DNA of 64,000 nucleotides, from the NCBI GenBank assembly GCA_041671225.1, contig JBAZBY010000001.1, positions 690,060-754,059 on the forward strand, read 5' to 3'. Below are positions 1 through 64,000 of the stretch, piece by piece. The notes beneath the pieces are model-generated. The model saw only the letters and a list, made by a program, of their open reading frames with translations, was not told the DNA's origin and did not search any database. Source of the DNA: Patescibacteria group bacterium. GTDB taxonomy: Bacteria; Patescibacteriota; Patescibacteriia; JBAZBY01. Positions within the stretch are counted from its first letter, which is position 1. Every line of letters starts with the position of its first letter. The position numbers were made by a program, and so were the translations under genes.

Positions 1-41
1 TTCATGATTGGACGACACGTATTTACGTTTATTTTTTTGCG

Positions 42-818
42 GTGGCCACACATTTCATTTTTTTTGGTCTGAATTTTTATACCATCATGACGGTTGTACT
101 GCTCTGGCTTTTTTGGATGCGCTATGGTCGCAACACGGGTTGGGAGGAGCGCGAGCGCATTCATTTTCACGCCATTAAAATTCTTTCACATACATTAGGT
201 ACGGTGATTAGTTTTTCTATTTTTGCCCTCGCCTTCGCTTATTTTGGCGTTGTTGCGCAGAATGAAGCACGGAGTATTGATGTGATCGATGCATTTTCTG
301 AGACCGCAACCACCGCAGCCGTCCTGACTCTTGAGAGCTTCGTTGAGAATTTTGATAAGGATATGACGCTTGATGCATTTTTGGATCAGTATGCCGGCGA
401 GCAGATCAAGGCATTGTTTCCCGGGGACCTTTTGCCCGCGAATTTGGAATCAATACTACAGGCTCGCGATGAGCAGCCGGACGGTGCCCCACATATACCA
501 TTAGCAGAAGAAACATTGCAGGAGTTCAGGGAAACGCTGCTTCAGAAATTTGGCATTCATGCAGAAGGCAGCGATCCGATAAGCGTAGTACTCACTGATA
601 TTGTTCGTGCGCGCATTCGCGAAGCAATCGAGCCATATCAGAAGTATGTTCCGCCCGTGCTTGCCATTTCACTTTTTCTTGCACTTTCCGCCTTTGGAGC
701 GCTTTATTTTTGGGTATCGGTTGGCATGGGCTGGTTGATGACAAAGGCACTCTTCCTGGTGCATCTCCTGAAGATCGAAGAGCGATCAAAAATCACCGAG
801 AATCTTATTATTGAATAA
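42..818 (+). CDS. hypothetical polytopic membrane protein (GTG start at 42; alternative ATG at 87)
   Basis: 258-aa ORF with hydrophobic N- and C-terminal segments; no recognisable catalytic motif; stop overlaps dnaJ start (TAATGG). Confidence 0.5.
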   Translation: MATHFIFFGLNFYTIMTVVLLWLFWMRYGRNTGWEERERIHFHAIKILSHTLGTVISFSIFALAFAYFGVVAQNEARSIDVIDAFSETATTAAVLTLESFVENFDKDMTLDAFLDQYAGEQIKALFPGDLLPANLESILQARDEQPDGAPHIPLAEETLQEFRETLLQKFGIHAEGSDPISVVLTDIVRARIREAIEPYQKYVPPVLAISLFLALSAFGALYFWVSVGMGWLMTKALFLVHLLKIEERSKITENLIIE

Positions 819-1897
819 TGGCAGAGAATCCATACGACGTTTTGGGGGTAGGCCGTTCTGCCACGCAGGATGAGATTAAGCGTGCATACCGAAAACTCGC
901 GCATCAGCACCACCCGGACAAATCAAGCGGTGATGAGCAGAAGTTCAAGGAGATCAACGCGGCATATCAAATACTCGGCAACGAGCAGAAGCGCAAGCAG
1001 TATGACCAGTTTGGAGAGTCTTTTGCCGGCGGGCAAGGACCCGGAGGAGGAGGCATGCGCTGGGAAGATTTTGCGCAGCAGGCTGGCGGACAGAATCCAT
1101 TTGGCGGGGAAGGGTTTGATATCGGCGATATCTTTGGAGATTTTTTTGGCGGCGGCAGGCAACAACAGCGTCGCAGACAGGCAGGACAAAGTCTTGAGAT
1201 GGATATGCAACTTGCATTCGAAGATGCGGTCTTTGGTGTAGAGAAAAAAATAGAGATTTCCAAGGATGCCACGTGCCCGCACTGTAAGGGCGAGAAGGCA
1301 GAGCCAGGAAGCAAGGTGATGACGTGTAAGACGTGCAATGGCAGCGGAAGCGTTCAGCGCGTCCAGCGGACGATTCTTGGCGCTATTCGAACATCACAAA
1401 TATGCCCAACCTGCGGCGGGGAAGGCAAGGAACGCGAGAAGAATTGCAAAGAATGCGGTGGTCGCGGTGTCACCAAACAAAAGCAAAAGATAACCGTTTC
1501 TGTGCCGGCCGGTATTGATGATGGTCAGTTATTGCGCGTGCCGGGCCACGGAGCGATGGGCGAGAGCGGTGTTGCCGGGGATCTGTTTATTACGGTGCAT
1601 GTTGAACCGCACCCGCATATTCTCCGCGAGGGGAATGACCTTTTTTCAGAGCTTGTGGTGAGCTTCCCTGATGCGGCGCTTGGCGTAACGGCGACCGTTG
1701 AAACAATTGATGGGAAAAAGGATATTAAGATCCCTTCTGGTGTGCAGAACGGACAGCGTTTGCGCATGAAGGGGCATGGCATTGGCGAGAAAGGCGGAAA
1801 TCGCGGCGATCATTATGTCATTATTCGCGTTGAAACCCCGCAAAAACTTTCACGCAAGGAGAAGAAGCTTTACGAAGACCTTCGGGATAACTCCTGA
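818..1897 (+). CDS. dnaJ: molecular chaperone DnaJ
   Basis: J-domain 'YDVLGV...HPDK'; Gly/Phe-rich linker; four CxxCxGxG zinc-finger repeats (CPHCKGEK, CKTCNGSG, CPTCGGEG, CKECGGRG); C-terminal substrate-binding domain. Confidence 0.92.
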   Translation: MAENPYDVLGVGRSATQDEIKRAYRKLAHQHHPDKSSGDEQKFKEINAAYQILGNEQKRKQYDQFGESFAGGQGPGGGGMRWEDFAQQAGGQNPFGGEGFDIGDIFGDFFGGGRQQQRRRQAGQSLEMDMQLAFEDAVFGVEKKIEISKDATCPHCKGEKAEPGSKVMTCKTCNGSGSVQRVQRTILGAIRTSQICPTCGGEGKEREKNCKECGGRGVTKQKQKITVSVPAGIDDGQLLRVPGHGAMGESGVAGDLFITVHVEPHPHILREGNDLFSELVVSFPDAALGVTATVETIDGKKDIKIPSGVQNGQRLRMKGHGIGEKGGNRGDHYVIIRVETPQKLSRKEKKLYEDLRDNS

Positions 1898-1950
1898 TTG
1901 CGGTCTGTACCATTTTATGGTATATTCTTCGTAGAAGAAAAAAAGAAAAC

Positions 1951-2550
1951 ATGTTTTCACTACTCCAAGTGAGTACCATTGTGAATACGGCAAGTGATGC
2001 TGCAAACGGCGCAGGGAATTTTGTTACAAACGTCGATTGGAGCACGCCAACATGGGACATGTTCATTGTCCTGTTTTTTGTTCTTGCCGGGTTTCTTTAT
2101 GGTCTCTCGCTCGGGCGGGATCGGATCATCGTTATTCTTGTCTCAATATACATGGCGCTTGCCGTGGTAACGACCGCGCCATACATCGGAACGGTTGCCG
2201 CGGATGTGGGTATTGATCAGATTTTCGTCATCCGCATATCCACCTTTGTGACAACGTTCATCGTACTTTTCTTATTGCTTTCACGCTCTGCGCTCCTGCG
2301 CACCGTTGCCGCAAATGCAGAAAACAAAGGCGGGTTCTGGCATGTGATGCTTTTCAGTTTTTTGCATGTGGGATTACTGATATCCATTACGCTCTCCTTT
2401 CTGCCCAAAGAAGCGGCTGAGACGCTTGCGCCGTTGACACAGCAGATGTTCGCAACGGATACGGCGCGTTTTCTTTGGATCGTTCTTCCGATCCTTGCGA
2501 TGGTCTTTATCCGTACGGACGGAGACAAGAAATACAAATACGACCTCTAA
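1951..2550 (+). CDS. integral membrane protein, possibly CvpA-like
   Basis: 199 aa, 4-5 predicted TM helices; weak resemblance to CvpA family; no decisive motif. Confidence 0.45.
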   Translation: MFSLLQVSTIVNTASDAANGAGNFVTNVDWSTPTWDMFIVLFFVLAGFLYGLSLGRDRIIVILVSIYMALAVVTTAPYIGTVAADVGIDQIFVIRISTFVTTFIVLFLLLSRSALLRTVAANAENKGGFWHVMLFSFLHVGLLISITLSFLPKEAAETLAPLTQQMFATDTARFLWIVLPILAMVFIRTDGDKKYKYDL

Positions 2551-2596
2551 ACAGAGGTCACGTTGCATACGCGCCACCCGTAAGCCCTGCCTGCGA

Positions 2597-3583
2597 TCAC
2601 GCGGCAGTTTTGTGCTTCATGATTCTTGCTATGTCCTGCAGCGACTCGACGCGAACAAGTTCTTTGCGCAACTGCGATGCGCCGGGAAATCCATGCACAT
2701 ACCATGCAAGGTGCTTGCGTAGTTCCAGAATGCCCCAATGCCCCTTTGCTGCCTCTGCAAGTTCTGCGTGACGCAGCGCAGTGGCGGTAATATCTTCCCA
2801 GCTTGGTTCCGTATAGGCGCCTGTTGCAAGGTAGTCTTTGATTTGCTGGAAGATCCATGGGCGGCCTTGCGCGCCGCGCGCAGGGGCAACACCATCCGCG
2901 CCGGTTGCTTCTAACATTTCTTTTGCGTGTTCTGGTGTGAGGATGCCGCCGTTGGCGATCACAATGCCATCAAAGCGTTCTTTGACCTCGCGGATCATTG
3001 CTGCATCAATCTCGCCGCTATGGCCCTGCTCAAAAGACCGTCCGTGTATCATGATGGCCGCGACCGGCACATCGGCAATAGCTGCCACTAAATCAAGCGC
3101 GGTGTACCATTCCTGAACATCAGGGGCGATTTCTGCGCGTTCTTTGCGAATTTTACTCCGCACCTTGATGGAGACAGGAATATCAATCTCATCAACAATA
3201 CGCGCAATAAGGTCGCGGGCAAACCGCGGATTGCGGAGCAGCGCAACACCCGATCCGGCATTCACGACTTTTCGCGCAGGGCAACCGAAATTAATATCAA
3301 TACCTGCAAAACCGCGTTTTTGAATTTCTCGAGCCGCCACCGCGAACATTGCGAGGTCGCGGCCAAAAATTTGGCAGATAACCGGTTGTTCGCTCGGGTC
3401 AAACATCATCTTCTCATGCGCGCGGCGCGCATCATGCCCGATTGCGTCAGACGAGATGAATTCTGTGTAGAGCACATCAGCGCCGTGCTCCTTGCAGAGC
3501 TGGCGAAACGCCGTATCGGTCACGCCTTCCATTGGGGCAAGCGCGATGATCGGTTTATGAAGTTCCTTCCAAAAATTATTCAA
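2597..3583 (-). CDS. dus: tRNA-dihydrouridine synthase (Dus family), TTG start
   Basis: 'IALAPMEGVTD', 'QIFG', 'IDINFGCP' motifs of Dus TIM-barrel flavoenzymes; 328 aa. Confidence 0.85.
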   Translation of the reverse strand: MNNFWKELHKPIIALAPMEGVTDTAFRQLCKEHGADVLYTEFISSDAIGHDARRAHEKMMFDPSEQPVICQIFGRDLAMFAVAAREIQKRGFAGIDINFGCPARKVVNAGSGVALLRNPRFARDLIARIVDEIDIPVSIKVRSKIRKERAEIAPDVQEWYTALDLVAAIADVPVAAIMIHGRSFEQGHSGEIDAAMIREVKERFDGIVIANGGILTPEHAKEMLEATGADGVAPARGAQGRPWIFQQIKDYLATGAYTEPSWEDITATALRHAELAEAAKGHWGILELRKHLAWYVHGFPGASQLRKELVRVESLQDIARIMKHKTAA

Positions 3584-3654
3584 AGATTCGTAGTAATGAA
3601 TAATGGTAAACTACGCGACCACTGTTATCTCATATTATTCCTGAAGGTGCAACT

Positions 3655-3715
3655 GCCGCACGAAGAAAAAACTCGCGGAGACGCGCGGGCTTGGTCCCGC
3701 TCAGCGGGCCGCGCG
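3655..3715 (-). terminator. nested GC-rich hairpin followed by a U-run downstream of cysS
   Basis: minus strand reads ggcgcgcggcccgctgagcgggaccaagcccgcgcgtctccgcgagtttttt, 3' of the cysS stop. Confidence 0.35.
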
Positions 3716-3790
3716 CCGAGCGAGTAGTGGTGCCGCCGACCGCTGGAGTTGGCGGACACCCGGTTTTTCTGAGTGTGGTGGTTGCACCTT

Positions 3791-5173
3791 CTATCCTCGC
3801 AGCAAGCGAGGGCCGTCTGGCGTGTCTTCGATGATGAATCCTGCTTTGCTGATTGCGTCGCGCAGCGCGTCTGACTTCGCAAAATCCTTCGCCACGCGCG
3901 CATCTTCACGCTTTTTGAGAAGCTCGTGCACCTCCTGCGGGATGACAACCGTTGGTTGTTGCGCGCGCGCCGCAAGGCCGAGACTTAAAAGCTCATCCAT
4001 AACCAGCGCGCTGTGTCGCTTTGCACTGTCCGGGTGATCAGATTTCAAAAGTTCCCAGAGCACCGCAAGCGCCTGCGGAGTGTTCAGATCATCATTCATC
4101 GCATCCTTGAAGCGCTGTTCAAATTCAGCGCAGCCTGTTTTTCCTTCGCCATTGAGCCGAGAAAACGTCGTGATCAGTTTGTGATATGCGGCTTGCGCGC
4201 CATCCATTCCCTCCCATGAGAAGGTAAGTTTTTGGCGATAATGCGCGGAGAGAACAAAGTAACGGTAGGCAAGGGGATCGTAGCCCTTCTCCTTCAGCGT
4301 TTCGAGCGTCAGGGTGTTTCCCTCAGACTTGCCCATACGACCACTGTCCACCACAAGGAATTCATTATGCATCCAAAAGCGCGCCTCTTGCGTGCCATAT
4401 GCCGCTTGCGATTGCGCGATTTCATTTGGGTGATGAAGAGAAGCATGATCTACGCCGCCCGTATGGATGTCCGCAAGGTTCCCAAGATACTTCGCCGACA
4501 TGGCCGTACATTCAAGGTGCCAGCCGGGGAATCCTTTTCCCCACGGTGAATTCCATTCCATTTGGCGCTGCTCGTTTTTTTGAGAGAATTTCCACAGTGC
4601 AAAATCGCTTGGGTGCTTTTTCTCCGGATTTTTCTCAACGCGCGCACCTTCTTCCATCCCTGCTACGTTTGCAACGCCAAGGGCAGGGTAGTCTGCAATT
4701 CGGCTCGTATCCAGATAGATACCGTCGCTCGTTTGATAGGTAAAGCCCTGTTCCTCAATACGCGTAACTAACGCGATCTGTTCTTCAATATGATCCGTTG
4801 CTTTTGCCCAGATATCCGGCGCAGCAATATGCAGGTCAGCAAGATTCTCCTTGAAGACGCCCGTAAAGTGTTCGGCGAGCTCCCAGGCATTTTTTCCTGT
4901 TTCTCGCGCGGCTTTCTCCATTTTGTCTTCACCATCATCCGCGTCACTCACAAGATGACCCACATCAGTAAGATTCATGACGTGCTGCATCTTCCATCCT
5001 TGAGCGAGCAGCGTTTTGCGCAAAAGATCAACAAAGATGTATGCGCGAAGATTCCCGATATGTGGCTCCGAATAGACCGTTGGTCCGCAAGAATACATGC
5101 GTACGGTGTTTTCGCGCATTGGTTGGAATTCCTCCTTTGCGCGATGGAGGGTATTGAAAAGCATTAACGGCAT
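3791..5173 (-). CDS. cysS: cysteine--tRNA ligase
   Basis: class I HIGH motif 'PHIGN', KMSKS-like 'GRMGKSEGN', 'YSCGPTVY' N-terminus. The ORF track extends to 5245, but alignment to CysRS N-termini ('MLFNTL..KEEF') favours the ATG at 5173 (or 5164). Confidence 0.9.
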   Translation of the reverse strand: MPLMLFNTLHRAKEEFQPMRENTVRMYSCGPTVYSEPHIGNLRAYIFVDLLRKTLLAQGWKMQHVMNLTDVGHLVSDADDGEDKMEKAARETGKNAWELAEHFTGVFKENLADLHIAAPDIWAKATDHIEEQIALVTRIEEQGFTYQTSDGIYLDTSRIADYPALGVANVAGMEEGARVEKNPEKKHPSDFALWKFSQKNEQRQMEWNSPWGKGFPGWHLECTAMSAKYLGNLADIHTGGVDHASLHHPNEIAQSQAAYGTQEARFWMHNEFLVVDSGRMGKSEGNTLTLETLKEKGYDPLAYRYFVLSAHYRQKLTFSWEGMDGAQAAYHKLITTFSRLNGEGKTGCAEFEQRFKDAMNDDLNTPQALAVLWELLKSDHPDSAKRHSALVMDELLSLGLAARAQQPTVVIPQEVHELLKKREDARVAKDFAKSDALRDAISKAGFIIEDTPDGPRLLRG

Positions 5174-5184
5174 ATATCTATTGT

Positions 5185-5228
5185 AAAGAAAAACCCCGTG
5201 CCAGGGAAGGTCATACCCCAGCACGGGG
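5185..5228 (-). terminator. hairpin ccccgtgc/gcacgggg followed by TTTTTCTTT about 12 nt before the cysS start
   Basis: read directly on the minus strand; the position immediately upstream of cysS suggests a leader/attenuator rather than a simple terminator. Confidence 0.4.
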
Positions 5229-5330
5229 CGTCCCGCATCTCCCAAGCAGGGAGGTGACGGGATTGCGAGAGAAGTCTCTGCAGAGCCTCTCCTTCGTAGA
5301 AAAAGGAAGAGGTGCGGGATGAACCGGACC

Positions 5331-5471
5331 TTAGACCTGGAGATTCCAGGCCCAGAGGGTAACCCCCCAGAGATAGGAGAAGGTGACGAGCACGGCGCTC
5401 AATATCACCCCGTGCATGACTTCCACGAGCATTGGTTCGGCTTGTGCCTGAACCGGCGCGTGGACATCCAT
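5331..5471 (-). CDS. small hydrophobic peptide (46 aa, one predicted TM helix)
   Basis: ATG preceded by AGGAGGG at optimal spacing; MDVHAPVQAQAEPMLVEVMHGVILSAVLVTFSYLWGVTLWAWNLQV; below the ORF-track length cutoff; lies in the cysS leader region. Confidence 0.3.
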   Translation of the reverse strand: MDVHAPVQAQAEPMLVEVMHGVILSAVLVTFSYLWGVTLWAWNLQV

Positions 5472-5695
5472 GCCCTCCTGTGTAGGCGCGTCTTGCATAC
5501 GCATGTTAGTTTATTTTTGTTTTTTAAACCCGAGAGTCTTTTTTCTCTTCGAGCTTTTGCCCTGTACCGGAGCCTTACGGCGACTGGTGCTGGGCGGTCG
5601 ACCTTTTAATGAACAAACCTTCAGCCAGAGGCTGATCCGCCTTGGGCGGAGGTTGGGCTTGCCCCGTACTGCTTCAGATGAAAAACGGTACGGCG

Positions 5696-6667
5696 CTAGC
5701 CAATCGTTGGCGCTGGCACGTCGGTGGGCACGTCGGTACTTGGAAGCGAGCGGACGTCTTCTGCCCACTGCTTGATGATTGATTCTACATCTCCCTTCAT
5801 CACTGCCACATCTTTTCCCGCGTACGCTTCAGGGTGTTCAATAGAATGCAGACGGACCTTTGCGGCCGCTTCATCAATGACGTCGATCGCCTTGTCGGGG
5901 AAGTGGCGATCAAGCAAGTATTGTTCTGCAAGAAGAACCGCGGCGTTAATCGCTTCGTCGTCAATGCGCAGATGGTGGTGTTCTTCGTAGCGTGGACGCA
6001 AGCCCCGCAGGATGCTGACCGTCTCTTCTGGCGTTGGTTCGCGGACAAAGATCGGCTGGAAACGACGCTCAAGGGTTTTGTCGTTGCGGATCTTTTCATA
6101 CTCCTCGCGCGTTGTTGCGCCAATAGCCTGGAGCTCGCCGCGGGCGAGTGCAGGTTTGAGAATATCAGATGCGTCAATGGCGCCAGTTGCCTCGCCGGCT
6201 TCTGCCAGCGTGTGAAGTTCATCAATGAACAAAATAATTGATCGCTTTGCCGCAACGATCTCGTTGATGATTCCCGTCAGACGCTTTTCAAATTCACCGC
6301 GATATTTTGTCCCGGCAACGAGCCCGGAGAGATCCAGCGCCAGCACGCGTTTTTCCTTGAGCGGACCGGGAACTTCGCCGCGCGCAATCGCATTGGCAAG
6401 CCCTTCAACAATCGCCGTCTTGCCCACGCCGGAGTCGCCGATGAGCACCGGATTGTTCTTTGTGCGCCGGGAAAGGATTTGAATAACGCGATCGATCTCT
6501 TCTGAGCGGCCGATGACGGGGTCAAGCAAACCCTGCGTTGCAAGAGCGGTAAGATTCTTGGAGTAGATATCCAGTGTTGATGTTTTTGCCGTGGTCGTTT
6601 GACTTCGCTGATACATAAAAACCACCAGCATGATCAGCACGGCAGCAATGAGGAGTGTATAGAGCAT
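5696..6667 (-). CDS. membrane-anchored AAA+ ATPase related to the D1 domain of ClpA/ClpB/ClpC
   Basis: N-terminal TM helix, then '[40 protein letters not shown]' (Walker A), 'ILFIDELH' (Walker B), sensor/arginine-finger region; no Clp_N domain, no D2 domain, 323 aa. Confidence 0.75.
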
Positions 6668-6719
6668 ACAGGGTGAGTGGGTTTTATTTTCTTTTTCTTT
6701 TTTTCCTGACCAGCACTAA

Positions 6720-6974
6720 CTATTGTAGCGGCGCATCCGGAGTGGTAAAGCTGAAGGTAGGAACATCTCCTGTCTGTTCTAATGCGTTCTCTGCGGAGGA
6801 TGTTGTCGCTGCGCCTGAGTTTGCCGCGCTCGAACCAGTGAAGGTCCAGATGGCTGTTGCAACAACTGAAAGCAAAACAAGCACGGCTGTTGCAATGGTA
6901 TATCCTAATGAAATCTTTGTACCGAGGGAAACCTTTGTACTCGTTTCCACTTCAGTTTGTGGATTTTTTGGCAT
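6720..6974 (-). CDS. small membrane protein (84 aa from the ATG; the ORF-track TTG at 7007 is probably too close to the promoter)
   Basis: one TM helix plus Ser/Thr/Ala-rich tail; sits between a strong promoter and the AAA+ gene; no SD sequence. Confidence 0.3.
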   Translation of the reverse strand: MPKNPQTEVETSTKVSLGTKISLGYTIATAVLVLLSVVATAIWTFTGSSAANSGAATTSSAENALEQTGDVPTFSFTTPDAPLQ

Positions 6975-7009
6975 AAGGGTATGCAAAATACTAAGCGCCG
7001 TATGCAAAC

Positions 7010-7038
7010 ATCATACCATAGTTTTGCGACTTTTGCAA
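7010..7038 (-). promoter_or_regulatory. sigma70-like promoter: -35 TTGCAA, 17-nt spacer, extended -10 TGgTATGAT
   Basis: minus-strand read cttgcaaaagtcgcaaaactatggtatgat; would drive the small ORF and the AAA+ gene. Confidence 0.4.
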
Positions 7039-7129
7039 GCAGTGGTCATCCTGAGCCTGCCTGCCCGCCGAAGCGTAGCGTAGGAGGGTCAAAGGATGAT
7101 AGGGCAGTGGACACGACAAAAGACAGATT

Positions 7130-7154
7130 GTCACTCCCGCGTAGGCGGGAGTCC
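7130..7154. repeat. REP-like palindromic element copy A1 (GTCACTCCCGCGTAGGCGGGAGTCC)
   Basis: 7-bp GC stem with GTAG loop; member of a family also found at 9867-9980. Confidence 0.6.
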
Positions 7155-7180
7155 TTGCCTGTTGCCTTAGTGGATTTCGG

Positions 7181-7216
7181 GTCTCCTCCGCCGGAGGCGG
7201 ACTTGCCCGGAATGAC
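7181..7216. repeat. REP-like element copy A2 (degenerate; reverse complement GTCATTCCGGGCAAGTCCGCCTCCGGCGGAGGAGAC)
   Basis: shares the GTCATTCC head and a CCGCC/GGCGG hairpin. Confidence 0.45.
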
Positions 7217-7316
7217 AGCAACAATAAAAAAAGCGCCGGCACCACAAGTGGGTGTCGGCGCGGAAGGTTCGAGCTTTCGCGAAGGGCATTTGCCTTCGCG
7301 TCAGCCACGAAAGTTT

Positions 7317-8741
7317 CTAGCGGACGCGGAACGGAGAGTCCACGATCCGCTGCGGATTCCCAGTCAGGCTGACCGGGATGGTCTTGACGCGGGCATCGGC
7401 GTGGAAGAATCCGCGCCCCCGGTGATTCTTGGGAGAGTCATCGAGGTAGCGAACCTCAACGCCATACTTGGCGAATCGGTCCACCTTGTAGCTCACCGCG
7501 TAACCCGGTGCGACGATGGTTTCGTCGCTCGGGTCCACGTACTGGGAGCCCTTGGCTCCCCAGACGACGAGTCGAGCGATATAGGTCTCGCTCGAGGTGT
7601 TCACCGCCTCAATGAAGAGGGGTTCAACAACACCATCGATCTGGGATGAGCGCGACGCTACCTGACGACGGGCGGGATGAGTCCGCCGCGTTTGAGTCCG
7701 CGGCGTGAAGTTCGAGGAAGGTTCCTCGTACTTCTGTCCCTGGTCGAGTTCGCGCTCAAGGTGAGCGTTCTCGCTGATGGCTTCGAGGCTGTCGGGCTCG
7801 ACAGCAACGAGGAGAGAGTCATCCGCTTCGATCACCACCGGAGGTTCGGTCGCCTTGCTGACACTACCCAGTGTCAGCGTGACCGAGCCTTTGGAAGGCG
7901 CGAGTTGCGCCTCCAAGGAGAGGACCACCCGATTGAGTCGGGCAATCTCGCTCGCGTTCGCGTGTGCCAGCGCGGAGTCGCGCTGGGCAGCGGCCGTGTT
8001 AAGATCCTGCCGGAGCAGGTCTTTCTTGGCGGCCGCCTCACTCGTGTGAGCTGCCGTAACAGGAGCCTTCTCCTTTGTCACGGCGATCTCCGCTTGGAGT
8101 GAGTCAATCTGCGCCTGCAGATTGGCGACGATTGTGGAGTCGGAAGCCGAAGCTTCCAATTCCGTCACGACGACCAGGGAGTCCGCCGGCTCCACGACTG
8201 TGGAGTCGGTAGCGGCCATGTCCGAGGACATGTCCGCATTGAGGATTTCCTCCTCCGCCGGGGCTTCATCGACCAGCGAGTAGTAGTCCTCGCTGCTCTC
8301 CCAGAACCGAAGCCCCGGGAAGAAAAGGAACGACGCCGCCGCCGCCGTGAGGAGCAGAATTGCTCCCAGGGCGACGAGCGGAGCCTTCCTGCTGCGCTTT
8401 CTGGGCGCAGCCGGCTCCTCGTCGTCCGTCTCGGGCTCTTCGTCGGTCTCGGATTCGGGCTCGTAGTCGTCCGTCGGCAGGGCCGGCGGTTCGACAGACT
8501 CAGGTTCGGAGGCGGGCGTCTCGGGTTCGGGGATGGGCTCGGGATCCGGGGCAAACACGTTGCCCTCGGCGTCGATGTACCCGTCCTCGATGAGAGCTGC
8601 GAACGCCTTGTCCGCGCTCTCATCCGAAATTTGGAACTCGTGGGCTTCGAGCGCCCACGTGATGATCGTCTGAACACTGACCTGGGCCTGGGTTCGCACC
8701 CAAGCGATCAGCATCCCAAACGTGAGTTTCTCCTCTGACAT
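7317..8741 (-). CDS. hypothetical bitopic membrane protein: small N-terminal cytoplasmic domain, acidic Pro/Glu linker, one TM helix, coiled-coil-rich extracytoplasmic region, C-terminal globular domain
   Basis: 474-aa ORF with AGGAGAATACG-ATG ribosome-binding site; GC-rich; architecture resembles anti-sigma or tethering proteins but no diagnostic motif. Confidence 0.6.
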   Translation of the reverse strand: MSEEKLTFGMLIAWVRTQAQVSVQTIITWALEAHEFQISDESADKAFAALIEDGYIDAEGNVFAPDPEPIPEPETPASEPESVEPPALPTDDYEPESETDEEPETDDEEPAAPRKRSRKAPLVALGAILLLTAAAASFLFFPGLRFWESSEDYYSLVDEAPAEEEILNADMSSDMAATDSTVVEPADSLVVVTELEASASDSTIVANLQAQIDSLQAEIAVTKEKAPVTAAHTSEAAAKKDLLRQDLNTAAAQRDSALAHANASEIARLNRVVLSLEAQLAPSKGSVTLTLGSVSKATEPPVVIEADDSLLVAVEPDSLEAISENAHLERELDQGQKYEEPSSNFTPRTQTRRTHPARRQVASRSSQIDGVVEPLFIEAVNTSSETYIARLVVWGAKGSQYVDPSDETIVAPGYAVSYKVDRFAKYGVEVRYLDDSPKNHRGRGFFHADARVKTIPVSLTGNPQRIVDSPFRVR

Positions 8742-8839
8742 CGTATTCTCCTATCTTGGGGTTCTTGGCGGCACAGAGAAAAAAGGAGGGGACCACGCGG
8801 CACGAATGCAGCGCAGCCCCCTCAGGAACGAGCCGAGGA

Positions 8840-9307
8840 TCACTCCTCGGTAAGGTCGATGGTGGGGACCTCAACCCAGGTACTATCCGACGAATCGGCT
8901 AGCGAGTTGATTCCCAAGGAACCTGCGTAGGCCGGGTCCAGCTTGTAGACCTTCCCATCATGTCCCAGCTTGTAGCGCGGGTTAGGCGCTCCATCCGGAA
9001 CGTCGACGGTAAACTGCTTCCAGTATCCGGCGCGGTCTTTTCCGACGCGCCAGAGTTTCACAGGGAACTCACCCTGTCCCGGAAGCGGGACGAAGATCAC
9101 ACGGCCGGAGTAGCAGTAGGGCATGTTGTCCCCACTGTACCACCCGTCGGTGTTTCCAACCTTCATTTCCACCGACCACTCATACTCGTTGCCGAAATCG
9201 AAGCCGTAGTCTCCCCAACCCACAGGGCCGAGGATTCTTTCACAGCCGGTCGCCCCCAGGAGGAGCGACAGAAGAGCTACCATCAGAATCAGAGATTTGG
9301 TTTTCAA
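8840..9307 (-). CDS. putative lipoprotein / exported protein (TTG start)
   Basis: signal peptide 'LILMVALLSLLLGATGC', then a Trp/Tyr/Gly-rich domain. Confidence 0.55.
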   Translation of the reverse strand: MKTKSLILMVALLSLLLGATGCERILGPVGWGDYGFDFGNEYEWSVEMKVGNTDGWYSGDNMPYCYSGRVIFVPLPGQGEFPVKLWRVGKDRAGYWKQFTVDVPDGAPNPRYKLGHDGKVYKLDPAYAGSLGINSLADSSDSTWVEVPTIDLTEE

Positions 9308-9556
9308 GGTTCTGTCCTCTTTCTAGATGGGGCGTTTCACGGCCGCTCACCTGTTCGTACTGATCCGTTATGGAGTGGGGAAGAGAAGCCTTCCTCGCAC
9401 TGGACACAATTGTCCATCAAGTGAACATATCATCATACCACTTCCTCAATATTTTGTCAAGTACCACTTGAAAAGCCTTTAAAACAATGTCACCCTGAGC
9501 CCTTCGACCACCTCAGGACATGTTTGTAGAAGGGCGGAATTGGTCTTAGAATTGTC

Positions 9557-9862
9557 ATGGTGGCGGAAAGCCACTATTTTATGCAGTATTTCGTATACAT
9601 CCTCACGAATAAGCGTAATGGAACGCTATATATTGGTGTTACGAACAATCTGGAACGACGCATGGTTGAGCATAAACAGAGGCTAGTTGAAGGTTTCTCC
9701 AAAAAATATGAATTGCACCAGCTTGTCTACTTTGAAAATACAAAGAGTATTGAAGCTGCGATATGGAGAGAGAAGTGTCTGAAGAAGTGGTACCGGAAGT
9801 GGAAAATACGGCTTATTGAGGAACAGAATCCTGAGTGGATGGATTTGGCTGAGGATTTTTGA
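9557..9862 (+). CDS. GIY-YIG nuclease superfamily protein (UPF0213/YhbQ-like)
   Basis: 'YFVYILTNKRNGTLYIGVTNNLERRMVEH' GIY-YIG motif; alternative start at 9581. Confidence 0.75.
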   Translation: MVAESHYFMQYFVYILTNKRNGTLYIGVTNNLERRMVEHKQRLVEGFSKKYELHQLVYFENTKSIEAAIWREKCLKKWYRKWKIRLIEEQNPEWMDLAEDF

Positions 9863-9866
9863 ATGT

Positions 9867-9891
9867 GGATGCCCGCCTACGCGGGCATGAC
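9867..9891. repeat. REP-like element copy B1 (reverse complement GTCATGCCCGCGTAGGCGGGCATCC)
   Basis: same GTAG loop and stem as copy A1; begins 5 nt after the GIY-YIG stop. Confidence 0.6.
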
Positions 9892-9898
9892 AAAAGGG

Positions 9899-9914
9899 TA
9901 CGCGGGCATGACAA
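9899..9914. repeat. half-copy of a REP-like element (tacgcgggcatgacaa), tandem duplicate of the B1 3' arm
   Basis: direct repeat of cgcgggcatgacaa at 9881-9894 and 9901-9914. Confidence 0.5.
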
Positions 9915-9938
9915 CGCATAATTACTTCTTCTCCTAAC

Positions 9939-9949
9939 GTCATTCCCGC
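9939..9949. repeat. REP-like half-site GTCATTCCCGC
   Basis: 5' arm only. Confidence 0.4.
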
Positions 9950-9956
9950 TGCCCTG

Positions 9957-9980
9957 TCATTCCCGCGAATGCGGGAATCC
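9957..9980. repeat. REP-like element copy B3 (GTCATTCCCGCGAATGCGGGAATCC)
   Basis: perfect 7-bp stem TTCCCGC/GCGGGAA with GAAT loop. Confidence 0.6.
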
Positions 9981-10035
9981 ACTGTGGTTACTGGAACGGA
10001 TTCCAGATCTCCCTCGCTTTGCTCAATCGTCCAGA

Positions 10036-10587
10036 ATGACAGGGAAACAAAAGACGCCTATACTAATGCACATGCTTTTATACATCCTCATTATCTTCAT
10101 ATTTCTTGTCCTCGGTTCTGCGGCCGTTGCAGGATTTAAGGCTGCCCCGTATGTGCCAACACGCACAAAGGAGAAGGAGCGTATGCTGCGCCTTGCCAAT
10201 ATTCAGCCTGGCGAGACGGTCATTGATCTTGGTTCTGGTACGGGTCAGTTGGTGATGAGCGCTGCCAAGGATTATAAAGCTCGCGGCATTGGCTATGAGA
10301 TATCGATTCTTCCTTTTATCATTTCCGTCATTTGGAAGCTGTTGCGACCAGGCGTTTCAGCATCGTTTCACTTTAAGGACTTTTTTTCTGTGGATCTTTC
10401 ACATGCGGATGTGATTGTGTTTTTTTTAACACCCGGAGCAATGAAGCGCCTTGGTCCAAAACTCGCAAAGGAGCTCAAGCCAGGCGCACGCGTCGTTTCG
10501 CTCGCGTTTGCCATACCGGATCTTCCACTCACGCAAAAGGACAAGCCGCAGAGCAATGCAACACCGGTATTTGTGTACACAAAATGA
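10036..10587 (+). CDS. membrane-anchored class I SAM-dependent methyltransferase
   Basis: N-terminal TM helix; motif I 'VIDLGSGTGQLV'; 183 aa. Confidence 0.6.
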   Translation: MTGKQKTPILMHMLLYILIIFIFLVLGSAAVAGFKAAPYVPTRTKEKERMLRLANIQPGETVIDLGSGTGQLVMSAAKDYKARGIGYEISILPFIISVIWKLLRPGVSASFHFKDFFSVDLSHADVIVFFLTPGAMKRLGPKLAKELKPGARVVSLAFAIPDLPLTQKDKPQSNATPVFVYTK

Positions 10588-10667
10588 AGTGAGAAGCATA
10601 GGTTGACCCGCTTTCACAAAGTGTTACGGCAGGCAGGCAGCTACTTTAGCAATAGTAAGCAATAGAG

Positions 10668-10696
10668 TTGACAGTGCCGCTTTGCGTTGCTAGACT
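10668..10696 (+). promoter_or_regulatory. sigma70-like promoter: TTGACA, 17-nt spacer, TAGACT
   Basis: ttgacagtgccgctttgcgttgctagact, 44 nt upstream of the ATG at 10740. Confidence 0.4.
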
Positions 10697-10739
10697 GGCT
10701 CTGCAAAAAGAGAACGAAAATCCAAAAAAATCAAACAAT

Positions 10740-11330
10740 ATGCCAAGCGAAAAACAACTCAAACAGATAAAAGAACTCATCAATAATGCCCAGCTTGCCC
10801 TTGCCGAGGCCAACAAGCTGCTTGCTGATGTGGAGACAGAAGACGACGACGAGACAGAGCCAACAGCGAGTGCCGCTGAGCAGGCCAAATCATTGAACAG
10901 CTCCGAGGAAGATGGACAGAAAATCGTTGAAGGCGTGTTTGATGGTCAGCACATGGTGGGCCCGGATGGGAAGCAATACGCCGTCCCTGCGAACTATGCG
11001 TCCAAATCAAAGCTCGTTGAGGGTGACGTCTTGAAGTTGATCATTACCGAGGATGGCTCATTTATCTATAAGCAGATTGGGCCAGTGGAACGAAAGCGCA
11101 AAGTAGGCAAACTCATGAAGGATGCTGAGACGGGTGATTTTCGCGTGCTTTCAAATGGCAAGCAGTTCCGCGTTTTGCTGGCGAGCATCACGTATTTTAA
11201 AGGCGAGGTTGCTGATGAAGTGGTGATCCTTGTGCCGGAAAGCCGCGAGTCCCAGTGGGCTGCGGTTGAAAATATTATCAAAGAAGGAGGCGCTCCAGCG
11301 CCGGCCGCAGACGACCTCGATCTCGCGTAG
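10740..11330 (+). CDS. hypothetical protein with N-terminal coiled coil
   Basis: ATG start at 10740 (the ORF-track TTG at 10668 is the promoter -35); no known motif. Confidence 0.55.
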   Translation: MPSEKQLKQIKELINNAQLALAEANKLLADVETEDDDETEPTASAAEQAKSLNSSEEDGQKIVEGVFDGQHMVGPDGKQYAVPANYASKSKLVEGDVLKLIITEDGSFIYKQIGPVERKRKVGKLMKDAETGDFRVLSNGKQFRVLLASITYFKGEVADEVVILVPESRESQWAAVENIIKEGGAPAPAADDLDLA

Positions 11331-11393
11331 TCTTCACCCTTCCGTTGTTGTGGAACCTGTGGTACGCTGCACTTCGCGCATCATCCTTTTGTT

Positions 11394-13013
11394 ATGTCGA
11401 CAACACTGTATCGAAAGTACCGCCCACGCATCCTCGACGAGCTTGTAGGGCAGGACCATGTCAAAATTACCTTGAAGCAAGAAATTGCCTCAGGGAGACT
11501 TGCGCATGCATATCTCTTTACTGGTCCGCGCGGTGTTGGGAAGACAACCACAGCTCGTTTGATTGCGAGCGCGGTGAATGTCCCGGAAGGTTCAAAGAAG
11601 AAGGAGGATCAGGCGCGCGCAGAGAGCATCCTTTCCGGCAACTCGCTTGATGTTGTGGAAATTGACGCAGCGTCCAATCGCGGTATTGATGATATTCGCG
11701 CGTTGCGAGAAGGCGTGCTTATTGCGCCATCACATTTGCGGTTTAAGGTGTACATCATCGATGAAGTGCATATGCTGACGACGGAGGCTTTTAATGCCTT
11801 ATTAAAGACACTCGAAGAGCCGCCAGAGCATGCCATTTTTGTTCTTGCCACAACCGAAGTGCAAAAGCTTCCGCAGACCATCGTCTCTCGCTGTGAACGG
11901 TTTGATTTTCATCGGGTTTCCATTGAGCATCTTTTTGAACGCCTCACGGATCTTGCCGGCCGCGAGAAAGTGACGGTCGAAGCAGAAGTCATGCGCGCCA
12001 TTGCCATTGCCGCAGAGGGATCCATGCGAGATGCAGAGAGCGTTCTTGGTCAGATACTTGCGCTGGGAGAAAAGAATATCACGCGCGATATCGCCGCACT
12101 TGTGTTGCCCCATTCTGATCTTGCCCGCCTGTTGCAGCTCTTTGGCCATCTTGTGCACAATGAAACCGCGAGTGCAGTGCAGCTTCTGCGTGAGACCATT
12201 GAACAGGGAACGAACGTCTCATACTTCACAAAATCACTCGTGCAGTTCTTGCGCGGCGTGTTGTTGCGAAAGGTAGATGCGAGCCTGCAGCATGATGCGC
12301 TGCTTGGGCTCACCAAAACGCAACAAGAAGAGCTTGATCATATACTTGATGTCGTGACACCGCAGTACCTTGTGCATATTTTGGACGCGTTTCTTGCGGC
12401 AGCAAAGGATATTGACGCAACCTATGTGCCAGAACTGCCGCTGGAAATGGCGATCGTCGAGCTCACCACTGCAACCGAAGGAACACAATCCATGGAATTG
12501 CCGGCAGCAAGGGATGCAAAGGCGCCTGCTGCGGTGAGCGCGCCGGCACAAAGCACGAATCCCAAAAAGCAATCCACACAAAAAGCGAAGGATGCAGACG
12601 TATCAAAGAAGAAGGCTCGCGGGGCAGTATCTGCCGCTATCCTTCAACAATGGAATGCGCTTGTCGATCGTATACAAAAAGAGAATACCGGTCTCGCACT
12701 TATTCTGAATGTGGTGCACCCTATTGGCGTGGAAGGCGATACGCTTACTTTGGCTTGCCGCTATCGGTTTCATGCAGAACGTCTTGCTGAGCCATCGGTG
12801 CAAACGTACCTGCAAAATATCATCGAAGAAGTGACGGGTGAGAGATATACGATCGTCACTGATATCCAAGACGACATGCCGGCAGGAGAAAAAACTGCAG
12901 CACCCTCAAAAGCCGCGCCCGCAGCAGCACCAGAAAAGAAGCCAGAATCAACAGGGGATCTTTGGAAGGATGTTGTGGGAACCTTTGGTGACGATATCGT
13001 CCAGGAAGATTAA
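11394..13013 (+). CDS. dnaX: DNA polymerase III subunit gamma/tau
   Basis: 'YRKYRPR...VGQDHV', Walker A 'GPRGVGKTT', 'IIDEVHML', 'SRCERFDF' clamp-loader motifs; Ala/Pro/Lys-rich C-terminal linker. Confidence 0.9.
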   Translation: MSTTLYRKYRPRILDELVGQDHVKITLKQEIASGRLAHAYLFTGPRGVGKTTTARLIASAVNVPEGSKKKEDQARAESILSGNSLDVVEIDAASNRGIDDIRALREGVLIAPSHLRFKVYIIDEVHMLTTEAFNALLKTLEEPPEHAIFVLATTEVQKLPQTIVSRCERFDFHRVSIEHLFERLTDLAGREKVTVEAEVMRAIAIAAEGSMRDAESVLGQILALGEKNITRDIAALVLPHSDLARLLQLFGHLVHNETASAVQLLRETIEQGTNVSYFTKSLVQFLRGVLLRKVDASLQHDALLGLTKTQQEELDHILDVVTPQYLVHILDAFLAAAKDIDATYVPELPLEMAIVELTTATEGTQSMELPAARDAKAPAAVSAPAQSTNPKKQSTQKAKDADVSKKKARGAVSAAILQQWNALVDRIQKENTGLALILNVVHPIGVEGDTLTLACRYRFHAERLAEPSVQTYLQNIIEEVTGERYTIVTDIQDDMPAGEKTAAPSKAAPAAAPEKKPESTGDLWKDVVGTFGDDIVQED

Positions 13014-13906
13014 AGCACGAGTACGCGGAGCTTGATTGCTTCGTGCCAGATCCAGAAGCGTTCAAGAATAAAGAATATGGGCCACTTTACAAAGAAGATG
13101 GCGATATTGCGTTTGCCGTGTATAAGGTAGCGAAAAAAGAGAAACGGAATCACGATCGGGGAGAAAAGGAGTAAAAGATACGTAATCGGCCGAAGAATAA
13201 CACCAAAGGCAAATTGTTTGCGAAAGATCTGGTAGTGCCGGGGGTATTTCTTTTTCATATGCACCATCACGGCAGTATTGTGCGCGGCCGCGAGCAGCGC
13301 GGGTGCTGTCCATGCGCTTTTTTGGTGAAAAACGCGCGCAGAGGGCATGCGAAGAAAGTGATTGCCTGCAGCAACAGCGCGAATGCCGAGTTCCGTATCT
13401 TCATTATTAAAGCGATCATAGAATGCATCAAATCCGCCAAGATTCATAAAGACTATTGCACGGTATGCCATGTTGCTCGTGCTGGGCCACACGGCATTGC
13501 GATTTTGCACAACGCGTTCCGGGAATGCGCCGCGGTAGTGATCTGCAACGTAGCGCGTTTCCCCGATGACAAACGCAGTAGAGTCTTTTGCAAATCCATT
13601 CCGTAACTCTGCAAGCCAGTTCGGCGCTGCAGTGCAGTCATCATCAATGAATGTGATAAGCGCATGCGTTGCAGCGCGGACGCCGCGATTTCTCGTTTCA
13701 GATTTTCCTTGTTGTGTCTCATTTTCCAGGAGCCGAAGATTTTGCACAGCATTTTCATTGAGGAATTCCCGCGTGCCGTCAGTGGATGCGTCATTGACCA
13801 CGATGATCTCAAAGGGACCTTGTTGTTTCTTCAACGACGCGAGACACTCTTTGAGCAGATCTCGGCGGTTTCGCGTTGGGATGACGATGCTAATCGGTTC
13901 TGGCAT
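13010..13906 (-). CDS. family 2 glycosyltransferase
   Basis: 'ISIVIPTRNR', 'VVNDASTDGT' GT-A motifs; hydrophobic C-terminus. Confidence 0.8.
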   Translation of the reverse strand: MPEPISIVIPTRNRRDLLKECLASLKKQQGPFEIIVVNDASTDGTREFLNENAVQNLRLLENETQQGKSETRNRGVRAATHALITFIDDDCTAAPNWLAELRNGFAKDSTAFVIGETRYVADHYRGAFPERVVQNRNAVWPSTSNMAYRAIVFMNLGGFDAFYDRFNNEDTELGIRAVAAGNHFLRMPSARVFHQKSAWTAPALLAAAHNTAVMVHMKKKYPRHYQIFRKQFAFGVILRPITYLLLLFSPIVIPFLFFRYLIHGKRNIAIFFVKWPIFFILERFWIWHEAIKLRVLVL

Positions 13907-13971
13907 GTTTGTAGATTACCATATTCTTGTATACAAAACCGCCCTTGCGGGCGGTGTTGTGTGTTTCGTAC

Positions 13972-14352
13972 CTATGCGTGGTGGTCTGCTTCGTCAGCTT
14001 CTGCTTCTTTCTTCGTCATGTGAATCGTTCCATCTTTATGTGCAGGAGGGGAATACACCGTATAGAGCAAAAGCGGTTCATCGCCGGTATTGAGAATATT
14101 ATGCGCGGTACCCTGAGGAATCACCACGGCGTCGCCATCCTTCAGAGCAAAGTCTTCACCATCAAGAATTGCCTTGCCCGTGCCGCGTTCAATACGAATG
14201 AATTGATCGAGCTCGTGCGTCTCCATGCCGATCTCTTCGCCAACCCTCAGGTTCATAACAACAAGTTGACTGTTTGGCGCAGTATAGAGCACCTTTCGAA
14301 AATTCGTGTTTTCTTCTGTTTCGTTTTCAATATTTGTAATGAATCCAGCCAT
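13972..14352 (-). CDS. cupin domain protein
   Basis: two-motif cupin signature (G..H.H...E...G, 'GDAVVIPQGTAHNI'); 126 aa. Confidence 0.7.
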   Translation of the reverse strand: MAGFITNIENETEENTNFRKVLYTAPNSQLVVMNLRVGEEIGMETHELDQFIRIERGTGKAILDGEDFALKDGDAVVIPQGTAHNILNTGDEPLLLYTVYSPPAHKDGTIHMTKKEAEADEADHHA

Positions 14353-14411
14353 AGCATCTCCTTTGATTAATCGTTATACCCTAATTTTAGTATACCAAAC
14401 ATAGCACTATT

Positions 14412-15389
14412 CTACCCCTTTTCGATTTGAGGTGCGGTAGCAGATATCTGACTTTTCATGTTGGCAATAACAAGGATTGCGCCGAGTACTAGAATAGCGC
14501 CAATCCATTGCGCGAGAGTAAGTCCCTTATCATGTATAAAATACTCAAGAACGATGGCACTCACTGGAAACATCATTTCATAGATGATCGAACGTGATGC
14601 GGTGACGCGCTTCAATCCCCAATAATAGATAAAGATAGCCGTGCCTCCGGTGGTGAGGGCGATCACGACAAATGCAAAAATGATATTCCAGCTTAACACC
14701 GAGAAGCCAGAAAATCCTGCGTATCCCGTATGAATGTCGAGGCTATTGAGGAGCGCAATGATCAGGATAATGATTGCCATGATCCCTGTCGTGATGGTGA
14801 AGCGTAACGCTGTACCAAGCCCGTGGCTCACCTTGGCGATGGCGCTCTTTGAAAATACGGTCGAGGAACCAAAGGAGAATGCCGCAAGCAAAGCAAGGAG
14901 CGCGGGGGTAAGCATGCCCTCTGCGTTGAGATTTGGTTTCTCAAAACCAAAAGTGAGAAAATAACTGCCAAGCAGCGCGATCAATGCCCAGAGGTAAAAA
15001 GGTTTTTTTGGCCGCTCTTTAAGAAGAAGATACGCAAGGAGAATGGCAAAAATGGGCTGGAGTTTTTGAATAAGGAGAACGACAGCAATATTGAGACCGT
15101 TGGTATAGACAAAGATAATTGCCCCAATGATCGCCATGGTGCCCGCTGCCCCGCCAAAGATTCCGACGAGGGAAAAAGAGATCCAGTCCTTTTTCTGCAG
15201 TCGTGCGAGTTCATGTTTTCGACTAAAGAAAAAGTACAAAAGAAAAAGAGACGAAACCGCGTGAAGCATAAAAACGAACGTTGGGACGTCCGAAAGTCCT
15301 AGATCCAGCACCCAAGGGGTGAGTAGAACGCCGTCAAGCGCCCAGAGGAACGCCGCAAAGAGAATTGCACCGGCAGCAAAAAAAGCCAT
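14412..15389 (-). CDS. EamA/DMT family transporter
   Basis: 10 predicted TM helices in two 5-TM halves. Confidence 0.75.
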   Translation of the reverse strand: MAFFAAGAILFAAFLWALDGVLLTPWVLDLGLSDVPTFVFMLHAVSSLFLLYFFFSRKHELARLQKKDWISFSLVGIFGGAAGTMAIIGAIIFVYTNGLNIAVVLLIQKLQPIFAILLAYLLLKERPKKPFYLWALIALLGSYFLTFGFEKPNLNAEGMLTPALLALLAAFSFGSSTVFSKSAIAKVSHGLGTALRFTITTGIMAIIILIIALLNSLDIHTGYAGFSGFSVLSWNIIFAFVVIALTTGGTAIFIYYWGLKRVTASRSIIYEMMFPVSAIVLEYFIHDKGLTLAQWIGAILVLGAILVIANMKSQISATAPQIEKG

Positions 15390-15835
15390 AGAGCAGTATT
15401 AATAGGTAACGTGCGTAGTATATCATGTTTTGCCTTGCGTTGTGTTTCTCCGTTGTTGCTCCATCGGTGGCGTACATATAAAAAAGTGTCCGAGCCCCAC
15501 ACAGAGTGGCGGGGCCCGGACGGGGGTCAAAACGTACACGGAACAGTCTGTTCCGCGGTGTCCGGAGGATCATCCTGGCATGCAAGGACACGCCCACACC
15601 AGGACTATCCCTGTTCTTTTTCACGCGGGCTGCGGAAAACCGGGAATCGTTTCCCGCAACGCACCGAATGTTCAGGAGCAACATCCGGTCATGACGTTCT
15701 AGCACGTCTGAAAAAAAATGTCAAGAGGACGTACGGAATGACCACGCGTGTGCAATTTCATGGTCTGCTCAGCAAATGCCGAAAGGAGCAATGCTCCCTG
15801 GAGTACTGCAAACGAGATTAAAATATAGTGTCATG

Positions 15836-17065
15836 CTACCCGAACATCAACCATTCGGGCTTGAGAAGAAGTAGTATGCCGAGGAGCAAGAGAATACTGC
15901 CCCCGATGATATGTGACGCCCGCGCATACTTTCCCGTGACGCCCGCCACCTGCAAGGTCTTCATCGCGATGAAGAACACGAGCAGATCATCCAGCATGAA
16001 GATGAAAATATACAGCAACAGGTAGAGATAATACTGCCATGCGGGAAGGTGTGAAAGCGCGAGCACTTGCGTATATACCGCCGGAAGGCCGGCAGAGCAA
16101 ATAAGTTCCACAAGGTTCACGGCAGCGGCAAGAAGGATAATGCCGATAAGCGCGAGCCAGAAGCGCTGTTCCTGTGCAATGCGGCGCAGCCGGTCAAAGA
16201 TCTTGCGCCGGTTTTCCTGCCCGGTTACCTTGCACGTGGCATCGCGGTTCTGGAAGAACTCCTTGAGATAATAGATACCGCCGGCAATGGCAATGAATCC
16301 GATCGCTACCCGCACCCAGACCACGAACCCGATGAAGAGTAAAAGGTTGAGCCATGCCGCGAGGAAGAGAAAGTACACCGCTCCGGATGTCACAATGAAC
16401 GCGCCGCCAAGCGCCCAACGCCGCCGTGCGTTGGGCATACCCACCAATAAACCGATGAGGAATACCAATGTCCACATGGCGCACGGGTTAAAGCCATCCA
16501 GCGCGGCGATTCCCACAGTGAGCAATGGAAGTGAGAATGCCTTTGGATCGATGCTGCCGAAGAAAGGTACGTGCACGCGATCCGCAGACGGGTCATCTGC
16601 TGTCTCCGCTGGGACGTCCGCCTCCGGCTGCTGCGGTTCCGGATCATCCGCAATTGTCACGATCGAGGCAACGGGATCTGCACAGGGCGTCGCAATACAC
16701 TCCTGAATGCGTTGCTCGATCTCCGCGCCGGTCGTCTCATCGGTGTAATACCCGGGAATGTACTGCCCGCCAATAATGGCGACGGGAACGCCGGAAACAT
16801 CAAGCGAAAGTGCATTGCCAACAGCGGAAAGCAACGCGCGATTTTCCGCATCGTGCCACACCTCCAGCGCATGTACGCGCATAGAAGGATAACGCTCCTG
16901 GATCTGTTCAAGAAAGGATTCTTCTTTTGCGCAATGCGGGCAGCCATCCCCCCAGAAGAAATAGACATCCACGGGGTGTAAGACATCTTCCTGCGCGCGC
17001 GCAGCAAACGGAATGATACCAAGAAAGAAAGAAATGATGAGAAAAAAGATGGATAAACGCTTCAT
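15836..17065 (-). CDS. thioredoxin-fold domain fused to a CcdA/DsbD-like membrane domain (thiol:disulfide interchange)
   Basis: signal peptide; 'WGDGCPHCAKEE' CxxC; membrane domain with 'DGFNPCAMW' and a second Cys ('ELICSAG') typical of DsbD/CcdA. Confidence 0.75.
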   Translation of the reverse strand: MKRLSIFFLIISFFLGIIPFAARAQEDVLHPVDVYFFWGDGCPHCAKEESFLEQIQERYPSMRVHALEVWHDAENRALLSAVGNALSLDVSGVPVAIIGGQYIPGYYTDETTGAEIEQRIQECIATPCADPVASIVTIADDPEPQQPEADVPAETADDPSADRVHVPFFGSIDPKAFSLPLLTVGIAALDGFNPCAMWTLVFLIGLLVGMPNARRRWALGGAFIVTSGAVYFLFLAAWLNLLLFIGFVVWVRVAIGFIAIAGGIYYLKEFFQNRDATCKVTGQENRRKIFDRLRRIAQEQRFWLALIGIILLAAAVNLVELICSAGLPAVYTQVLALSHLPAWQYYLYLLLYIFIFMLDDLLVFFIAMKTLQVAGVTGKYARASHIIGGSILLLLGILLLLKPEWLMFG

Positions 17066-17256
17066 ACGGATTCAAAAAGCATGGTAAAGAGGTACCCCAT
17101 CATGATGATGCCGAAACCGACCACACCGGCAAAAACGCCTACCCGCGCTTTGAGTTGATCGTCGGTGAGATCCGGATGCTTTTTCTTCATCTCATTCCAG
17201 TATTTTTGATAGATATTCCGCTGTACATCACGAGAGCGAAAACCATCAAAGCACAA
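17062..17256 (-). pseudogene. gene fragment: duplicated internal segment of the vanX-like dipeptidase gene
   Basis: encodes 'FDGFRSRDVQRNIYQKYWNEMKKKHPDLTDDQLKARVGVFA', near-identical to residues 63-105 of the full gene at 18208-18864; it then diverges. Confidence 0.5.
17128..17250. repeat. 124-bp direct repeat, copy 1 (about 94 percent identical to 18541-18664)
   Basis: aligned by eye; about 7 mismatches. Confidence 0.8.
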
Positions 17257-17273
17257 CGCTTTGCGAATAAATA

Positions 17274-18206
17274 CTATTCAATACGACGCCACGTATCCCT
17301 GAAAAGGGTCGTGGGAGTGTTGCCATCTTCCTGCTTCCGGAATTGCCACATCCATGACTGCGAAAAAAGAAGATCATTGAGCATTCCTATGGTCGCGCGA
17401 GGATAGCGGGCAAACTTCTTCAAGAGCACGAACCAGACCTTTGGATTCCTGGGTATTTGTTGTTTCATCCTCGCCAGCCAGTATTCTGACGTCCAATGGT
17501 AATCTTTTGTCCCATCTTCACTGTGTTCCAGTATGAAATGCCCCTGTGCACACTCCTGTAGCTGTCCGCGCATCGGATACCATCCACCAAAATCCTCCAA
17601 AAGAACTCTGGCAAAATGATACTGTGTGGAGCCGCGTTGCTGCTTGTTTGCGCCTTGGATGATGACGCTGGGGTCGGGCGGCTGATTGAAATGCAAAACG
17701 GTCGTTGCCAGATATCCTCCTGGTCTGAGTATTCGTTGGAAGATCGCAAACATCGTTTTGTAGATGTTGTTCTGCTTTCCCTGCAGCGTATCCTGCACTT
17801 GGACAAAATGTTCAATAGAGCCATTGGCAATGACTCCATCGAATCGCCCAGCCCAATCTTTTGGAATGTTCTGGTAGTTCATCAGATGCACTTCAAGGCC
17901 CTTATGCTGTGCTCGCTTTACCTGCTGCGCAGAGATCGTGATCCCCACGGCATGTGCTCCGCGCTTCTGTGCTGCTGTGAGTATTCTCCCATTGCCGCAC
18001 CCAACATCAAGGATGGTACTTCCTTTTGTGCAATGGATCTGATCCAGCAGCCATTCCGCTTGATTCGCCTGTGCTTGTATGTATGGTAGATTTGGATTTC
18101 CAAAATACTTTCCGTCCGTAAAATCTTCCACACCACCGGAAAACGCAGCATCAAAAAGATCATAACATCGAATGACCGTTCGTGATGTGACTTGGGAGGA
18201 GTCCAT
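17274..18206 (-). CDS. class I SAM-dependent methyltransferase, cyclopropane-fatty-acyl-phospholipid synthase-like
   Basis: 'ILDVGCGNGRI' motif I, 'GRFDGVIANGSIEHF'; real start at the ATG at 18206 (MDSSQ); the ORF-track N-terminal extension is read-through. Confidence 0.7.
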   Translation of the reverse strand: MDSSQVTSRTVIRCYDLFDAAFSGGVEDFTDGKYFGNPNLPYIQAQANQAEWLLDQIHCTKGSTILDVGCGNGRILTAAQKRGAHAVGITISAQQVKRAQHKGLEVHLMNYQNIPKDWAGRFDGVIANGSIEHFVQVQDTLQGKQNNIYKTMFAIFQRILRPGGYLATTVLHFNQPPDPSVIIQGANKQQRGSTQYHFARVLLEDFGGWYPMRGQLQECAQGHFILEHSEDGTKDYHWTSEYWLARMKQQIPRNPKVWFVLLKKFARYPRATIGMLNDLLFSQSWMWQFRKQEDGNTPTTLFRDTWRRIE

Positions 18207-18207
18207 A

Positions 18208-18864
18208 TTATATTCTTGGCGCCTCTTTGATCTCCCCGTACATGGCATGCGGCTTGTGCAGCGTGTATGCCCACAACTGATTGCCATAGTCAAAATGCCA
18301 CCACTCATCTTTGTCCTGTCGAAATTCTGCCGCATCCATGGCTTCGCGCAAGCGCTTGCGATTCTGACGCACTGTCTCATTAATGGAATAGTTCTCGTAG
18401 TAGAATGCCGCCGCCTCCGGTCCAAAGTGATCAAACGCTGTTCCCATGGCGAGCTCATTGCCGTTTTTGTCGGCAAGTGTGAGATCCACTGCCCCTCCTG
18501 TGCTATGAGGAGGAATGCGGCTTGGCTGGTCCGGGTCTGTGGCAAAAACACCTACCCGCGCTTTGAGCTGATCGTCAGTGAGATCCGGATGCTTTCCCTT
18601 CATCTCATTCCAGTATTTTTGATAGATATTCCGCTGTACATCACGAGAACGAAAACCATCGAAGATCTTGATGCGAAAACCGGGAAGGCAGCGTTGCACC
18701 TCCATCAGCCGCTCAACAACGCCTTGGCGCAGGAACATGCGTTCATCCTGCGAAAGCTTTTGTTGAAAGTAGGAAGGCTCCAAGACAAGAACATTCTGAT
18801 CCAAGGCGACCAAAGGCTCATTCGATTCAAGAATTGGGATGGATTCAAATGCAATAAGGGTCAT
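18208..18864 (-). CDS. D-Ala-D-Ala dipeptidase (VanX/DdpX, M15D family)
   Basis: 'IFDGFRS', 'STGGAVDLTL', 'EWWHFDYG' zinc-ligand and catalytic motifs aligned to VanX. Confidence 0.8.
   Translation of the reverse strand: MTLIAFESIPILESNEPLVALDQNVLVLEPSYFQQKLSQDERMFLRQGVVERLMEVQRCLPGFRIKIFDGFRSRDVQRNIYQKYWNEMKGKHPDLTDDQLKARVGVFATDPDQPSRIPPHSTGGAVDLTLADKNGNELAMGTAFDHFGPEAAAFYYENYSINETVRQNRKRLREAMDAAEFRQDKDEWWHFDYGNQLWAYTLHKPHAMYGEIKEAPRI
18541..18664. repeat. 124-bp direct repeat, copy 2 (inside the vanX-like coding sequence)
   Basis: see copy 1. Confidence 0.8.
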
Positions 18865-19283
18865 GGATCAAGAATAGCATACAATGACCACTTTTGTAGG
18901 CGGCGTGAAAGTCCATTTTCTTTCTTTAGGTATGCCAAAAAACCCTTCCAAGCGTGTCGAGAGGGTTCCAATTTTCTGTACGTATTGTGACGGATCCGTG
19001 GCCGTGAATGTCTGAGGCCGGACGCTTCGCGCAACGCGCGTACAAAACTGATATCGGTGTGTTTTCGTTTTCTGCTGCTTCCTGCCCCCTATATCGGGGT
19101 GCATTTCATGACTTTTGTGAAGCAGGTTCGAAAATTGAGCAATACTTGACGAAAGGAGCATACAGCACATGATCGCTTCTGTCAAGAGTGTACGGAAATA
19201 CTGACTGGCTCCCCTGGGCTGATTATCTTCGAACGTGGGCGAAGGGATTGATCCTAAAGACTGGCCGCGATTTCCTCCTGAAC

Positions 19284-19877
19284 CTAGGCTGAGGGTATGG
19301 TTCCGCCCGAAGTCAACGGGGAGACGAAACTCTCAAAGTCAGGGGGTGTGAAGTCAGGGGGTGTTTGAAGAAGGATGTACAGGACTGCGTTCTCTCTTAG
19401 GAACCACAGTTCCCAGAGCTTCTCATCTGCAACTTCTGATCCCTCCTCTCCTCGACTCTCGATGAACTCGCCACTCCCCAAGGCGCTATGAATGTCGCCA
19501 CTGCTTTCGGGCTGGTTGCCCGTATGGAGAACGCGCACAGCCTCCTGGTAGTACGTCTCTGCCTTGCCTTTATCCACGAAGAGGAACGCGGACTGCGTTA
19601 GCGTGAATGCCTTCGAGTCGTTGACGAGTGCAGAAGGCTCATACTGGCTGGTCATCCCCCTCTCGGGCGCGTAGGAATCGACATACTCAGCGCTCCCTTC
19701 CTCATGGAAGAGCCCCAGGGAGGTGGGGAGGTCTGTATTCTTCATAGGAAGCTCTGCTAGCTGAGCAATGGTGATCATTGATCCACTCGGGCGATGCCCG
19801 TAGCCGGCCACCGCGAAACCCACCGCTAGCAAGAGGCAACAACTTGCAACAACAATGTGAACACGACGGACCCGCAT
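19284..19877 (-). CDS. hypothetical exported/membrane-anchored protein
   Basis: N-terminal signal anchor 'VVASCCLLLAVGFAVAG'; no known motif. Confidence 0.5.
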   Translation of the reverse strand: MRVRRVHIVVASCCLLLAVGFAVAGYGHRPSGSMITIAQLAELPMKNTDLPTSLGLFHEEGSAEYVDSYAPERGMTSQYEPSALVNDSKAFTLTQSAFLFVDKGKAETYYQEAVRVLHTGNQPESSGDIHSALGSGEFIESRGEEGSEVADEKLWELWFLRENAVLYILLQTPPDFTPPDFESFVSPLTSGGTIPSA

Positions 19878-20160
19878 ATAAATTGAGTGATTCGGGATCG
19901 CTGGGCAAGAAGCTCTTCAGTCGGAAGGACCTTCCGGAGCGCTACAACTTGTACCAGTTGATAGTCGGGTTGATCTGGTAATGCCCTCCGTTGTATGTGA
20001 TGTAATAGGAACCCGTTTGCTTCGTCTGATGATCTGAGCGAATGCAGATCACTCGTGTAAAATATTGGCGGAAAATTCCAGAAATATGGACTGGCTCGGC
20101 ATAGTGGACGCTATTGGAACTTTATTGTCCCAAACAGAATCCTTGCGTTATTTATGTGAC

Positions 20161-20901
20161 TTACCCTGACAAAGGCTGATAGTTTGATAACTTGTTCTGC
20201 CATTGGATCAATAAATCTTCCAGATCGTTTTCTAGGAATGTCGTTGGTGAAACTATTCGAAACTCCACAGTCATATTTGATGTGAGAACATATACAATCC
20301 AGTGAGTACTGTTGAAACTCGCGTCATATTCATTCACATATGGATCAGTGTCGTAATAACTCGCATTGCCAATATCTTCAAAACTGCCTTCTAATGAATC
20401 CGGATCATTGAATAAGAGTGAGGCACCAGTCACTTCTATATTGTAATATTTTGCTGCTTTTTCAGTATCTTCCAGTATTGCTATGGTCATCCCGAAAGTA
20501 AAGTCATCAGGGCCAGCATTGGCTGACATTACCTGTTGCGGAGTGTACATATAGATGTTTCCAAAAAACGAATCACCGATAGTGGCTTCTGCGACTTCAT
20601 AAAATGTGTTTTTCTTGTATGGTCCGTAGGCGGTTGGTAAATCATCTTCGGTCAGCATAATTGCTTCACCATTTCCATTGTATATTCCTGGATCACCTTC
20701 TGCGGGCGGGATGACTTTTCCTAATTCAGAAGAAGCCTCATCATTTGTATTTCCGGTTCCATTATCTTGACCTGTCGTTGAAGTGTCGGATTCCTCGCCG
20801 TTCGAAAGCATCACAATATAAATCAATGCACCAACACCAATAATAACAACCGCAAGCAAGAGTATGAGATATATTTTTGCAAGCCCTTGTTGTTTTTTCA
20901 T
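20161..20901 (-). CDS. hypothetical membrane-anchored exported protein (ATG at 20901; GTG at 20907 also possible)
   Basis: signal anchor 'IYLILLLAVVIIGVGALIYIV'; acidic, Asn/Asp/Tyr-rich; AT-rich codon usage distinct from its neighbours. Confidence 0.5.
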   Translation of the reverse strand: MKKQQGLAKIYLILLLAVVIIGVGALIYIVMLSNGEESDTSTTGQDNGTGNTNDEASSELGKVIPPAEGDPGIYNGNGEAIMLTEDDLPTAYGPYKKNTFYEVAEATIGDSFFGNIYMYTPQQVMSANAGPDDFTFGMTIAILEDTEKAAKYYNIEVTGASLLFNDPDSLEGSFEDIGNASYYDTDPYVNEYDASFNSTHWIVYVLTSNMTVEFRIVSPTTFLENDLEDLLIQWQNKLSNYQPLSG

Positions 20902-21146
20902 ATCCACTAATTACTATTTATTTCTTCAGTCTATCACAAAACCACCGCGTCAGCGATGATGCTTTGATGGCTCGGGGACAACTTGTCCGCCTCTGGCGGA
21001 GGGATTTATCGCCTCGCCCCGCGCCTAGCGGTGCTCGTTGTCCGGGGCAGCAGTGAACGCTGCGCCAGCTCGCGTTCCCTGATCGCTCGCCGTCGCCACG
21101 CCTTCGGCAAGTGGCTTGGCTCGCTTCTGCCCGGTTCGAATCCTCC

Positions 21147-21192
21147 ATAAACAAAAAAGGTTCTGCCGCCCGCAGACGGGCGCCAAAACCTT
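21147..21192. terminator. bidirectional hairpin flanked by an A-run and a T-run, immediately 3' of tRNA-Gln
   Basis: aaaaaaggttctgccgcccgcagacgggcgccaaaaccttttt. Confidence 0.4.
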
Positions 21193-21194
21193 TT

Positions 21195-21268
21195 TGGCTC
21201 GGGGACAGGGATTCGAACCCCAATTACTGGGACCAGAACCCAGCGTCCTACCATTAGACGATCCCCGA
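21195..21268 (-). tRNA. tRNA-Gln (anticodon CUG), CCA encoded
   Basis: manual cloverleaf: acceptor UCGGGGA/UCCCCGA with U1-A72 and G73 (Gln identity elements), D-stem GUCU/GGAC, anticodon stem CUGGG/CCCAG with loop UUCUGGU, T-arm GGGGUUCGAAUCCC. Confidence 0.8.
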
Positions 21269-21330
21269 ATAATGGATGAATGACAAAAGAGAGGCTACAC
21301 CATCTTCTACTATTGGTCAACCACCATTTC

Positions 21331-21358
21331 TTGACATATTGTAAGGAAGTTGTAATGT
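21331..21358 (+). promoter_or_regulatory. sigma70-like promoter: TTGACA, 16-nt spacer, TAATGT
   Basis: upstream of the HU-like gene. Confidence 0.35.
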
Positions 21359-21428
21359 CCTCCTCACTGGAGTGGGGCCTACATTGAGCCCTTTGTTTCA
21401 TCTCTTGCATTGGAGAAGGAGGAGTTCC

Positions 21429-22148
21429 ATGGGAGACACTTCTACGGTCCAGAAACGGCCGATCGTCGGCAAGGAAGTGCTTGCGAGGGCGATCTGCGAG
21501 CAGTTCAAGGATGACGCGGCCCCGATGCATCTGCCCGAGGCACGCATGATGGTCGATACCGTACTCGGCGCCGTCGAGCAGCAGCTCGTTGCGGGCAACG
21601 ACATCCGGTTCATCGGGCTCGGCATCATCGAGGTGAAGGATGGCGTTCCGCAGTTCCGCCCGGCAGACGCTCTGCAGGCGGCCATCATCGCTGCTACGAA
21701 CCCGCCGCCGGCCAAGGACGGAGACGCCAAGGAGCCGGCCAAGGACGGAGACGCCGAACAGCCCGTCGGCGAGGGCACCACCGAGACCGAGGGGGACGGA
21801 GCACCCGCCACGGAGACCGAGCCAGTGACCGCCGAGTCCAACGCCGATCCTCCCGCGGAGGAGGTGGCCGGCAGTGAGGAGGACGGCACTGCCGAGCCCG
21901 CTGCCAGCGAGCCCGAGGCTGCCGGCGAAGGGGAACCGCCTACCGATCCGCCTGAGGAGGCTGCGCCCGCTGAGGAATCCGCCTCCGAGGATGGAGACGC
22001 CGAACCCGCTGCCAGCGAGCCCGTCGCCGGCGAAATCGTGGACCCGGGTAGCCAGGCGCCAGCGATTCAGGTCGGTGCCAAGGACACCCCCGTCGAGGTC
22101 GGCGAGAAGGCGCAGGCAGTCGGCGCCACCGAGGGCGCTGAGAGCTAG
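21429..22148 (+). CDS. HU/IHF-fold-like protein with a long acidic Pro/Ala/Glu-rich C-terminal tail
   Basis: strong SD GGAGAAGGAGGAG before the ATG at 21429; N-terminal about 90 aa align loosely to the HU dimerisation core ('AGNDIRFIGLGIIEVKD'); the beta-arm is not conserved; tail has repeats such as PAKDGDAKEPAKDGDAEQP. Confidence 0.5.
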   Translation: MGDTSTVQKRPIVGKEVLARAICEQFKDDAAPMHLPEARMMVDTVLGAVEQQLVAGNDIRFIGLGIIEVKDGVPQFRPADALQAAIIAATNPPPAKDGDAKEPAKDGDAEQPVGEGTTETEGDGAPATETEPVTAESNADPPAEEVAGSEEDGTAEPAASEPEAAGEGEPPTDPPEEAAPAEESASEDGDAEPAASEPVAGEIVDPGSQAPAIQVGAKDTPVEVGEKAQAVGATEGAES

Positions 22149-22173
22149 ATCCGCATGTTCTGAGTTCGTTTCG

Positions 22174-22210
22174 GTCGGAACCTCCCCGTGGGGTTCCGGC
22201 CGTTTTTCTC
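22174..22210 (+). terminator. rho-independent terminator (cggaacctcccc/ggggttccg + TTTTTCT)
   Basis: directly after the HU-like stop. Confidence 0.55.
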
Positions 22211-22394
22211 ATGTCATAAATTATGTTATTCTTTCTTTATGGAAGTCACGGGTAATCAAATTTTTGGCGTTATCATCGCGTTAGTACTTCTTGGTATTGT
22301 TTATTTATACACATACAAGAAGTGGTAGGGGATAGGCGCGTGTCCCACTCTCAAGTGAATCCCCGTGAGGGGATTTTTTATTTGTACAAAACTC

Positions 22395-22422
22395 TTGACG
22401 CGCTTGTTCACGGTGCTACAAT
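22395..22422 (+). promoter_or_regulatory. strong sigma70-like promoter: TTGACG, 16-nt spacer, TACAAT
   Basis: would start a roughly 460-nt leader containing GCCGTCGC repeats and the 74-nt element before the gene at 22888. Confidence 0.5.
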
Positions 22423-22591
22423 GAAGTTACAAAAGAGCCGTCGCAGATAATCAGCGCCGTCGCAAAAAAAGAAAACGTTCGCTCGTTACATTACACAGGG
22501 GATAAAACACTGGAGTTTTTCTTTGTTACACGTGCGCCGTCGCGAGGCGAGCGCCGTCGCAAAAAAAGTGGATAACCTCCTTGTTCGTGAC

Positions 22592-22665
22592 CTGGCCAGC
22601 ATTGCGTTTCCGTTCTTAACCATTTTCCGCCACCAAAATGGGTCTCTCGGAATCACACTGGCCAG
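22592..22665. repeat. 74-nt element bounded by palindromic CTGGCCAG octamers with an internal hairpin CCATTTT-ccgccacc-AAAATGG, copy a
   Basis: about 50-nt core near-identical to the copy at 23821-23896. Confidence 0.7.
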
Positions 22666-22887
22666 ATCAGGGATGAGGAAGTGCCTCGTCTCGATTGCTC
22701 CAATGTGGAGCAAAGGCGGCACGCACCTTAACAAGCGTGAATAAAGGCTAGACGATACCGTTCAATCCACATAATTGATGCGCGGTTTGGACTCGCGCAT
22801 CCTTCTGGTTCCACATGTTCCGGCAAACTGTACTCCCGTACAGCAAGAGGAGGACGGACCACTTGCAGTAAAACAAAGGAGCATCAC

Positions 22888-23292
22888 ATGCTAACATCCC
22901 CAGCTCCTATCGTTCTCGCAATTCCTGACATACAGCCCGAAGTCCGTTCCACGATCGTCGAACACATCGCGCGGGAAGAGCATGTCAATAAGGAGCGCGC
23001 AGGACGCATCTTCGATGCGCTTCTGCATGTCTTCGCCTTGGCGATGTGCTTCCAGCACAAAGTGTTTCCGCTTGCGCCGAGCATCGGAAGAGCGGAAACG
23101 ACGTTCCAGCAGTTCCCCGTTGCATACCAGGCGTATTGCAGAGCGCTTGGACCAAAGCCGGTGAGGGTGAGAACTGGTTCCTATGAGACCAGCGAGCCCA
23201 GCCCGTTCTTTGGTCCCGAGTACACGATCCAGTTCATGATCGCCAACGGCATCGTTTTCGACGAGGACGTCTGGCGTGAGAAAAAGGAGTAG
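22888..23292 (+). CDS. hypothetical protein, paralog 1 of a tandem pair (134 aa)
   Basis: SD AAGGAG; shares 'R.GR.FDAL.H..A.A..F' and 'F..A..EY..C..LG' blocks with the next gene; no known family. Confidence 0.6.
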   Translation: MLTSPAPIVLAIPDIQPEVRSTIVEHIAREEHVNKERAGRIFDALLHVFALAMCFQHKVFPLAPSIGRAETTFQQFPVAYQAYCRALGPKPVRVRTGSYETSEPSPFFGPEYTIQFMIANGIVFDEDVWREKKE

Positions 23293-23298
23293 AGCGCC

Positions 23299-23724
23299 AT
23301 GCAGACGCCACTTTCGCTGAAACCCCCAGTGGCCATCACTGTCCCGGCGGTGGCCTGGCCCTTCCGTGACGAGCTCATCGACGTGTTCGCAACCCAGGAG
23401 CGCATCTCCCGTTCTCGTTCTACCCGTGTCATCGACGCACTCTTCCACTTCCTTGCTGTGGCCGCGACGTTCCGGGGGCGAAACCTCAGACCCGCGGATG
23501 AGATCTCCGCAGCGTGGATGCTCTTCGTCGCATATACAAAGGAGTACACCGAGTTCTGCGACGAGCTCGGCGGCTACATCCACTTCCGGCCCGCTACCAG
23601 TCCCCGTACCATCGCAACCACCACGCCGGCGGATGCGATCAACCTCATGGAGAAGTTCGAGATCCCGTTCAACAAGATGGTGTGGATGCCGGAGTGCGTA
23701 TCTCCGGAGACGGTCAAGTCCTGA
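23299..23724 (+). CDS. hypothetical protein, paralog 2 of the tandem pair (141 aa)
   Basis: SD AAAAAGGAG; paralogous to 22888-23292. Confidence 0.6.
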   Translation: MQTPLSLKPPVAITVPAVAWPFRDELIDVFATQERISRSRSTRVIDALFHFLAVAATFRGRNLRPADEISAAWMLFVAYTKEYTEFCDELGGYIHFRPATSPRTIATTTPADAINLMEKFEIPFNKMVWMPECVSPETVKS

Positions 23725-23820
23725 TTCACGCAGATAGAGAACAGTAGAGGCTTCGGCCTTTATTGACATAATGGGGAGTGGTGGCGCTGGTGGCTGCTAC
23801 TCCCCGACCTTTTTCGCGAT

Positions 23821-23896
23821 CTGGTCAGCGCATTGTTTCCGTTCTTAACCATTTTCCGCCACCAAAATGGGTCTCTCGGAAGCAGTTCCTGGCCAG
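23821..23896. repeat. 74-nt CTGGYCAG-bounded element, copy b
   Basis: see copy a. Confidence 0.7.
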
Positions 23897-24048
23897 GTCG
23901 GGGGAAAGGAACAGTAACGTTACCCCGATGCCTATTTTCTTTTTTGGGGGCATTATTTTCACCGCATGTTTTATGTTCATCTTCAGCAAGAGACGACGCA
24001 TGAAAAAGCCGAATTCACAATATACGATTTTCATCTGGTGATTTCTTG

Positions 24049-24130
24049 CTTCCCGTCTGGTGGCAACCGGGAGGCCGGAAACTCGTCCAGCTTCTAGCTC
24101 AAGGTGGCTCGCACCTTACATCGGTCGCAG
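24049..24130. promoter_or_regulatory. conserved upstream box (family copy 1): tggcaaccgggaggccggaaactcgtccagcttctagctcaaggtggctcgcaccttacatcggtcg
   Basis: about 80 percent identical over about 70 nt to 33301-33370; partial copies at 36149-36190 and 22718-22745; always 90-220 nt upstream of a start codon. Confidence 0.4.
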
Positions 24131-24160
24131 ACACGCGGCCACAGATAGAGGAGGTACGCA

Positions 24161-24820
24161 ATGTACCGCATACGAAACACGTGGAGTGTTGCGACGTGTT
24201 GGGTCGCGATCCTCTGCATGCTTACCATCCCGTTGCTCTCCGGGTGCTCAGAGGACCACGCGCAGGTCATTGCTCCGCCGCAGGAGCAGACCGCGCCCTC
24301 GGTGCCGGATCAGTACGCACAGTATGAGGCCCAGGGAACGCTGATCCAGCAGTGGATCGATCGCATGGACCCGTACGTCACGCAGAACGCCGACGGCACG
24401 TTCGTCTGCGACTGGCAGGCGTTTCAGCAGGATCTCGCGCGCACCAATCCCCAGATTGCGCTGGCTCTCAACGGCGCCGCCACTCCGGGCAAGGACGCCA
24501 AGGTGATCGTGGAACTGCGCGACGGAATTCCCATCGCCAACAAGGCGCTCAAGGAGCAGCCCGAGGGCATGACGCAGACCGCGTCCACGCGTTGCTACTG
24601 GCGCTGGTGGGGTCGCACCTGCTGCTACACCGGCTGGGATGCTGAAGTTGCCGTATGGACCAATGCCGCCGCGGCTGTCGTGGCGGGCATCGCCGGAGGT
24701 CCGATCGGCGCGGGGGTGGTCGCCTACATCGCGTGGGTAGCTGAACGTCTCACCGATCAGTGTGGTGGGTTCTGCATCAACGCAACGTGGGTTGGCGGCT
24801 TCTGGCTTACCTGTCCGTAG
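24161..24820 (+). CDS. lipoprotein with a Cys/Trp/Gly-rich hydrophobic C-terminal region
   Basis: lipobox 'LLSGC'; C-terminus 'CYWRWWGRTCCYTGW...AAAAVVAGIAGGPIGAGVVAYIAWVA...DQCGGFCINATWVGGFWLTCP', reminiscent of Gly-rich bacteriocin-like peptides. Confidence 0.6.
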   Translation: MYRIRNTWSVATCWVAILCMLTIPLLSGCSEDHAQVIAPPQEQTAPSVPDQYAQYEAQGTLIQQWIDRMDPYVTQNADGTFVCDWQAFQQDLARTNPQIALALNGAATPGKDAKVIVELRDGIPIANKALKEQPEGMTQTASTRCYWRWWGRTCCYTGWDAEVAVWTNAAAAVVAGIAGGPIGAGVVAYIAWVAERLTDQCGGFCINATWVGGFWLTCP

Positions 24821-24906
24821 CTTCGCGCTACACCTCTCTCACGTGCTCGGCGGGCCTCAGGTCTCTCCCGCCGAGCACAATTTTCTCCATTTGCTATCAT
24901 ACATTT

Positions 24907-25206
24907 ATGAACATCACGACAGATATCCTTCCATTCTATATTCTTTTGCTCGCGTTTGCGCCGGCCATAAACCTCCTTGCGCTGTATTTTGTCTTGCGGC
25001 GCAAAGCAAAATTTCAGGATCCAAAACAGGCAGTATTGGAGTTTGTCCGCATTCTTTTTGGTTATGCCATCTACACTGCGCTCATCTTGAATATCATCTT
25101 CCAGTATATGGATTTTCTCTGGTTCATTGCCGTGTATGTCGTCTTACTTGTCCTATGGTATCTCACGGAGCGCATGATCCGGGCGAAGTACGGTATTAAG
25201 GAATAA
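24907..25206 (+). CDS. small 3-TM membrane protein (99 aa)
   Basis: ATG at 24907 (the ORF-track start at 24760 overlaps the preceding gene); hydrophobic helices. Confidence 0.5.
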   Translation: MNITTDILPFYILLLAFAPAINLLALYFVLRRKAKFQDPKQAVLEFVRILFGYAIYTALILNIIFQYMDFLWFIAVYVVLLVLWYLTERMIRAKYGIKE

Positions 25207-25260
25207 TTTTCGAATTCCCCTTAGGAAGAGGAGACCCGCTGGCGGCAGGAAAGGAACAGT

Positions 25261-25665
25261 ATGGACGTGAACAAAGTCACGCTCATCGGGAATCTGGTGC
25301 GGGACCCCGAAGCAAAAGAGACCAAAGGCGGAAACTCCCTTGCAACGTTCAGCGTTGCAACAAACCGCGCATGGCGGGATGCGGAGTCAAAAGAGAAGAA
25401 AGAGGCGGTGGAGTATCACAACGTGATTGCCTGGGGCAGGCTCGCGGAGATCATCAGCGAGTATGTGAAGAAGGGCAATAAAGTGTATGTGGAAGGCCGT
25501 CTGGCCAACCGCAGCTTTGAAGGCAAGGACGGTAAGAAGCGGTATTACACCGATGTGGTTGCAAGCAACCTCATCATGTTGACGCGTAAGCCCGCGGTGA
25601 AGGAGGACACTCCTGCAGCCATGGCGCCTGAAGAAGTGAACGTCGAGGAAGTCGTCGTCGCATAG
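25261..25665 (+). CDS. ssb: single-stranded DNA-binding protein
   Basis: OB-fold 'VTLIGNLVRDPE...TFSVATNRAW...HNVIAWGRLAE...VYVEGRL'; short acidic tail 'EEVVVA'. Confidence 0.85.
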   Translation: MDVNKVTLIGNLVRDPEAKETKGGNSLATFSVATNRAWRDAESKEKKEAVEYHNVIAWGRLAEIISEYVKKGNKVYVEGRLANRSFEGKDGKKRYYTDVVASNLIMLTRKPAVKEDTPAAMAPEEVNVEEVVVA

Positions 25666-25680
25666 AGCGAAACGCAGACG

Positions 25681-25714
25681 AAGGAGCAGCCACGCGGCTG
25701 CTCCTTCCTTCTTC
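25681..25714 (+). terminator. hairpin aaggagcagcc/ggctgctcctt + CCTTCTT after ssb
   Basis: 11-bp stem, 4-nt loop. Confidence 0.5.
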
Positions 25715-25739
25715 AGCGCAACTCCTCTACACTGCATTC

Positions 25740-26630
25740 ATGAAGCGGCTTATTCTCTCTGGGGTATTTTGTGCAGCATTTCTTCTCGGTATCGGGGTTG
25801 CATGGATGCAATGGCGCAGTGTTGAAGACGATGCAATACCGGTTGTTGAACCCTTCACGTATATGTCCCCATGGGTGCCGTATGATGCATATGAAACGCT
25901 GTATCGCACCCAGGTGCAGGAGACAACGCCGGTGGCAACGTATGTTCCGGCTGCCATTGTCAATCATCATCTCCTTGCGTCGGATCTCATCACAAAAACT
26001 CTTGCCGCGCTTTCCACACAGCATCCGTCGGTGATTGTCTTACTTGCTCCGGATCATTTTTCCAAAAGTACAACGCCCCTCTCCACATCGTTGTTTTCCT
26101 GGCATACTGAAGTCGGGGATCTCTCTGTTGCTACCGTACTCGCGGAGCGTCTTGCGGAGGACGATGCGCTTTCCATAAATCCGAATGCATTGGATCATGA
26201 GCACGGCATTGGCAACATCACCACATTCCTCGCAAATGTATTTCCCGGTACGCCCTTCATTCCGGTTATCGTCAGTGAGCATGCAAGCGTTGCGGCAATG
26301 GATGAGTTTGCACAGCGCCTGGATCTCTTACTCCCTGTAGATGCGCTTGTGCTCGGTTCGTTCGATTTCTCTCACGGCAAAACACTTGTGGTGCAACAGG
26401 AGAATGATGCAGTGAGTACAGAAGTTCTTGGGCGCCTTGCCGCAGAGGAGACGAGCGAGCTTGATGTTGATTCCCGCAATGGACTCCGCATGCTGCTGCA
26501 GTTTGCCAGGTTCCGCAACGCTGGCATCTTTGCCCCCATCGGTCATTCCAGCTCAGCCGCGCGCATGAATGATCCGGAAACCACGGAGAACACCAGCTAC
26601 ATCACAGGATATTTCACGGCAGCACCGTAG
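25740..26630 (+). CDS. Memo-like / AmmeMemoRadiSam system protein B family
   Basis: 'LLAPDHFSKST' and 'LDHEHGIGN' motifs resembling the MEMO1 'GPSH' and 'HSHEHS' metal-binding blocks; N-terminal TM anchor. Confidence 0.6.
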   Translation: MKRLILSGVFCAAFLLGIGVAWMQWRSVEDDAIPVVEPFTYMSPWVPYDAYETLYRTQVQETTPVATYVPAAIVNHHLLASDLITKTLAALSTQHPSVIVLLAPDHFSKSTTPLSTSLFSWHTEVGDLSVATVLAERLAEDDALSINPNALDHEHGIGNITTFLANVFPGTPFIPVIVSEHASVAAMDEFAQRLDLLLPVDALVLGSFDFSHGKTLVVQQENDAVSTEVLGRLAAEETSELDVDSRNGLRMLLQFARFRNAGIFAPIGHSSSAARMNDPETTENTSYITGYFTAAP

Positions 26631-26684
26631 CTTTGTGCTGTGACGGCTGCGGGTTTATACTAGAAGCACTTAATTTCAAATTTT

Positions 26685-28424
26685 ATGACAACAAAGATTG
26701 CGCTTCTCGCTGCACTCGGACTCGTAGTGCTTTTTGGTGCCGGTCTCGGTGTGGGGTATGTGCTTTTTGCCGATAATGAGCCTGTTCAGGAGACGGTAAA
26801 CATCAACGGACCCATAAGCGTTGCTGATACCGTCGAGACGAATGAAAATGTGAATCTCGCGCTTGCCGATGAGACGGACGTGAGCCCTTATGAAGAAGAA
26901 ATCACCGTTGATGAAGATATCAAACCGTTTCCGTCCGAGCCCGTGGAGGGGGATGACAGCGTGACGGATATTCCCGCAATGGATATTTTTGATCCGGTGG
27001 CGGAGTTTAATTACGGGCAGTATGAGCGGGAAAACGCGCGTTTTTACAGCGCAGGTACCGTTGAAAGCGGCGCGTATGCCGGTGGAGAAATGGTTCTTCT
27101 GGTATTTTATCCCGAGGGTCCGGTTTTTTATCCGACGATGGCGCGCTTTGTGCGTGACGGCGATGAGTTGACTTTACTTTCCCTGCATTCCTCAGGCTGG
27201 CTGGATATTCTCGACGACAGCAAGTTCACAACGGATTCTCAAACGCTGCTGCCGGAATACAATTATCCGGCGGTTCTGCTCGGGCCGGATCAGCGGCAGA
27301 TCCTCCGCCTCGACACAGATGTGCAGGCCTTCTTTGATCCGGCCGGACTGGAAGTTGCGTTTACCGATGAAACCTGGGGGCCGGTATACCGGGCAAACGG
27401 AAGCAACACCGCGGAGAATATTTATGCCAAGAACGGTTTTTATCTGAACGCGCCGGACGGCACAGTGCGCGTCTACGGGCTTGATGTGGATTTTCAGGAT
27501 GAGAACGATATTCTGAACATCACCTGGAATAACGGCGAACGGAGTTATTGGGCATATTCCATCGGTGATGTGGGCGGCTGCGGATTGCAGAACTATATCT
27601 CCGTGATTGATGACGGATCAGTGGTGATTGAGCGCGACCTGGTGAAAACCGGAACGTCCAATTTTGGTGATGTGATATACGAGTATGCGGATTCCGATGC
27701 CGCATTCCTGCATGATTGGTATGAGAACGGGTATTGGGGGCAATGGAATGACGTGACGCAGGATTTGGAGAAAGATACCTATGAGAATTATCTCGTCATG
27801 CACCCTTTCATTTTCTGGGTGGATCCGTTTGACCGTCTTGTCCGCGCAATGAATAGCGCATTCCTGCCTGCTGCGGAATGCGGCAAGCCGGTTATTTACC
27901 TTTATCCGGATAAGCCCACATCCGTGCAGGTGACCGTTGAGCCAAAAGGAGGGTTCTCATACACCGACCCGGCATATAATGATGGCTGGCAGGTGACCGC
28001 TGATGCTGATGGCCGCCTCTGGAACAGCGACGGTACCGTCTATCCGTATCTCTTTTGGGAAGGTCGGGGAGCCGCACTCTATGACACTCCAGACCGCGGA
28101 TTTGTGGTGGCGCAGCAAGATGTTGACGGGTTCCTGAGCGAAAAACTCACCGCATTGGGCCTCCGCGGACGGGAGATCACGGACTTCAAGGAATTCTGGC
28201 TTCCCCGCATGCAGGAAAAACCGTGGTATTTTGTGACCTTCCTTGGGAATCAGGCGATGGAGACGCTTGCGCCGCTCACGGTCACACCAGCACCAGACAC
28301 AGTGATCCGTGTGCTCATGGACTTTACCGCACTTGATGCGCCGATTTCTGCAGAGCCTTATACCATTCATACGCCGGAGCGCAAAGGATTCACGGTTATT
28401 GAGTGGGGCGGCGTACTGCGGTAG
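26685..28424 (+). CDS. hypothetical exported protein (579 aa)
   Basis: signal anchor 'IALLAALGLVVLFGAGLGVGYVLF'; acidic, Trp/Tyr-rich; no known domain. Confidence 0.6.
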   Translation: MTTKIALLAALGLVVLFGAGLGVGYVLFADNEPVQETVNINGPISVADTVETNENVNLALADETDVSPYEEEITVDEDIKPFPSEPVEGDDSVTDIPAMDIFDPVAEFNYGQYERENARFYSAGTVESGAYAGGEMVLLVFYPEGPVFYPTMARFVRDGDELTLLSLHSSGWLDILDDSKFTTDSQTLLPEYNYPAVLLGPDQRQILRLDTDVQAFFDPAGLEVAFTDETWGPVYRANGSNTAENIYAKNGFYLNAPDGTVRVYGLDVDFQDENDILNITWNNGERSYWAYSIGDVGGCGLQNYISVIDDGSVVIERDLVKTGTSNFGDVIYEYADSDAAFLHDWYENGYWGQWNDVTQDLEKDTYENYLVMHPFIFWVDPFDRLVRAMNSAFLPAAECGKPVIYLYPDKPTSVQVTVEPKGGFSYTDPAYNDGWQVTADADGRLWNSDGTVYPYLFWEGRGAALYDTPDRGFVVAQQDVDGFLSEKLTALGLRGREITDFKEFWLPRMQEKPWYFVTFLGNQAMETLAPLTVTPAPDTVIRVLMDFTALDAPISAEPYTIHTPERKGFTVIEWGGVLR

Positions 28425-28598
28425 GACTCGTGATACTCAAAACGACAACCCGCTCACTCATTGGGCGGGTTTTGGTTTGGCAGAAGTGGATAACTACCAC
28501 GTTCTTTCTCTTGACAGTGCATTCGTCGGGTATACACTTGAACTATCACTGGTGGCGAAGTGCTCATTTTGAGCGCGCCACTCGTTTTATATAAAGAT

Positions 28599-30194
28599 AT
28601 GGGATCAATGAGTAAGAAGCATCTTTACCAGCAACCAGCCGTATTGCTTACTTTGTGCATCGCCGTTGCCTTTTTTATTGCTGCTGTATATTCTGCTCGT
28701 CCAAATAATAAGCAGAATACAAATGAGACCCCTTCAGTCAATGATGTCAGTGTTTCTGAAAATGAAGTTTATAAAGTTTTTCCATATGCGGAATACTTTG
28801 ATCCTACTGTCGCCGAGCGCATTGTTTTTCAGAACATTCGTCTGCTCTTACCTCAGGGATATGAGTATTCCTTGAAAGCTGGGAGTGTACCGGTATTACG
28901 TATGTATCCGACAGAAGATCCAACGGCAGTAGCACAGCTTACACTCAGTGAAAAACTGCCGGAGCACGCCGTGGATGGATTCGCGACATCTCAGGATAAT
29001 TTTTGTTCTAGAGATGAGAGAAATTTTGGCCTAACGTGGTTTCGGGGGATTTTAGAGAGGAATATTGTTCCTTATCAATTTGCGTGGGAGCGGAATGATG
29101 TTCCGGATAAGTATATCTGGGCAGGGAAGTCTAGCGGGCAGACCTATGTGTATTCTTTTTCAGACACGGAATATGCTGGTTACTTCGTAGCTATTGGTGA
29201 ACAGATCCAGCCTGGAGGAGTAGCATTCGTTGACGTGACCGATGAATCTCTTGGAGTGAAATATACATTTCCTGAAAATTGGATAAAAGATGAAGAAAAC
29301 ATTCCGGATCGATTTCTTAGTGATATTGATTCTTATCGGTATCGGCATGTTGCTTCACATGGGTTTTTGTCTCCGGAATGGAAGTCGCGCGGTCATTCAG
29401 CCGTTTGCACTTTGTCAGTATTTGAAAATGCGGATGGCTTATCGCCGGAAGCGTGGGCAGAGAGCAGCGGTATTTATTCGGAAAAATATTGGTCTCGTGA
29501 TCGATCAGTGGGAGAGGTCAATAATTTGGATGCATATTTTGTTATTGAATGGGGGCAAATGCAAGGTGAGGAAGCAATGACGGGGACTTCAGATTCTCGG
29601 TATCTTGCATTCGCTGGTCACATATTGCGCTTTTCGGAATATACAGGTTTAACACAGGACTTCTCAGATGAGGATAATGATCTACTTCAGAGCGAGATAT
29701 CTCTTTGCGATGAAATACGTGATTCATTCCAGGACACGAAACGCGGAGTGATCAATGATGGCGGTTTACAGCGCTACCATAATGAACGTTTCAGGACGAG
29801 CTTTGTTATTTCCAAGGATCTGCGTTTATTGCGCGATAACGGACATGAAGCTGTTCTCATACTAGCGTCAGAGAATATTGGCGCGGCTGGCGATTATGAA
29901 GGGCCAATGATACGCATTAATTGGTATCGTACGGATGAAACTCCTCGCGCGTGGCTTGAAAAGAAATTCAATGAAACAGATCCTCAGGTAGTTGATTCGT
30001 TAGTAGATTTTTCTTCTGGAACGATCAATGGTGTGCAGTATGATCTTGAATACGAATATGGTGCAATGCACACATTACGTGAAAGAGTATTTCGCTCTGG
30101 TAAATTTATAGTGGATGTACTTAACCTCGACACACAGAATGTCGAGTTAACCTCGGGTACAGAACAGATTTTAGATACGTTTCAAATACTTTAA
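28599..30194 (+). CDS. hypothetical exported protein (about 530 aa)
   Basis: signal anchor 'AVLLTLCIAVAFFIAAVYSA'; ATG at 28599. Confidence 0.55.
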   Translation: MGSMSKKHLYQQPAVLLTLCIAVAFFIAAVYSARPNNKQNTNETPSVNDVSVSENEVYKVFPYAEYFDPTVAERIVFQNIRLLLPQGYEYSLKAGSVPVLRMYPTEDPTAVAQLTLSEKLPEHAVDGFATSQDNFCSRDERNFGLTWFRGILERNIVPYQFAWERNDVPDKYIWAGKSSGQTYVYSFSDTEYAGYFVAIGEQIQPGGVAFVDVTDESLGVKYTFPENWIKDEENIPDRFLSDIDSYRYRHVASHGFLSPEWKSRGHSAVCTLSVFENADGLSPEAWAESSGIYSEKYWSRDRSVGEVNNLDAYFVIEWGQMQGEEAMTGTSDSRYLAFAGHILRFSEYTGLTQDFSDEDNDLLQSEISLCDEIRDSFQDTKRGVINDGGLQRYHNERFRTSFVISKDLRLLRDNGHEAVLILASENIGAAGDYEGPMIRINWYRTDETPRAWLEKKFNETDPQVVDSLVDFSSGTINGVQYDLEYEYGAMHTLRERVFRSGKFIVDVLNLDTQNVELTSGTEQILDTFQIL

Positions 30195-30196
30195 AT

Positions 30197-31300
30197 ATGC
30201 AATCAACACCCGTCAGTCCAAAAAAACCAATGAGCCCGATGCCATGGATTGTCCTTGGTATTGTGATTGTTCTTGCTGCCGTAGGTTTGTGGTATGTGGT
30301 TGGGCAGGGGAATGGGGCGGATGAGAATGCGAATATTGCTGTGGTAAATACCAATACGACAGGCAATCAAAATGTGAGCATAGTCAATATTAATGCAACA
30401 GTTGATACGAGTGGGTGGGTGACACACACTAATACGCAACTTGGTTTTACGATAAAACATCCTCAAAACTGGACAGCAAGAATTGTTGGTAGTGAACCGG
30501 AATTAAATCAACAGGAGGCGGATTCGGTCTTGTCAGAGGGGCAGTGTGCCGAGGGCGAGGTATGCGAAATATCAGAGGGGTACTGTACTATTACCATTGG
30601 TCAACTGCCATATCCCTTCACTTCAGAAAAAAATATAGACCTCGTTCTTGATGATTTGAGGACGCGTGCGCGCTCCCCAATCGTAGAGGTGACATTCCCA
30701 AATTTTTCCGGATATGTTACCGACACCGCGGCAAGTCCCCCTGATGAAAATGGTGATCAACTACTGGGGAAATATTATCTTCTTCAGCTTAATAATCAAG
30801 TTCTCCACGCCATATTGGGCACGGGTTATTTGCGAGAGGATTGTAGGAATGCACTGCACGATATTCTTTCAACATTCAGTACAGACTTAGTAGTCGGCTT
30901 CGATGCCGGTGACTTGGTGACATATATCAATCAGGAGCATCAATATTCTTTTCAGTACCCCCCAACACTAACCGTTCAGGACTATACGAGTTTAAGCTTA
31001 TCAGACAACGATAAGCTTGTTAGTCGCATCTTAGTTCCCGTTGCGGAAGGCGACTATTTCATCGAAGTTACAAAATATAGCGGTACGCTTGACGAAGTGA
31101 AAGAAGCACTTCGCAATCGTACTGCAAATGCGATATGGTTGCCTGGTACTCTTGATATGCAGGAGGCAGAATACACACGGCGGTCATATAATCTTGATGA
31201 GTCATTTTTTGAGTACATATATCTTGTCTCACGAGAGAAGTACGTTTTTGTGGTTTCAGTTTTTGATCAGAGCATCCTTAATACTTTTCATTTTCTGTAA
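30197..31300 (+). CDS. hypothetical exported protein (367 aa)
   Basis: signal anchor 'WIVLGIVIVLAAVGLWYVV'. Confidence 0.55.
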   Translation: MQSTPVSPKKPMSPMPWIVLGIVIVLAAVGLWYVVGQGNGADENANIAVVNTNTTGNQNVSIVNINATVDTSGWVTHTNTQLGFTIKHPQNWTARIVGSEPELNQQEADSVLSEGQCAEGEVCEISEGYCTITIGQLPYPFTSEKNIDLVLDDLRTRARSPIVEVTFPNFSGYVTDTAASPPDENGDQLLGKYYLLQLNNQVLHAILGTGYLREDCRNALHDILSTFSTDLVVGFDAGDLVTYINQEHQYSFQYPPTLTVQDYTSLSLSDNDKLVSRILVPVAEGDYFIEVTKYSGTLDEVKEALRNRTANAIWLPGTLDMQEAEYTRRSYNLDESFFEYIYLVSREKYVFVVSVFDQSILNTFHFL

Positions 31301-31378
31301 TCTGTGTGGTCTATCTTCCTTCCGCGTTGAACATTTCAACTCGGAAGTGAGGTAGTTGTTCTCTGACAACTCTTCCGG

Positions 31379-33181
31379 GTGTTTACGCCCAGAAAGGCGG
31401 ATGCAGTGTTGCGCATTCTGATCACGGTCGTTGCGCTGGTTCTGTCAGCTGGAACTGCACAAGCGGCCAAGGTTCTCTGGTTTCCCTTCGACTACCCGAT
31501 CTCCGTCACCTGTGGGTTTGGGTGCTACACAGTACCCATCCATCATGACGGTGTGGATTACTCCTGCCCTGAAGGGACCTCCCTCTACGCCGCGATTGGT
31601 GGAACGGTAAAGAAGGTGGTGAACTCCGTATCGGGCCAGGTGTGCAGTTCACCGAATTTCGGCAACTACGTGCTCATTGAGAACACGCAGTATGGCGTTC
31701 AGGTGATCGAGGCACACATGCTGGCAGGCTCCATTACCGTTGTTGAAGGGCAGGTGATCACCGCAGGCCAGTACATCGGCAAATCCAGCAATTCTGGATA
31801 CACGATGACGCTGGTCAACGGGGTCTACAAATGCGGATATGGCGGAGGTCATCACCTTCACCTTGAGACGCGCGTTCTCATCAACGGCAGGTGGGTTGCG
31901 GTGGATCCCTATATCTATAATGGAGGGCTCTGGACCAGCCCCCTCCAGTACGGGAACGATTCCAACTGCACCCTCGCTTCCTCCTCCGAGGCGAAGTCCC
32001 AGATCACGGCGTGCCGGAACAGGAACACCTGGCTCGGCAGCGCGACCTCGGGATTCCACCAGTGGAAGCCCTCGGGCGGCAACGGCAAGTGGGTCTACAT
32101 CATCGATTACCAGAAGGGGTCCGTGGTGTTTGACGCTCTTGGCGGTGCGGAGAAGGCATATGCCGTGAGTAGCTACATGCTCGGTTGTTGGGCCGCGGAT
32201 CACGGTTGCGCTGGTTCTCGGCTCGGTTGTCCGATCACTGAACGCTACGCCTGGAACGGTGGGCTGCGCATGGACTGGAACTACGGGTATACATTTGAGA
32301 AGGCCGGCATTTCCTGCGGTCCCATCAAGTGGGGTACGGCGGGCTATTACGGCCCTGGCACGTTTGCGGGCTACGCCATCGATTGCCAGGCGACGTACAA
32401 GTTCGCTGCGTGCTATGCGCGTCATGGCGTTGGGAAGCTCGGGTATCCCGCGTCGGGAAATGGAATTCTGCCGTACGTGCATACCATCGGCAGCAATCCC
32501 AACATCCTCGCGCAGGATTTCAAGGGTGACCAGTGGGACAATGTTGTGCTGCTCTACGACCGTGAAGCGCCGCAGTATGCGAGCATCGTCGCATCCTTCT
32601 GCCCGTCACCCAACACGCCGGATCAGGCAAGCGAACTTCATGGCGGTTTCCGCGGCTACTGGGAAGCGAACGGTCGCTTCAGCACCATCGGCGTTCCGTT
32701 CACGGATGAAGTGCCGGTTTTCGGTAAGCCGTGGATCGTCTACCAGCGGTTCATCCGGCGATCCGGAAGCAACTGGGTCGCGTGCGAGCTCCGTTACTAC
32801 CCGAATGGCAGTGTGTCGAAAGCCACGCTGTTCACGAAGGCGGTTACCGTAAGCTCTGTCGACGTTGAAATTGACATCGTGGACGACACGCAGGAAAGCC
32901 CTGCGCCTCGCCCGGTGCTTCTCCTCAGCCCCAACCCGACGGCAGGCAGCAGCACCATCCAGTTCTCCCTTCCCACCGAGGGACAGGTTGCACTGCAGGT
33001 GTTTGATATCGCTGGCCGGCTGGTGGCCACGCTCCTGGACGAAACGCGTCCAAGCGGAGAATACCAGATTTCCTGGGATGGAAAGGACGGACAGGGCAAT
33101 GCGGCGGCAAGCGGAATCTACTTCGTTCGTCTCGCAACTCCTTCCTTCCAGACCACCAAGCGTCTCGTGGTACTCCGTTAG
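31379..33181 (+). CDS. M23 (LytM-type) metallopeptidase with a C-terminal T9SS-type sorting domain
   Basis: signal peptide; 'HHDGVDY...GNYVLIEN...GHHLHLE' (HxxxD/HxH); large Trp/Gly/Tyr-rich middle region; last about 85 aa 'LLLSPNPTAGSSTIQFSLPTEGQVALQVFDIAGRLVATLLDE...GEYQISWDGKDGQGNAAASGIYFVRLATPSFQTTKRLVVLR' match the Por/T9SS C-terminal domain pattern; GTG start. Confidence 0.75.
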   Translation: MFTPRKADAVLRILITVVALVLSAGTAQAAKVLWFPFDYPISVTCGFGCYTVPIHHDGVDYSCPEGTSLYAAIGGTVKKVVNSVSGQVCSSPNFGNYVLIENTQYGVQVIEAHMLAGSITVVEGQVITAGQYIGKSSNSGYTMTLVNGVYKCGYGGGHHLHLETRVLINGRWVAVDPYIYNGGLWTSPLQYGNDSNCTLASSSEAKSQITACRNRNTWLGSATSGFHQWKPSGGNGKWVYIIDYQKGSVVFDALGGAEKAYAVSSYMLGCWAADHGCAGSRLGCPITERYAWNGGLRMDWNYGYTFEKAGISCGPIKWGTAGYYGPGTFAGYAIDCQATYKFAACYARHGVGKLGYPASGNGILPYVHTIGSNPNILAQDFKGDQWDNVVLLYDREAPQYASIVASFCPSPNTPDQASELHGGFRGYWEANGRFSTIGVPFTDEVPVFGKPWIVYQRFIRRSGSNWVACELRYYPNGSVSKATLFTKAVTVSSVDVEIDIVDDTQESPAPRPVLLLSPNPTAGSSTIQFSLPTEGQVALQVFDIAGRLVATLLDETRPSGEYQISWDGKDGQGNAAASGIYFVRLATPSFQTTKRLVVLR

Positions 33182-33282
33182 ATCCGCCAGCGCCCCTTGG
33201 CGCAGGCAGAAGCTCCTTCACTCTCAACCCCGGGGTGTGCCGTGACCTTTCCAGGTCTCTGGCCACGACGCACCCCCCTTTT

Positions 33283-33370
33283 TTCCGCTCTCCCGAGCGG
33301 TGGCAGCCGGGAGGTCAGAAATTCGTCTGGTTTCTAGCATAAGGTGGCTTGCACCTTGACAGCGGTCGTC
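33283..33370. promoter_or_regulatory. conserved upstream box (family copy 2): ttccgctctcccgagcggtggcagccgggaggtcagaaattcgtctggtttctagcataaggtggcttgcaccttgacagcggtcg
   Basis: see 24049-24130; contains TTGACA. Confidence 0.4.
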
Positions 33371-33407
33371 TCTTTTGGAGGCGGCCAAGAACAGAAGGAG
33401 ATAGACG

Positions 33408-34079
33408 ATGAAGCGGTTTATCCTGCTCATCACGCTCATCGTCGTTTCTTTGGTGTTCGCGGCAGCGCCCATCAACGCGCAGCAGCCCATCCAAGAGACG
33501 ACCTGGGGGAGGATCAAAGTTCAGTATGGGGAGCAGACCCATTTGGATCGGCCCAATACTCTGGATCCGAAAAGCATCGGAGCATACACGGCAATCGCCT
33601 GGCCGTTCCCCTGGGAGAGCCCGAACGACTGGCGCGGCGATGAAGGTGATCGTACGGACGGTGGTTGGTATAACTCGCGATGTGCCGGCTGGATTCCGAC
33701 GCACAGCGGTGCCGATCACTATGCTCGCGACCTTTCGCGGAGGTACAAGTCCACGGCTGGCGCGCGCGTCTACGCCGGACTTACCGCGAAGGTCGTGAAA
33801 ATCGAGAAGTATGGCGCCGGGTGGAGCGTCGTACTGTACTATCCGAAACAGCGACTGTGCATACGCTACGCCCACATGGACGGCATCGTCGTGAACGTTG
33901 GTTGGACTGTGTCCATGCGGCAGTACCTTGGATACGTTCTTGACCAGGGGAGTGGGTCTCACCTGCATCTGGTCGTTTATGAGAATGTGCCGGAGGGTTC
34001 AAACGGCTTCCCCGCGTATATTCCGAGCGTCTGTAACAGGGACACGTGGCACGCCTGCCGGGTCTACTTCTTCTCCTGA
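33408..34079 (+). CDS. secreted M23-family peptidase (small)
   Basis: signal peptide 'LLITLIVVSLVFAAAPINAQ'; 'HSGADHYARD' (HxxxD) and 'GSHLHLV' (HxH). Confidence 0.6.
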   Translation: MKRFILLITLIVVSLVFAAAPINAQQPIQETTWGRIKVQYGEQTHLDRPNTLDPKSIGAYTAIAWPFPWESPNDWRGDEGDRTDGGWYNSRCAGWIPTHSGADHYARDLSRRYKSTAGARVYAGLTAKVVKIEKYGAGWSVVLYYPKQRLCIRYAHMDGIVVNVGWTVSMRQYLGYVLDQGSGSHLHLVVYENVPEGSNGFPAYIPSVCNRDTWHACRVYFFS

Positions 34080-34153
34080 TGATCACGCGGGCGCCTCGGA
34101 AGCAAGGTCTTATCTTCTGAGGCGCCCGCACATAATTCCTACGATATATTTCT

Positions 34154-34738
34154 ATGAATCATATATTCAAAAAAATCAGCACGATACTTTTTTTTGTCAT
34201 TCTTTTATTTATTGCCACATGGTTTGTTTTTCAGGATCAAAGTAAGAATACAGGGGGAAAAAAGGACAGGTGGTCATCAGATGGTCTTGGTTTTCGGGTT
34301 CTGCTTCCAGAAACACTAGTTTTTTTTGACACATCCTCGCGTCAAATGGATGATGGCGAGATTCAAACCGTATCCTTCATTATTGAAGGGAGTGCAGACC
34401 CTGCCGATCCGTATGTCCCGCCCTCGTTAATGGTTTCCGTTCTTCCGAGTATGGGGCGCACTGCATCATTTTGGGCTGATCGCAAGATTTTTGGGGGATA
34501 CCCAGAGGGTACCGTTGTGTCTGATCGCATAGCCTCCTCAATTGCGAGAGAGGATTGTGTACAGCAAAAGGAGGGCATCAACGCAGGCATGCCAACTGAA
34601 CAAACCCTGATGCATGTTCATTATTGCGTTCACGATGATCAACTGTATATGCTTGGAATTCTTGCGAACACGGAATCTATGTTTTCCACTTTTGAAAATC
34701 TTGAGAAGGACTTCGTTCGGGATTTTGAATTCCTCTAG
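34154..34738 (+). CDS. hypothetical membrane-anchored protein
   Basis: signal anchor; no motif. Confidence 0.5.
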   Translation: MNHIFKKISTILFFVILLFIATWFVFQDQSKNTGGKKDRWSSDGLGFRVLLPETLVFFDTSSRQMDDGEIQTVSFIIEGSADPADPYVPPSLMVSVLPSMGRTASFWADRKIFGGYPEGTVVSDRIASSIAREDCVQQKEGINAGMPTEQTLMHVHYCVHDDQLYMLGILANTESMFSTFENLEKDFVRDFEFL

Positions 34739-34785
34739 TTTTTAACACCTGTCCCCGAAGCAATTTCTGAACTATACTTTATCCT

Positions 34786-36147
34786 ATGAATAAGAACATC
34801 ATTCTTGTCAGCCTGGCAGGCATTATTGCTGTCGTGACACTGGGTATTTTTATGATGTCTTTTACGAGGACAGAAGAAGGCAACAATACAACAACGAACC
34901 AGACCCAGCGTGTGAACGCCGCTGAGACGACAAAACGCATTCCAAATACTTTGTTCGAAAATGAGGGTGCGCTTGTGAAGGTGAATTTTAAGGGTGAAGA
35001 TTATTTGTTTGCAACAAGTGTCTATAATATGTTACGTCCCGGATCAACAGGCTCCGAAGAACTTATCCTGCAAGGTGAAGAGTGGCAGCCGATTTTGTAT
35101 TCATCGCTTCATGCGAATGATGTTCTTTTTCCCGGAGGACCACTGCTCCGTTTTGATCAAAGAACGCAGGAGATCTCCGAAACCGTCTCTCGCGATGAGT
35201 ATTTTCTTCGTGTGTATAACATAGAAAATGGCAACCTTGAAAATACTATTAGCTATCACACGGGAGATACCATTTTGACCTCGGGGGTTGAGATTGAAGG
35301 CGACGTTAAATATACGAATGTTTCCAGCGACTATCTCGTTGATTTTGCGGTGGATGCTTCGAACAAAAAGATCTATATGCTCGTCGCGATAGATGGTTCC
35401 AGCGGTGCGCTCTGGGGTGATTCAACATCAGAATCTTCTGTGGAAATTATTGAGGTTGACGTCGTGAATGGTACCGCTGAGAGTATTGTCTCATTCACAA
35501 GTGAAAAAGCTACTCTCGTGCATGAGGATGAGGCCGATACATGGTTATTGCCAACAGAGATTCATTATGTTGAAGGAGCGGTGCTTCTTACATGGAGAAA
35601 TAAACTGGAACGTGTCGATCTTCTTACTGGAAACCGTCAGGACATTCTTTCCTTGACGCAGGAAGATTGGGATGCAAACCGACAACTATCCGTTGAGAGT
35701 AACCCAACTGGCACAGCGGCCATTATCTTTGATTCAGTGGGGTATATGACGAATGAGGAAGAAAGTTCAATTCGATTATTCAACGCAGCTGACCGTACTC
35801 TCTCGGTCATTGGCCCGCTTTCTGCTGATATTGTACAACAACATCCTATTTGGAATGACTCAGGTACGCAGATGGTTACGACATCAAATACGAGTTCCAC
35901 CATCTATCAAATATCACTCGAAAATAATACACTGACATCGCTTGATAACATGGTCGTTGAGAGGGTTTATGATTGGCTTCCGTCAGGCGAGTTATTGGTA
36001 AGTATTTTTGATGTGTACGAGGATCCTGATGAGATTCCGGAAACGGACAGTAACTATCGTTCACAATTTTATCTCTACAATTTGGAAACAGGGCTTGGAG
36101 CGTCGTTAGGGAATTATCGCAGCCCGCATTATTTCGGCAGGGTATAG
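34786..36147 (+). CDS. hypothetical exported protein (453 aa)
   Basis: signal anchor 'IILVSLAGIIAVVTLGIFMM'. Confidence 0.55.
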   Translation: MNKNIILVSLAGIIAVVTLGIFMMSFTRTEEGNNTTTNQTQRVNAAETTKRIPNTLFENEGALVKVNFKGEDYLFATSVYNMLRPGSTGSEELILQGEEWQPILYSSLHANDVLFPGGPLLRFDQRTQEISETVSRDEYFLRVYNIENGNLENTISYHTGDTILTSGVEIEGDVKYTNVSSDYLVDFAVDASNKKIYMLVAIDGSSGALWGDSTSESSVEIIEVDVVNGTAESIVSFTSEKATLVHEDEADTWLLPTEIHYVEGAVLLTWRNKLERVDLLTGNRQDILSLTQEDWDANRQLSVESNPTGTAAIIFDSVGYMTNEEESSIRLFNAADRTLSVIGPLSADIVQQHPIWNDSGTQMVTTSNTSSTIYQISLENNTLTSLDNMVVERVYDWLPSGELLVSIFDVYEDPDEIPETDSNYRSQFYLYNLETGLGASLGNYRSPHYFGRV

Positions 36148-36148
36148 C

Positions 36149-36190
36149 CTTCCGCTCTCCCTCCTAGCAGCCGGGAGGTCAGAAAGGCAA
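36149..36190. promoter_or_regulatory. partial copy (5' half) of the conserved upstream box: ttccgctctccctcctagcagccgggaggtcagaaaggcaatg
   Basis: matches 33283-33325. Confidence 0.35.
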
Positions 36191-36224
36191 TGTTTGAATG
36201 CGCTTTTGCGGTATTTTGGTTTTG

Positions 36225-36253
36225 TTGCGAATCCTAGCGGGAAGTGGTATAAT
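36225..36253 (+). promoter_or_regulatory. sigma70-like promoter: TTGCGA, 17-nt spacer, extended -10 TGgTATAAT
   Basis: about 115 nt upstream of the sensor-domain paralog array. Confidence 0.5.
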
Positions 36254-36368
36254 TTTTTTCAGAGAACAACTGAATTTTCTATACTCATGGAACCAGTAAT
36301 TGGGGCGGAGGGTTCCGGACTCACTTATTTCAATACCTATCCAAGGCCATAGCGGCTTTGTTTTTTGT

Positions 36369-37037
36369 ATGGATTTGATTACCGCATTACTTTTTCTTGT
36401 CGGTATCGCCGATGTGGTGATTGGCGTATATATTGGCATACAAAAACCAGTGACCACCATCCGTAAATCGTACACATGGGTGGTGTTTGGAACAGCTGGG
36501 TGGGTATTGGCGAATGCTGTTTTTCGACTTATGAGCACGGATGCCGCTGTTGAAATTGCGGAACGCCTCACGTTCTTATTCGGCACCGTAGCGACATCAG
36601 CCTTTCTCTACTTCTCTTTCGTTTTCCCATATACAAAGCGTCCCCTGAAGCAATGGATGTTTTTGTATGTAGTTTTAAGTGCTGTCGTCATTTGTATTTT
36701 TGCCTTATTTACAGAATTTTTTCTTGTTAGAAGCGTTTCAGTTGGATCACATGAAAGTATCAGTACCTATGGACAATTCTACGCAGTATTTTTTATTTGG
36801 TTTATTGGTACTTGGATATGGAGTATTGCGAATCTTCTATTGAAGTATAAGGATGCAGATGCGTTTTCTCGTTGGCAAATACGCATGATGCTGTTTGCGG
36901 TTCCGTTAACAATTATTCTCGCAATTCTTTTTGATCTCATTGCGCCGTATCTCCAGATTGCTGGCACAGGGTGGTTCGCTTCAGTATCATCGGTTATTTG
37001 GCTGGGTTTTACTGTTTATATTGTGATGAAACGATGA
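36369..37037 (+). CDS. stand-alone polytopic membrane sensor-domain protein, paralog A (ends ...YIVMKR)
   Basis: about 7 TM helices; 'DAFSRWQIRMM' block; homologous to the N-terminal membrane domain of the histidine kinase at 40191; stop overlaps the next start (ATGA). Confidence 0.65.
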   Translation: MDLITALLFLVGIADVVIGVYIGIQKPVTTIRKSYTWVVFGTAGWVLANAVFRLMSTDAAVEIAERLTFLFGTVATSAFLYFSFVFPYTKRPLKQWMFLYVVLSAVVICIFALFTEFFLVRSVSVGSHESISTYGQFYAVFFIWFIGTWIWSIANLLLKYKDADAFSRWQIRMMLFAVPLTIILAILFDLIAPYLQIAGTGWFASVSSVIWLGFTVYIVMKR

Positions 37038-37699
37038 ACACCACCGACATCCTTTCCTGGTTCAACATCGTGGTTGCCGCAGCAGAGCTCTATTTTGCAT
37101 TCTATATGCTGCTCACGCGCGTGCGGAGCAAGGTGAGCGTTTTTTATTTTTTGTTTTCCCTTGGAGTTGCGGGGTGGGTATACAGCATCGGCGGGTTTTA
37201 TCTGTTTGAGAATCCAGGGGTCGAGCGGTTTCACCTCAACCTCGCGTATATTTCCGCCTCGCTCATCATGTCGGCGCTCTTTCTCTTTGCCATGGTGTTT
37301 CCTTTCCAGAAGCGGCGACTGGGGCTGGAACACTATGCACTCGCGATCCTTCCATTCCTGGCATTTGCGGTCGCATCCTTCGCGCATCAGATCCTCACCG
37401 GTTACATCAAAGATCCCACGGAGTATTTCCTTGGTCCGCTGTACACGCCGTACACCATCTATATCGTGGGATATTATCTCATTGCCATGGCGCTGTTGGT
37501 GGAAAAGTACCGTATGAGTGACGGCATCCACCGCTGGCAGCTCAAGAATCTCATTTTGAGCCTGCTCTTTGCGGGCGTCATGGGCGTTACCTTCAACCTG
37601 CTGATCCAATTCTGGGGCATCGCGTATCTGAACCACGTGGGAACCCTTGCGTCGGTCATTTGGTTCAGCACGACCTTATACATTGTGATGAAGAGATGA
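37034..37699 (+). CDS. stand-alone membrane sensor-domain protein, paralog B
   Basis: 'DGIHRWQLKNL' block, ends ...LYIVMKR; ATGA overlap at both ends. Confidence 0.65.
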   Translation: MNTTDILSWFNIVVAAAELYFAFYMLLTRVRSKVSVFYFLFSLGVAGWVYSIGGFYLFENPGVERFHLNLAYISASLIMSALFLFAMVFPFQKRRLGLEHYALAILPFLAFAVASFAHQILTGYIKDPTEYFLGPLYTPYTIYIVGYYLIAMALLVEKYRMSDGIHRWQLKNLILSLLFAGVMGVTFNLLIQFWGIAYLNHVGTLASVIWFSTTLYIVMKR

Positions 37700-38376
37700 T
37701 TGACCAGCCATATTTTGCAATTGCGGCCATGATAATAATAGGGCTTTTTGATTTTGGATTCGCATCCTTTATTTTTACCCGCTATCAACGAGAGTCGCGG
37801 ATTATCATGTATGGCATGTTTGCGCTGATGGTTGGTGGGTGGGTTCTCCTCAATGGGGTTGGTCTACTCTTTGAGCGAGGCGGTGCAACCTCAGATTTTT
37901 TTGGTCGAAGTGCATTTGTCTTTGCGGCTTTCATTTTTCCGTTTATGTATGTCTTCTCTGTTCTTTTCCCATTCCCATCAGCGCGTATTGACGGACGGTT
38001 CGTTTTTCTTGCCCTGCTGCCGGCAATACTTTTGTCCGCCCTTGCATACTTCACCGACGCACTCATTCAGGGGTTTGATTTAACTCGGTATGCACAAACA
38101 ATACCCGGTGAGGGTTTTTGGCTCTACGTGCTGTATATACTGATATTCTTTGGATTAATTCTTGCGGAACTCCTCGGTAAATTCCGGCGTTCCGATGGCA
38201 TTCATCGCTGGCAACTAAAGTACTTAATTATTGTCATAGCCCTTTCTGGCTTTATCGGCATTATCACGGTACTTATTTTGCCTTATATCTGGTACTTTGA
38301 CTCACTTGCATGGATTGGGCCATGTTCATCAATCATTTGGCTTGGTGGGAGTATGTATATTGTTATGAAGAGATGA
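37696..38376 (+). CDS. stand-alone membrane sensor-domain protein, paralog C
   Basis: 'DGIHRWQLKYL' block, ends ...MYIVMKR. Confidence 0.65.
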   Translation: MIDQPYFAIAAMIIIGLFDFGFASFIFTRYQRESRIIMYGMFALMVGGWVLLNGVGLLFERGGATSDFFGRSAFVFAAFIFPFMYVFSVLFPFPSARIDGRFVFLALLPAILLSALAYFTDALIQGFDLTRYAQTIPGEGFWLYVLYILIFFGLILAELLGKFRRSDGIHRWQLKYLIIVIALSGFIGIITVLILPYIWYFDSLAWIGPCSSIIWLGGSMYIVMKR

Positions 38377-38440
38377 TTTATTTACGACAGCAATAAGCAC
38401 GTCTAATTTCTACTTGATTAGTTTTCCCAGGTACTGACAA

Positions 38441-39142
38441 ATGAGTTATATTATTAGAAAAGTAAAATCAGTTTTTAAAACTATTTATTTCACTTTTTTT
38501 TATAAAGAATTATTTAAAGATTACCGCTTTACTATTAGTAAAGCTTCGACTGAAGTAGAACGAAGGGAGTTGTATCGATTAAGATACCAGGTGTACTGCG
38601 AGGAATATGGTTATATTGATAGGAATAACTGTCCAGACGGATTAGAAAAAGATGTTTATGATGAGCATTCAGATTACTTTATTATTCGTGATAGTAAAAA
38701 TAATATTGCTGCAACGGTAAGAATTATTAAGAATTCTCAAGCAGGATTTCCTCTTGAGAAAAATTTTCACCTAAATATTGAAACATCAAATCTTGATCAT
38801 GATCATTTAGTCGAGATTTCAAGACTTATAGTTGCTAGAAAGTATCGAAAAAAATTATTGCTATTGTTTCTAGTGAAGGGTTTATATTTGTATGCGATAG
38901 AACAAAAGATAACTCATGCATATTTTATAATCGATGAAAAACTCTATCCTCTTCTCTTGAAGATTAAAGTACCTGTAATAAAAATTGGAACACCGGCAAT
39001 CTATCAGGGTTTAACATTTCCATGTCTTGTTGATGTTACTGAATGGGAACGTAATGTTAGAAGAAGTAGAAGTTTTAATAGGTTTTATTATTTTGGCGGT
39101 ATGGATTTAAGCGATGACGGAAATAAGTATGAAGTTCATTAA
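38441..39142 (+). CDS. GNAT-fold N-acyltransferase of the FeeM / N-acyl amino acid synthase type
   Basis: 'RRELYRLRYQVYCEEYGYID....DGLEKDVYDEHSDYFIIRD', 'VEISRLIVARKYR' match the conserved blocks of the exosortase-associated N-acyl amino acid synthase family; very AT-rich. Confidence 0.65.
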   Translation: MSYIIRKVKSVFKTIYFTFFYKELFKDYRFTISKASTEVERRELYRLRYQVYCEEYGYIDRNNCPDGLEKDVYDEHSDYFIIRDSKNNIAATVRIIKNSQAGFPLEKNFHLNIETSNLDHDHLVEISRLIVARKYRKKLLLLFLVKGLYLYAIEQKITHAYFIIDEKLYPLLLKIKVPVIKIGTPAIYQGLTFPCLVDVTEWERNVRRSRSFNRFYYFGGMDLSDDGNKYEVH

Positions 39143-39159
39143 GATTTACGAGGGATACC

Positions 39160-40194
39160 GTGCAAGGCATTCAAGATAATTTGGGCGAGTATTTTAATTT
39201 TACGCCAGGTGTTTTTCTATATATATATATACTAACATTTATTCCATCATGGATCGCACTGATATTATCACTTCGTTATCTTAAGAGACGCAACATTCAC
39301 GCTAGTCTCTTTTGGCTCATTATCCTTTTTGGTTTATTGGCCTTGCCGTATCTGTATGTATTAGTTGGGAGCGTAGGTCTTCCTTGGCAATTTTTGAGCG
39401 CGATTATTCTCATTCCGACATACAGCTTCTCAAAAATTTTAATGAACAGAAAAACATATTCTGATACCTTCGGGGGTTCATTTTTTTGGACTTTATATGC
39501 AAAAGTGTATGATTTGTTGCTTCTTTTCAGTCCCTATAAACAACTTGTATCTCAGCTTTTAGAAGAAATAAGAGTAACTAAGCCAGCTGGGAATATTATT
39601 GATATTGGTTGCGGTACAGGAAATCTTGCGGTGTCACTTTCTGCGAATACAAACTATACTATTTTAGGAATAGATAATTCTATTGGAATGCTTACGCGTG
39701 CACAAAAAAAACATTATGATAAACAAAGGGTGCTTTTTCAAAAAGTTGATCTAGAGAATGAAAATTTTATATCTGAGATAGATGGAAAATTTGATATTGC
39801 TATTATTAGTAATGTGCTTTATACACTTGGGTCACCAATTATGGTTCTTAAGCAAATCAAAGCATTATTAAACAATGATGGCTTCTTAATTATCTCAGAA
39901 CCTAAGCAGGGTTCTAGTTTATATGCTTTATTCAAAGAGCACTATAGACAATTGTTTAGTCATTTTAGTATTAATAATCTAATCATATCTGTTAGGGATT
40001 TTTTTATTTTATTAGTTGTTGGTGTATTTAATTTTGCAATTTCTTTTAGAGCACGGGGTAGGGGGTCATATTCTTTTTTTTTACCGCACAATCTTACTCA
40101 ACTAGTTCAGGAATCTGGATTCAGTATTGAAAAAATTGGTGCGTCTTATGCAAACCAAAATATCTTACTTAAAGCAAAAAAAATACTAACATGA
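39160..40194 (+). CDS. membrane-anchored class I SAM-dependent methyltransferase
   Basis: 2-3 N-terminal TM helices, motif I 'IIDIGCGTGNLAV', 'DIAIISNVLY'; stop overlaps the histidine kinase start (ATGA). Confidence 0.7.
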   Translation: MQGIQDNLGEYFNFTPGVFLYIYILTFIPSWIALILSLRYLKRRNIHASLFWLIILFGLLALPYLYVLVGSVGLPWQFLSAIILIPTYSFSKILMNRKTYSDTFGGSFFWTLYAKVYDLLLLFSPYKQLVSQLLEEIRVTKPAGNIIDIGCGTGNLAVSLSANTNYTILGIDNSIGMLTRAQKKHYDKQRVLFQKVDLENENFISEIDGKFDIAIISNVLYTLGSPIMVLKQIKALLNNDGFLIISEPKQGSSLYALFKEHYRQLFSHFSINNLIISVRDFFILLVVGVFNFAISFRARGRGSYSFFLPHNLTQLVQESGFSIEKIGASYANQNILLKAKKILT

Positions 40195-42983
40195 ATGCAA
40201 TTCTTGTTTTTTCTTCTGTTCTAGCAGCCCTTGTATTTATTTTAGGTGTCGTTATTTTGTTGCGGGGAAAAAATCAGAGAACGAATATTGTATTCTCATT
40301 GATTACTTTATCAGCATTTTTGTGGACTGTTTCAAATATATTTGTAGATACCTCATATACTTCTTCTGCTGCATTGTTTTGGAGTCGTACGGCGTTACTT
40401 GGGCCGATTTTTATTGCAAGCCTTTTTGTGATTTTTGTTTCGATTTTCCCTTCTGGCGTGCTAAGTCTTCAGAAAAAATTATTTTATTCACTCCCAATTC
40501 TTCCGTTCCTACCGTTTATCTATACAAACTCAAATATCTCAGCTGTTAAATTTGTTAATGGGACAGTTCAAGCAACACCAGGAGTATTATTCTATTTTGT
40601 GCTAGTCTATTTTGCAGTATTTTTTGGGTTTGGATTTTGGACACTTATTCAGAAATATAGAAAGTCTTACGGTTTACAACGACAGCAGATCACTTATGTA
40701 TTTTTGGGATTTTTTCTTACTGTAGGAATCGCAACCTTCACAAATTTATTGTTACCACTTTTTGGGATTCAAAATGTGCAAAGCCTTGGGCCAGCTTCTA
40801 CATTTTTTCTTATATCATTTATTGGCTATGCAATCATTCGCCATCGTCTCCTTGACATAAGTATCATCATTAGACGGTCCATCGTCTATGTCTTCCTCAT
40901 CGCATTTGTTGCCGGTTCCTTTGCAGGCGTCACCTTCCTCTCCGGACGTCTATTTTCAGAGGCCCTCGGTCTCGGGCAATTTCTCACTTCCGGCCTCGTT
41001 GCTTTACTGGTTGTTCTTCTTCTTGATCCTCTCAAAAATTATATTTCTCGCGTAACAGACAAAATTTTCTTTAAGGCAAAAATTGATTACAGTACCGTCC
41101 TGCAAAAACTCTCAACGACCATGGCAGAAAAGATCGAGATGGACCCGTTGTTGGAAGAAGTTGCGCATATAACAAAAGAAGAGCTCAAGGTAGAATCTGT
41201 GATAACGATCCCAAAGAACAAGCAGGGGAACTTTCGCGCACGCGTGAACCGTCCGCCGCATGATATGTCTCTCATTTTGAAGCAGGATTCTGAGCTCATT
41301 AAATTCCTTTCAACAGGAGAGATTTCTGTATTGGATTCCTTAGAGCGCAAGATCGAAGACACCACAAATGACCGTGAGCGTAAGAAGCTTGAAAAATCCA
41401 AAGAAGACATGAAGCTTGCCCATGCAGCTATTGCCGCGCCCATCATGCGCAAAGGGGAACTCACAGGGGTCTTTTTTATTGGGCCAAAGAAGTCCGGCGA
41501 TAGCTTTTCCCTTGAGGAGCTCCGGCTTTTCAAAGTGCTGGGGCCTCAGCTTGCAACTGCCCTTGAAAAGGCGCGCCTCTTTGAAGAGGTAAAAGCCTTT
41601 ACCGCGCAGTTGCAACAGCGCGTTGAAAGCGCAACCAAGGAATTGCGGGAACGGAACGCATACCTTGTTGCCTTGCAGGATGTCTCCGCGGCCATCACCC
41701 GCACGTTTGACTTTGATAAAGTCACGCAAGAAATCACGAATGCGATTGCGGATGAACTTGGTTTTGTCGGCGGGCTTATGGTGTTTCTCGATAACGATGG
41801 ACGGAACGTCTTTCCGCAGGCAATCACACAAACAAAGATAACAGAGCGCGCCCTAAAACTTCTGCCAACGAACTTCAAGGAGTTTAAGGGAGATCTCTAC
41901 AAAGAGAATACGCTGGATCACCGCGTTATCCGCGAAGGCAAACGCAGGATTACCACACAGCTTTCTGACGTTATTTCACCACCGGTTCCAAAATTGATCG
42001 TGAAAGGAATTCAGAAGCTGCTTGGCATTAAGACATTAGTACTCGTCCCAATTTTTTCGGAAGATAAAGCAGTGGGAGCGATTGACTTTGCACTTGCGAA
42101 AGAGGAGAAAGATATCAGCGCCCGTGAATTTGAAATCATGCAGGCACTTGCAGACCAAACAGGGATCGCGTACCGGAACTGGCGGTATGTTGAACGTATT
42201 AAAGAAGCAAACCGGCAGCTTGAAGACGCAAATGAGCGCCTGATGCAGCTGGATCAGGCGAAGACGGAGTTCGTCTCAATTGCTTCTCACCAGCTCCGCA
42301 CGCCAATGACCGGCATCGCGGGGTATCTTTCTATGCTGGTGGGAGGGGACTTTGGCAAGCTCATCCCTGAGCATGGCAAAATTTTGAAGCAACTGCTTGA
42401 AGAAAGTCAACGCATGATACGGCTCATCAACTTGTTCCTCAACGTCTCCAAGATCGAAGCGGGCAAGTTTGAGCTTACCTTCCAACCCACCCAGCTTGAG
42501 GACGTGGTGGAGGGTGAGGTGAAGGAATTAATTCGCTTGGCAGCAGAGAAGAAGCTCAAACTCACCTTCAATAAACCAAAGAAAAAGCTTCCTCTTGTGA
42601 CGGCTGATGGCGACAAACTGAAGGATGTTATTTTGAACCTTGTGGACAATGGCATTAAATACACGGCAGAGGGGAGTATCGTTGTGGATATGGCAAAGGT
42701 TGGGAATGAGGTGCATGTTTCCGTGAAGGATACCGGCATCGGCATTGAACCGGATGATGCAAAACATTTGTTCCAAAAGTTCGTCCGCGCTTCCGGCATC
42801 GCGCAGATCCACCCTGATGGTTCCGGCTTGGGACTCTTTATCGCAAAGAAGATCGTTGAGGCGCACGGCGGCAGCATTTGGGTTGAAAGCAAAGGGCAGG
42901 GCAAGGGCAGCACGTTCTTTTTTGCCATTCCAATCGAAAAAGCAAAGGTCTTATCAGCAGCGACAACAACAAAGAAAATATGA
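40191..42983 (+). CDS. sensor histidine kinase: polytopic N-terminal membrane domain, GAF-type domains, HisKA, HATPase_c
   Basis: H-box 'SIASHQLRTPMTGIAGYLSML', N-box 'LNLVDNGIKYT', G-boxes 'DTGIGI' and 'GSGLGLFIAKKIVEAHGGSIW'; first about 660 nt AT-rich like the upstream insertion. Confidence 0.9.
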   Translation: MNAILVFSSVLAALVFILGVVILLRGKNQRTNIVFSLITLSAFLWTVSNIFVDTSYTSSAALFWSRTALLGPIFIASLFVIFVSIFPSGVLSLQKKLFYSLPILPFLPFIYTNSNISAVKFVNGTVQATPGVLFYFVLVYFAVFFGFGFWTLIQKYRKSYGLQRQQITYVFLGFFLTVGIATFTNLLLPLFGIQNVQSLGPASTFFLISFIGYAIIRHRLLDISIIIRRSIVYVFLIAFVAGSFAGVTFLSGRLFSEALGLGQFLTSGLVALLVVLLLDPLKNYISRVTDKIFFKAKIDYSTVLQKLSTTMAEKIEMDPLLEEVAHITKEELKVESVITIPKNKQGNFRARVNRPPHDMSLILKQDSELIKFLSTGEISVLDSLERKIEDTTNDRERKKLEKSKEDMKLAHAAIAAPIMRKGELTGVFFIGPKKSGDSFSLEELRLFKVLGPQLATALEKARLFEEVKAFTAQLQQRVESATKELRERNAYLVALQDVSAAITRTFDFDKVTQEITNAIADELGFVGGLMVFLDNDGRNVFPQAITQTKITERALKLLPTNFKEFKGDLYKENTLDHRVIREGKRRITTQLSDVISPPVPKLIVKGIQKLLGIKTLVLVPIFSEDKAVGAIDFALAKEEKDISAREFEIMQALADQTGIAYRNWRYVERIKEANRQLEDANERLMQLDQAKTEFVSIASHQLRTPMTGIAGYLSMLVGGDFGKLIPEHGKILKQLLEESQRMIRLINLFLNVSKIEAGKFELTFQPTQLEDVVEGEVKELIRLAAEKKLKLTFNKPKKKLPLVTADGDKLKDVILNLVDNGIKYTAEGSIVVDMAKVGNEVHVSVKDTGIGIEPDDAKHLFQKFVRASGIAQIHPDGSGLGLFIAKKIVEAHGGSIWVESKGQGKGSTFFFAIPIEKAKVLSAATTTKKI

Positions 42984-43411
42984 TCACACCACCCCGACCC
43001 ATGAGAGTCCTCGTTGTGGAGGACGAACCGCTCATCTCCAGTCTGTATGCGCGCGCACTTGGCAAGGATAAGAATATCACTGTTGAGACAGCAAAAGATA
43101 AGATTGATGCTGTGGCAAAGATAGAACATTTTGAGCCGGATATCGTGTTTTTGGATCTTATGATTCCTCTTGGGACGCATGAGTTCACCGCGGATTATGA
43201 TCACCCCGCCGGCTTTGACGTTTTAGAAACGGTCAAGCGTAATCCGCACACAAAAAATGCAAAGGTGATCGTCCTTTCCTGTTTGGATGGACAGCAACAT
43301 AAGGCGCATGCGGAATCATTGGGCGCCGATGCATACGTCGTGAAATCAGAGATCGACCCGCATGAATTGATCGAACGATCCAGACAGATGTTTGCCAAAC
43401 AGGCGCGATAA
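42980..43411 (+). CDS. single-domain response regulator (CheY-like receiver only)
   Basis: 'RVLVVEDEPLI', phospho-acceptor 'FLDLMIP', 'VIVLSC', 'AYVVK'; no output domain. Confidence 0.85.
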   Translation: MITPPRPMRVLVVEDEPLISSLYARALGKDKNITVETAKDKIDAVAKIEHFEPDIVFLDLMIPLGTHEFTADYDHPAGFDVLETVKRNPHTKNAKVIVLSCLDGQQHKAHAESLGADAYVVKSEIDPHELIERSRQMFAKQAR

Positions 43412-43413
43412 GC

Positions 43414-44673
43414 ATGGCTGAGCGCAAAAAATCTGTTGTCATCTGCGGAGGCGGTTTTGCGGGGCTTTCTGCTGCGCGCAGTATCGCGCGTTCACCAGGT
43501 ATGGAGCATGCCCAGATAACAGTGTTGGATGATTCGGTGTTTTATGTCTACCATGCGTGGCTCTATGAAGTGGCGACCTTTACTATTGAGCACGGCATTT
43601 CACAGAAGCGACTTCGAGATTTTGTATGCATTCCTACTGAATCGCTCGAGTATCTTTTTTCAGAAACCAATATACGTTTTGTACAGGATCGCGTTACGAG
43701 TGTTGACCTTGCGAGTAAGACGGTGCGGTGTGAGAGTGGTCGTAGTTATCAGGGTGATGTTGTGCTCTATGCACTAGGGAGCATCACAAATGATTTTGGT
43801 GTTCCGGGTGTTCCAGAGCACACCGTTGGGTTGAAAAATCTTGAAGATGCACTGACGATCCATGAACGTATTCAGGAACTTTTTCGCGATGTGCAGCTGC
43901 ATCCCAGGCAGCGTAAGGTGGTGATTTGCGGTGGCGGGCTTTCTGGGGTGGAAGTTGGCGCAGAGCTGATGCACTACATCCGTCACATGGAGCGTGATCA
44001 CGCGTTACCGGAAGGAAGGGTTACAGTGGAGATTATTGAGGCAGGTCCAAAAATCCTTTCTATGCTTCGTGATTCTGTCCGTAAGATTGCAGAATATCGT
44101 CTGAAGAAGCTCGGCGTGACCGTGCGTCTCAATACACGCATCACGAGCATCGCACACGATGAATATGCAGTAGAGGATGGTGCGGTTTCGCGTCACGACC
44201 TGTTTATTTGGACCGGTGGCGTGAAGCCAAATCCCGTCGTGCAGAATATCCCCGGAATGCCCTTAGACGGGCACTCCTGCATCATGACGGAGCCGACGTT
44301 GCAGGTGCAGGGACATCCCGGCGTTTTTGCATTAGGTGATGCGGCAGCATGTATGCCACTCGGAGGAAAGCATCCGCTTCCAGCAACAGGGCAGATTGCC
44401 TGGAAAGAGGGTATCGCAGTCGGGCCAAACATTGCGGCGTACCTTACCGGAAAGCCCTTGCACGCCGTGCATGTGAAACAGGAGGGCCCGGTGGTACCAC
44501 TTGGCGGCAAGTGGGCCATTGCTGTGCTTGGACCTCATACCGTTTTTTCCGGATTCATCGGATTTGTCATACGGCGCATTGCGGATTTTCGCTATTTAAG
44601 GTCACTGCTACCATTCTGGGAAGCGGTTCGGTTTGTCGCGGAAGGTACGCGTGTCTTTTCCAAAAACGACTAG
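43414..44673 (+). CDS. ndh: type II NADH dehydrogenase / FAD-dependent pyridine nucleotide-disulfide oxidoreductase
   Basis: two Rossmann GxGxxG motifs ('VVICGGGFAGLSAA', 'VVICGGGLSGVEVGAEL'). Confidence 0.75.
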   Translation: MAERKKSVVICGGGFAGLSAARSIARSPGMEHAQITVLDDSVFYVYHAWLYEVATFTIEHGISQKRLRDFVCIPTESLEYLFSETNIRFVQDRVTSVDLASKTVRCESGRSYQGDVVLYALGSITNDFGVPGVPEHTVGLKNLEDALTIHERIQELFRDVQLHPRQRKVVICGGGLSGVEVGAELMHYIRHMERDHALPEGRVTVEIIEAGPKILSMLRDSVRKIAEYRLKKLGVTVRLNTRITSIAHDEYAVEDGAVSRHDLFIWTGGVKPNPVVQNIPGMPLDGHSCIMTEPTLQVQGHPGVFALGDAAACMPLGGKHPLPATGQIAWKEGIAVGPNIAAYLTGKPLHAVHVKQEGPVVPLGGKWAIAVLGPHTVFSGFIGFVIRRIADFRYLRSLLPFWEAVRFVAEGTRVFSKND

Positions 44674-44729
44674 AAAAGACACTACCAGAAAAGTTCAAAA
44701 TATGGTTTACTATATGCAGTGAACCTCTT

Positions 44730-45923
44730 ATGAAATTGCGCAAACTCACTGCAGATTTAGTCAGGGGGAAGCGAGTCCTTCATCGCGTATGTTTGGATGT
44801 GAAGTTTGATAAAAAGAACGGTCAGCGCATCGTAAAGGATGACAAGCGTTTGCGTGAGATTCTTCCCACGATACGGTTTCTCAGAAAGGCCAATGCGAAG
44901 GTCATCATTTTAACGTATATTGGCAGACCCAAAGGCAAGAGGGTTCCTGAGCTTTCTGCTGATCCGGTTGCCGCGCGGCTTGGTGAACTCCTACATATAC
45001 GAGTAAAAAAAGTTGATGATTGTATTGGTCCGGCTGTTCAAAAAGCCATAGCCGCTATGAAGCCCCGCGATGTGTTGATGCTGGAAAATGTACGTTTTCA
45101 TGCAGAAGAAGGAGAAGGAACAAAAGGAAAAACTGACGGGAGTGATACTTTCGGGAAAAAACTTGCAGCACTTGCTGATGTCATTGTAATGGACGCCTTC
45201 GGGCAGATGCACCGCGCAGTACCTTCCATTTTGCATATCCAGAAGTATATGCGTAAACGCGCCGCTGGTTTACTACTAGAAAAAGAAGTGAAGGAATTGG
45301 ATCGTGCTTTGAATAGTCCGTATCATCCCTTTACCGTGATCATCGGCGGAGCAAAAGTGGAAACAAAACTTCCTGTTATGACAGCGCTCATGAAGCATGC
45401 AGATGATATGCTCGTTGGCGGCGTCCTGGCAAATACATTGCTCAAAGCAAAGGGCATTCAGACGGGGCGTTCGCTTGTTGATGATGACACGATGTTCATG
45501 CTTAAGAAATTCAATCTTACGGATAAGCGTTTGCATTTGCCCGTTGATGTGATGGTGGAGGATGCTGCTGGCAAGCGCCACAAGCGCGCGGTGGGAGCGG
45601 TGCAACCGCGCGAAAGGATTCTGGATATTGGGCCAGAAACGATCGTACTCTTCCATGACATTCTCAAAAAAGCAAAGATGGTACTTTGGAACGGTCCGCT
45701 TGGGTATTTTGAAGATCCCACGTATGCCATTGGTACAAACGAGGTCGGCAGGATTCTTGGCAAGGTGTCTGCCTACACGATCATTGGTGGCGGAGAAACC
45801 ATTACCGCGGTCAGAAACGCGCGCGCAGAAAAACATATTGATTTCATTTCAACCGGCGGCGGCGCCATGCTCGAATTTTTAACCGGGAAAACACTCCCAG
45901 GCATTAAACCTCTCTTGGTATGA
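44730..45923 (+). CDS. pgk: phosphoglycerate kinase
   Basis: 'GKRVLHRVCLDV...DDKRLREILPTIRFL...AKVIILTYIGRPKG', 'GGGA' hinge; the ORF-track N-terminal extension overlapping ndh is rejected. Confidence 0.9.
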   Translation: MKLRKLTADLVRGKRVLHRVCLDVKFDKKNGQRIVKDDKRLREILPTIRFLRKANAKVIILTYIGRPKGKRVPELSADPVAARLGELLHIRVKKVDDCIGPAVQKAIAAMKPRDVLMLENVRFHAEEGEGTKGKTDGSDTFGKKLAALADVIVMDAFGQMHRAVPSILHIQKYMRKRAAGLLLEKEVKELDRALNSPYHPFTVIIGGAKVETKLPVMTALMKHADDMLVGGVLANTLLKAKGIQTGRSLVDDDTMFMLKKFNLTDKRLHLPVDVMVEDAAGKRHKRAVGAVQPRERILDIGPETIVLFHDILKKAKMVLWNGPLGYFEDPTYAIGTNEVGRILGKVSAYTIIGGGETITAVRNARAEKHIDFISTGGGAMLEFLTGKTLPGIKPLLV

Positions 45924-47176
45924 AGATAGAAAAACTCAACGCACGAGAAATTCTTGACTCGCGCGGTAATCCAACAATTGAAGCAGTGGCCTTCGGCAAT
46001 GGACACCACGCGGCCGCGGCTGTTCCTTCTGGCGCGAGCACGGGCTCACATGAAGCGCTTGAACTGCGCGACCGTGACGAAAAACGCTTTGACGGACTCG
46101 GCGTGATGAAGGCAGTTGCCAATGTGAAGGAAACCATTGCCAATGCGGTGGTCGGCAAGGAGTTTGTTGATGTCACGCAATTGGATGCGTTCTTGCTGAA
46201 GCTTGATGATTCCCCCAAGAAGACGAACCTTGGTGCAAATTCACTTCTTGCGGTTTCTCTCGCGTTTGCACGCCTTGATGCGGAAAATAAGGGGCAGCAC
46301 CTTTATGAGTATCTTGCCAAGACATATGGCTTTGGTCCGCTGCCAAAGAAGATGCCGCGCCTCATGATGAATGTGATCAACGGCGGGAGTCACGCAGACA
46401 CGCAGCTTGAGATCCAGGAGTTTCACATTGTGCCGCGTCAGGATAGCGCGCTGGAAATGGTGCGTGTTGGTGCGGAAGTATTCCATGCATTGAAGCAGGT
46501 ATTAAAGCGACAAAAAAAAGTAACGCTCGTAGGCGATGAAGGCGGCTATGCGCCAGAGTATCGCGACGGACGCGAAGTCCTGGCCGTTATGCAGCAGGCA
46601 GTGGAGCTTGCCGGATACATACCTGGAAAGGATGTGGATTTTTCAATTGATGCCGCAGCAACGGAGCTTTTTGACATTGAGACGGGGAAGTATCGGTTAA
46701 ATGAGAAAACGTTGAGCGCAACACAGCTCATCAGCGTCTATCGCGATTGGATAAAAGAATTTCCTATCATTTCACTTGAAGATGGACTTGCAGAGGATGA
46801 TTTTGAAGGCTGGAAGAAATTAAAACAAGAGTTTGGAGAAAAAATGACGCTCGTCGGCGATGACCTTTTTGTGACGAATCTTGTGCGATTAGAAGAAGGT
46901 ATTAAAGAAGATCTCGCGAATGCGATCCTTATTAAACCGAATCAGATCGGTACATTGACCGAGGCGGTACAGGCAATTCAACGCGCGCAGAAGGAAAAAA
47001 TGGCGATCGTCATATCCCATCGGTCAGGAGAAACCTGCGACCCGTTTATCACCGATCTGGCGGTTGCCTCGCATGCGAATTATTTGAAGGCGGGATCCCT
47101 CTCACGCGGTGAACGTCTCACGAAGTACAATCGCTTAATGGCGATTGATGACCTTCTGCATCAAACAGGAGCATAA
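45920..47176 (+). CDS. eno: enolase
   Basis: 'AREILDSRGNPT', 'SGASTGSHEALELRD', 'IKPNQIGTLTE', 'SHRSGETCD'. Confidence 0.95.
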   Translation: MKIEKLNAREILDSRGNPTIEAVAFGNGHHAAAAVPSGASTGSHEALELRDRDEKRFDGLGVMKAVANVKETIANAVVGKEFVDVTQLDAFLLKLDDSPKKTNLGANSLLAVSLAFARLDAENKGQHLYEYLAKTYGFGPLPKKMPRLMMNVINGGSHADTQLEIQEFHIVPRQDSALEMVRVGAEVFHALKQVLKRQKKVTLVGDEGGYAPEYRDGREVLAVMQQAVELAGYIPGKDVDFSIDAAATELFDIETGKYRLNEKTLSATQLISVYRDWIKEFPIISLEDGLAEDDFEGWKKLKQEFGEKMTLVGDDLFVTNLVRLEEGIKEDLANAILIKPNQIGTLTEAVQAIQRAQKEKMAIVISHRSGETCDPFITDLAVASHANYLKAGSLSRGERLTKYNRLMAIDDLLHQTGA

Positions 47177-48771
47177 TGCCAAACGCACGGGGGAAGAAAT
47201 CGCAAGAGCAGCAGCGTGCCGTTTTGGGACCGCTTGCTTTGGTTATCATTGATGGTTTTGGCATTACGGATGTTACAGAGGGAAACGCCGTCGTTGCCGC
47301 AAAGACGCCGAATTTTGATGCCTACATGAAAAAGTATCCCCATACGGAGCTTGCTGCGTCCGGGAAGGACGTTGGGTTGCCGGATGGCCAGGATGGCAAC
47401 TCAGAAGCCGGGCATATGAACATCGGCGCTGGCCGCGTTGTGGAGCAAGATGCGGTGCTCATTTCTGAATATATCAATACCGGTGCATTTTTTCAGAATC
47501 CCGCATTCATTCAGGCAGTGCGTCATGTGAAGCGGAAGAGATCCAACATGCATATCATGGGGCTACTCACGGGTTTTAATTCCGCGCATTCGTATCTGGA
47601 TCATCTTATTGCTTTGCTTGCCCTCATGCGCAATGAAGGGCTCACAAAGGTCTATTTGCACCTCTTTACCGACGGGCGTGATATGTCCCCATATTCTGCG
47701 ATCGATCTGCTGCGCAAGGTGCAGCGCGTCATAGCGGATAACCATGCGACGATCGCAACGATTACCGGCAGACTCTATGCGATGGATCGCAAAAAGGAAT
47801 GGTCGCGTACGGAATCGACATATAACACGCTTGTTCACGGACGCGGCAAGCACACCGCGCGTACCGCAGAAGAAGCGGTGCTCAATGCATATAATCGCGG
47901 GCAAAGTGATGAATTTATTGAGCCAACGGTTATTGTTGATGAAAAAGGCAAGCCGCTTGCGCGTATCGCCGATGATGACGCAGTGATCTTTTTTAATCTC
48001 CGCTCGGATCGCGCTCGTCAACTTGCAAAGGTATTCGTGCAAAAGAATTTTGCAGCACGGAATCCGCATGCGTTCGAGCCGCAGGGACTGCCAAAGAACC
48101 TTCTCTTTGTTGCGATGACGGATTTTGGACCGGATCTTGAAGGAATGATTACGGCGTACCCTGCAAAAAAAATTCTTCAGACGCTACCGACGCAGTTAAA
48201 AGGACTTCGACAGATGTACATCGCAGAAAAAGAGAAGTACGCGCATGTGACGTACTTCATGAATGGGGGATACAAAGATCCTGTAGCAGGCGAAGAGCGC
48301 GTCATTGTTCCATCCCCGCGTCTGGATCATTATGATGAAAAGCCGGCAATGAGTTCGCGGGAGATCACGGAGATAGTGCTTGCATCCTTAAAAAAGGATG
48401 CACATGACGTGTATGTCATCAACTATGCACCGCCGGATATGATCGGACATACGGGCAATTTTGAAGCAACCGTCAAGGCAGTTGAAGGAATTGATGTGGA
48501 ATTGGGCAGGCTTTCAGAGGTATTGCTCAAAAAAAATGGCGTGATGCTGCTGACCGCTGACCATGGTAATGCTGAACAAATGCTTCATGAGGACGGCCGT
48601 GTTGATTCTGAGCATACAAAGAACCCCGTTCCTTTTATCGTGATCGGCAACACACAAATAAAGAAAGGCATGCTGAGAAAGCACGGGAGACTCGCTGATA
48701 TCGCTCCAACAATACTCACACTGCTTGGGAGGAAGGTGCCACCGCTCATGACGGGGAAAAGTTTATGGTAG
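47176..48771 (+). CDS. gpmI: 2,3-bisphosphoglycerate-independent phosphoglycerate mutase (copy 1)
   Basis: 'VIIDGFG', 'GNSEAGHMNIGAGR', 'LFTDGRD', 'ADHGNAE'. Confidence 0.9.
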   Translation: MPNARGKKSQEQQRAVLGPLALVIIDGFGITDVTEGNAVVAAKTPNFDAYMKKYPHTELAASGKDVGLPDGQDGNSEAGHMNIGAGRVVEQDAVLISEYINTGAFFQNPAFIQAVRHVKRKRSNMHIMGLLTGFNSAHSYLDHLIALLALMRNEGLTKVYLHLFTDGRDMSPYSAIDLLRKVQRVIADNHATIATITGRLYAMDRKKEWSRTESTYNTLVHGRGKHTARTAEEAVLNAYNRGQSDEFIEPTVIVDEKGKPLARIADDDAVIFFNLRSDRARQLAKVFVQKNFAARNPHAFEPQGLPKNLLFVAMTDFGPDLEGMITAYPAKKILQTLPTQLKGLRQMYIAEKEKYAHVTYFMNGGYKDPVAGEERVIVPSPRLDHYDEKPAMSSREITEIVLASLKKDAHDVYVINYAPPDMIGHTGNFEATVKAVEGIDVELGRLSEVLLKKNGVMLLTADHGNAEQMLHEDGRVDSEHTKNPVPFIVIGNTQIKKGMLRKHGRLADIAPTILTLLGRKVPPLMTGKSLW

Positions 48772-50375
48772 GAGAGGCCACACAACTCGCGCATCGACCG
48801 ACGGTTCTCATTATTCTTGATGGCTGGGGCGTTGCGGAAGCGTCTCGCGGAAATATCATCGCAACCGCGAAGACGCCGGTGATGGATGAACTCACCGCGC
48901 GGTATCCGGCAATGGTTCTTGAGGCCTCCGGAGAATCAGTCGGTTTGCCATGGGGCGAGATGGGTAATTCAGAAGTTGGCCATCTTTCCATTGGCTCTGG
49001 CCGGATCATCTATCAGGATTTGCCGCGCATTACAAAGGCGATCACTGATGAATCATATTATACCAATGCAGCTTTTATTGCTGCCGCAGAACATGTGAAG
49101 CAGCACAGCGGTACGCTGCATATCATGGGACTCATGAGCTCTGGTGGCGTACATGCATCAAATGTTCACGCGTATGCGTTGCTTGAATTTGCAAAGCGAC
49201 AAGGCCTGACTGATGTGCGTCTGCATCCTATTCTTGATGGACGCGATACTGCGCACAATAGCGGGCGCGGTTTTATTGAACAGTTGATCAAGAAGACGCA
49301 GGAGCTTGGCGTTGGCGAGATTGCGACGCTTTCTGGCCGCTTTTATGCGATGGATCGGGATCATCGTTGGGATCGTATTGAAAAGGCATACAATGCAATG
49401 ACAAAGGGTGAAGGAGAGAAGGCGCTGGATCCGCTCGTGGCGATCGATGCAAGTTATGAGAAGGAAGTCTATGATGAGGCATTTCATCCGACGGTGATAA
49501 CAAAGGAAGACGGAACACCGCGCGGCCTCATCAAAGAAGGCGATGCGGTGTTGTTTTTTAATTATCGGAATGATCGTGCGCGCCAACTGACGCAGGCGTT
49601 GGTTTTGCCAGGGTTTGAAAAGTTCCCAAGAGCGTATTTGTCGGATCTTTTTCTTGTGACGATGACAGAGTATGAAAAGAACCTTCCGGTAACGGTTGCT
49701 TTTCCTCCTCAAGAGGTCACCATGCCATTGGCTCGCGTGATAAGTGATCTTGGCTTGACGCAGCTCCATATCGCAGAAACGGAGAAGTATGCGCACGTAA
49801 CCTTTTTTTTCAACGGAGGGAAGGAGGATCCCTTTCCCGGTGAGGAGCGCGCGTTGGTTCCTTCTCCGCAGGTTGCAACATATGATGAGAAGCCGGAGAT
49901 GAGCGCTAAAGAGGTTGCCGATAAAATCATCGAGGCAATCACAAAGGGTACATATGATTTTATTGTTGTGAATTTTGCAAATGCTGACATGGTGGGACAT
50001 ACCGGTTCCATTCCCGCCATCACAAAAGCCGTTGAGATACTTGATGAGCAGGTCGGCCGCGTTGTGCAAGCTGTACTTGATACCGGTGGCGCGGTTGCCA
50101 TTACTGCAGATCACGGCAATGCGGAAGAAAAGATCAATGTGCAAACAGGGTTTGTAAACAAAGAACACACAACAAATCCCGTTCCTTTATTATTAATTGC
50201 GAGTGAGTTATTACTCCATAAAGGCAGCACAGGGGTTCCGCCCGATCTTTCGACGCAGTCCTCCATTGGTCTTCTTGCGGATGTCGCGCCAACAGTGCTT
50301 TCACTCATGGGTCTTTCTATTCCAAAAGAAATGGAAGGCCGTAATCTTTTAGAATCATATGCATATTCCCATTGA
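48765..50375 (+). CDS. gpmI: 2,3-bisphosphoglycerate-independent phosphoglycerate mutase (copy 2, about 40 percent identical paralog)
   Basis: 'IILDGWG', 'GNSEVGHLSIGSGR', 'ILDGRD', 'ADHGNAE'. Confidence 0.9.
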   Translation: MVGEATQLAHRPTVLIILDGWGVAEASRGNIIATAKTPVMDELTARYPAMVLEASGESVGLPWGEMGNSEVGHLSIGSGRIIYQDLPRITKAITDESYYTNAAFIAAAEHVKQHSGTLHIMGLMSSGGVHASNVHAYALLEFAKRQGLTDVRLHPILDGRDTAHNSGRGFIEQLIKKTQELGVGEIATLSGRFYAMDRDHRWDRIEKAYNAMTKGEGEKALDPLVAIDASYEKEVYDEAFHPTVITKEDGTPRGLIKEGDAVLFFNYRNDRARQLTQALVLPGFEKFPRAYLSDLFLVTMTEYEKNLPVTVAFPPQEVTMPLARVISDLGLTQLHIAETEKYAHVTFFFNGGKEDPFPGEERALVPSPQVATYDEKPEMSAKEVADKIIEAITKGTYDFIVVNFANADMVGHTGSIPAITKAVEILDEQVGRVVQAVLDTGGAVAITADHGNAEEKINVQTGFVNKEHTTNPVPLLLIASELLLHKGSTGVPPDLSTQSSIGLLADVAPTVLSLMGLSIPKEMEGRNLLESYAYSH

Positions 50376-50937
50376 AGTTTCAGCACGACACATACACCTC
50401 ACTGCAGCGGATATTGCAGTGCTTTTTGGGGAGGGATACATCCTTGGAAAGCATCGCGTTATTTCGCAGCCAGGACAGTTTTCAAGCGTTGAAAAGGTGA
50501 TAATAAAAGGACCAAAAGGCGAAATGGCCGGTGTCCGGGTTGTTGGTCCTGCACGCAAAAAAACACAAGTTGAACTCTCTATGACGGATTGCCGCACACT
50601 GGGCGTTGAAGCGATGCTGCGCGTTTCTGGGGATCTTACGGGGACGCCTGGCGGGGTTACCATTATCGGCCCAAAAGGCGAGATAACACTTATTGAAGGC
50701 GTTATCGTTCCACAGAGGCACCTCCACATTGAGCCAGAGTATGCAGAAGCGCTTGGGCTCACACATGGTGATACCATTGCAGTGAAGGTTGAAGGTGAAC
50801 GAGCTGTGACATTGCATAATGTCGCAGTGCGTTCACGGGAAGGAATTGATGCGCTTGCGCTTCATATAGATACCGATGAGGGTAATACAGCAGGAGTTAT
50901 CAAACCAACATATGCATCATTTATCGGTAAAGAATGA
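50359..50937 (+). CDS. pduL: PduL-type phosphate acyltransferase (phosphotransacetylase/propanoyltransferase)
   Basis: duplicated PduL halves: 'VSARHIHLTAADIAVLFGEGY...SQPGQF', 'GVTIIGPKGEITLIEGVIVPQRHLHIEPEYAEALGL', 'ALALHIDTDEGNTAG'. Confidence 0.8.
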   Translation: MHIPIEVSARHIHLTAADIAVLFGEGYILGKHRVISQPGQFSSVEKVIIKGPKGEMAGVRVVGPARKKTQVELSMTDCRTLGVEAMLRVSGDLTGTPGGVTIIGPKGEITLIEGVIVPQRHLHIEPEYAEALGLTHGDTIAVKVEGERAVTLHNVAVRSREGIDALALHIDTDEGNTAGVIKPTYASFIGKE

Positions 50938-52046
50938 ATATGCAAAAATATATTCTTGCGCTCAACGCCGGTTCCTCAAGTCTTCGTTTTTCTCTTTATA
51001 CTACAACACTTCATCTCGTGCTGAGCGATAATATCGATCGCATCGGCGCGCGCGGCGGCGCATATGCAACGCATGCTGCGGCAGTGCAGGGAATGCGCGC
51101 CGTGATGCGGAAGAAGGGGATCGTCCCCGCGGAGATCGCTGTTGTTGGACATCGCGTGGTGCATGGCGGCGCAACATTGCGCCGGCCTGTCCGCATCACC
51201 GCGTCGGTTGAACGCGCCATTCATACGGCGGCAGCTTTGGCGCCTTTGCATAATCCTCCGGCACTCATGGGAATACGGCTTGCGCGCAGGGCATTTCCCC
51301 GTGCTGCGCACATTGCGGTGTTTGATACCGGGCTGTATGAGGAGCTTCCGGAAGTTGCGCAGACATATGCCTTGCCCAAGGCGCTCGCGCGGAAGTATGG
51401 GCTGAAACGCTATGGCTTTCACGGGCTTTCCCATGAATATGCGCTGCATGAATCAGCACGACGTCTTAAAAAGCCGGAACGCGCGTTGAATCTTTTGAGC
51501 GTGCACCTTGGCAGCGGATCCAGCATGACCGCTTTTGCAAAAGGCAAGCCCGTTGCAACAAGCATGGGGTTCACACCCATGGAAGGCTTGCTCATGACCA
51601 CGCGCGTCGGGGATATTGATCCGGGCATTCTTCTGTATCTTCTGAAGCAGGGGAAGACGATAAAGGAGCTGGATAATGCATTCAACCATATATCCGGGTG
51701 GTATGGCCTTACGGGCATGAAGGATTTTCGCGATGTGCTCTATGCCGCGGGCTTTTCCAAAGAGAAAGGCGTGCAGTCTTTCCCTATCTCAAAAACACAG
51801 CGCCATGACGCAAAGCTTGCGCTGGAGCTTTTTTTGCGCCGCGTTCGGTTCTACCTTGGCGGGTATGCAACGCTGCTCGGAGGGAAGGTAGATGTCATCG
51901 TTTTTACTGGCGGCATTGGCGGCGTGAATGTGCGGCTATGGCGCGAGATCATGCGGCCATTCCCGCGCTTGCGTAAGGTAAGGATCTTTCGCTTTCCTTC
52001 CGACGAAGCTGCAGTGATCGCGCGGCACGCCAAGCGTTTTCTTTAA
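50934..52046 (+). CDS. ackA: acetate (propionate) kinase
   Basis: 'ILALNAGSSSLRFSLY', 'VGHRVVHGG', 'AVFDT', 'HLGSGSS', 'TGGIGG'. Confidence 0.9.
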   Translation: MNMQKYILALNAGSSSLRFSLYTTTLHLVLSDNIDRIGARGGAYATHAAAVQGMRAVMRKKGIVPAEIAVVGHRVVHGGATLRRPVRITASVERAIHTAAALAPLHNPPALMGIRLARRAFPRAAHIAVFDTGLYEELPEVAQTYALPKALARKYGLKRYGFHGLSHEYALHESARRLKKPERALNLLSVHLGSGSSMTAFAKGKPVATSMGFTPMEGLLMTTRVGDIDPGILLYLLKQGKTIKELDNAFNHISGWYGLTGMKDFRDVLYAAGFSKEKGVQSFPISKTQRHDAKLALELFLRRVRFYLGGYATLLGGKVDVIVFTGGIGGVNVRLWREIMRPFPRLRKVRIFRFPSDEAAVIARHAKRFL

Positions 52047-52058
52047 CACAAAGTGAAA

Positions 52059-52090
52059 TCGCCCGGCACTCGAGAGGGAGGCCGGGCGTT
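52059..52090 (+). terminator. hairpin cgcccggc/gccgggcg + TTT after ackA (convergent with the gene at 52122)
   Basis: read from sequence. Confidence 0.4.
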
Positions 52091-52121
52091 TCGGTATGGG
52101 TACAAGGAACGGGAGGCGTGG

Positions 52122-52661
52122 TTACGCCGGGGCGAGAGTCGCCTCTATGGGGATGGGCTCTCCGAAGAGCGGGAACAGGTCGGTGGCGTTGAGTTGCACC
52201 TGCCCGGGGATGCACGTCTCGGGGCAGGCAAACGGCTCCTTCCAGCCTGTGAGGATGGCGATCCGCCACGGGAGGCGCCGAATGGCCAGCATGGGCAGGA
52301 GGTGCTCCGTGACGTAGTCCCGGAGATCCTGATCTCCAGGGTAAATGGCAAAGCGCATCTCGCGCATCGTCGTTCTGGCGCCGGGGATCTCTTCCGCCGC
52401 ACCAGGAGCATCATCCACCGTCCCGTCGTCGGGCACGACATCCGCCGTGGTCATCAGTTGCTCGAGCAGCGCGTATGCGAACCGGCCCTGATCGAGCTGG
52501 TGCGGAACTCCGAGTGACTGGAGCACGCCGCTGAAGGTGGGTGAGTCCGTGTGGACTGCCCAATCGCGTTCCTGTGCGGCACGCAGAAGTTCGTTGAAGA
52601 TGGATTCGTACCCCACCGGGTTTCCGTAAAGGAACAGTAGCGGCTTGAAGCTTCGTGGCAT
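52122..52661 (-). CDS. hypothetical protein (possibly alpha/beta-fold hydrolase-like)
   Basis: GGAGGG SD before the ATG at 52661 (the ORF-track start at 52739 is less likely); 'LLFLYGNPVGYESI'; GC-rich. Confidence 0.5.
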   Translation of the reverse strand: MPRSFKPLLFLYGNPVGYESIFNELLRAAQERDWAVHTDSPTFSGVLQSLGVPHQLDQGRFAYALLEQLMTTADVVPDDGTVDDAPGAAEEIPGARTTMREMRFAIYPGDQDLRDYVTEHLLPMLAIRRLPWRIAILTGWKEPFACPETCIPGQVQLNATDLFPLFGEPIPIEATLAPA

Positions 52662-52796
52662 GGCACCCTCCAAACGGTTGTAGGTTTGTGTGCAGCCCAG
52701 CGATGCAAGGCTGCTATGGCTTATCAGTTTTTCTCCCATACGTCAACAGACACGGCATTTGCTGTATGGTATAATATAGAGGAAAGGAATAAGGGT

Positions 52797-53384
52797 ATGA
52801 TTAAATGGTTGCTGGATATTCTACTTGATACGCGCGATGTCTTCTGGCGTCGACTCTCAGGCTTCCGCGCCGTTCCAAACTCTATTTTTCGCGTGCATCT
52901 TCTGCGTTATAATGGGAGTACGATCAAGCTCTCAGATGGAACAAAGGTCAAATGGGGTGAGGTGTTTATTGGTATACACCTGGATAATCGACGACTCATG
53001 CGCATCCTGAAGGAGTACCAGCCATTGGAGCGGCGTGAGCGGTTTCAAGAGGAAGCGAAGAAGAATCTTCGAGTGCTCATAACGTATATTGATGAGCACA
53101 CGCCATATGAAGAAGCAGTGGCGATCCGTGCACGCACGATCCTCGCATATAACTTTAAAGACTGGCCGGTTGATATCATTCCGCTGAAGAGGAATTCCTG
53201 GTTCACGCGCCTCTACCGTTGGGGGCTCAAAGTGAATCTTGTACGCTGGCACCCGTTACGCATCAAGCGGATCTTTTCAAAAAATCATGATCAGTTGCAG
53301 ATACAGGATGTATGGATGTCCATAGCATCCTTAAGGACATTTGCGGAAAACTATGAAAAAGGGGCGAACACAAAAAAAGAATAA
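52797..53384 (+). CDS. hypothetical protein
   Basis: ATG at 52797 with an AAGGAATAAGGG ribosome-binding site; no known motif. Confidence 0.5.
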   Translation: MIKWLLDILLDTRDVFWRRLSGFRAVPNSIFRVHLLRYNGSTIKLSDGTKVKWGEVFIGIHLDNRRLMRILKEYQPLERRERFQEEAKKNLRVLITYIDEHTPYEEAVAIRARTILAYNFKDWPVDIIPLKRNSWFTRLYRWGLKVNLVRWHPLRIKRIFSKNHDQLQIQDVWMSIASLRTFAENYEKGANTKKE

Positions 53385-55149
53385 GAACATCATTCTCAAT
53401 TGGAAGATCGGGGGAGAAGCGGGCTTTGGCATCAAGGTAACCGGGCAGATGTTCTCGCGCATGCTCACGCGTGCGGGATATTTTACCTATGATTATTCTG
53501 AATACCCTTCGCTTATTCGCGGCGGGCATAATACCTATCAGGTTGCGGCTGGCGCGGATCCGGTGCGCTCTGCATATGCCGATGTTGATTTTTTGATCTG
53601 TTTGAATCAGGACGCCTGGCGGGAGCAACAGGACGAACTCGTTCCCGGCGCTGCCGTTGTGTATGACGCATCATACGTGAAGATTCCTGAGCGCGTGGCA
53701 AAGGCAAAGAAGCTGAAGCTGTATCCTGCACCGCTTGAAGAAATTGCACGTGAATACGGGGACCCCATCATGCGCAATGTTGTTGCCCTTGGCATGACGG
53801 TTCAATTATTTGGTCTGGACTTTCACTTACTCCAGGGTGTGCTTGAAACAGCATTCGGCAAAAAAGGAAAGGACGTCATCACCCTCAATATGCAGCTTGC
53901 GCAGGCAGGTGCGGCTGTGATAGGGAAGCGTCGATTCCGTCATCTGCCGCCGGCAAAAGAGAAAAAGCGATCACTCATGAATATTGATGGGAATACCGCT
54001 CTTGCGTATGGCGCAATCCGCGGCGGTCTGCAGTTCTATGCGGGGTACCCCATGACACCGTCATCATCGATCCTTTCCACGGTCGCAAAGTATGCACGTG
54101 AATATGGCATGGTGGTGAAGCACGCAGAGGATGAGATCTCGGTCATCAACATGGCCATTGGCGCGGGGTTTGCCGGTGCGCGTTCTATGATCGCAACATC
54201 AGGCGGGGGATTTGCATTGATGAGTGAAGCGCTCGGCCTTGCCGGTATGACGGAAGTGGGAGTGGTGATGGTGGATGTCCAACGTCCTGGTCCCGCAACA
54301 GGCCTGCCCACATGGACGGGGCAGGGTGACCTGCGTTTTGTGCTGCATACCGCGCAGGATGATGTTCCGCGCATTGTGCTCACCCCCGGCGATCCAGAAG
54401 AATGTTTTTTCATGGCGGCGGAGGCGCTGAACCTTGCAGAGGAGTATCAAACCCCGGTGATCATTGTTTCAGATAAACTTCTTGCCGCGAGTCTTGTTTC
54501 GATGCCGCTCTTTGATGAAAAGAAGGTGAAGATTCGCCGCGGCAAGCTGATGAAGCAGTCGCAGCTCAAGGCGGGGGCGGCCTTTGCGCGCTATAAGGAA
54601 TCCGCGGATGGAATTTCTCCTCGCAGTCTCCCTGGTATGAAGCATGGCATGTTCATCGCGAATTCTGATGAACATGACCCACAAGGGATTGTGGATGAAA
54701 CAGCGGAAACGCGCAACATACAGCATGAGAAGCGTCTTCGTAAACTTGCGACGTATGCAAAAAAAATGCCAGAGCAGAGACTCTATGGTCCAAAGAATGC
54801 TGCCGTGACGTTCATTGGTTGGGGTTCCACCAAGGGCGCCATGCTTGATGCGCTTGATATCATCAATAGCGGAAAGAAACCCCGCGGAGCGGGATCCTCC
54901 TCTGGCGGAAAAGCAAACTTCCTCCACATCACACACGCGTTTCCCTTTCCGATAAAAAGCGTGATGCGCCAACTGAAGAATGCAAAGCGCATCGTGAGCA
55001 TTGAGGGTAACGCGACCGGCCAGTTTGCCGGCCTCCTACGCGAACACACGGGCATCACAACGGATGAGCAGTTGTTGAAGTATGACGGACGTCCCTTTTA
55101 TCCGCACGAAATCGTGACATTCTTTGAATCCCATGCCAAAAAAAACTGA
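53353..55149 (+). CDS. korA: 2-oxoacid:ferredoxin oxidoreductase, fused gamma-alpha subunit
   Basis: gamma-like 'NWKIGGEAGFGIKVTGQM', alpha 'DGNTALAYGAIRGGLQFYAGYPMTPSS'; overlaps the upstream gene by 32 nt. Confidence 0.85.
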   Translation: MKKGRTQKKNKNIILNWKIGGEAGFGIKVTGQMFSRMLTRAGYFTYDYSEYPSLIRGGHNTYQVAAGADPVRSAYADVDFLICLNQDAWREQQDELVPGAAVVYDASYVKIPERVAKAKKLKLYPAPLEEIAREYGDPIMRNVVALGMTVQLFGLDFHLLQGVLETAFGKKGKDVITLNMQLAQAGAAVIGKRRFRHLPPAKEKKRSLMNIDGNTALAYGAIRGGLQFYAGYPMTPSSSILSTVAKYAREYGMVVKHAEDEISVINMAIGAGFAGARSMIATSGGGFALMSEALGLAGMTEVGVVMVDVQRPGPATGLPTWTGQGDLRFVLHTAQDDVPRIVLTPGDPEECFFMAAEALNLAEEYQTPVIIVSDKLLAASLVSMPLFDEKKVKIRRGKLMKQSQLKAGAAFARYKESADGISPRSLPGMKHGMFIANSDEHDPQGIVDETAETRNIQHEKRLRKLATYAKKMPEQRLYGPKNAAVTFIGWGSTKGAMLDALDIINSGKKPRGAGSSSGGKANFLHITHAFPFPIKSVMRQLKNAKRIVSIEGNATGQFAGLLREHTGITTDEQLLKYDGRPFYPHEIVTFFESHAKKN

Positions 55150-55999
55150 ACAATTTGAAACAGGATTGAATCCAAGCTGGTGCCCTGGTTGCGGGGACTG
55201 GGCGATCTATCGCGCGCTGAAAACCGTTTTTACTGAACTGGGCTTAAAGAACGAGAACATCGCGATTGCGTACGGTATCGGTTGCTCAGGCAATATGGCG
55301 AGCTATCTGGATATCTATGGTTTTCATGGCCTCCATGGGCGGCCATTGCCCGTTGCCGCAGGAATCAAGATGGCAAATGATAGATTGACAGTGCTCGCTG
55401 CCGGTGGGGATGGCGATGGGTATGGCGAGGGCATATCTCACTTTCTCCATCAGATGCGCGCGAATCAGGACATCACCTATCTTGTTTTTGATAATCAGGT
55501 CTATGGACTCACACAGGGGCAGGTCTCTCCGCGTGGCATGAAGGGCTACAAAGCTTCCACAACGCCAGACGGCGTCATAGAAGAACCGGTGAATCCGATC
55601 GCGTTGGCGCTTGCAAACAATGCAACGTTCGTTGCGCGCACCTTTGCCATTGATTTTTTGCACAACATCAAGACGATCAAAAAGGCGATTCAGCATAAAG
55701 GGTTCTCGCTCGTCAATATCATTCAACCATGCCAGACGTTTAACAAGCTCAATACGCACAGTTATTGGCAGCGGCGCATCTATAACATGGAAGAAGAAAA
55801 AAATTATCGCAGCAATGACCGTATGTATGCAATGGAAAAAGCTTTTGAAGGTCCGGAGCCACGGTTCCCCGTTGGCATTTTTTATCAGGAAAAGCGATTG
55901 TCCTACGAAGATGAGCTTCCACAGATAAAAAAGAATCCTCTTGTGCAGCAGAGCCCTGAAGGGCGTTCTGTGCGGAAGTTGTTTTCAAGCCATCAATAG
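55133..55999 (+). CDS. korB: 2-oxoacid:ferredoxin oxidoreductase beta subunit (TPP-binding)
   Basis: 'WCPGCGDWAI', 'GIGCSG', 'GGDGDGYGEG'. Confidence 0.85.
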   Translation: MPKKTEQFETGLNPSWCPGCGDWAIYRALKTVFTELGLKNENIAIAYGIGCSGNMASYLDIYGFHGLHGRPLPVAAGIKMANDRLTVLAAGGDGDGYGEGISHFLHQMRANQDITYLVFDNQVYGLTQGQVSPRGMKGYKASTTPDGVIEEPVNPIALALANNATFVARTFAIDFLHNIKTIKKAIQHKGFSLVNIIQPCQTFNKLNTHSYWQRRIYNMEEEKNYRSNDRMYAMEKAFEGPEPRFPVGIFYQEKRLSYEDELPQIKKNPLVQQSPEGRSVRKLFSSHQ

Positions 56000-56008
56000 C
56001 ATCGTCCT

Positions 56009-56617
56009 ATGAAAAAAGGGACTCAAGGCTTCACACTTATTGAACTCCTCATTGTAATAGCCATCATCGGGATTCTTTCTGGTATTGGTATAACGAAGCT
56101 TAATGGCGCACAGGATAAGGCACGGGATGCAGGACGTATTCTTGATATTCGCGCGATCGTGCAAGCGCTTCAAATCTACTACAGCGACCACAATGCCTGG
56201 CCGTATGTGGATCAGACATATACGTATTCACCCGGTGTCATTATTTGCAGTCAGTCGGCGACATTTACAGAATCACGCTGCAATTCCTACAGCATCTGTT
56301 CATCGATAAATATTCATGGAGTTCCAAATAGTCTGAATTGGGTTCCATTGCTGGGGACAAAATTTGCTTCCGGTCACCCCCCAATCGATCCCATTTTTAA
56401 AGGCACTTGCCCATATGGCTTGATATCTTATGCCTACAGGTATACCGCCAATCGATCACAGCCAGTTGGAGATGGCGCTGACAGCTTCACTTTGGAATTC
56501 ACACTGGAGCGGCGTAATGATGAATCTGGTCTCGGGACTTTCGTTTCTTGCATTTCTGGTGCAAGCGAAAAGTGCGTGTATGTCATTCATGGTGATCCTG
56601 ATGGGAGTATATGGTGA
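56009..56617 (+). CDS. type IV pilin / pseudopilin
   Basis: prepilin leader + 'GFTLIELLIVIAIIGIL' N-methylation / TM helix. Confidence 0.75.
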   Translation: MKKGTQGFTLIELLIVIAIIGILSGIGITKLNGAQDKARDAGRILDIRAIVQALQIYYSDHNAWPYVDQTYTYSPGVIICSQSATFTESRCNSYSICSSINIHGVPNSLNWVPLLGTKFASGHPPIDPIFKGTCPYGLISYAYRYTANRSQPVGDGADSFTLEFTLERRNDESGLGTFVSCISGASEKCVYVIHGDPDGSIW

Positions 56618-56672
56618 TAGTATTGTATTTTAAAAGGTTCTCATCTTTGTCACTCTGCGCTATACTGCTTTC

Positions 56673-58400
56673 ATGAATACACAGCATTGGTTGGTACGGC
56701 AGGCGCCACCCGAAGAGTTTTACAAGCGTTTTCCTGAGCAGTCCCGGATCCTCACGGCACTGCTTTTTCAGCGTGGCCAAGAAACACAAGAGGCAGTTGA
56801 TGCTTTTTTAGAACCGGAATATTCGCATGATCCGCACGATCCTTTTCTTTTTCGTGATATGGAAAAGGCTGTTGCAAGAATCCTTACTGCGCTCAAAAAG
56901 AAGGAAAAGATAACCATTTACGGAGATTACGATGCAGATGGTGTTGCGGGTGCTGCGGTTCTTTTTTGTACACTTCGGGAATTTGGCATCACGCCTGATG
57001 TCTACATTCCCTACCGGATGACCGAAGGGTATGGCATGAATCTTCCGGCCATTGAAGAGATCGCAAAAGGCGGAAGTACGCTTATCATCACGAACGATCT
57101 GGGAATCACAAACGTTGAAGAAATTGCACTCGCACATGAGCGGGGAGTGGATGTCATTATTAGCGACCATCACACCGAGCCAGAGAAGTTGCCTGATGCC
57201 TATGCAATCGTGAATCCCGCAGTGAAAGCTGAAACATACCCCTTTGCGCGCCTTTCAGGCACCGGTGTTTCATATAAACTCGCAACAGCGCTTTTAAAGC
57301 GTTCAGTATATGCAAAGGACTTTCGGGAAACGCCGCTGCCCGAAGGTTGGGAGAAATGGCTTCTGGATCTGGTTGCTATTGGCACCGTAGCGGATATCAT
57401 GCCGCTTGTGGATGAGAATAGATCATTGGTGACCTTTGGACTTGCCGTTATGCGCAAGACGCGCCGAAAAGGCCTGCTTGCATTGGAAAAAACGATGCGC
57501 ACAGCGCTCCGTGACGCGAATACGCAATCTATCGGCTTTCAGATTGCGCCGCGGCTCAATTCTGCCGGCCGGCTCAAGCATGCGTCAACGGCGTTTCAAT
57601 TGCTCGTGACAGATGATGATCAGGAGGCGGCATCGCTTGCGGAAGATCTTGAGCGCACGAATCGTGAACGGCAGACGCTTACGGATTCCATGGCGCGTGA
57701 AGCGATACAGCAGATCGGCACGCCGGATGAAAAAACAAAGATCGTTTTTGCGGAAGGAGAAGGCTGGCAGCGCGGCGTTGTGGGTATTGTGGCAGGCAAG
57801 CTCGTGCATCATTATGGCCTTCCGGCGATCGTGGCAGGCAAAGACAGCGACGTGAACGGCTCTGGCCGCTCCGTTTCTGCATTCAATATGATCGAGGCAG
57901 TGCAGCAGTGCTCAGCTGGTTTAACAAAATTTGGCGGTCATCCGCAGGCATGCGGTTTCACGGCAAAGGATCAGGAAGCATACGCAACGTTCAAGCAGTG
58001 CCTCACAAAAGCAGCGGCAAAGGCGCTGACAAATGAAGATCTGCGTCCTGAATTGCACGTTGATATGGAGATAACATTTTTTGATATCACATGGGATCTC
58101 CTTGATGATCTGGAACGTCTTGAGCCATTTGGTGAAGCAAACCCGCAGCCGCGTTTTTTGATCAAAGACGTTGCTATTACAGATTTTTCAACAGTAGGCG
58201 CAGAGGGGGACCACCTGCGCATGACATTGACCCAGGGTGAGATCAGCCGCAAGACCATCGCGTTTCGCCGCGGCAAGGATGCAGAGCGCCTGACACACGG
58301 CACGCGCCTTGATATTGTTGCCGTCATCGAGAAGAATGAGTGGAATGGGATGCAGTCTCTTCAATTACGCATCGAAGATTTTATGCTGCATCAGCAATGA
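56673..58400 (+). CDS. recJ: single-stranded-DNA-specific exonuclease RecJ
   Basis: DHH motifs 'IYGDYDADGV', 'IITNDLG', 'ISDHH'; DHHA1 'GGHPQACG'. Confidence 0.9.
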   Translation: MNTQHWLVRQAPPEEFYKRFPEQSRILTALLFQRGQETQEAVDAFLEPEYSHDPHDPFLFRDMEKAVARILTALKKKEKITIYGDYDADGVAGAAVLFCTLREFGITPDVYIPYRMTEGYGMNLPAIEEIAKGGSTLIITNDLGITNVEEIALAHERGVDVIISDHHTEPEKLPDAYAIVNPAVKAETYPFARLSGTGVSYKLATALLKRSVYAKDFRETPLPEGWEKWLLDLVAIGTVADIMPLVDENRSLVTFGLAVMRKTRRKGLLALEKTMRTALRDANTQSIGFQIAPRLNSAGRLKHASTAFQLLVTDDDQEAASLAEDLERTNRERQTLTDSMAREAIQQIGTPDEKTKIVFAEGEGWQRGVVGIVAGKLVHHYGLPAIVAGKDSDVNGSGRSVSAFNMIEAVQQCSAGLTKFGGHPQACGFTAKDQEAYATFKQCLTKAAAKALTNEDLRPELHVDMEITFFDITWDLLDDLERLEPFGEANPQPRFLIKDVAITDFSTVGAEGDHLRMTLTQGEISRKTIAFRRGKDAERLTHGTRLDIVAVIEKNEWNGMQSLQLRIEDFMLHQQ

Positions 58401-58813
58401 AAACGACAAAACATATCCAGCTATGGACAGACGGTGGCTCGCGAGGCAATCCCGGACCCGCGGGGATCGGCGCGATTCTCAAGAGCCCGGACGGAACCGT
58501 GCTTGCGACGGTTTCAAAATATATTGGGGAGGATACCAATAACCAAGCAGAGTACTTTGCGATGATTGCCGCGCTTACAGAAGCAAAGAAGTTACACGCA
58601 GAAACAATTGAAGCATTCATGGATTCACAGCTTATTGTTGAACAACTGAATCGTAGGTATAAAGTGAAGCATCCTGATATTCAAAAACGATTCGTTGAAG
58701 TGTGGAATCTCATTCAAAAATTCAAGAAAGTGACGTTCACGCATGTTCCACGCGAAGAGAATAAAGAAGCCGACGCGCTGGTAAACGCTGCATTGGACGC
58801 GGTACAGGAATAA
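58397..58813 (+). CDS. rnhA: ribonuclease HI
   Basis: 'LWTDGGSRGNPGPAGIGA', 'TNNQAEYFAMIAAL', 'DSQLIV', 'HVPREENKEADALVN'; ATG overlaps the recJ stop (ATGA). Confidence 0.85.
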   Translation: MKTTKHIQLWTDGGSRGNPGPAGIGAILKSPDGTVLATVSKYIGEDTNNQAEYFAMIAALTEAKKLHAETIEAFMDSQLIVEQLNRRYKVKHPDIQKRFVEVWNLIQKFKKVTFTHVPREENKEADALVNAALDAVQE

Positions 58814-58860
58814 ACAGGAGAGCGTTGACAAAAACGCTTATTTTTCCTATGGTAATCATC

Positions 58861-59470
58861 GACGCAACTTCACAAGATGGTCGCTCCGTCTTCGCCCCCT
58901 GCTTCGCAAAGGGCTGCGACGGACAAGCCCCGTAAGCACAAAAGGGCCTGTCCGCCGTAGCTCTGAACGGAGTGAGGAGCGAAGGCGGAGAGGAAAGTCC
59001 GAACACCCCACGTGGTGCTCGCGGCACTCTAAAAATGGGAGTGCGACGAGCGTCACGTGGAAGTGGATACCACCGAAATGGTGGCAGGAGTGATCCTAGG
59101 GAAAGTGCCACAGAGACAATACCGCTCCGTCTTCGCCCCCTGCTTCGCAAAGGGCTACGACGGACAAGCCCCTGTTATTGCATCGTGCAATAGGCCTGTC
59201 CGCCGTAGCTCTGAACGGAGTGAGGAGCGAAGGCGGAGTAAGGGTGAAAAGAGTGGGGTAAGAGCCCACAGGCAGGTCTGGTAACAGATCAGCGTGGCAA
59301 ACCCTATCCGGTGCAAGATCGAATAGGCTCGCGTGCTTCATTTTGTGAGGTGCGCCGAGCGGGTAGATTGCTGGATCGCGTTGGTGACAACGCGGCAAGA
59401 GAGATGATCATCACCTGCAAACCGTGAGGAATGTAGGGACAGAATTCGGCTTATCGTGAAGTTGCGTCCC
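58861..59470 (+). ncRNA. rnpB: RNase P RNA (bacterial type A core) with two large inserted hairpins
   Basis: P1 pairing 58861-58873 (gacgcaacttcac) with 59456-59468 (gtgaagttgcgtc); P4 'GGAAAGTCCGAACAC' at 58992-59006; J11/12-P12 'TAAGGGTGAAAAGAGTGGGGTAAGAGCCCAC' at 59239-59269; P13-like 'GGTCTGGTAACAG'; 3' P4 'ACAGAATTCGGCTTAT' at 59439-59454. Confidence 0.85.
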
Positions 59471-59647
59471 CAACTCATTTCGCGCTGCGGGTTTTGCGAG
59501 CTCATCACATGAGCTCGCCTCACCCTTCGCGCGAAGCCTCGTTTCTACGCCACAAACGCGTGCTACGTGTCGCGACGCCTTTCGCTCGCTACACTCGCTC
59601 AAGGCTGCTCCTTGTGCGCACCTCGTTTGCGGGGACCCCCAGAAGCT

Positions 59648-61036
59648 ATGAAGAAATCTGAACTCATTTTTGCAGCGTTGCTTGTCGTTATTGACTGGTT
59701 GCTTATCGTGGCAGCGGGTCTGACGGCCTATGCATTACGTTATTGGACGTTTGTGCAGGACATTCGTCCGGTTATTTTTGATTTGGCATTGAGCGAGTGG
59801 GTGAATATCGTGTTGATTGTTGCGACACTGTTTATTGTCGTCTTTGCGCTATCAGGCCTGTACATTATCCGTTCGACGCGGCGCATGGTGGATGAAATAG
59901 GTCGTATCTTCTTTGCCGTTTCAACCGGCGTTCTCTTTGTTATTCTTCTGATCTTCTTTCAACGCGAGCTTTTTTCTTCTCGGTTCATCATCCTTGCTGG
60001 CTGGGTTGTTGCATTTTTCTATGTTACGATCGGCCGCACGCTTATCTATGCGTTGCAGCATGCGCTTTTTTCTCGCGGGATTGGCACGCATCGCGTGGTA
60101 CTCGTGGGGGCGGATCGCACGACGACCATTGTGCAGGAATACCTTGCACAACATCCAAAACTTGGATACCGCGTGTTCGAGCGTTTTGATGGGATTACCG
60201 ATGAGAGCCTTCGCAGGATTGATGTGCTTGCACAGGAGAATAAGATTGACGAGGTGATTCAGGCGGATGCGAGCCTGCCACGGAATGATGTCATGAAGCT
60301 CGTTGATCTCGCGAGCGATCGCCACAAGATTTTTCGCTACACCGCGGATATCATGGATGCAAAAGTATTGCGCATTGATGTGAAGACTCTCGCTGGCATT
60401 CCTATCATTGAAATTAAGCGTACCCCCCTTGATGGATGGGGGAAGATTCTTAAACAGATTTACGATTTTATTGTCGCTCTCGTTCTTCTTGCCATTCTGT
60501 CGCCGCTGTTTCTTCTTGTGGCCATTCTTATCCGCCTGGAAGGCAAGGGACCGATCTTCTTTGCGTCAAACCGCATTGGTCAAAGTGGCCGTCCTTTTTC
60601 TATGTACAAATTCCGTTCGATGGTGCCGAATGCGGAGAAACTGAAGGAGCAGCTCATGCAGCATAATGAACGGAGTGGTCCGCTTTTTAAAATGAAAAAT
60701 GATCCGCGCATTACCCGTGTTGGTCGTTTTATTCGCAAGACGAGTATCGATGAACTGCCACAGCTTTTTAATGTTCTTCGATTTGAAATGAGTCTTGTGG
60801 GGCCTCGTCCGCATGAACCAGGAGAAGTGGATAAATATGACCGCCAGCAGCGCAAATTGCTTACCATCAAGCCCGGCATTACGGGCATGGCGCAGATCTC
60901 TGGCCGTTCAGACCTTGAGTTCAATGAAGAAGTAAAGCTGGATCTCTATTATATTGAGCATTGGTCGCTCCTTCTGGATATGAGCATCCTTGCGCGGACG
61001 CCGATGGCCGTTTTGGGTTCTAAACACGCCGCGTAA
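59648..61036 (+). CDS. polyprenyl-phosphate sugar phosphotransferase (WbaP/bacterial sugar transferase family)
   Basis: 4-5 N-terminal TM helices; C-terminal '[15 protein letters not shown]', '[21 protein letters not shown]'; ATG at 59648. Confidence 0.85.
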
Positions 61037-62133
61037 TGAAAGTTGCACTCGTTCATGAACATCTTGCCCAGGATGGCGGCGCCGAGCGCGTTGTGCAGGT
61101 CTTGCAGGAGATTTTTCCTGAAGCGCCGCTCTACACGCTGGTTTACGACAAGAATGATGCGAACCCGGCGTTTCGTGGCAAAGATATTCGCACCTCATTT
61201 TTACAGAAGATGCCGTTCGCAGTGCGGCATTATCAATGGTATCTCACCATGATGCCAACTGCCGTTGAGAGTTATGAGTTGGAGAAATACGATGTGGTCA
61301 TTTCTTCATCTTCTGCGTTTGCAAAGGGAATTATCACCCGTCCGGAAACACTGCATATCTGCTATTTACACTCACCAACACGATACCTCTGGAGCGATAC
61401 GCATCGGTATGTGCAGGAGCTTTCTTATAATGCCGCTATAAAAAAGGTGCTTCCGCATATATTAAATCATATTCGCATTTGGGACCGGGTGGCCGCTGAT
61501 CGTGTCGATGTTTTTATTGCAAACTCAAAAATGGTTCAGCGGCGCATAGAAAAGTATTATCGCCGCACGAGTGATGTGATTTATCCGCCAGTTGATACAT
61601 CCCGTTTTTCCCTAGCAGATTCGGTGGGGAACTATTATTTAACGGGTGGCCGTCTTGTCGCATACAAGCGTTTTGATATTGCAGTACAAGCGTTCAATAA
61701 ACTTGGCATTCCACTGAAGATTTTTGGCACGGGTCCAGAGTTGCGAAGACTACGCGCAATGGCAAAAAAGAATATCGAATTTGTCGGACGCGTAAGTGAT
61801 GAGGATTTGCCAAAGCTGTATCAAAAGGCCATTGCATTTTTGAATCCGCAAGAAGAAGATTTTGGCATTACCGTGATCGAAGCAATGGCAGCAGGTCGCC
61901 CCATCATCGCATATAATGCCGGCGGTGCAATGGAAACAGTGATCCCAAATGTCTCTGGAGTCTTTTTTGAAGACCAAATGTGGGAATCACTTGCGGATGC
62001 CGTCATTCGTTTTAAACCAGAAGAGTATGATCCGCAACAGATTCAACGACACGCACAAACCTTTAGTACGGAGACATTCAAAAAAAATATTTTGGAGTAT
62101 ATTACGCAACAACATAATCTTTTTAAAAAATAG
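61036..62133 (+). CDS. GT4 family glycosyltransferase
   Basis: GT-B fold; 'EDFGITVIEAMAAGRPIIA' (E-x7-E motif). Confidence 0.8.
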   Translation: MKVALVHEHLAQDGGAERVVQVLQEIFPEAPLYTLVYDKNDANPAFRGKDIRTSFLQKMPFAVRHYQWYLTMMPTAVESYELEKYDVVISSSSAFAKGIITRPETLHICYLHSPTRYLWSDTHRYVQELSYNAAIKKVLPHILNHIRIWDRVAADRVDVFIANSKMVQRRIEKYYRRTSDVIYPPVDTSRFSLADSVGNYYLTGGRLVAYKRFDIAVQAFNKLGIPLKIFGTGPELRRLRAMAKKNIEFVGRVSDEDLPKLYQKAIAFLNPQEEDFGITVIEAMAAGRPIIAYNAGGAMETVIPNVSGVFFEDQMWESLADAVIRFKPEEYDPQQIQRHAQTFSTETFKKNILEYITQQHNLFKK

Positions 62134-62136
62134 AAT

Positions 62137-62775
62137 ATGGAACTCAACGACTATCAACTCGTCTTTAAGCGCTTCATTGCAGCGATGATCATCATTACGG
62201 TTCTCGGCGGGCTCGCGGGGTTTCTGGTGAGTAGTATCGTACAGGATGTGGTGTATGACACTTCTATTTCCTTTGCGGTCAATCGCATAAGCCGCCAAGA
62301 TACGCCAGACTATCAATATGATGGCTATTATGCGATTCAAGCTGCGGACCTTTTTTCGCAGACAATTGTGAGTTGGTTCTCAACGCCATCAGTGCTTCTT
62401 GAAATGTACCGCAATGCGGGTATTGAGCCAGAAATCACTTCTATTGATGCATTCTCCAACAAGTTCCGCACACGGAAGTATTCTTCGCAGAATATCGTTC
62501 TTCGTTTTCATGAGGCGACCCGCGAGCGTGCGGAGCAGATCTCTCAGTCCATCATTGAAACAGCGCAGGCCCGCGTAAAGGAGCTGAACAAGACAAGCAA
62601 CCAGGAAGCGCTTTTTGATGTTGTCGCGAGTGAGCCCGTTATTGTAGAAAAGCAGCCGAACGTTATTTTTTCGACTCTTCTTGGACTTATCGCAGGATTC
62701 ATCATTGGCATGATTGTTGCGATTGGTTTGCATTATTTGCGACCACAACACGAAGCACCGCGATCCACTATCTAG
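62137..62775 (+). CDS. Wzz-like chain-length determinant / polysaccharide co-polymerase (short)
   Basis: N- and C-terminal TM helices flanking a periplasmic domain; locus context. Confidence 0.55.
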   Translation: MELNDYQLVFKRFIAAMIIITVLGGLAGFLVSSIVQDVVYDTSISFAVNRISRQDTPDYQYDGYYAIQAADLFSQTIVSWFSTPSVLLEMYRNAGIEPEITSIDAFSNKFRTRKYSSQNIVLRFHEATRERAEQISQSIIETAQARVKELNKTSNQEALFDVVASEPVIVEKQPNVIFSTLLGLIAGFIIGMIVAIGLHYLRPQHEAPRSTI

Positions 62776-62778
62776 CAT

Positions 62779-63891
62779 ATGCGCATAGGGATTGACGCTC
62801 GGTTTTTTGGCCCTATTGGCAAGGGACTCGGGCGCTATACAGAAAAACTCATCCAGTATCTGCAGGATAAGGAGGATGGGCATACCTACCGCATTTATTT
62901 GCGGCGCGAGAATATGGATGCCTTCACGCCCCGCTCGCCACGCTTTCAAAAAGTACTGGCGCCTTTTCGTTGGTATAGCCTGCAGGAACAGATTGCGTTT
63001 CCGCGCCTTTTGAATCGTGATGGCTTGGATCTCATGCATTTTCCGCACTTTAATGTGCCGTTGCTGTATCGGAAACCATTTATTGTGACAATTCATGATC
63101 TTATTCTCACGCGCTTCCCAACGAATCGCGCAACAACGCTCGGTCCGCTTCGGTATTTTGTAAAGCGCAAGGCGTATGATCTTGTGATCCGGTCCGCCCT
63201 TCACCGTTCGCAGAAGATCATCACGGTATCGCGCTATTCTAAGGATCAGATTCTGGATCATTTTCCTGAGCTTCCATCAAAAAAAATCGTCGTGACATAT
63301 GAAGGTGTGGATGATCTTGCCGCAAGTGCCACAGGCGTGATACCTGCAGCAGTGCAACAACCGTATTTTCTTTATATCGGCAATGCGTATCCGCACAAAA
63401 ATCTTGAAAAACTCCTGGAGGCAATGAAGCTTTTCAGCGAGGATGATGACGCCACAAAACTTGTTCTCGTCGGCAAGATGGATTATTTCTACACCCGCCT
63501 CGTTGACTATGCGCGTGAGCTTGATATAAGCGATCGTATCGTTTTTACGGGGTATGTTGATGATGCGACACTCTCGGCACTGTATACGCACGCGGCTGCA
63601 TACATTATTCCTTCATTGGAAGAAGGTTTTGGTTTGCCCCCGCTTGAAGCAATGATGCATAAAATACCCGTTCTTGCCGCGCAGGCTTCATGTTTGCCGG
63701 AAATTCTTGCTGATGGTGCAGAGTACATGGACCCGCATGATATATATGATATGGCAAAACATATGCGCCGCATTCTGAATGATGAAGTGCTACGCGCAAG
63801 CCTTGTGCGAAACGGGACAACAAATGTTCTTCCGCGGTATTCTTGGAATGCGATGGTGGAAGAAACACGCTCTATTTACGAACAGGCATGA
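62779..63891 (+). CDS. GT4 family glycosyltransferase
   Basis: 'EEGFGLPPLEAMMHKIPVLAA' (E-x7-E). Confidence 0.8.
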   Translation: MRIGIDARFFGPIGKGLGRYTEKLIQYLQDKEDGHTYRIYLRRENMDAFTPRSPRFQKVLAPFRWYSLQEQIAFPRLLNRDGLDLMHFPHFNVPLLYRKPFIVTIHDLILTRFPTNRATTLGPLRYFVKRKAYDLVIRSALHRSQKIITVSRYSKDQILDHFPELPSKKIVVTYEGVDDLAASATGVIPAAVQQPYFLYIGNAYPHKNLEKLLEAMKLFSEDDDATKLVLVGKMDYFYTRLVDYARELDISDRIVFTGYVDDATLSALYTHAAAYIIPSLEEGFGLPPLEAMMHKIPVLAAQASCLPEILADGAEYMDPHDIYDMAKHMRRILNDEVLRASLVRNGTTNVLPRYSWNAMVEETRSIYEQA

Positions 63892-64000
63892 GTATCCACA
63901 TCTCAAAAGGACAAAGAAAGTATATTCCCTCGGAGAATATTTTGGATTTGCGCAAACAAAGAACAGCAGAACCCTCAATACAGAAGAAGCAAAAGTACAC

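Follow-up and report, generated by a model that had tools for sequence, protein, structure and literature searches.

Near-identical hairpins at the P3 and P12 tips of a Patescibacteria RNase P RNA and their apparent relatives in 23S rRNA

The rnpB locus and its two long hairpins

The window, by which we mean the whole 64-kb stretch of DNA analysed here out of a 1.03-Mb genome, carries a functional-looking gene that we assign, from its sequence and predicted fold, to the type A RNase P RNA (rnpB) of a tiny, uncultured Patescibacteria (CPR) bacterium. The gene is 609 nt long (58861-59469, forward strand), its ends being set by helix P1, and it matches the Rfam model RF00010 in cmscan (195.7 bits, gathering score 100, E = 8e-62). 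Helix assignments rest on the full-length RF00010 alignment of the rnpB gene of a relative (locus L005), with which the window gene is collinear, and on a multiple alignment of five rnpB genes. The unconstrained minimum free energy (MFE) fold of the 609-nt RNA recovers P1, P2, P3, P8, P9, P12-P14, P15-P18 and P19. The features of the locus, each followed by its basis, are these (R1 is a covariance model of the hairpin family, introduced below):

58825-58853, + strand: putative sigma-70-like promoter, TTGACA at 58825-58830, a 17-nt spacer and TATGGT at 58848-58853 (sequence)
58861-59469, + strand: rnpB, bacterial type A RNase P RNA (RF00010; P1; MFE fold; collinearity with L005)
58861-58873 with 59456-59468, + strand: P1 (13 bp, 100% complementary)
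58876-58881, + strand: P2 5' strand, GAUGGU (sequence, cmscan alignment of L005, MFE fold)
58882-58990, + strand: hairpin copy 1, forming helix P3, 109 nt (repeat; fold; 112 bits with R1)
58990-59004, + strand: J3/4 and P4 5' strand, GAGGAAAGUCCGAAC, a universally conserved box (sequence; skipped by the RF00010 hit)
59008-59066, + strand: extra hairpin between P5 and P7, in a P5.1-like position (folds; shorter in relatives)
59123-59238, + strand: hairpin copy 2, forming helix P12, 116 nt (repeat; fold; cmscan; 109 bits with R1)
59407-59412, + strand: P2 3' strand, AUCAUC, partner of GAUGGU (sequence, L005 alignment, MFE fold)
59414-59437, + strand: P19 hairpin, 24 nt (multiple alignment, L005 alignment, MFE fold)
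59439-59453, + strand: P4 3' strand region, ACAGAAUUCGGCUUA (cmscan alignment; kept in all relatives)

Both strands of P4 (GAGGAAAGUCC... and ACAGAAYYCGGCUUA) are present and enclosed by P1 and P2, as a type A RNA requires, and P12, P13, P14 and P18 align to the type A model; an extra 58-nt hairpin stands where type B RNAs have P5.1, a site at which relatives carry a hairpin of 18-33 nt. The J3/4-P4 strand GAGGAAAGUCCGAAC is invariant across all five aligned rnpB genes, and the conserved GAGGAAAGUCC box (58990-59000) follows directly on the 3' side of the first hairpin copy. The RF00010 hit itself begins at 59009 and leaves out the true P1-P2-P3 and the GAGGAAAGUCC box, cmscan misreading the 59008-59066 hairpin as P1/P3. 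Upstream, 7 nt separate TATGGT from the start of P1, and TTGACA-N17-TATGGT, which is found at the same distance from rnpB in L003, L004 and L005, probably acts as the promoter of the gene.

A preliminary description of this DNA had recognised an RNase P RNA of about 610 nt with a type A core, and had ascribed its extra length to two near-identical hairpins of roughly 110 nt. The RF00010 score, the 13-bp P1 and the length of 609 nt agree with the former, and the two hairpins lie where they had been placed, at 58882-58990 and 59123-59238, both at the tips of helices. Their 5' arms (58882-58931 and 59123-59172, 50 nt) are 98% identical and their 3' arms (58945-58990 and 59193-59238, 46 nt) 100% identical, so that 95 of the 96 arm positions coincide; the apical loops, of 13 and 20 nt, bear no relation to each other, and arms more than 95% identical around differing loops are what had been described. 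The sole difference between the arms, G58916 against A59157, replaces a G.U pair by A-U and preserves the pairing. Each copy is an imperfect hairpin of about 40-46 bp, and both fold into the long structures expected of them (-67.2 kcal/mol, z = -7.7 for copy 1; -70.2 kcal/mol, z = -7.9 for copy 2). Two C.A mismatches break the basal stem of both, and folding is no more favourable for the sense than for the antisense strand.

The covariance model does not accommodate the RNA without large insertions, as had also been foreseen: cmscan reports about 90 nt as an insertion in the P12 loop, while the basal pairs of copy 2 are the P12 stem itself. The second hairpin is accordingly P12, and not an element just 5' of J11/12 as first thought. 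The placing of the first at P3, immediately 5' of P4, holds, both by the L005 alignment and by the conserved box directly after it. Copy 1 occupies the place of a 20-nt P3 in L005, CGCUCCGCC-GUAA-GGCGGAG, and the whole of that short P3 equals the initial 7 bp of P3 in the window. In P3 and P12 alike, the repeat runs exactly from the first to the last base pair of the helix. The outer parts of P3 and of P12 both derive recently from one imperfect hairpin of about 110 nt, which may have entered rnpB in two separate events or have been acquired once and then copied within the gene.

The sequence comes from a metagenome-assembled genome, and one might suspect that the repeat is chimeric or mis-joined, or that two GC-rich helices have converged by chance or composition, C-rich 5' strands being a tendency of both P3 and P12 in type A RNAs. 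Two Logan assemblies of other samples match the window at 100% identity over 12,239 and 4,760 nt; one stops exactly 30 nt into copy 1, as expected of a k=31 graph at a repeat, and the other begins 3 nt after copy 2. The same strain is present in SRR6484324 and SRR18595301. Such breaks of short-read graph assemblies at the repeat might be taken for a sign of a false join, but these independent assemblies follow the window without a difference as far as the repeat and into it, all four junctions between repeat and unique sequence are needed for a complete, collinear type A RNA with P3 and P12, and comparable long hairpins stand at these sites in relatives whose locus was assembled on one contig. 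Convergence would have to produce identity at 95 of 96 arm positions where 0 matches are expected by chance. The repeat is no assembly artefact, and we regard artefact or convergence, taken together, as highly improbable.

Turnover of helix tips in related rnpB genes

The conserved gene order RecJ - RNase H - rnpB - sugar transferase was used to retrieve eight further rnpB genes. The lengths of three peripheral helices in the window and in its close relatives, with the identity of each relative's RecJ to that of the window, are as follows:

Window: P3 109 nt, P12 116 nt, P19 24 nt
L003 (RecJ 76%): P3 106-108 nt, P12 98 nt, P19 102 nt
L004+L016 (RecJ 66%): P3 37 nt, P12 33 nt, P19 38 nt
L005 (RecJ 65%): P3 18-20 nt (CGCUCCGCC-GUAA-GGCGGAG), P12 109 nt, P19 104-106 nt

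The cores of these genes align almost base for base (>90% identity), whereas their hairpins at P3, P12 and P19 show no sequence relationship to one another, with lengths of 18 to 116 nt; the hairpins of about 100 nt are therefore recent, lineage-specific additions at three permissive tips. The P19 site, for instance, which is short in the window, holds hairpins of 102-106 nt in L003 and L005, and the long hairpins found at P3, P12 and P19, though unrelated to each other, cluster at 98-116 nt. The distant relatives L014, L018, L021 and L022 have an ordinary P3 and P12. The window hairpin is absent from the same sites in L003, L004, L005, L014, L018 and L022, and a possible diverged copy is the 110-nt P3 hairpin of L020 (44.8 bits).

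Likeness between hairpins of the same RNA is found elsewhere in the clade. P12 and P19 of L003 have a perfect basal stem of 17 bp in which 15 nucleotides per strand are identical between the two, with unrelated interiors, and P3 and P19 of L004 have in common CCCGC(C/U)UCUCAA...GAGAGGGCGGG (Smith-Waterman score 34, against a shuffle maximum of 21). Between RNAs, the whole P12 of L004 corresponds to the 3' arm of the L018 P19 (Smith-Waterman score 50). Hairpins within one RNA are often paralogous in this clade, the window's P3 and P12 being the most extreme case, and hairpin modules appear to be quickly gained, lost and swapped among P3, P12 and P19.

Relatives of the hairpin in 23S rRNA and elsewhere

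We scanned GTDB genomes and JGI metagenomes, two collections that do not include the source contig itself, for an exact 21/20-mer from the 3' arm and obtained 1 + 7 loci. Half of these (4/8) fall inside 23S rRNA genes. In L006 (a Candidatus Komeilibacteria MAG), L007 and L008 (= L010), a family hairpin of 107-115 nt forms helix 63 (H63) of the 23S rRNA, where it replaces nt 1703-1752 of E. coli rrlH. The window P3 aligns to the 23S gene of L007 with 81% identity over 105 nt, ungapped (BLASTN, E = 1e-23), and with 88% when the arms alone are considered. The covariance model R1, built from five members of the hairpin family, identified a second copy in the 23S gene of L006 (1877-1987, 85 bits), whose flanks map to nt 539-554 of E. 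coli rrlH. This is the tip of helix 25 (H25), the classic site of RNase III-type intervening sequences (IVSs) in 23S rRNA.

In an alignment of six family members 93% of cells are paired and 11 of the 41 pairs show compensatory changes, a level reached by none of 500 shuffles; this covariation supports the fold, and with it selection on the hairpin structure. In the 23S copies the sense strand folds better by 5-13 kcal/mol, and a basal duplex of 22 bp leads to a conserved, A-rich internal loop of 3x3 to 5x5. The identity of the hairpin arms between 23S genes (79-88%) tracks that of their flanks (68-88%), and the H63 hairpin appears to be a vertically inherited part of the rRNA. All strong copies lie at helix tips of stable RNAs and in the sense orientation. 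The remaining members are weaker: L009 has a degenerate copy beside a tRNA gene, the 3' end of the tRNA being duplicated there over 21 nt, L012 has a solo 3' arm in the rpmI-rplT spacer, the matches in L011 and L013 are doubtful, and a weak match in P19 of L018 is best in the opposite orientation. To judge by these similarities, the window hairpin is homologous to the hairpins at helix 63 and at the tip of helix 25 in the 23S rRNA of other CPR bacteria, and is one of a family of modules that expand helix tips in the stable RNAs of CPR.

Two further readings of the family were considered and set aside. The internal loop is no K-turn or loop E on inspection, since it is roughly symmetric, sets 5'-(C)AAA-3' opposite 5'-YGA(A)-3', and lacks the 3-nt bulge followed by tandem G.A pairs of the K-turn consensus. 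The invariance of the purine-rich 3' arm, which might be offered as evidence of function, is an ascertainment artefact of the exact 20-mer search, and the H25 copy differs there.

Origin of the hairpins and comparison with known elements

The preliminary description saw in the hairpins a small structured insertion that had been tolerated, possibly a mobile one, of which BLASTN might find further copies. Tolerated insertion fits the data, in that relatives with cores more than 90% identical have short or unrelated sequence at these sites, and in that the same family is present at 23S tips. Further copies were met with outside the window, in 23S genes of other CPR bacteria, and not within it: neither arm occurs elsewhere in the 64 kb at up to 3 mismatches (chance expectation 0 matches), sensitive BLASTN finds no additional hairpin in this part of the 1.03-Mb genome, and R1 run over it without filters detects only the two copies in rnpB. 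The many dispersed copies in both orientations that characterise MITEs and REPINs are thus not seen within the 64-kb window. The two insertion points, flanked by ...GATGGT and AGGAAAG for copy 1 and by ...CAATAC and TAAGGGT for copy 2, show neither a target-site duplication nor a common target motif. No transposase is found among the six window ORFs scanned against Pfam, and none is seen adjoining any copy of the hairpin. Autonomous mobility, the possibility originally raised, is unsupported, since neither target-site duplications, a third copy in the 64 kb nor a transposase could be identified. The same Pfam scan of six ORFs picks out a GIY-YIG nuclease ORF at 9557-9862 of the window, in a position unrelated to rnpB.

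Other searches gave no hold on the hairpin. Rfam at a relaxed E-value returned only chance miRNA-like hairpin matches over rnpB and no known family for the hairpin, the exact 20-mer of the 3' arm had no match in viral contigs, and nothing scored when the six-frame translations of the hairpins, concatenated, were compared with a protein database for spurious ORFs over the copies. A 37-residue translation from the window matched only a WD40-repeat protein in a representative library, which we dismiss as chance, and a REP-like reading of the 3' arm as 'GTAG + palindrome' was abandoned, GAAG replacing GTAG in L008 and L009. Other repeated hairpins of about 105-115 nt are present in the intergenic DNA of the window, and hint at a general process by which hairpins spread.

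The reading that we prefer, with a probability of roughly 0.55, is that an IVS-like helix-tip module was copied and pasted at the DNA level between stable-RNA genes and is tolerated at solvent-exposed tips. The module would have reached rnpB in this way by non-allelic gene conversion or by template switching between hairpin-forming sequences, seeded by a short stem homology such as UCCGCC/GGCGGA, with the organism's own 23S rRNA gene as the most likely donor, and would afterwards have been copied or homogenised between P3 and P12. We infer here the copying mechanism, the direction of transfer and the simple tolerance of the hairpins. Copy-and-paste is favoured because the repeat spans the helices exactly and has no target-site duplication, because the strong copies are all in sense orientation at helix tips with no other copy in 64 kb, and because the short P3 of L005 (CUCCGCC/GGCGGAG) matches the bases of the window and H63 hairpins (UCCGCC/GGCGGA), which offers the microhomology. 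In bacterial RNase P, P3, P12 and P19 are peripheral, variable in length and turned outwards from the catalytic core and from the surface that binds tRNA; the hairpins would be tolerated because these helices are of this kind and lie away from the active site. They would persist with the length of P3, P12 and P19 unconstrained and the core (P1, P2, P4, J3/4, P7-P11, P15 and P18) intact. We put the chance that the hairpins are retained in the mature RNase P RNA at somewhat better than even, and consider their excision by RNase III unlikely, if quite conceivable.

Some observations sit less well with copy-and-paste. Weak or partial members occur outside helix tips, beside the tRNA gene in L009 and in the spacer of L012, and that in the L018 P19 has the opposite orientation; these contexts fit a freely inserting DNA element better than conversion from helix to helix. 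The loops, moreover, are unrelated though the arms differ at 1 of 96 positions, and a simple recent duplication needs an extra event. Against inert tolerance stands the fact that the arms of the 23S hairpins are as conserved as the flanking rRNA, which suggests function.

REPINs and MITEs are REP doublets that form hairpins and are moved by RAYT or IS transposases. The hairpin might be a non-autonomous mobile element (a MITE, a REPIN or a PATE-like palindrome) on which a transposase encoded elsewhere acts in trans. P3 and P12 would then have received it in separate insertions, and selection on essential RNA genes would spare only those insertions that lie at permissive tips. Its two inverted arms of about 46-50 nt round a variable spacer, making a hairpin of about 110 nt, have the architecture of such elements, which likewise occur in several copies per genome, and near-identical arms with differing loops are usual among members of one element family. 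The unrelated contexts of members and fragments (H25 and H63 of 23S rRNA, sites beside tRNA genes, the rpmI-rplT spacer), the possible inverted copy in the L018 P19, the possible second-lineage copy in the L020 P3 and the other repeated hairpins, of about 105 nt, in the window's intergenic DNA can all be read in the same sense. We nonetheless hold this origin to be distinctly unlikely. Dispersed intergenic copies are wanting in the 64-kb window, as are other copies in about 150 kb of relatives' loci, target-site duplications, a common target motif and a transposase beside any copy; unlike REPINs and MITEs, the strong copies sit precisely as the tips of stable-RNA helices in sense orientation, with repeat boundaries that are the helix ends exactly, and the H63 hairpin seems to descend vertically within 23S rRNA, its arm identity following that of the flanks.

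The conservation of the 23S arms bears also on a reading of the hairpins as processing or binding modules with a function common to 23S rRNA and RNase P RNA. They could be RNase III substrates excised in the manner of IVSs, giving an RNase P RNA in three pieces, or sites at which a single protein docks on either RNA, comparable to L7Ae and its K-turns in archaea. Occupation of helix 25 by the family accords with processing, short CPR insertions at that helix having been interpreted as RNase III-type IVSs (PMC11270868), and the 22-bp basal duplex and A-rich internal loop of the 23S copies are compatible with RNase III substrates. The clustering of hairpins at 98-116 nt at P3, P12 and P19 suggests a constraint on length, and several hairpins of one RNA with common basal stems are what a common recognition element would give. 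However, the two C.A mismatches of the RNase P copies and the missing advantage of their sense strand look like relaxed selection at the RNA level, inspection shows an internal loop at odds with the K-turn consensus, and close relatives are without the module at the same sites, so that it is not required for RNase P function. The 64-kb window of the 1.03-Mb genome contains no RNase III signature motif. A shared function of this kind seems to us rather unlikely, and the fuller proposal that modules of about 110 nt move between H25, H63, P3, P12 and P19 and are, in RNase P, excised by RNase III or docked by a shared protein seems doubtful.

Copy-and-paste of an IVS-like module, our preferred reading, invites comparison with several known systems. 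IVSs of 23S rRNA lie at helices 25 and 45 in Salmonella, Campylobacter, Coxiella and others, and we know of no report of helix 63 as an IVS site. As in these, the tip of a variable helix in an essential stable RNA has given way to an extended stem-loop of about 100 nt, here at P3 and P12 with the base of the helix intact; its presence among close relatives is sporadic, and homologues occupy H63 and, in the Komeilibacteria 23S rRNA, the IVS site at helix 25. Unlike in these, the host is RNase P RNA, with two copies in a single RNA of 609 nt. Excision by RNase III is the defining behaviour of IVSs, and the window hairpins are likened to them here by sequence and predicted fold. A tolerated repeat family is also reported from cyanobacteria: Vioque is said to have described, in 1997, STRR repeats within helix P12 of the RNase P RNA of heterocyst-forming species (cited in PMC2858038). 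There too a genomic repeat family is tolerated inside a peripheral helix of a type A RNA, but STRRs are tandem heptanucleotides dispersed in the genome, whereas here a single hairpin of about 110 nt is found in two helices and is shared with 23S rRNA. K-turn/L7Ae modules of archaeal rRNA and RNase P (P12, P16) resemble our case in that the same local module recurs in both RNAs; they differ in that the internal loop here is off consensus, that no binding protein is known and that the host is bacterial.

Among CPR bacteria themselves, 23S genes have many short, ORF-less insertions at the IVS sites 23IS2 and 23IS4 (PMC11270868), and no sequence matching the hairpin was found in the supplement of that paper. 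RNase P RNAs of CPR bacteria are known with large helix extensions or with missing helices, P15 being one of those affected (Lui et al. 2021, PMC8172020). These divergent RNAs are from the same phylum-level group, and their covariance matches likewise need manual refolding for long extensions, but neither near-identical duplicated hairpins in one RNA nor homology between an extension and an rRNA helix is described there. Our search of the literature turned up no description of an RNase P RNA that carries IVS-like elements or the same helix twice, and none in which its expansions are homologous to those of rRNA.

The link to rRNA is the most informative feature of the rnpB hairpins. One and the same sequence module can, it appears, form helix-tip expansions in both RNase P RNA and 23S rRNA, which points to a common process, be it recombination, mobility or shared recognition, shaping unrelated stable RNAs in the genome-reduced CPR. 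The locus offers a concrete case for the origin and spread of expansion segments and IVSs, and for a ribozyme that might work in pieces in vivo; were the hairpins excised by RNase III, this would be the first bacterial RNase P RNA to occur naturally in fragments, its pieces kept together by P1-P3 and P12 stubs. There are practical consequences as well. Hairpin repeats of this kind break short-read assemblies inside an essential marker gene, and annotation by covariance model truncates such rnpB genes, the loss here amounting to 148 nt that include P1-P3 and the GAGGAAAGUCC box.

Hairpin modules in the RNase P RNAs of relatives

When the rnpB genes of relatives are compared, hairpins belonging to different helices (P12 and P19, or P3 and P19) are found to have identical basal stems that enclose unrelated interiors, and in one case the entire P12 of one organism is the 3′ arm of P19 in another.

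Stretches shared between different helices of rnpB in relatives (L003, L004 with L016, and L018 are their loci)
L003 12489-12586 and 12764-12865: P12 and P19 hairpins with a common basal stem
L004 12220-12256 and L016 173-210: P3 and P19 hairpins with a common basal stem
L004 12371-12403 and L018 2876-2958: entire P12, found as the 3′ arm of P19

Basal stems common to different helices, together with the P12 that recurs as a P19 arm, show that helix-tip modules are swapped among P3, P12 and P19 in these genes. The family of the ~110-nt hairpin that forms P3 and P12 in the window may also occur at P3 a second time, independently, in the rnpB of a more distant lineage (GCA_040960375.1, locus L020). 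P3 is short in L018 and L022, to which L020 is more closely related.

L020 1487-1596: P3 hairpin of 110 nt, scoring 44.8 bits with the covariance model of the hairpin family and sharing CCGAACGAAGUGAG

Family members in 23S rRNA and beside a tRNA gene

The family is also found outside rnpB. The 23S rRNA gene of a Candidatus Komeilibacteria MAG (L006) carries two members, ~75-80% identical to each other.

L006 1877-1987: family member at helix 25 of 23S rRNA
L006 3202-3312: family member at helix 63 of 23S rRNA

Further downstream in this gene lies an ORF with an apparent LAGLIDADG-like motif, as read by eye. At a second locus (L009 868-1135) a degenerate copy adjoins a tRNA gene, the 3′ end of which is duplicated over 21 nt with a second degenerate hairpin arm between the duplicates, an arrangement suggestive of either tandem duplication or a scar left by integration.

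Additional structures within and downstream of rnpB

Window 59008-59066: additional rnpB hairpin, 58 nt, lying between P5 and P7
Window 59470-59647: noncoding stretch of ~175 nt between rnpB and a sugar-transferase gene

The additional hairpin topologically takes the position of P5.1 in type B RNase P RNA, and because of it cmscan wrongly places the start of rnpB at 59009; the corresponding hairpin of relatives measures 18-33 nt. The noncoding stretch opens with a 57-nt hairpin (59478-59536, z = -5.9), is partly conserved in the relative L005 and is missing from L003. It could combine an rnpB terminator with a 5′ leader belonging to the polysaccharide gene cluster.

Other repeated hairpins of the window

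Window 22575-22682 and 23808-23909: ~105-nt hairpin, distinct from that of rnpB, in two direct copies
Window 22891-23769, minus strand: 292-aa ORF enclosed by these copies
Window 9557-9862: 101-aa GIY-YIG nuclease ORF
Window 9866-9980: 115-nt hairpin, fold -57 kcal/mol, z = -8.1

The two direct copies have a 47-nt core, GTTTCCGTTCTTAACCATTTTCCGCCACCAAAATGGGTCTCTCGGAA, that is 100% identical between them; searches returned no Rfam family for the copies and no Pfam match for the ORF. The 115-nt hairpin, immediately downstream of the nuclease ORF, contains internal repeats, with GCGGGCATGAC and GTCATTCCCGC each present twice.
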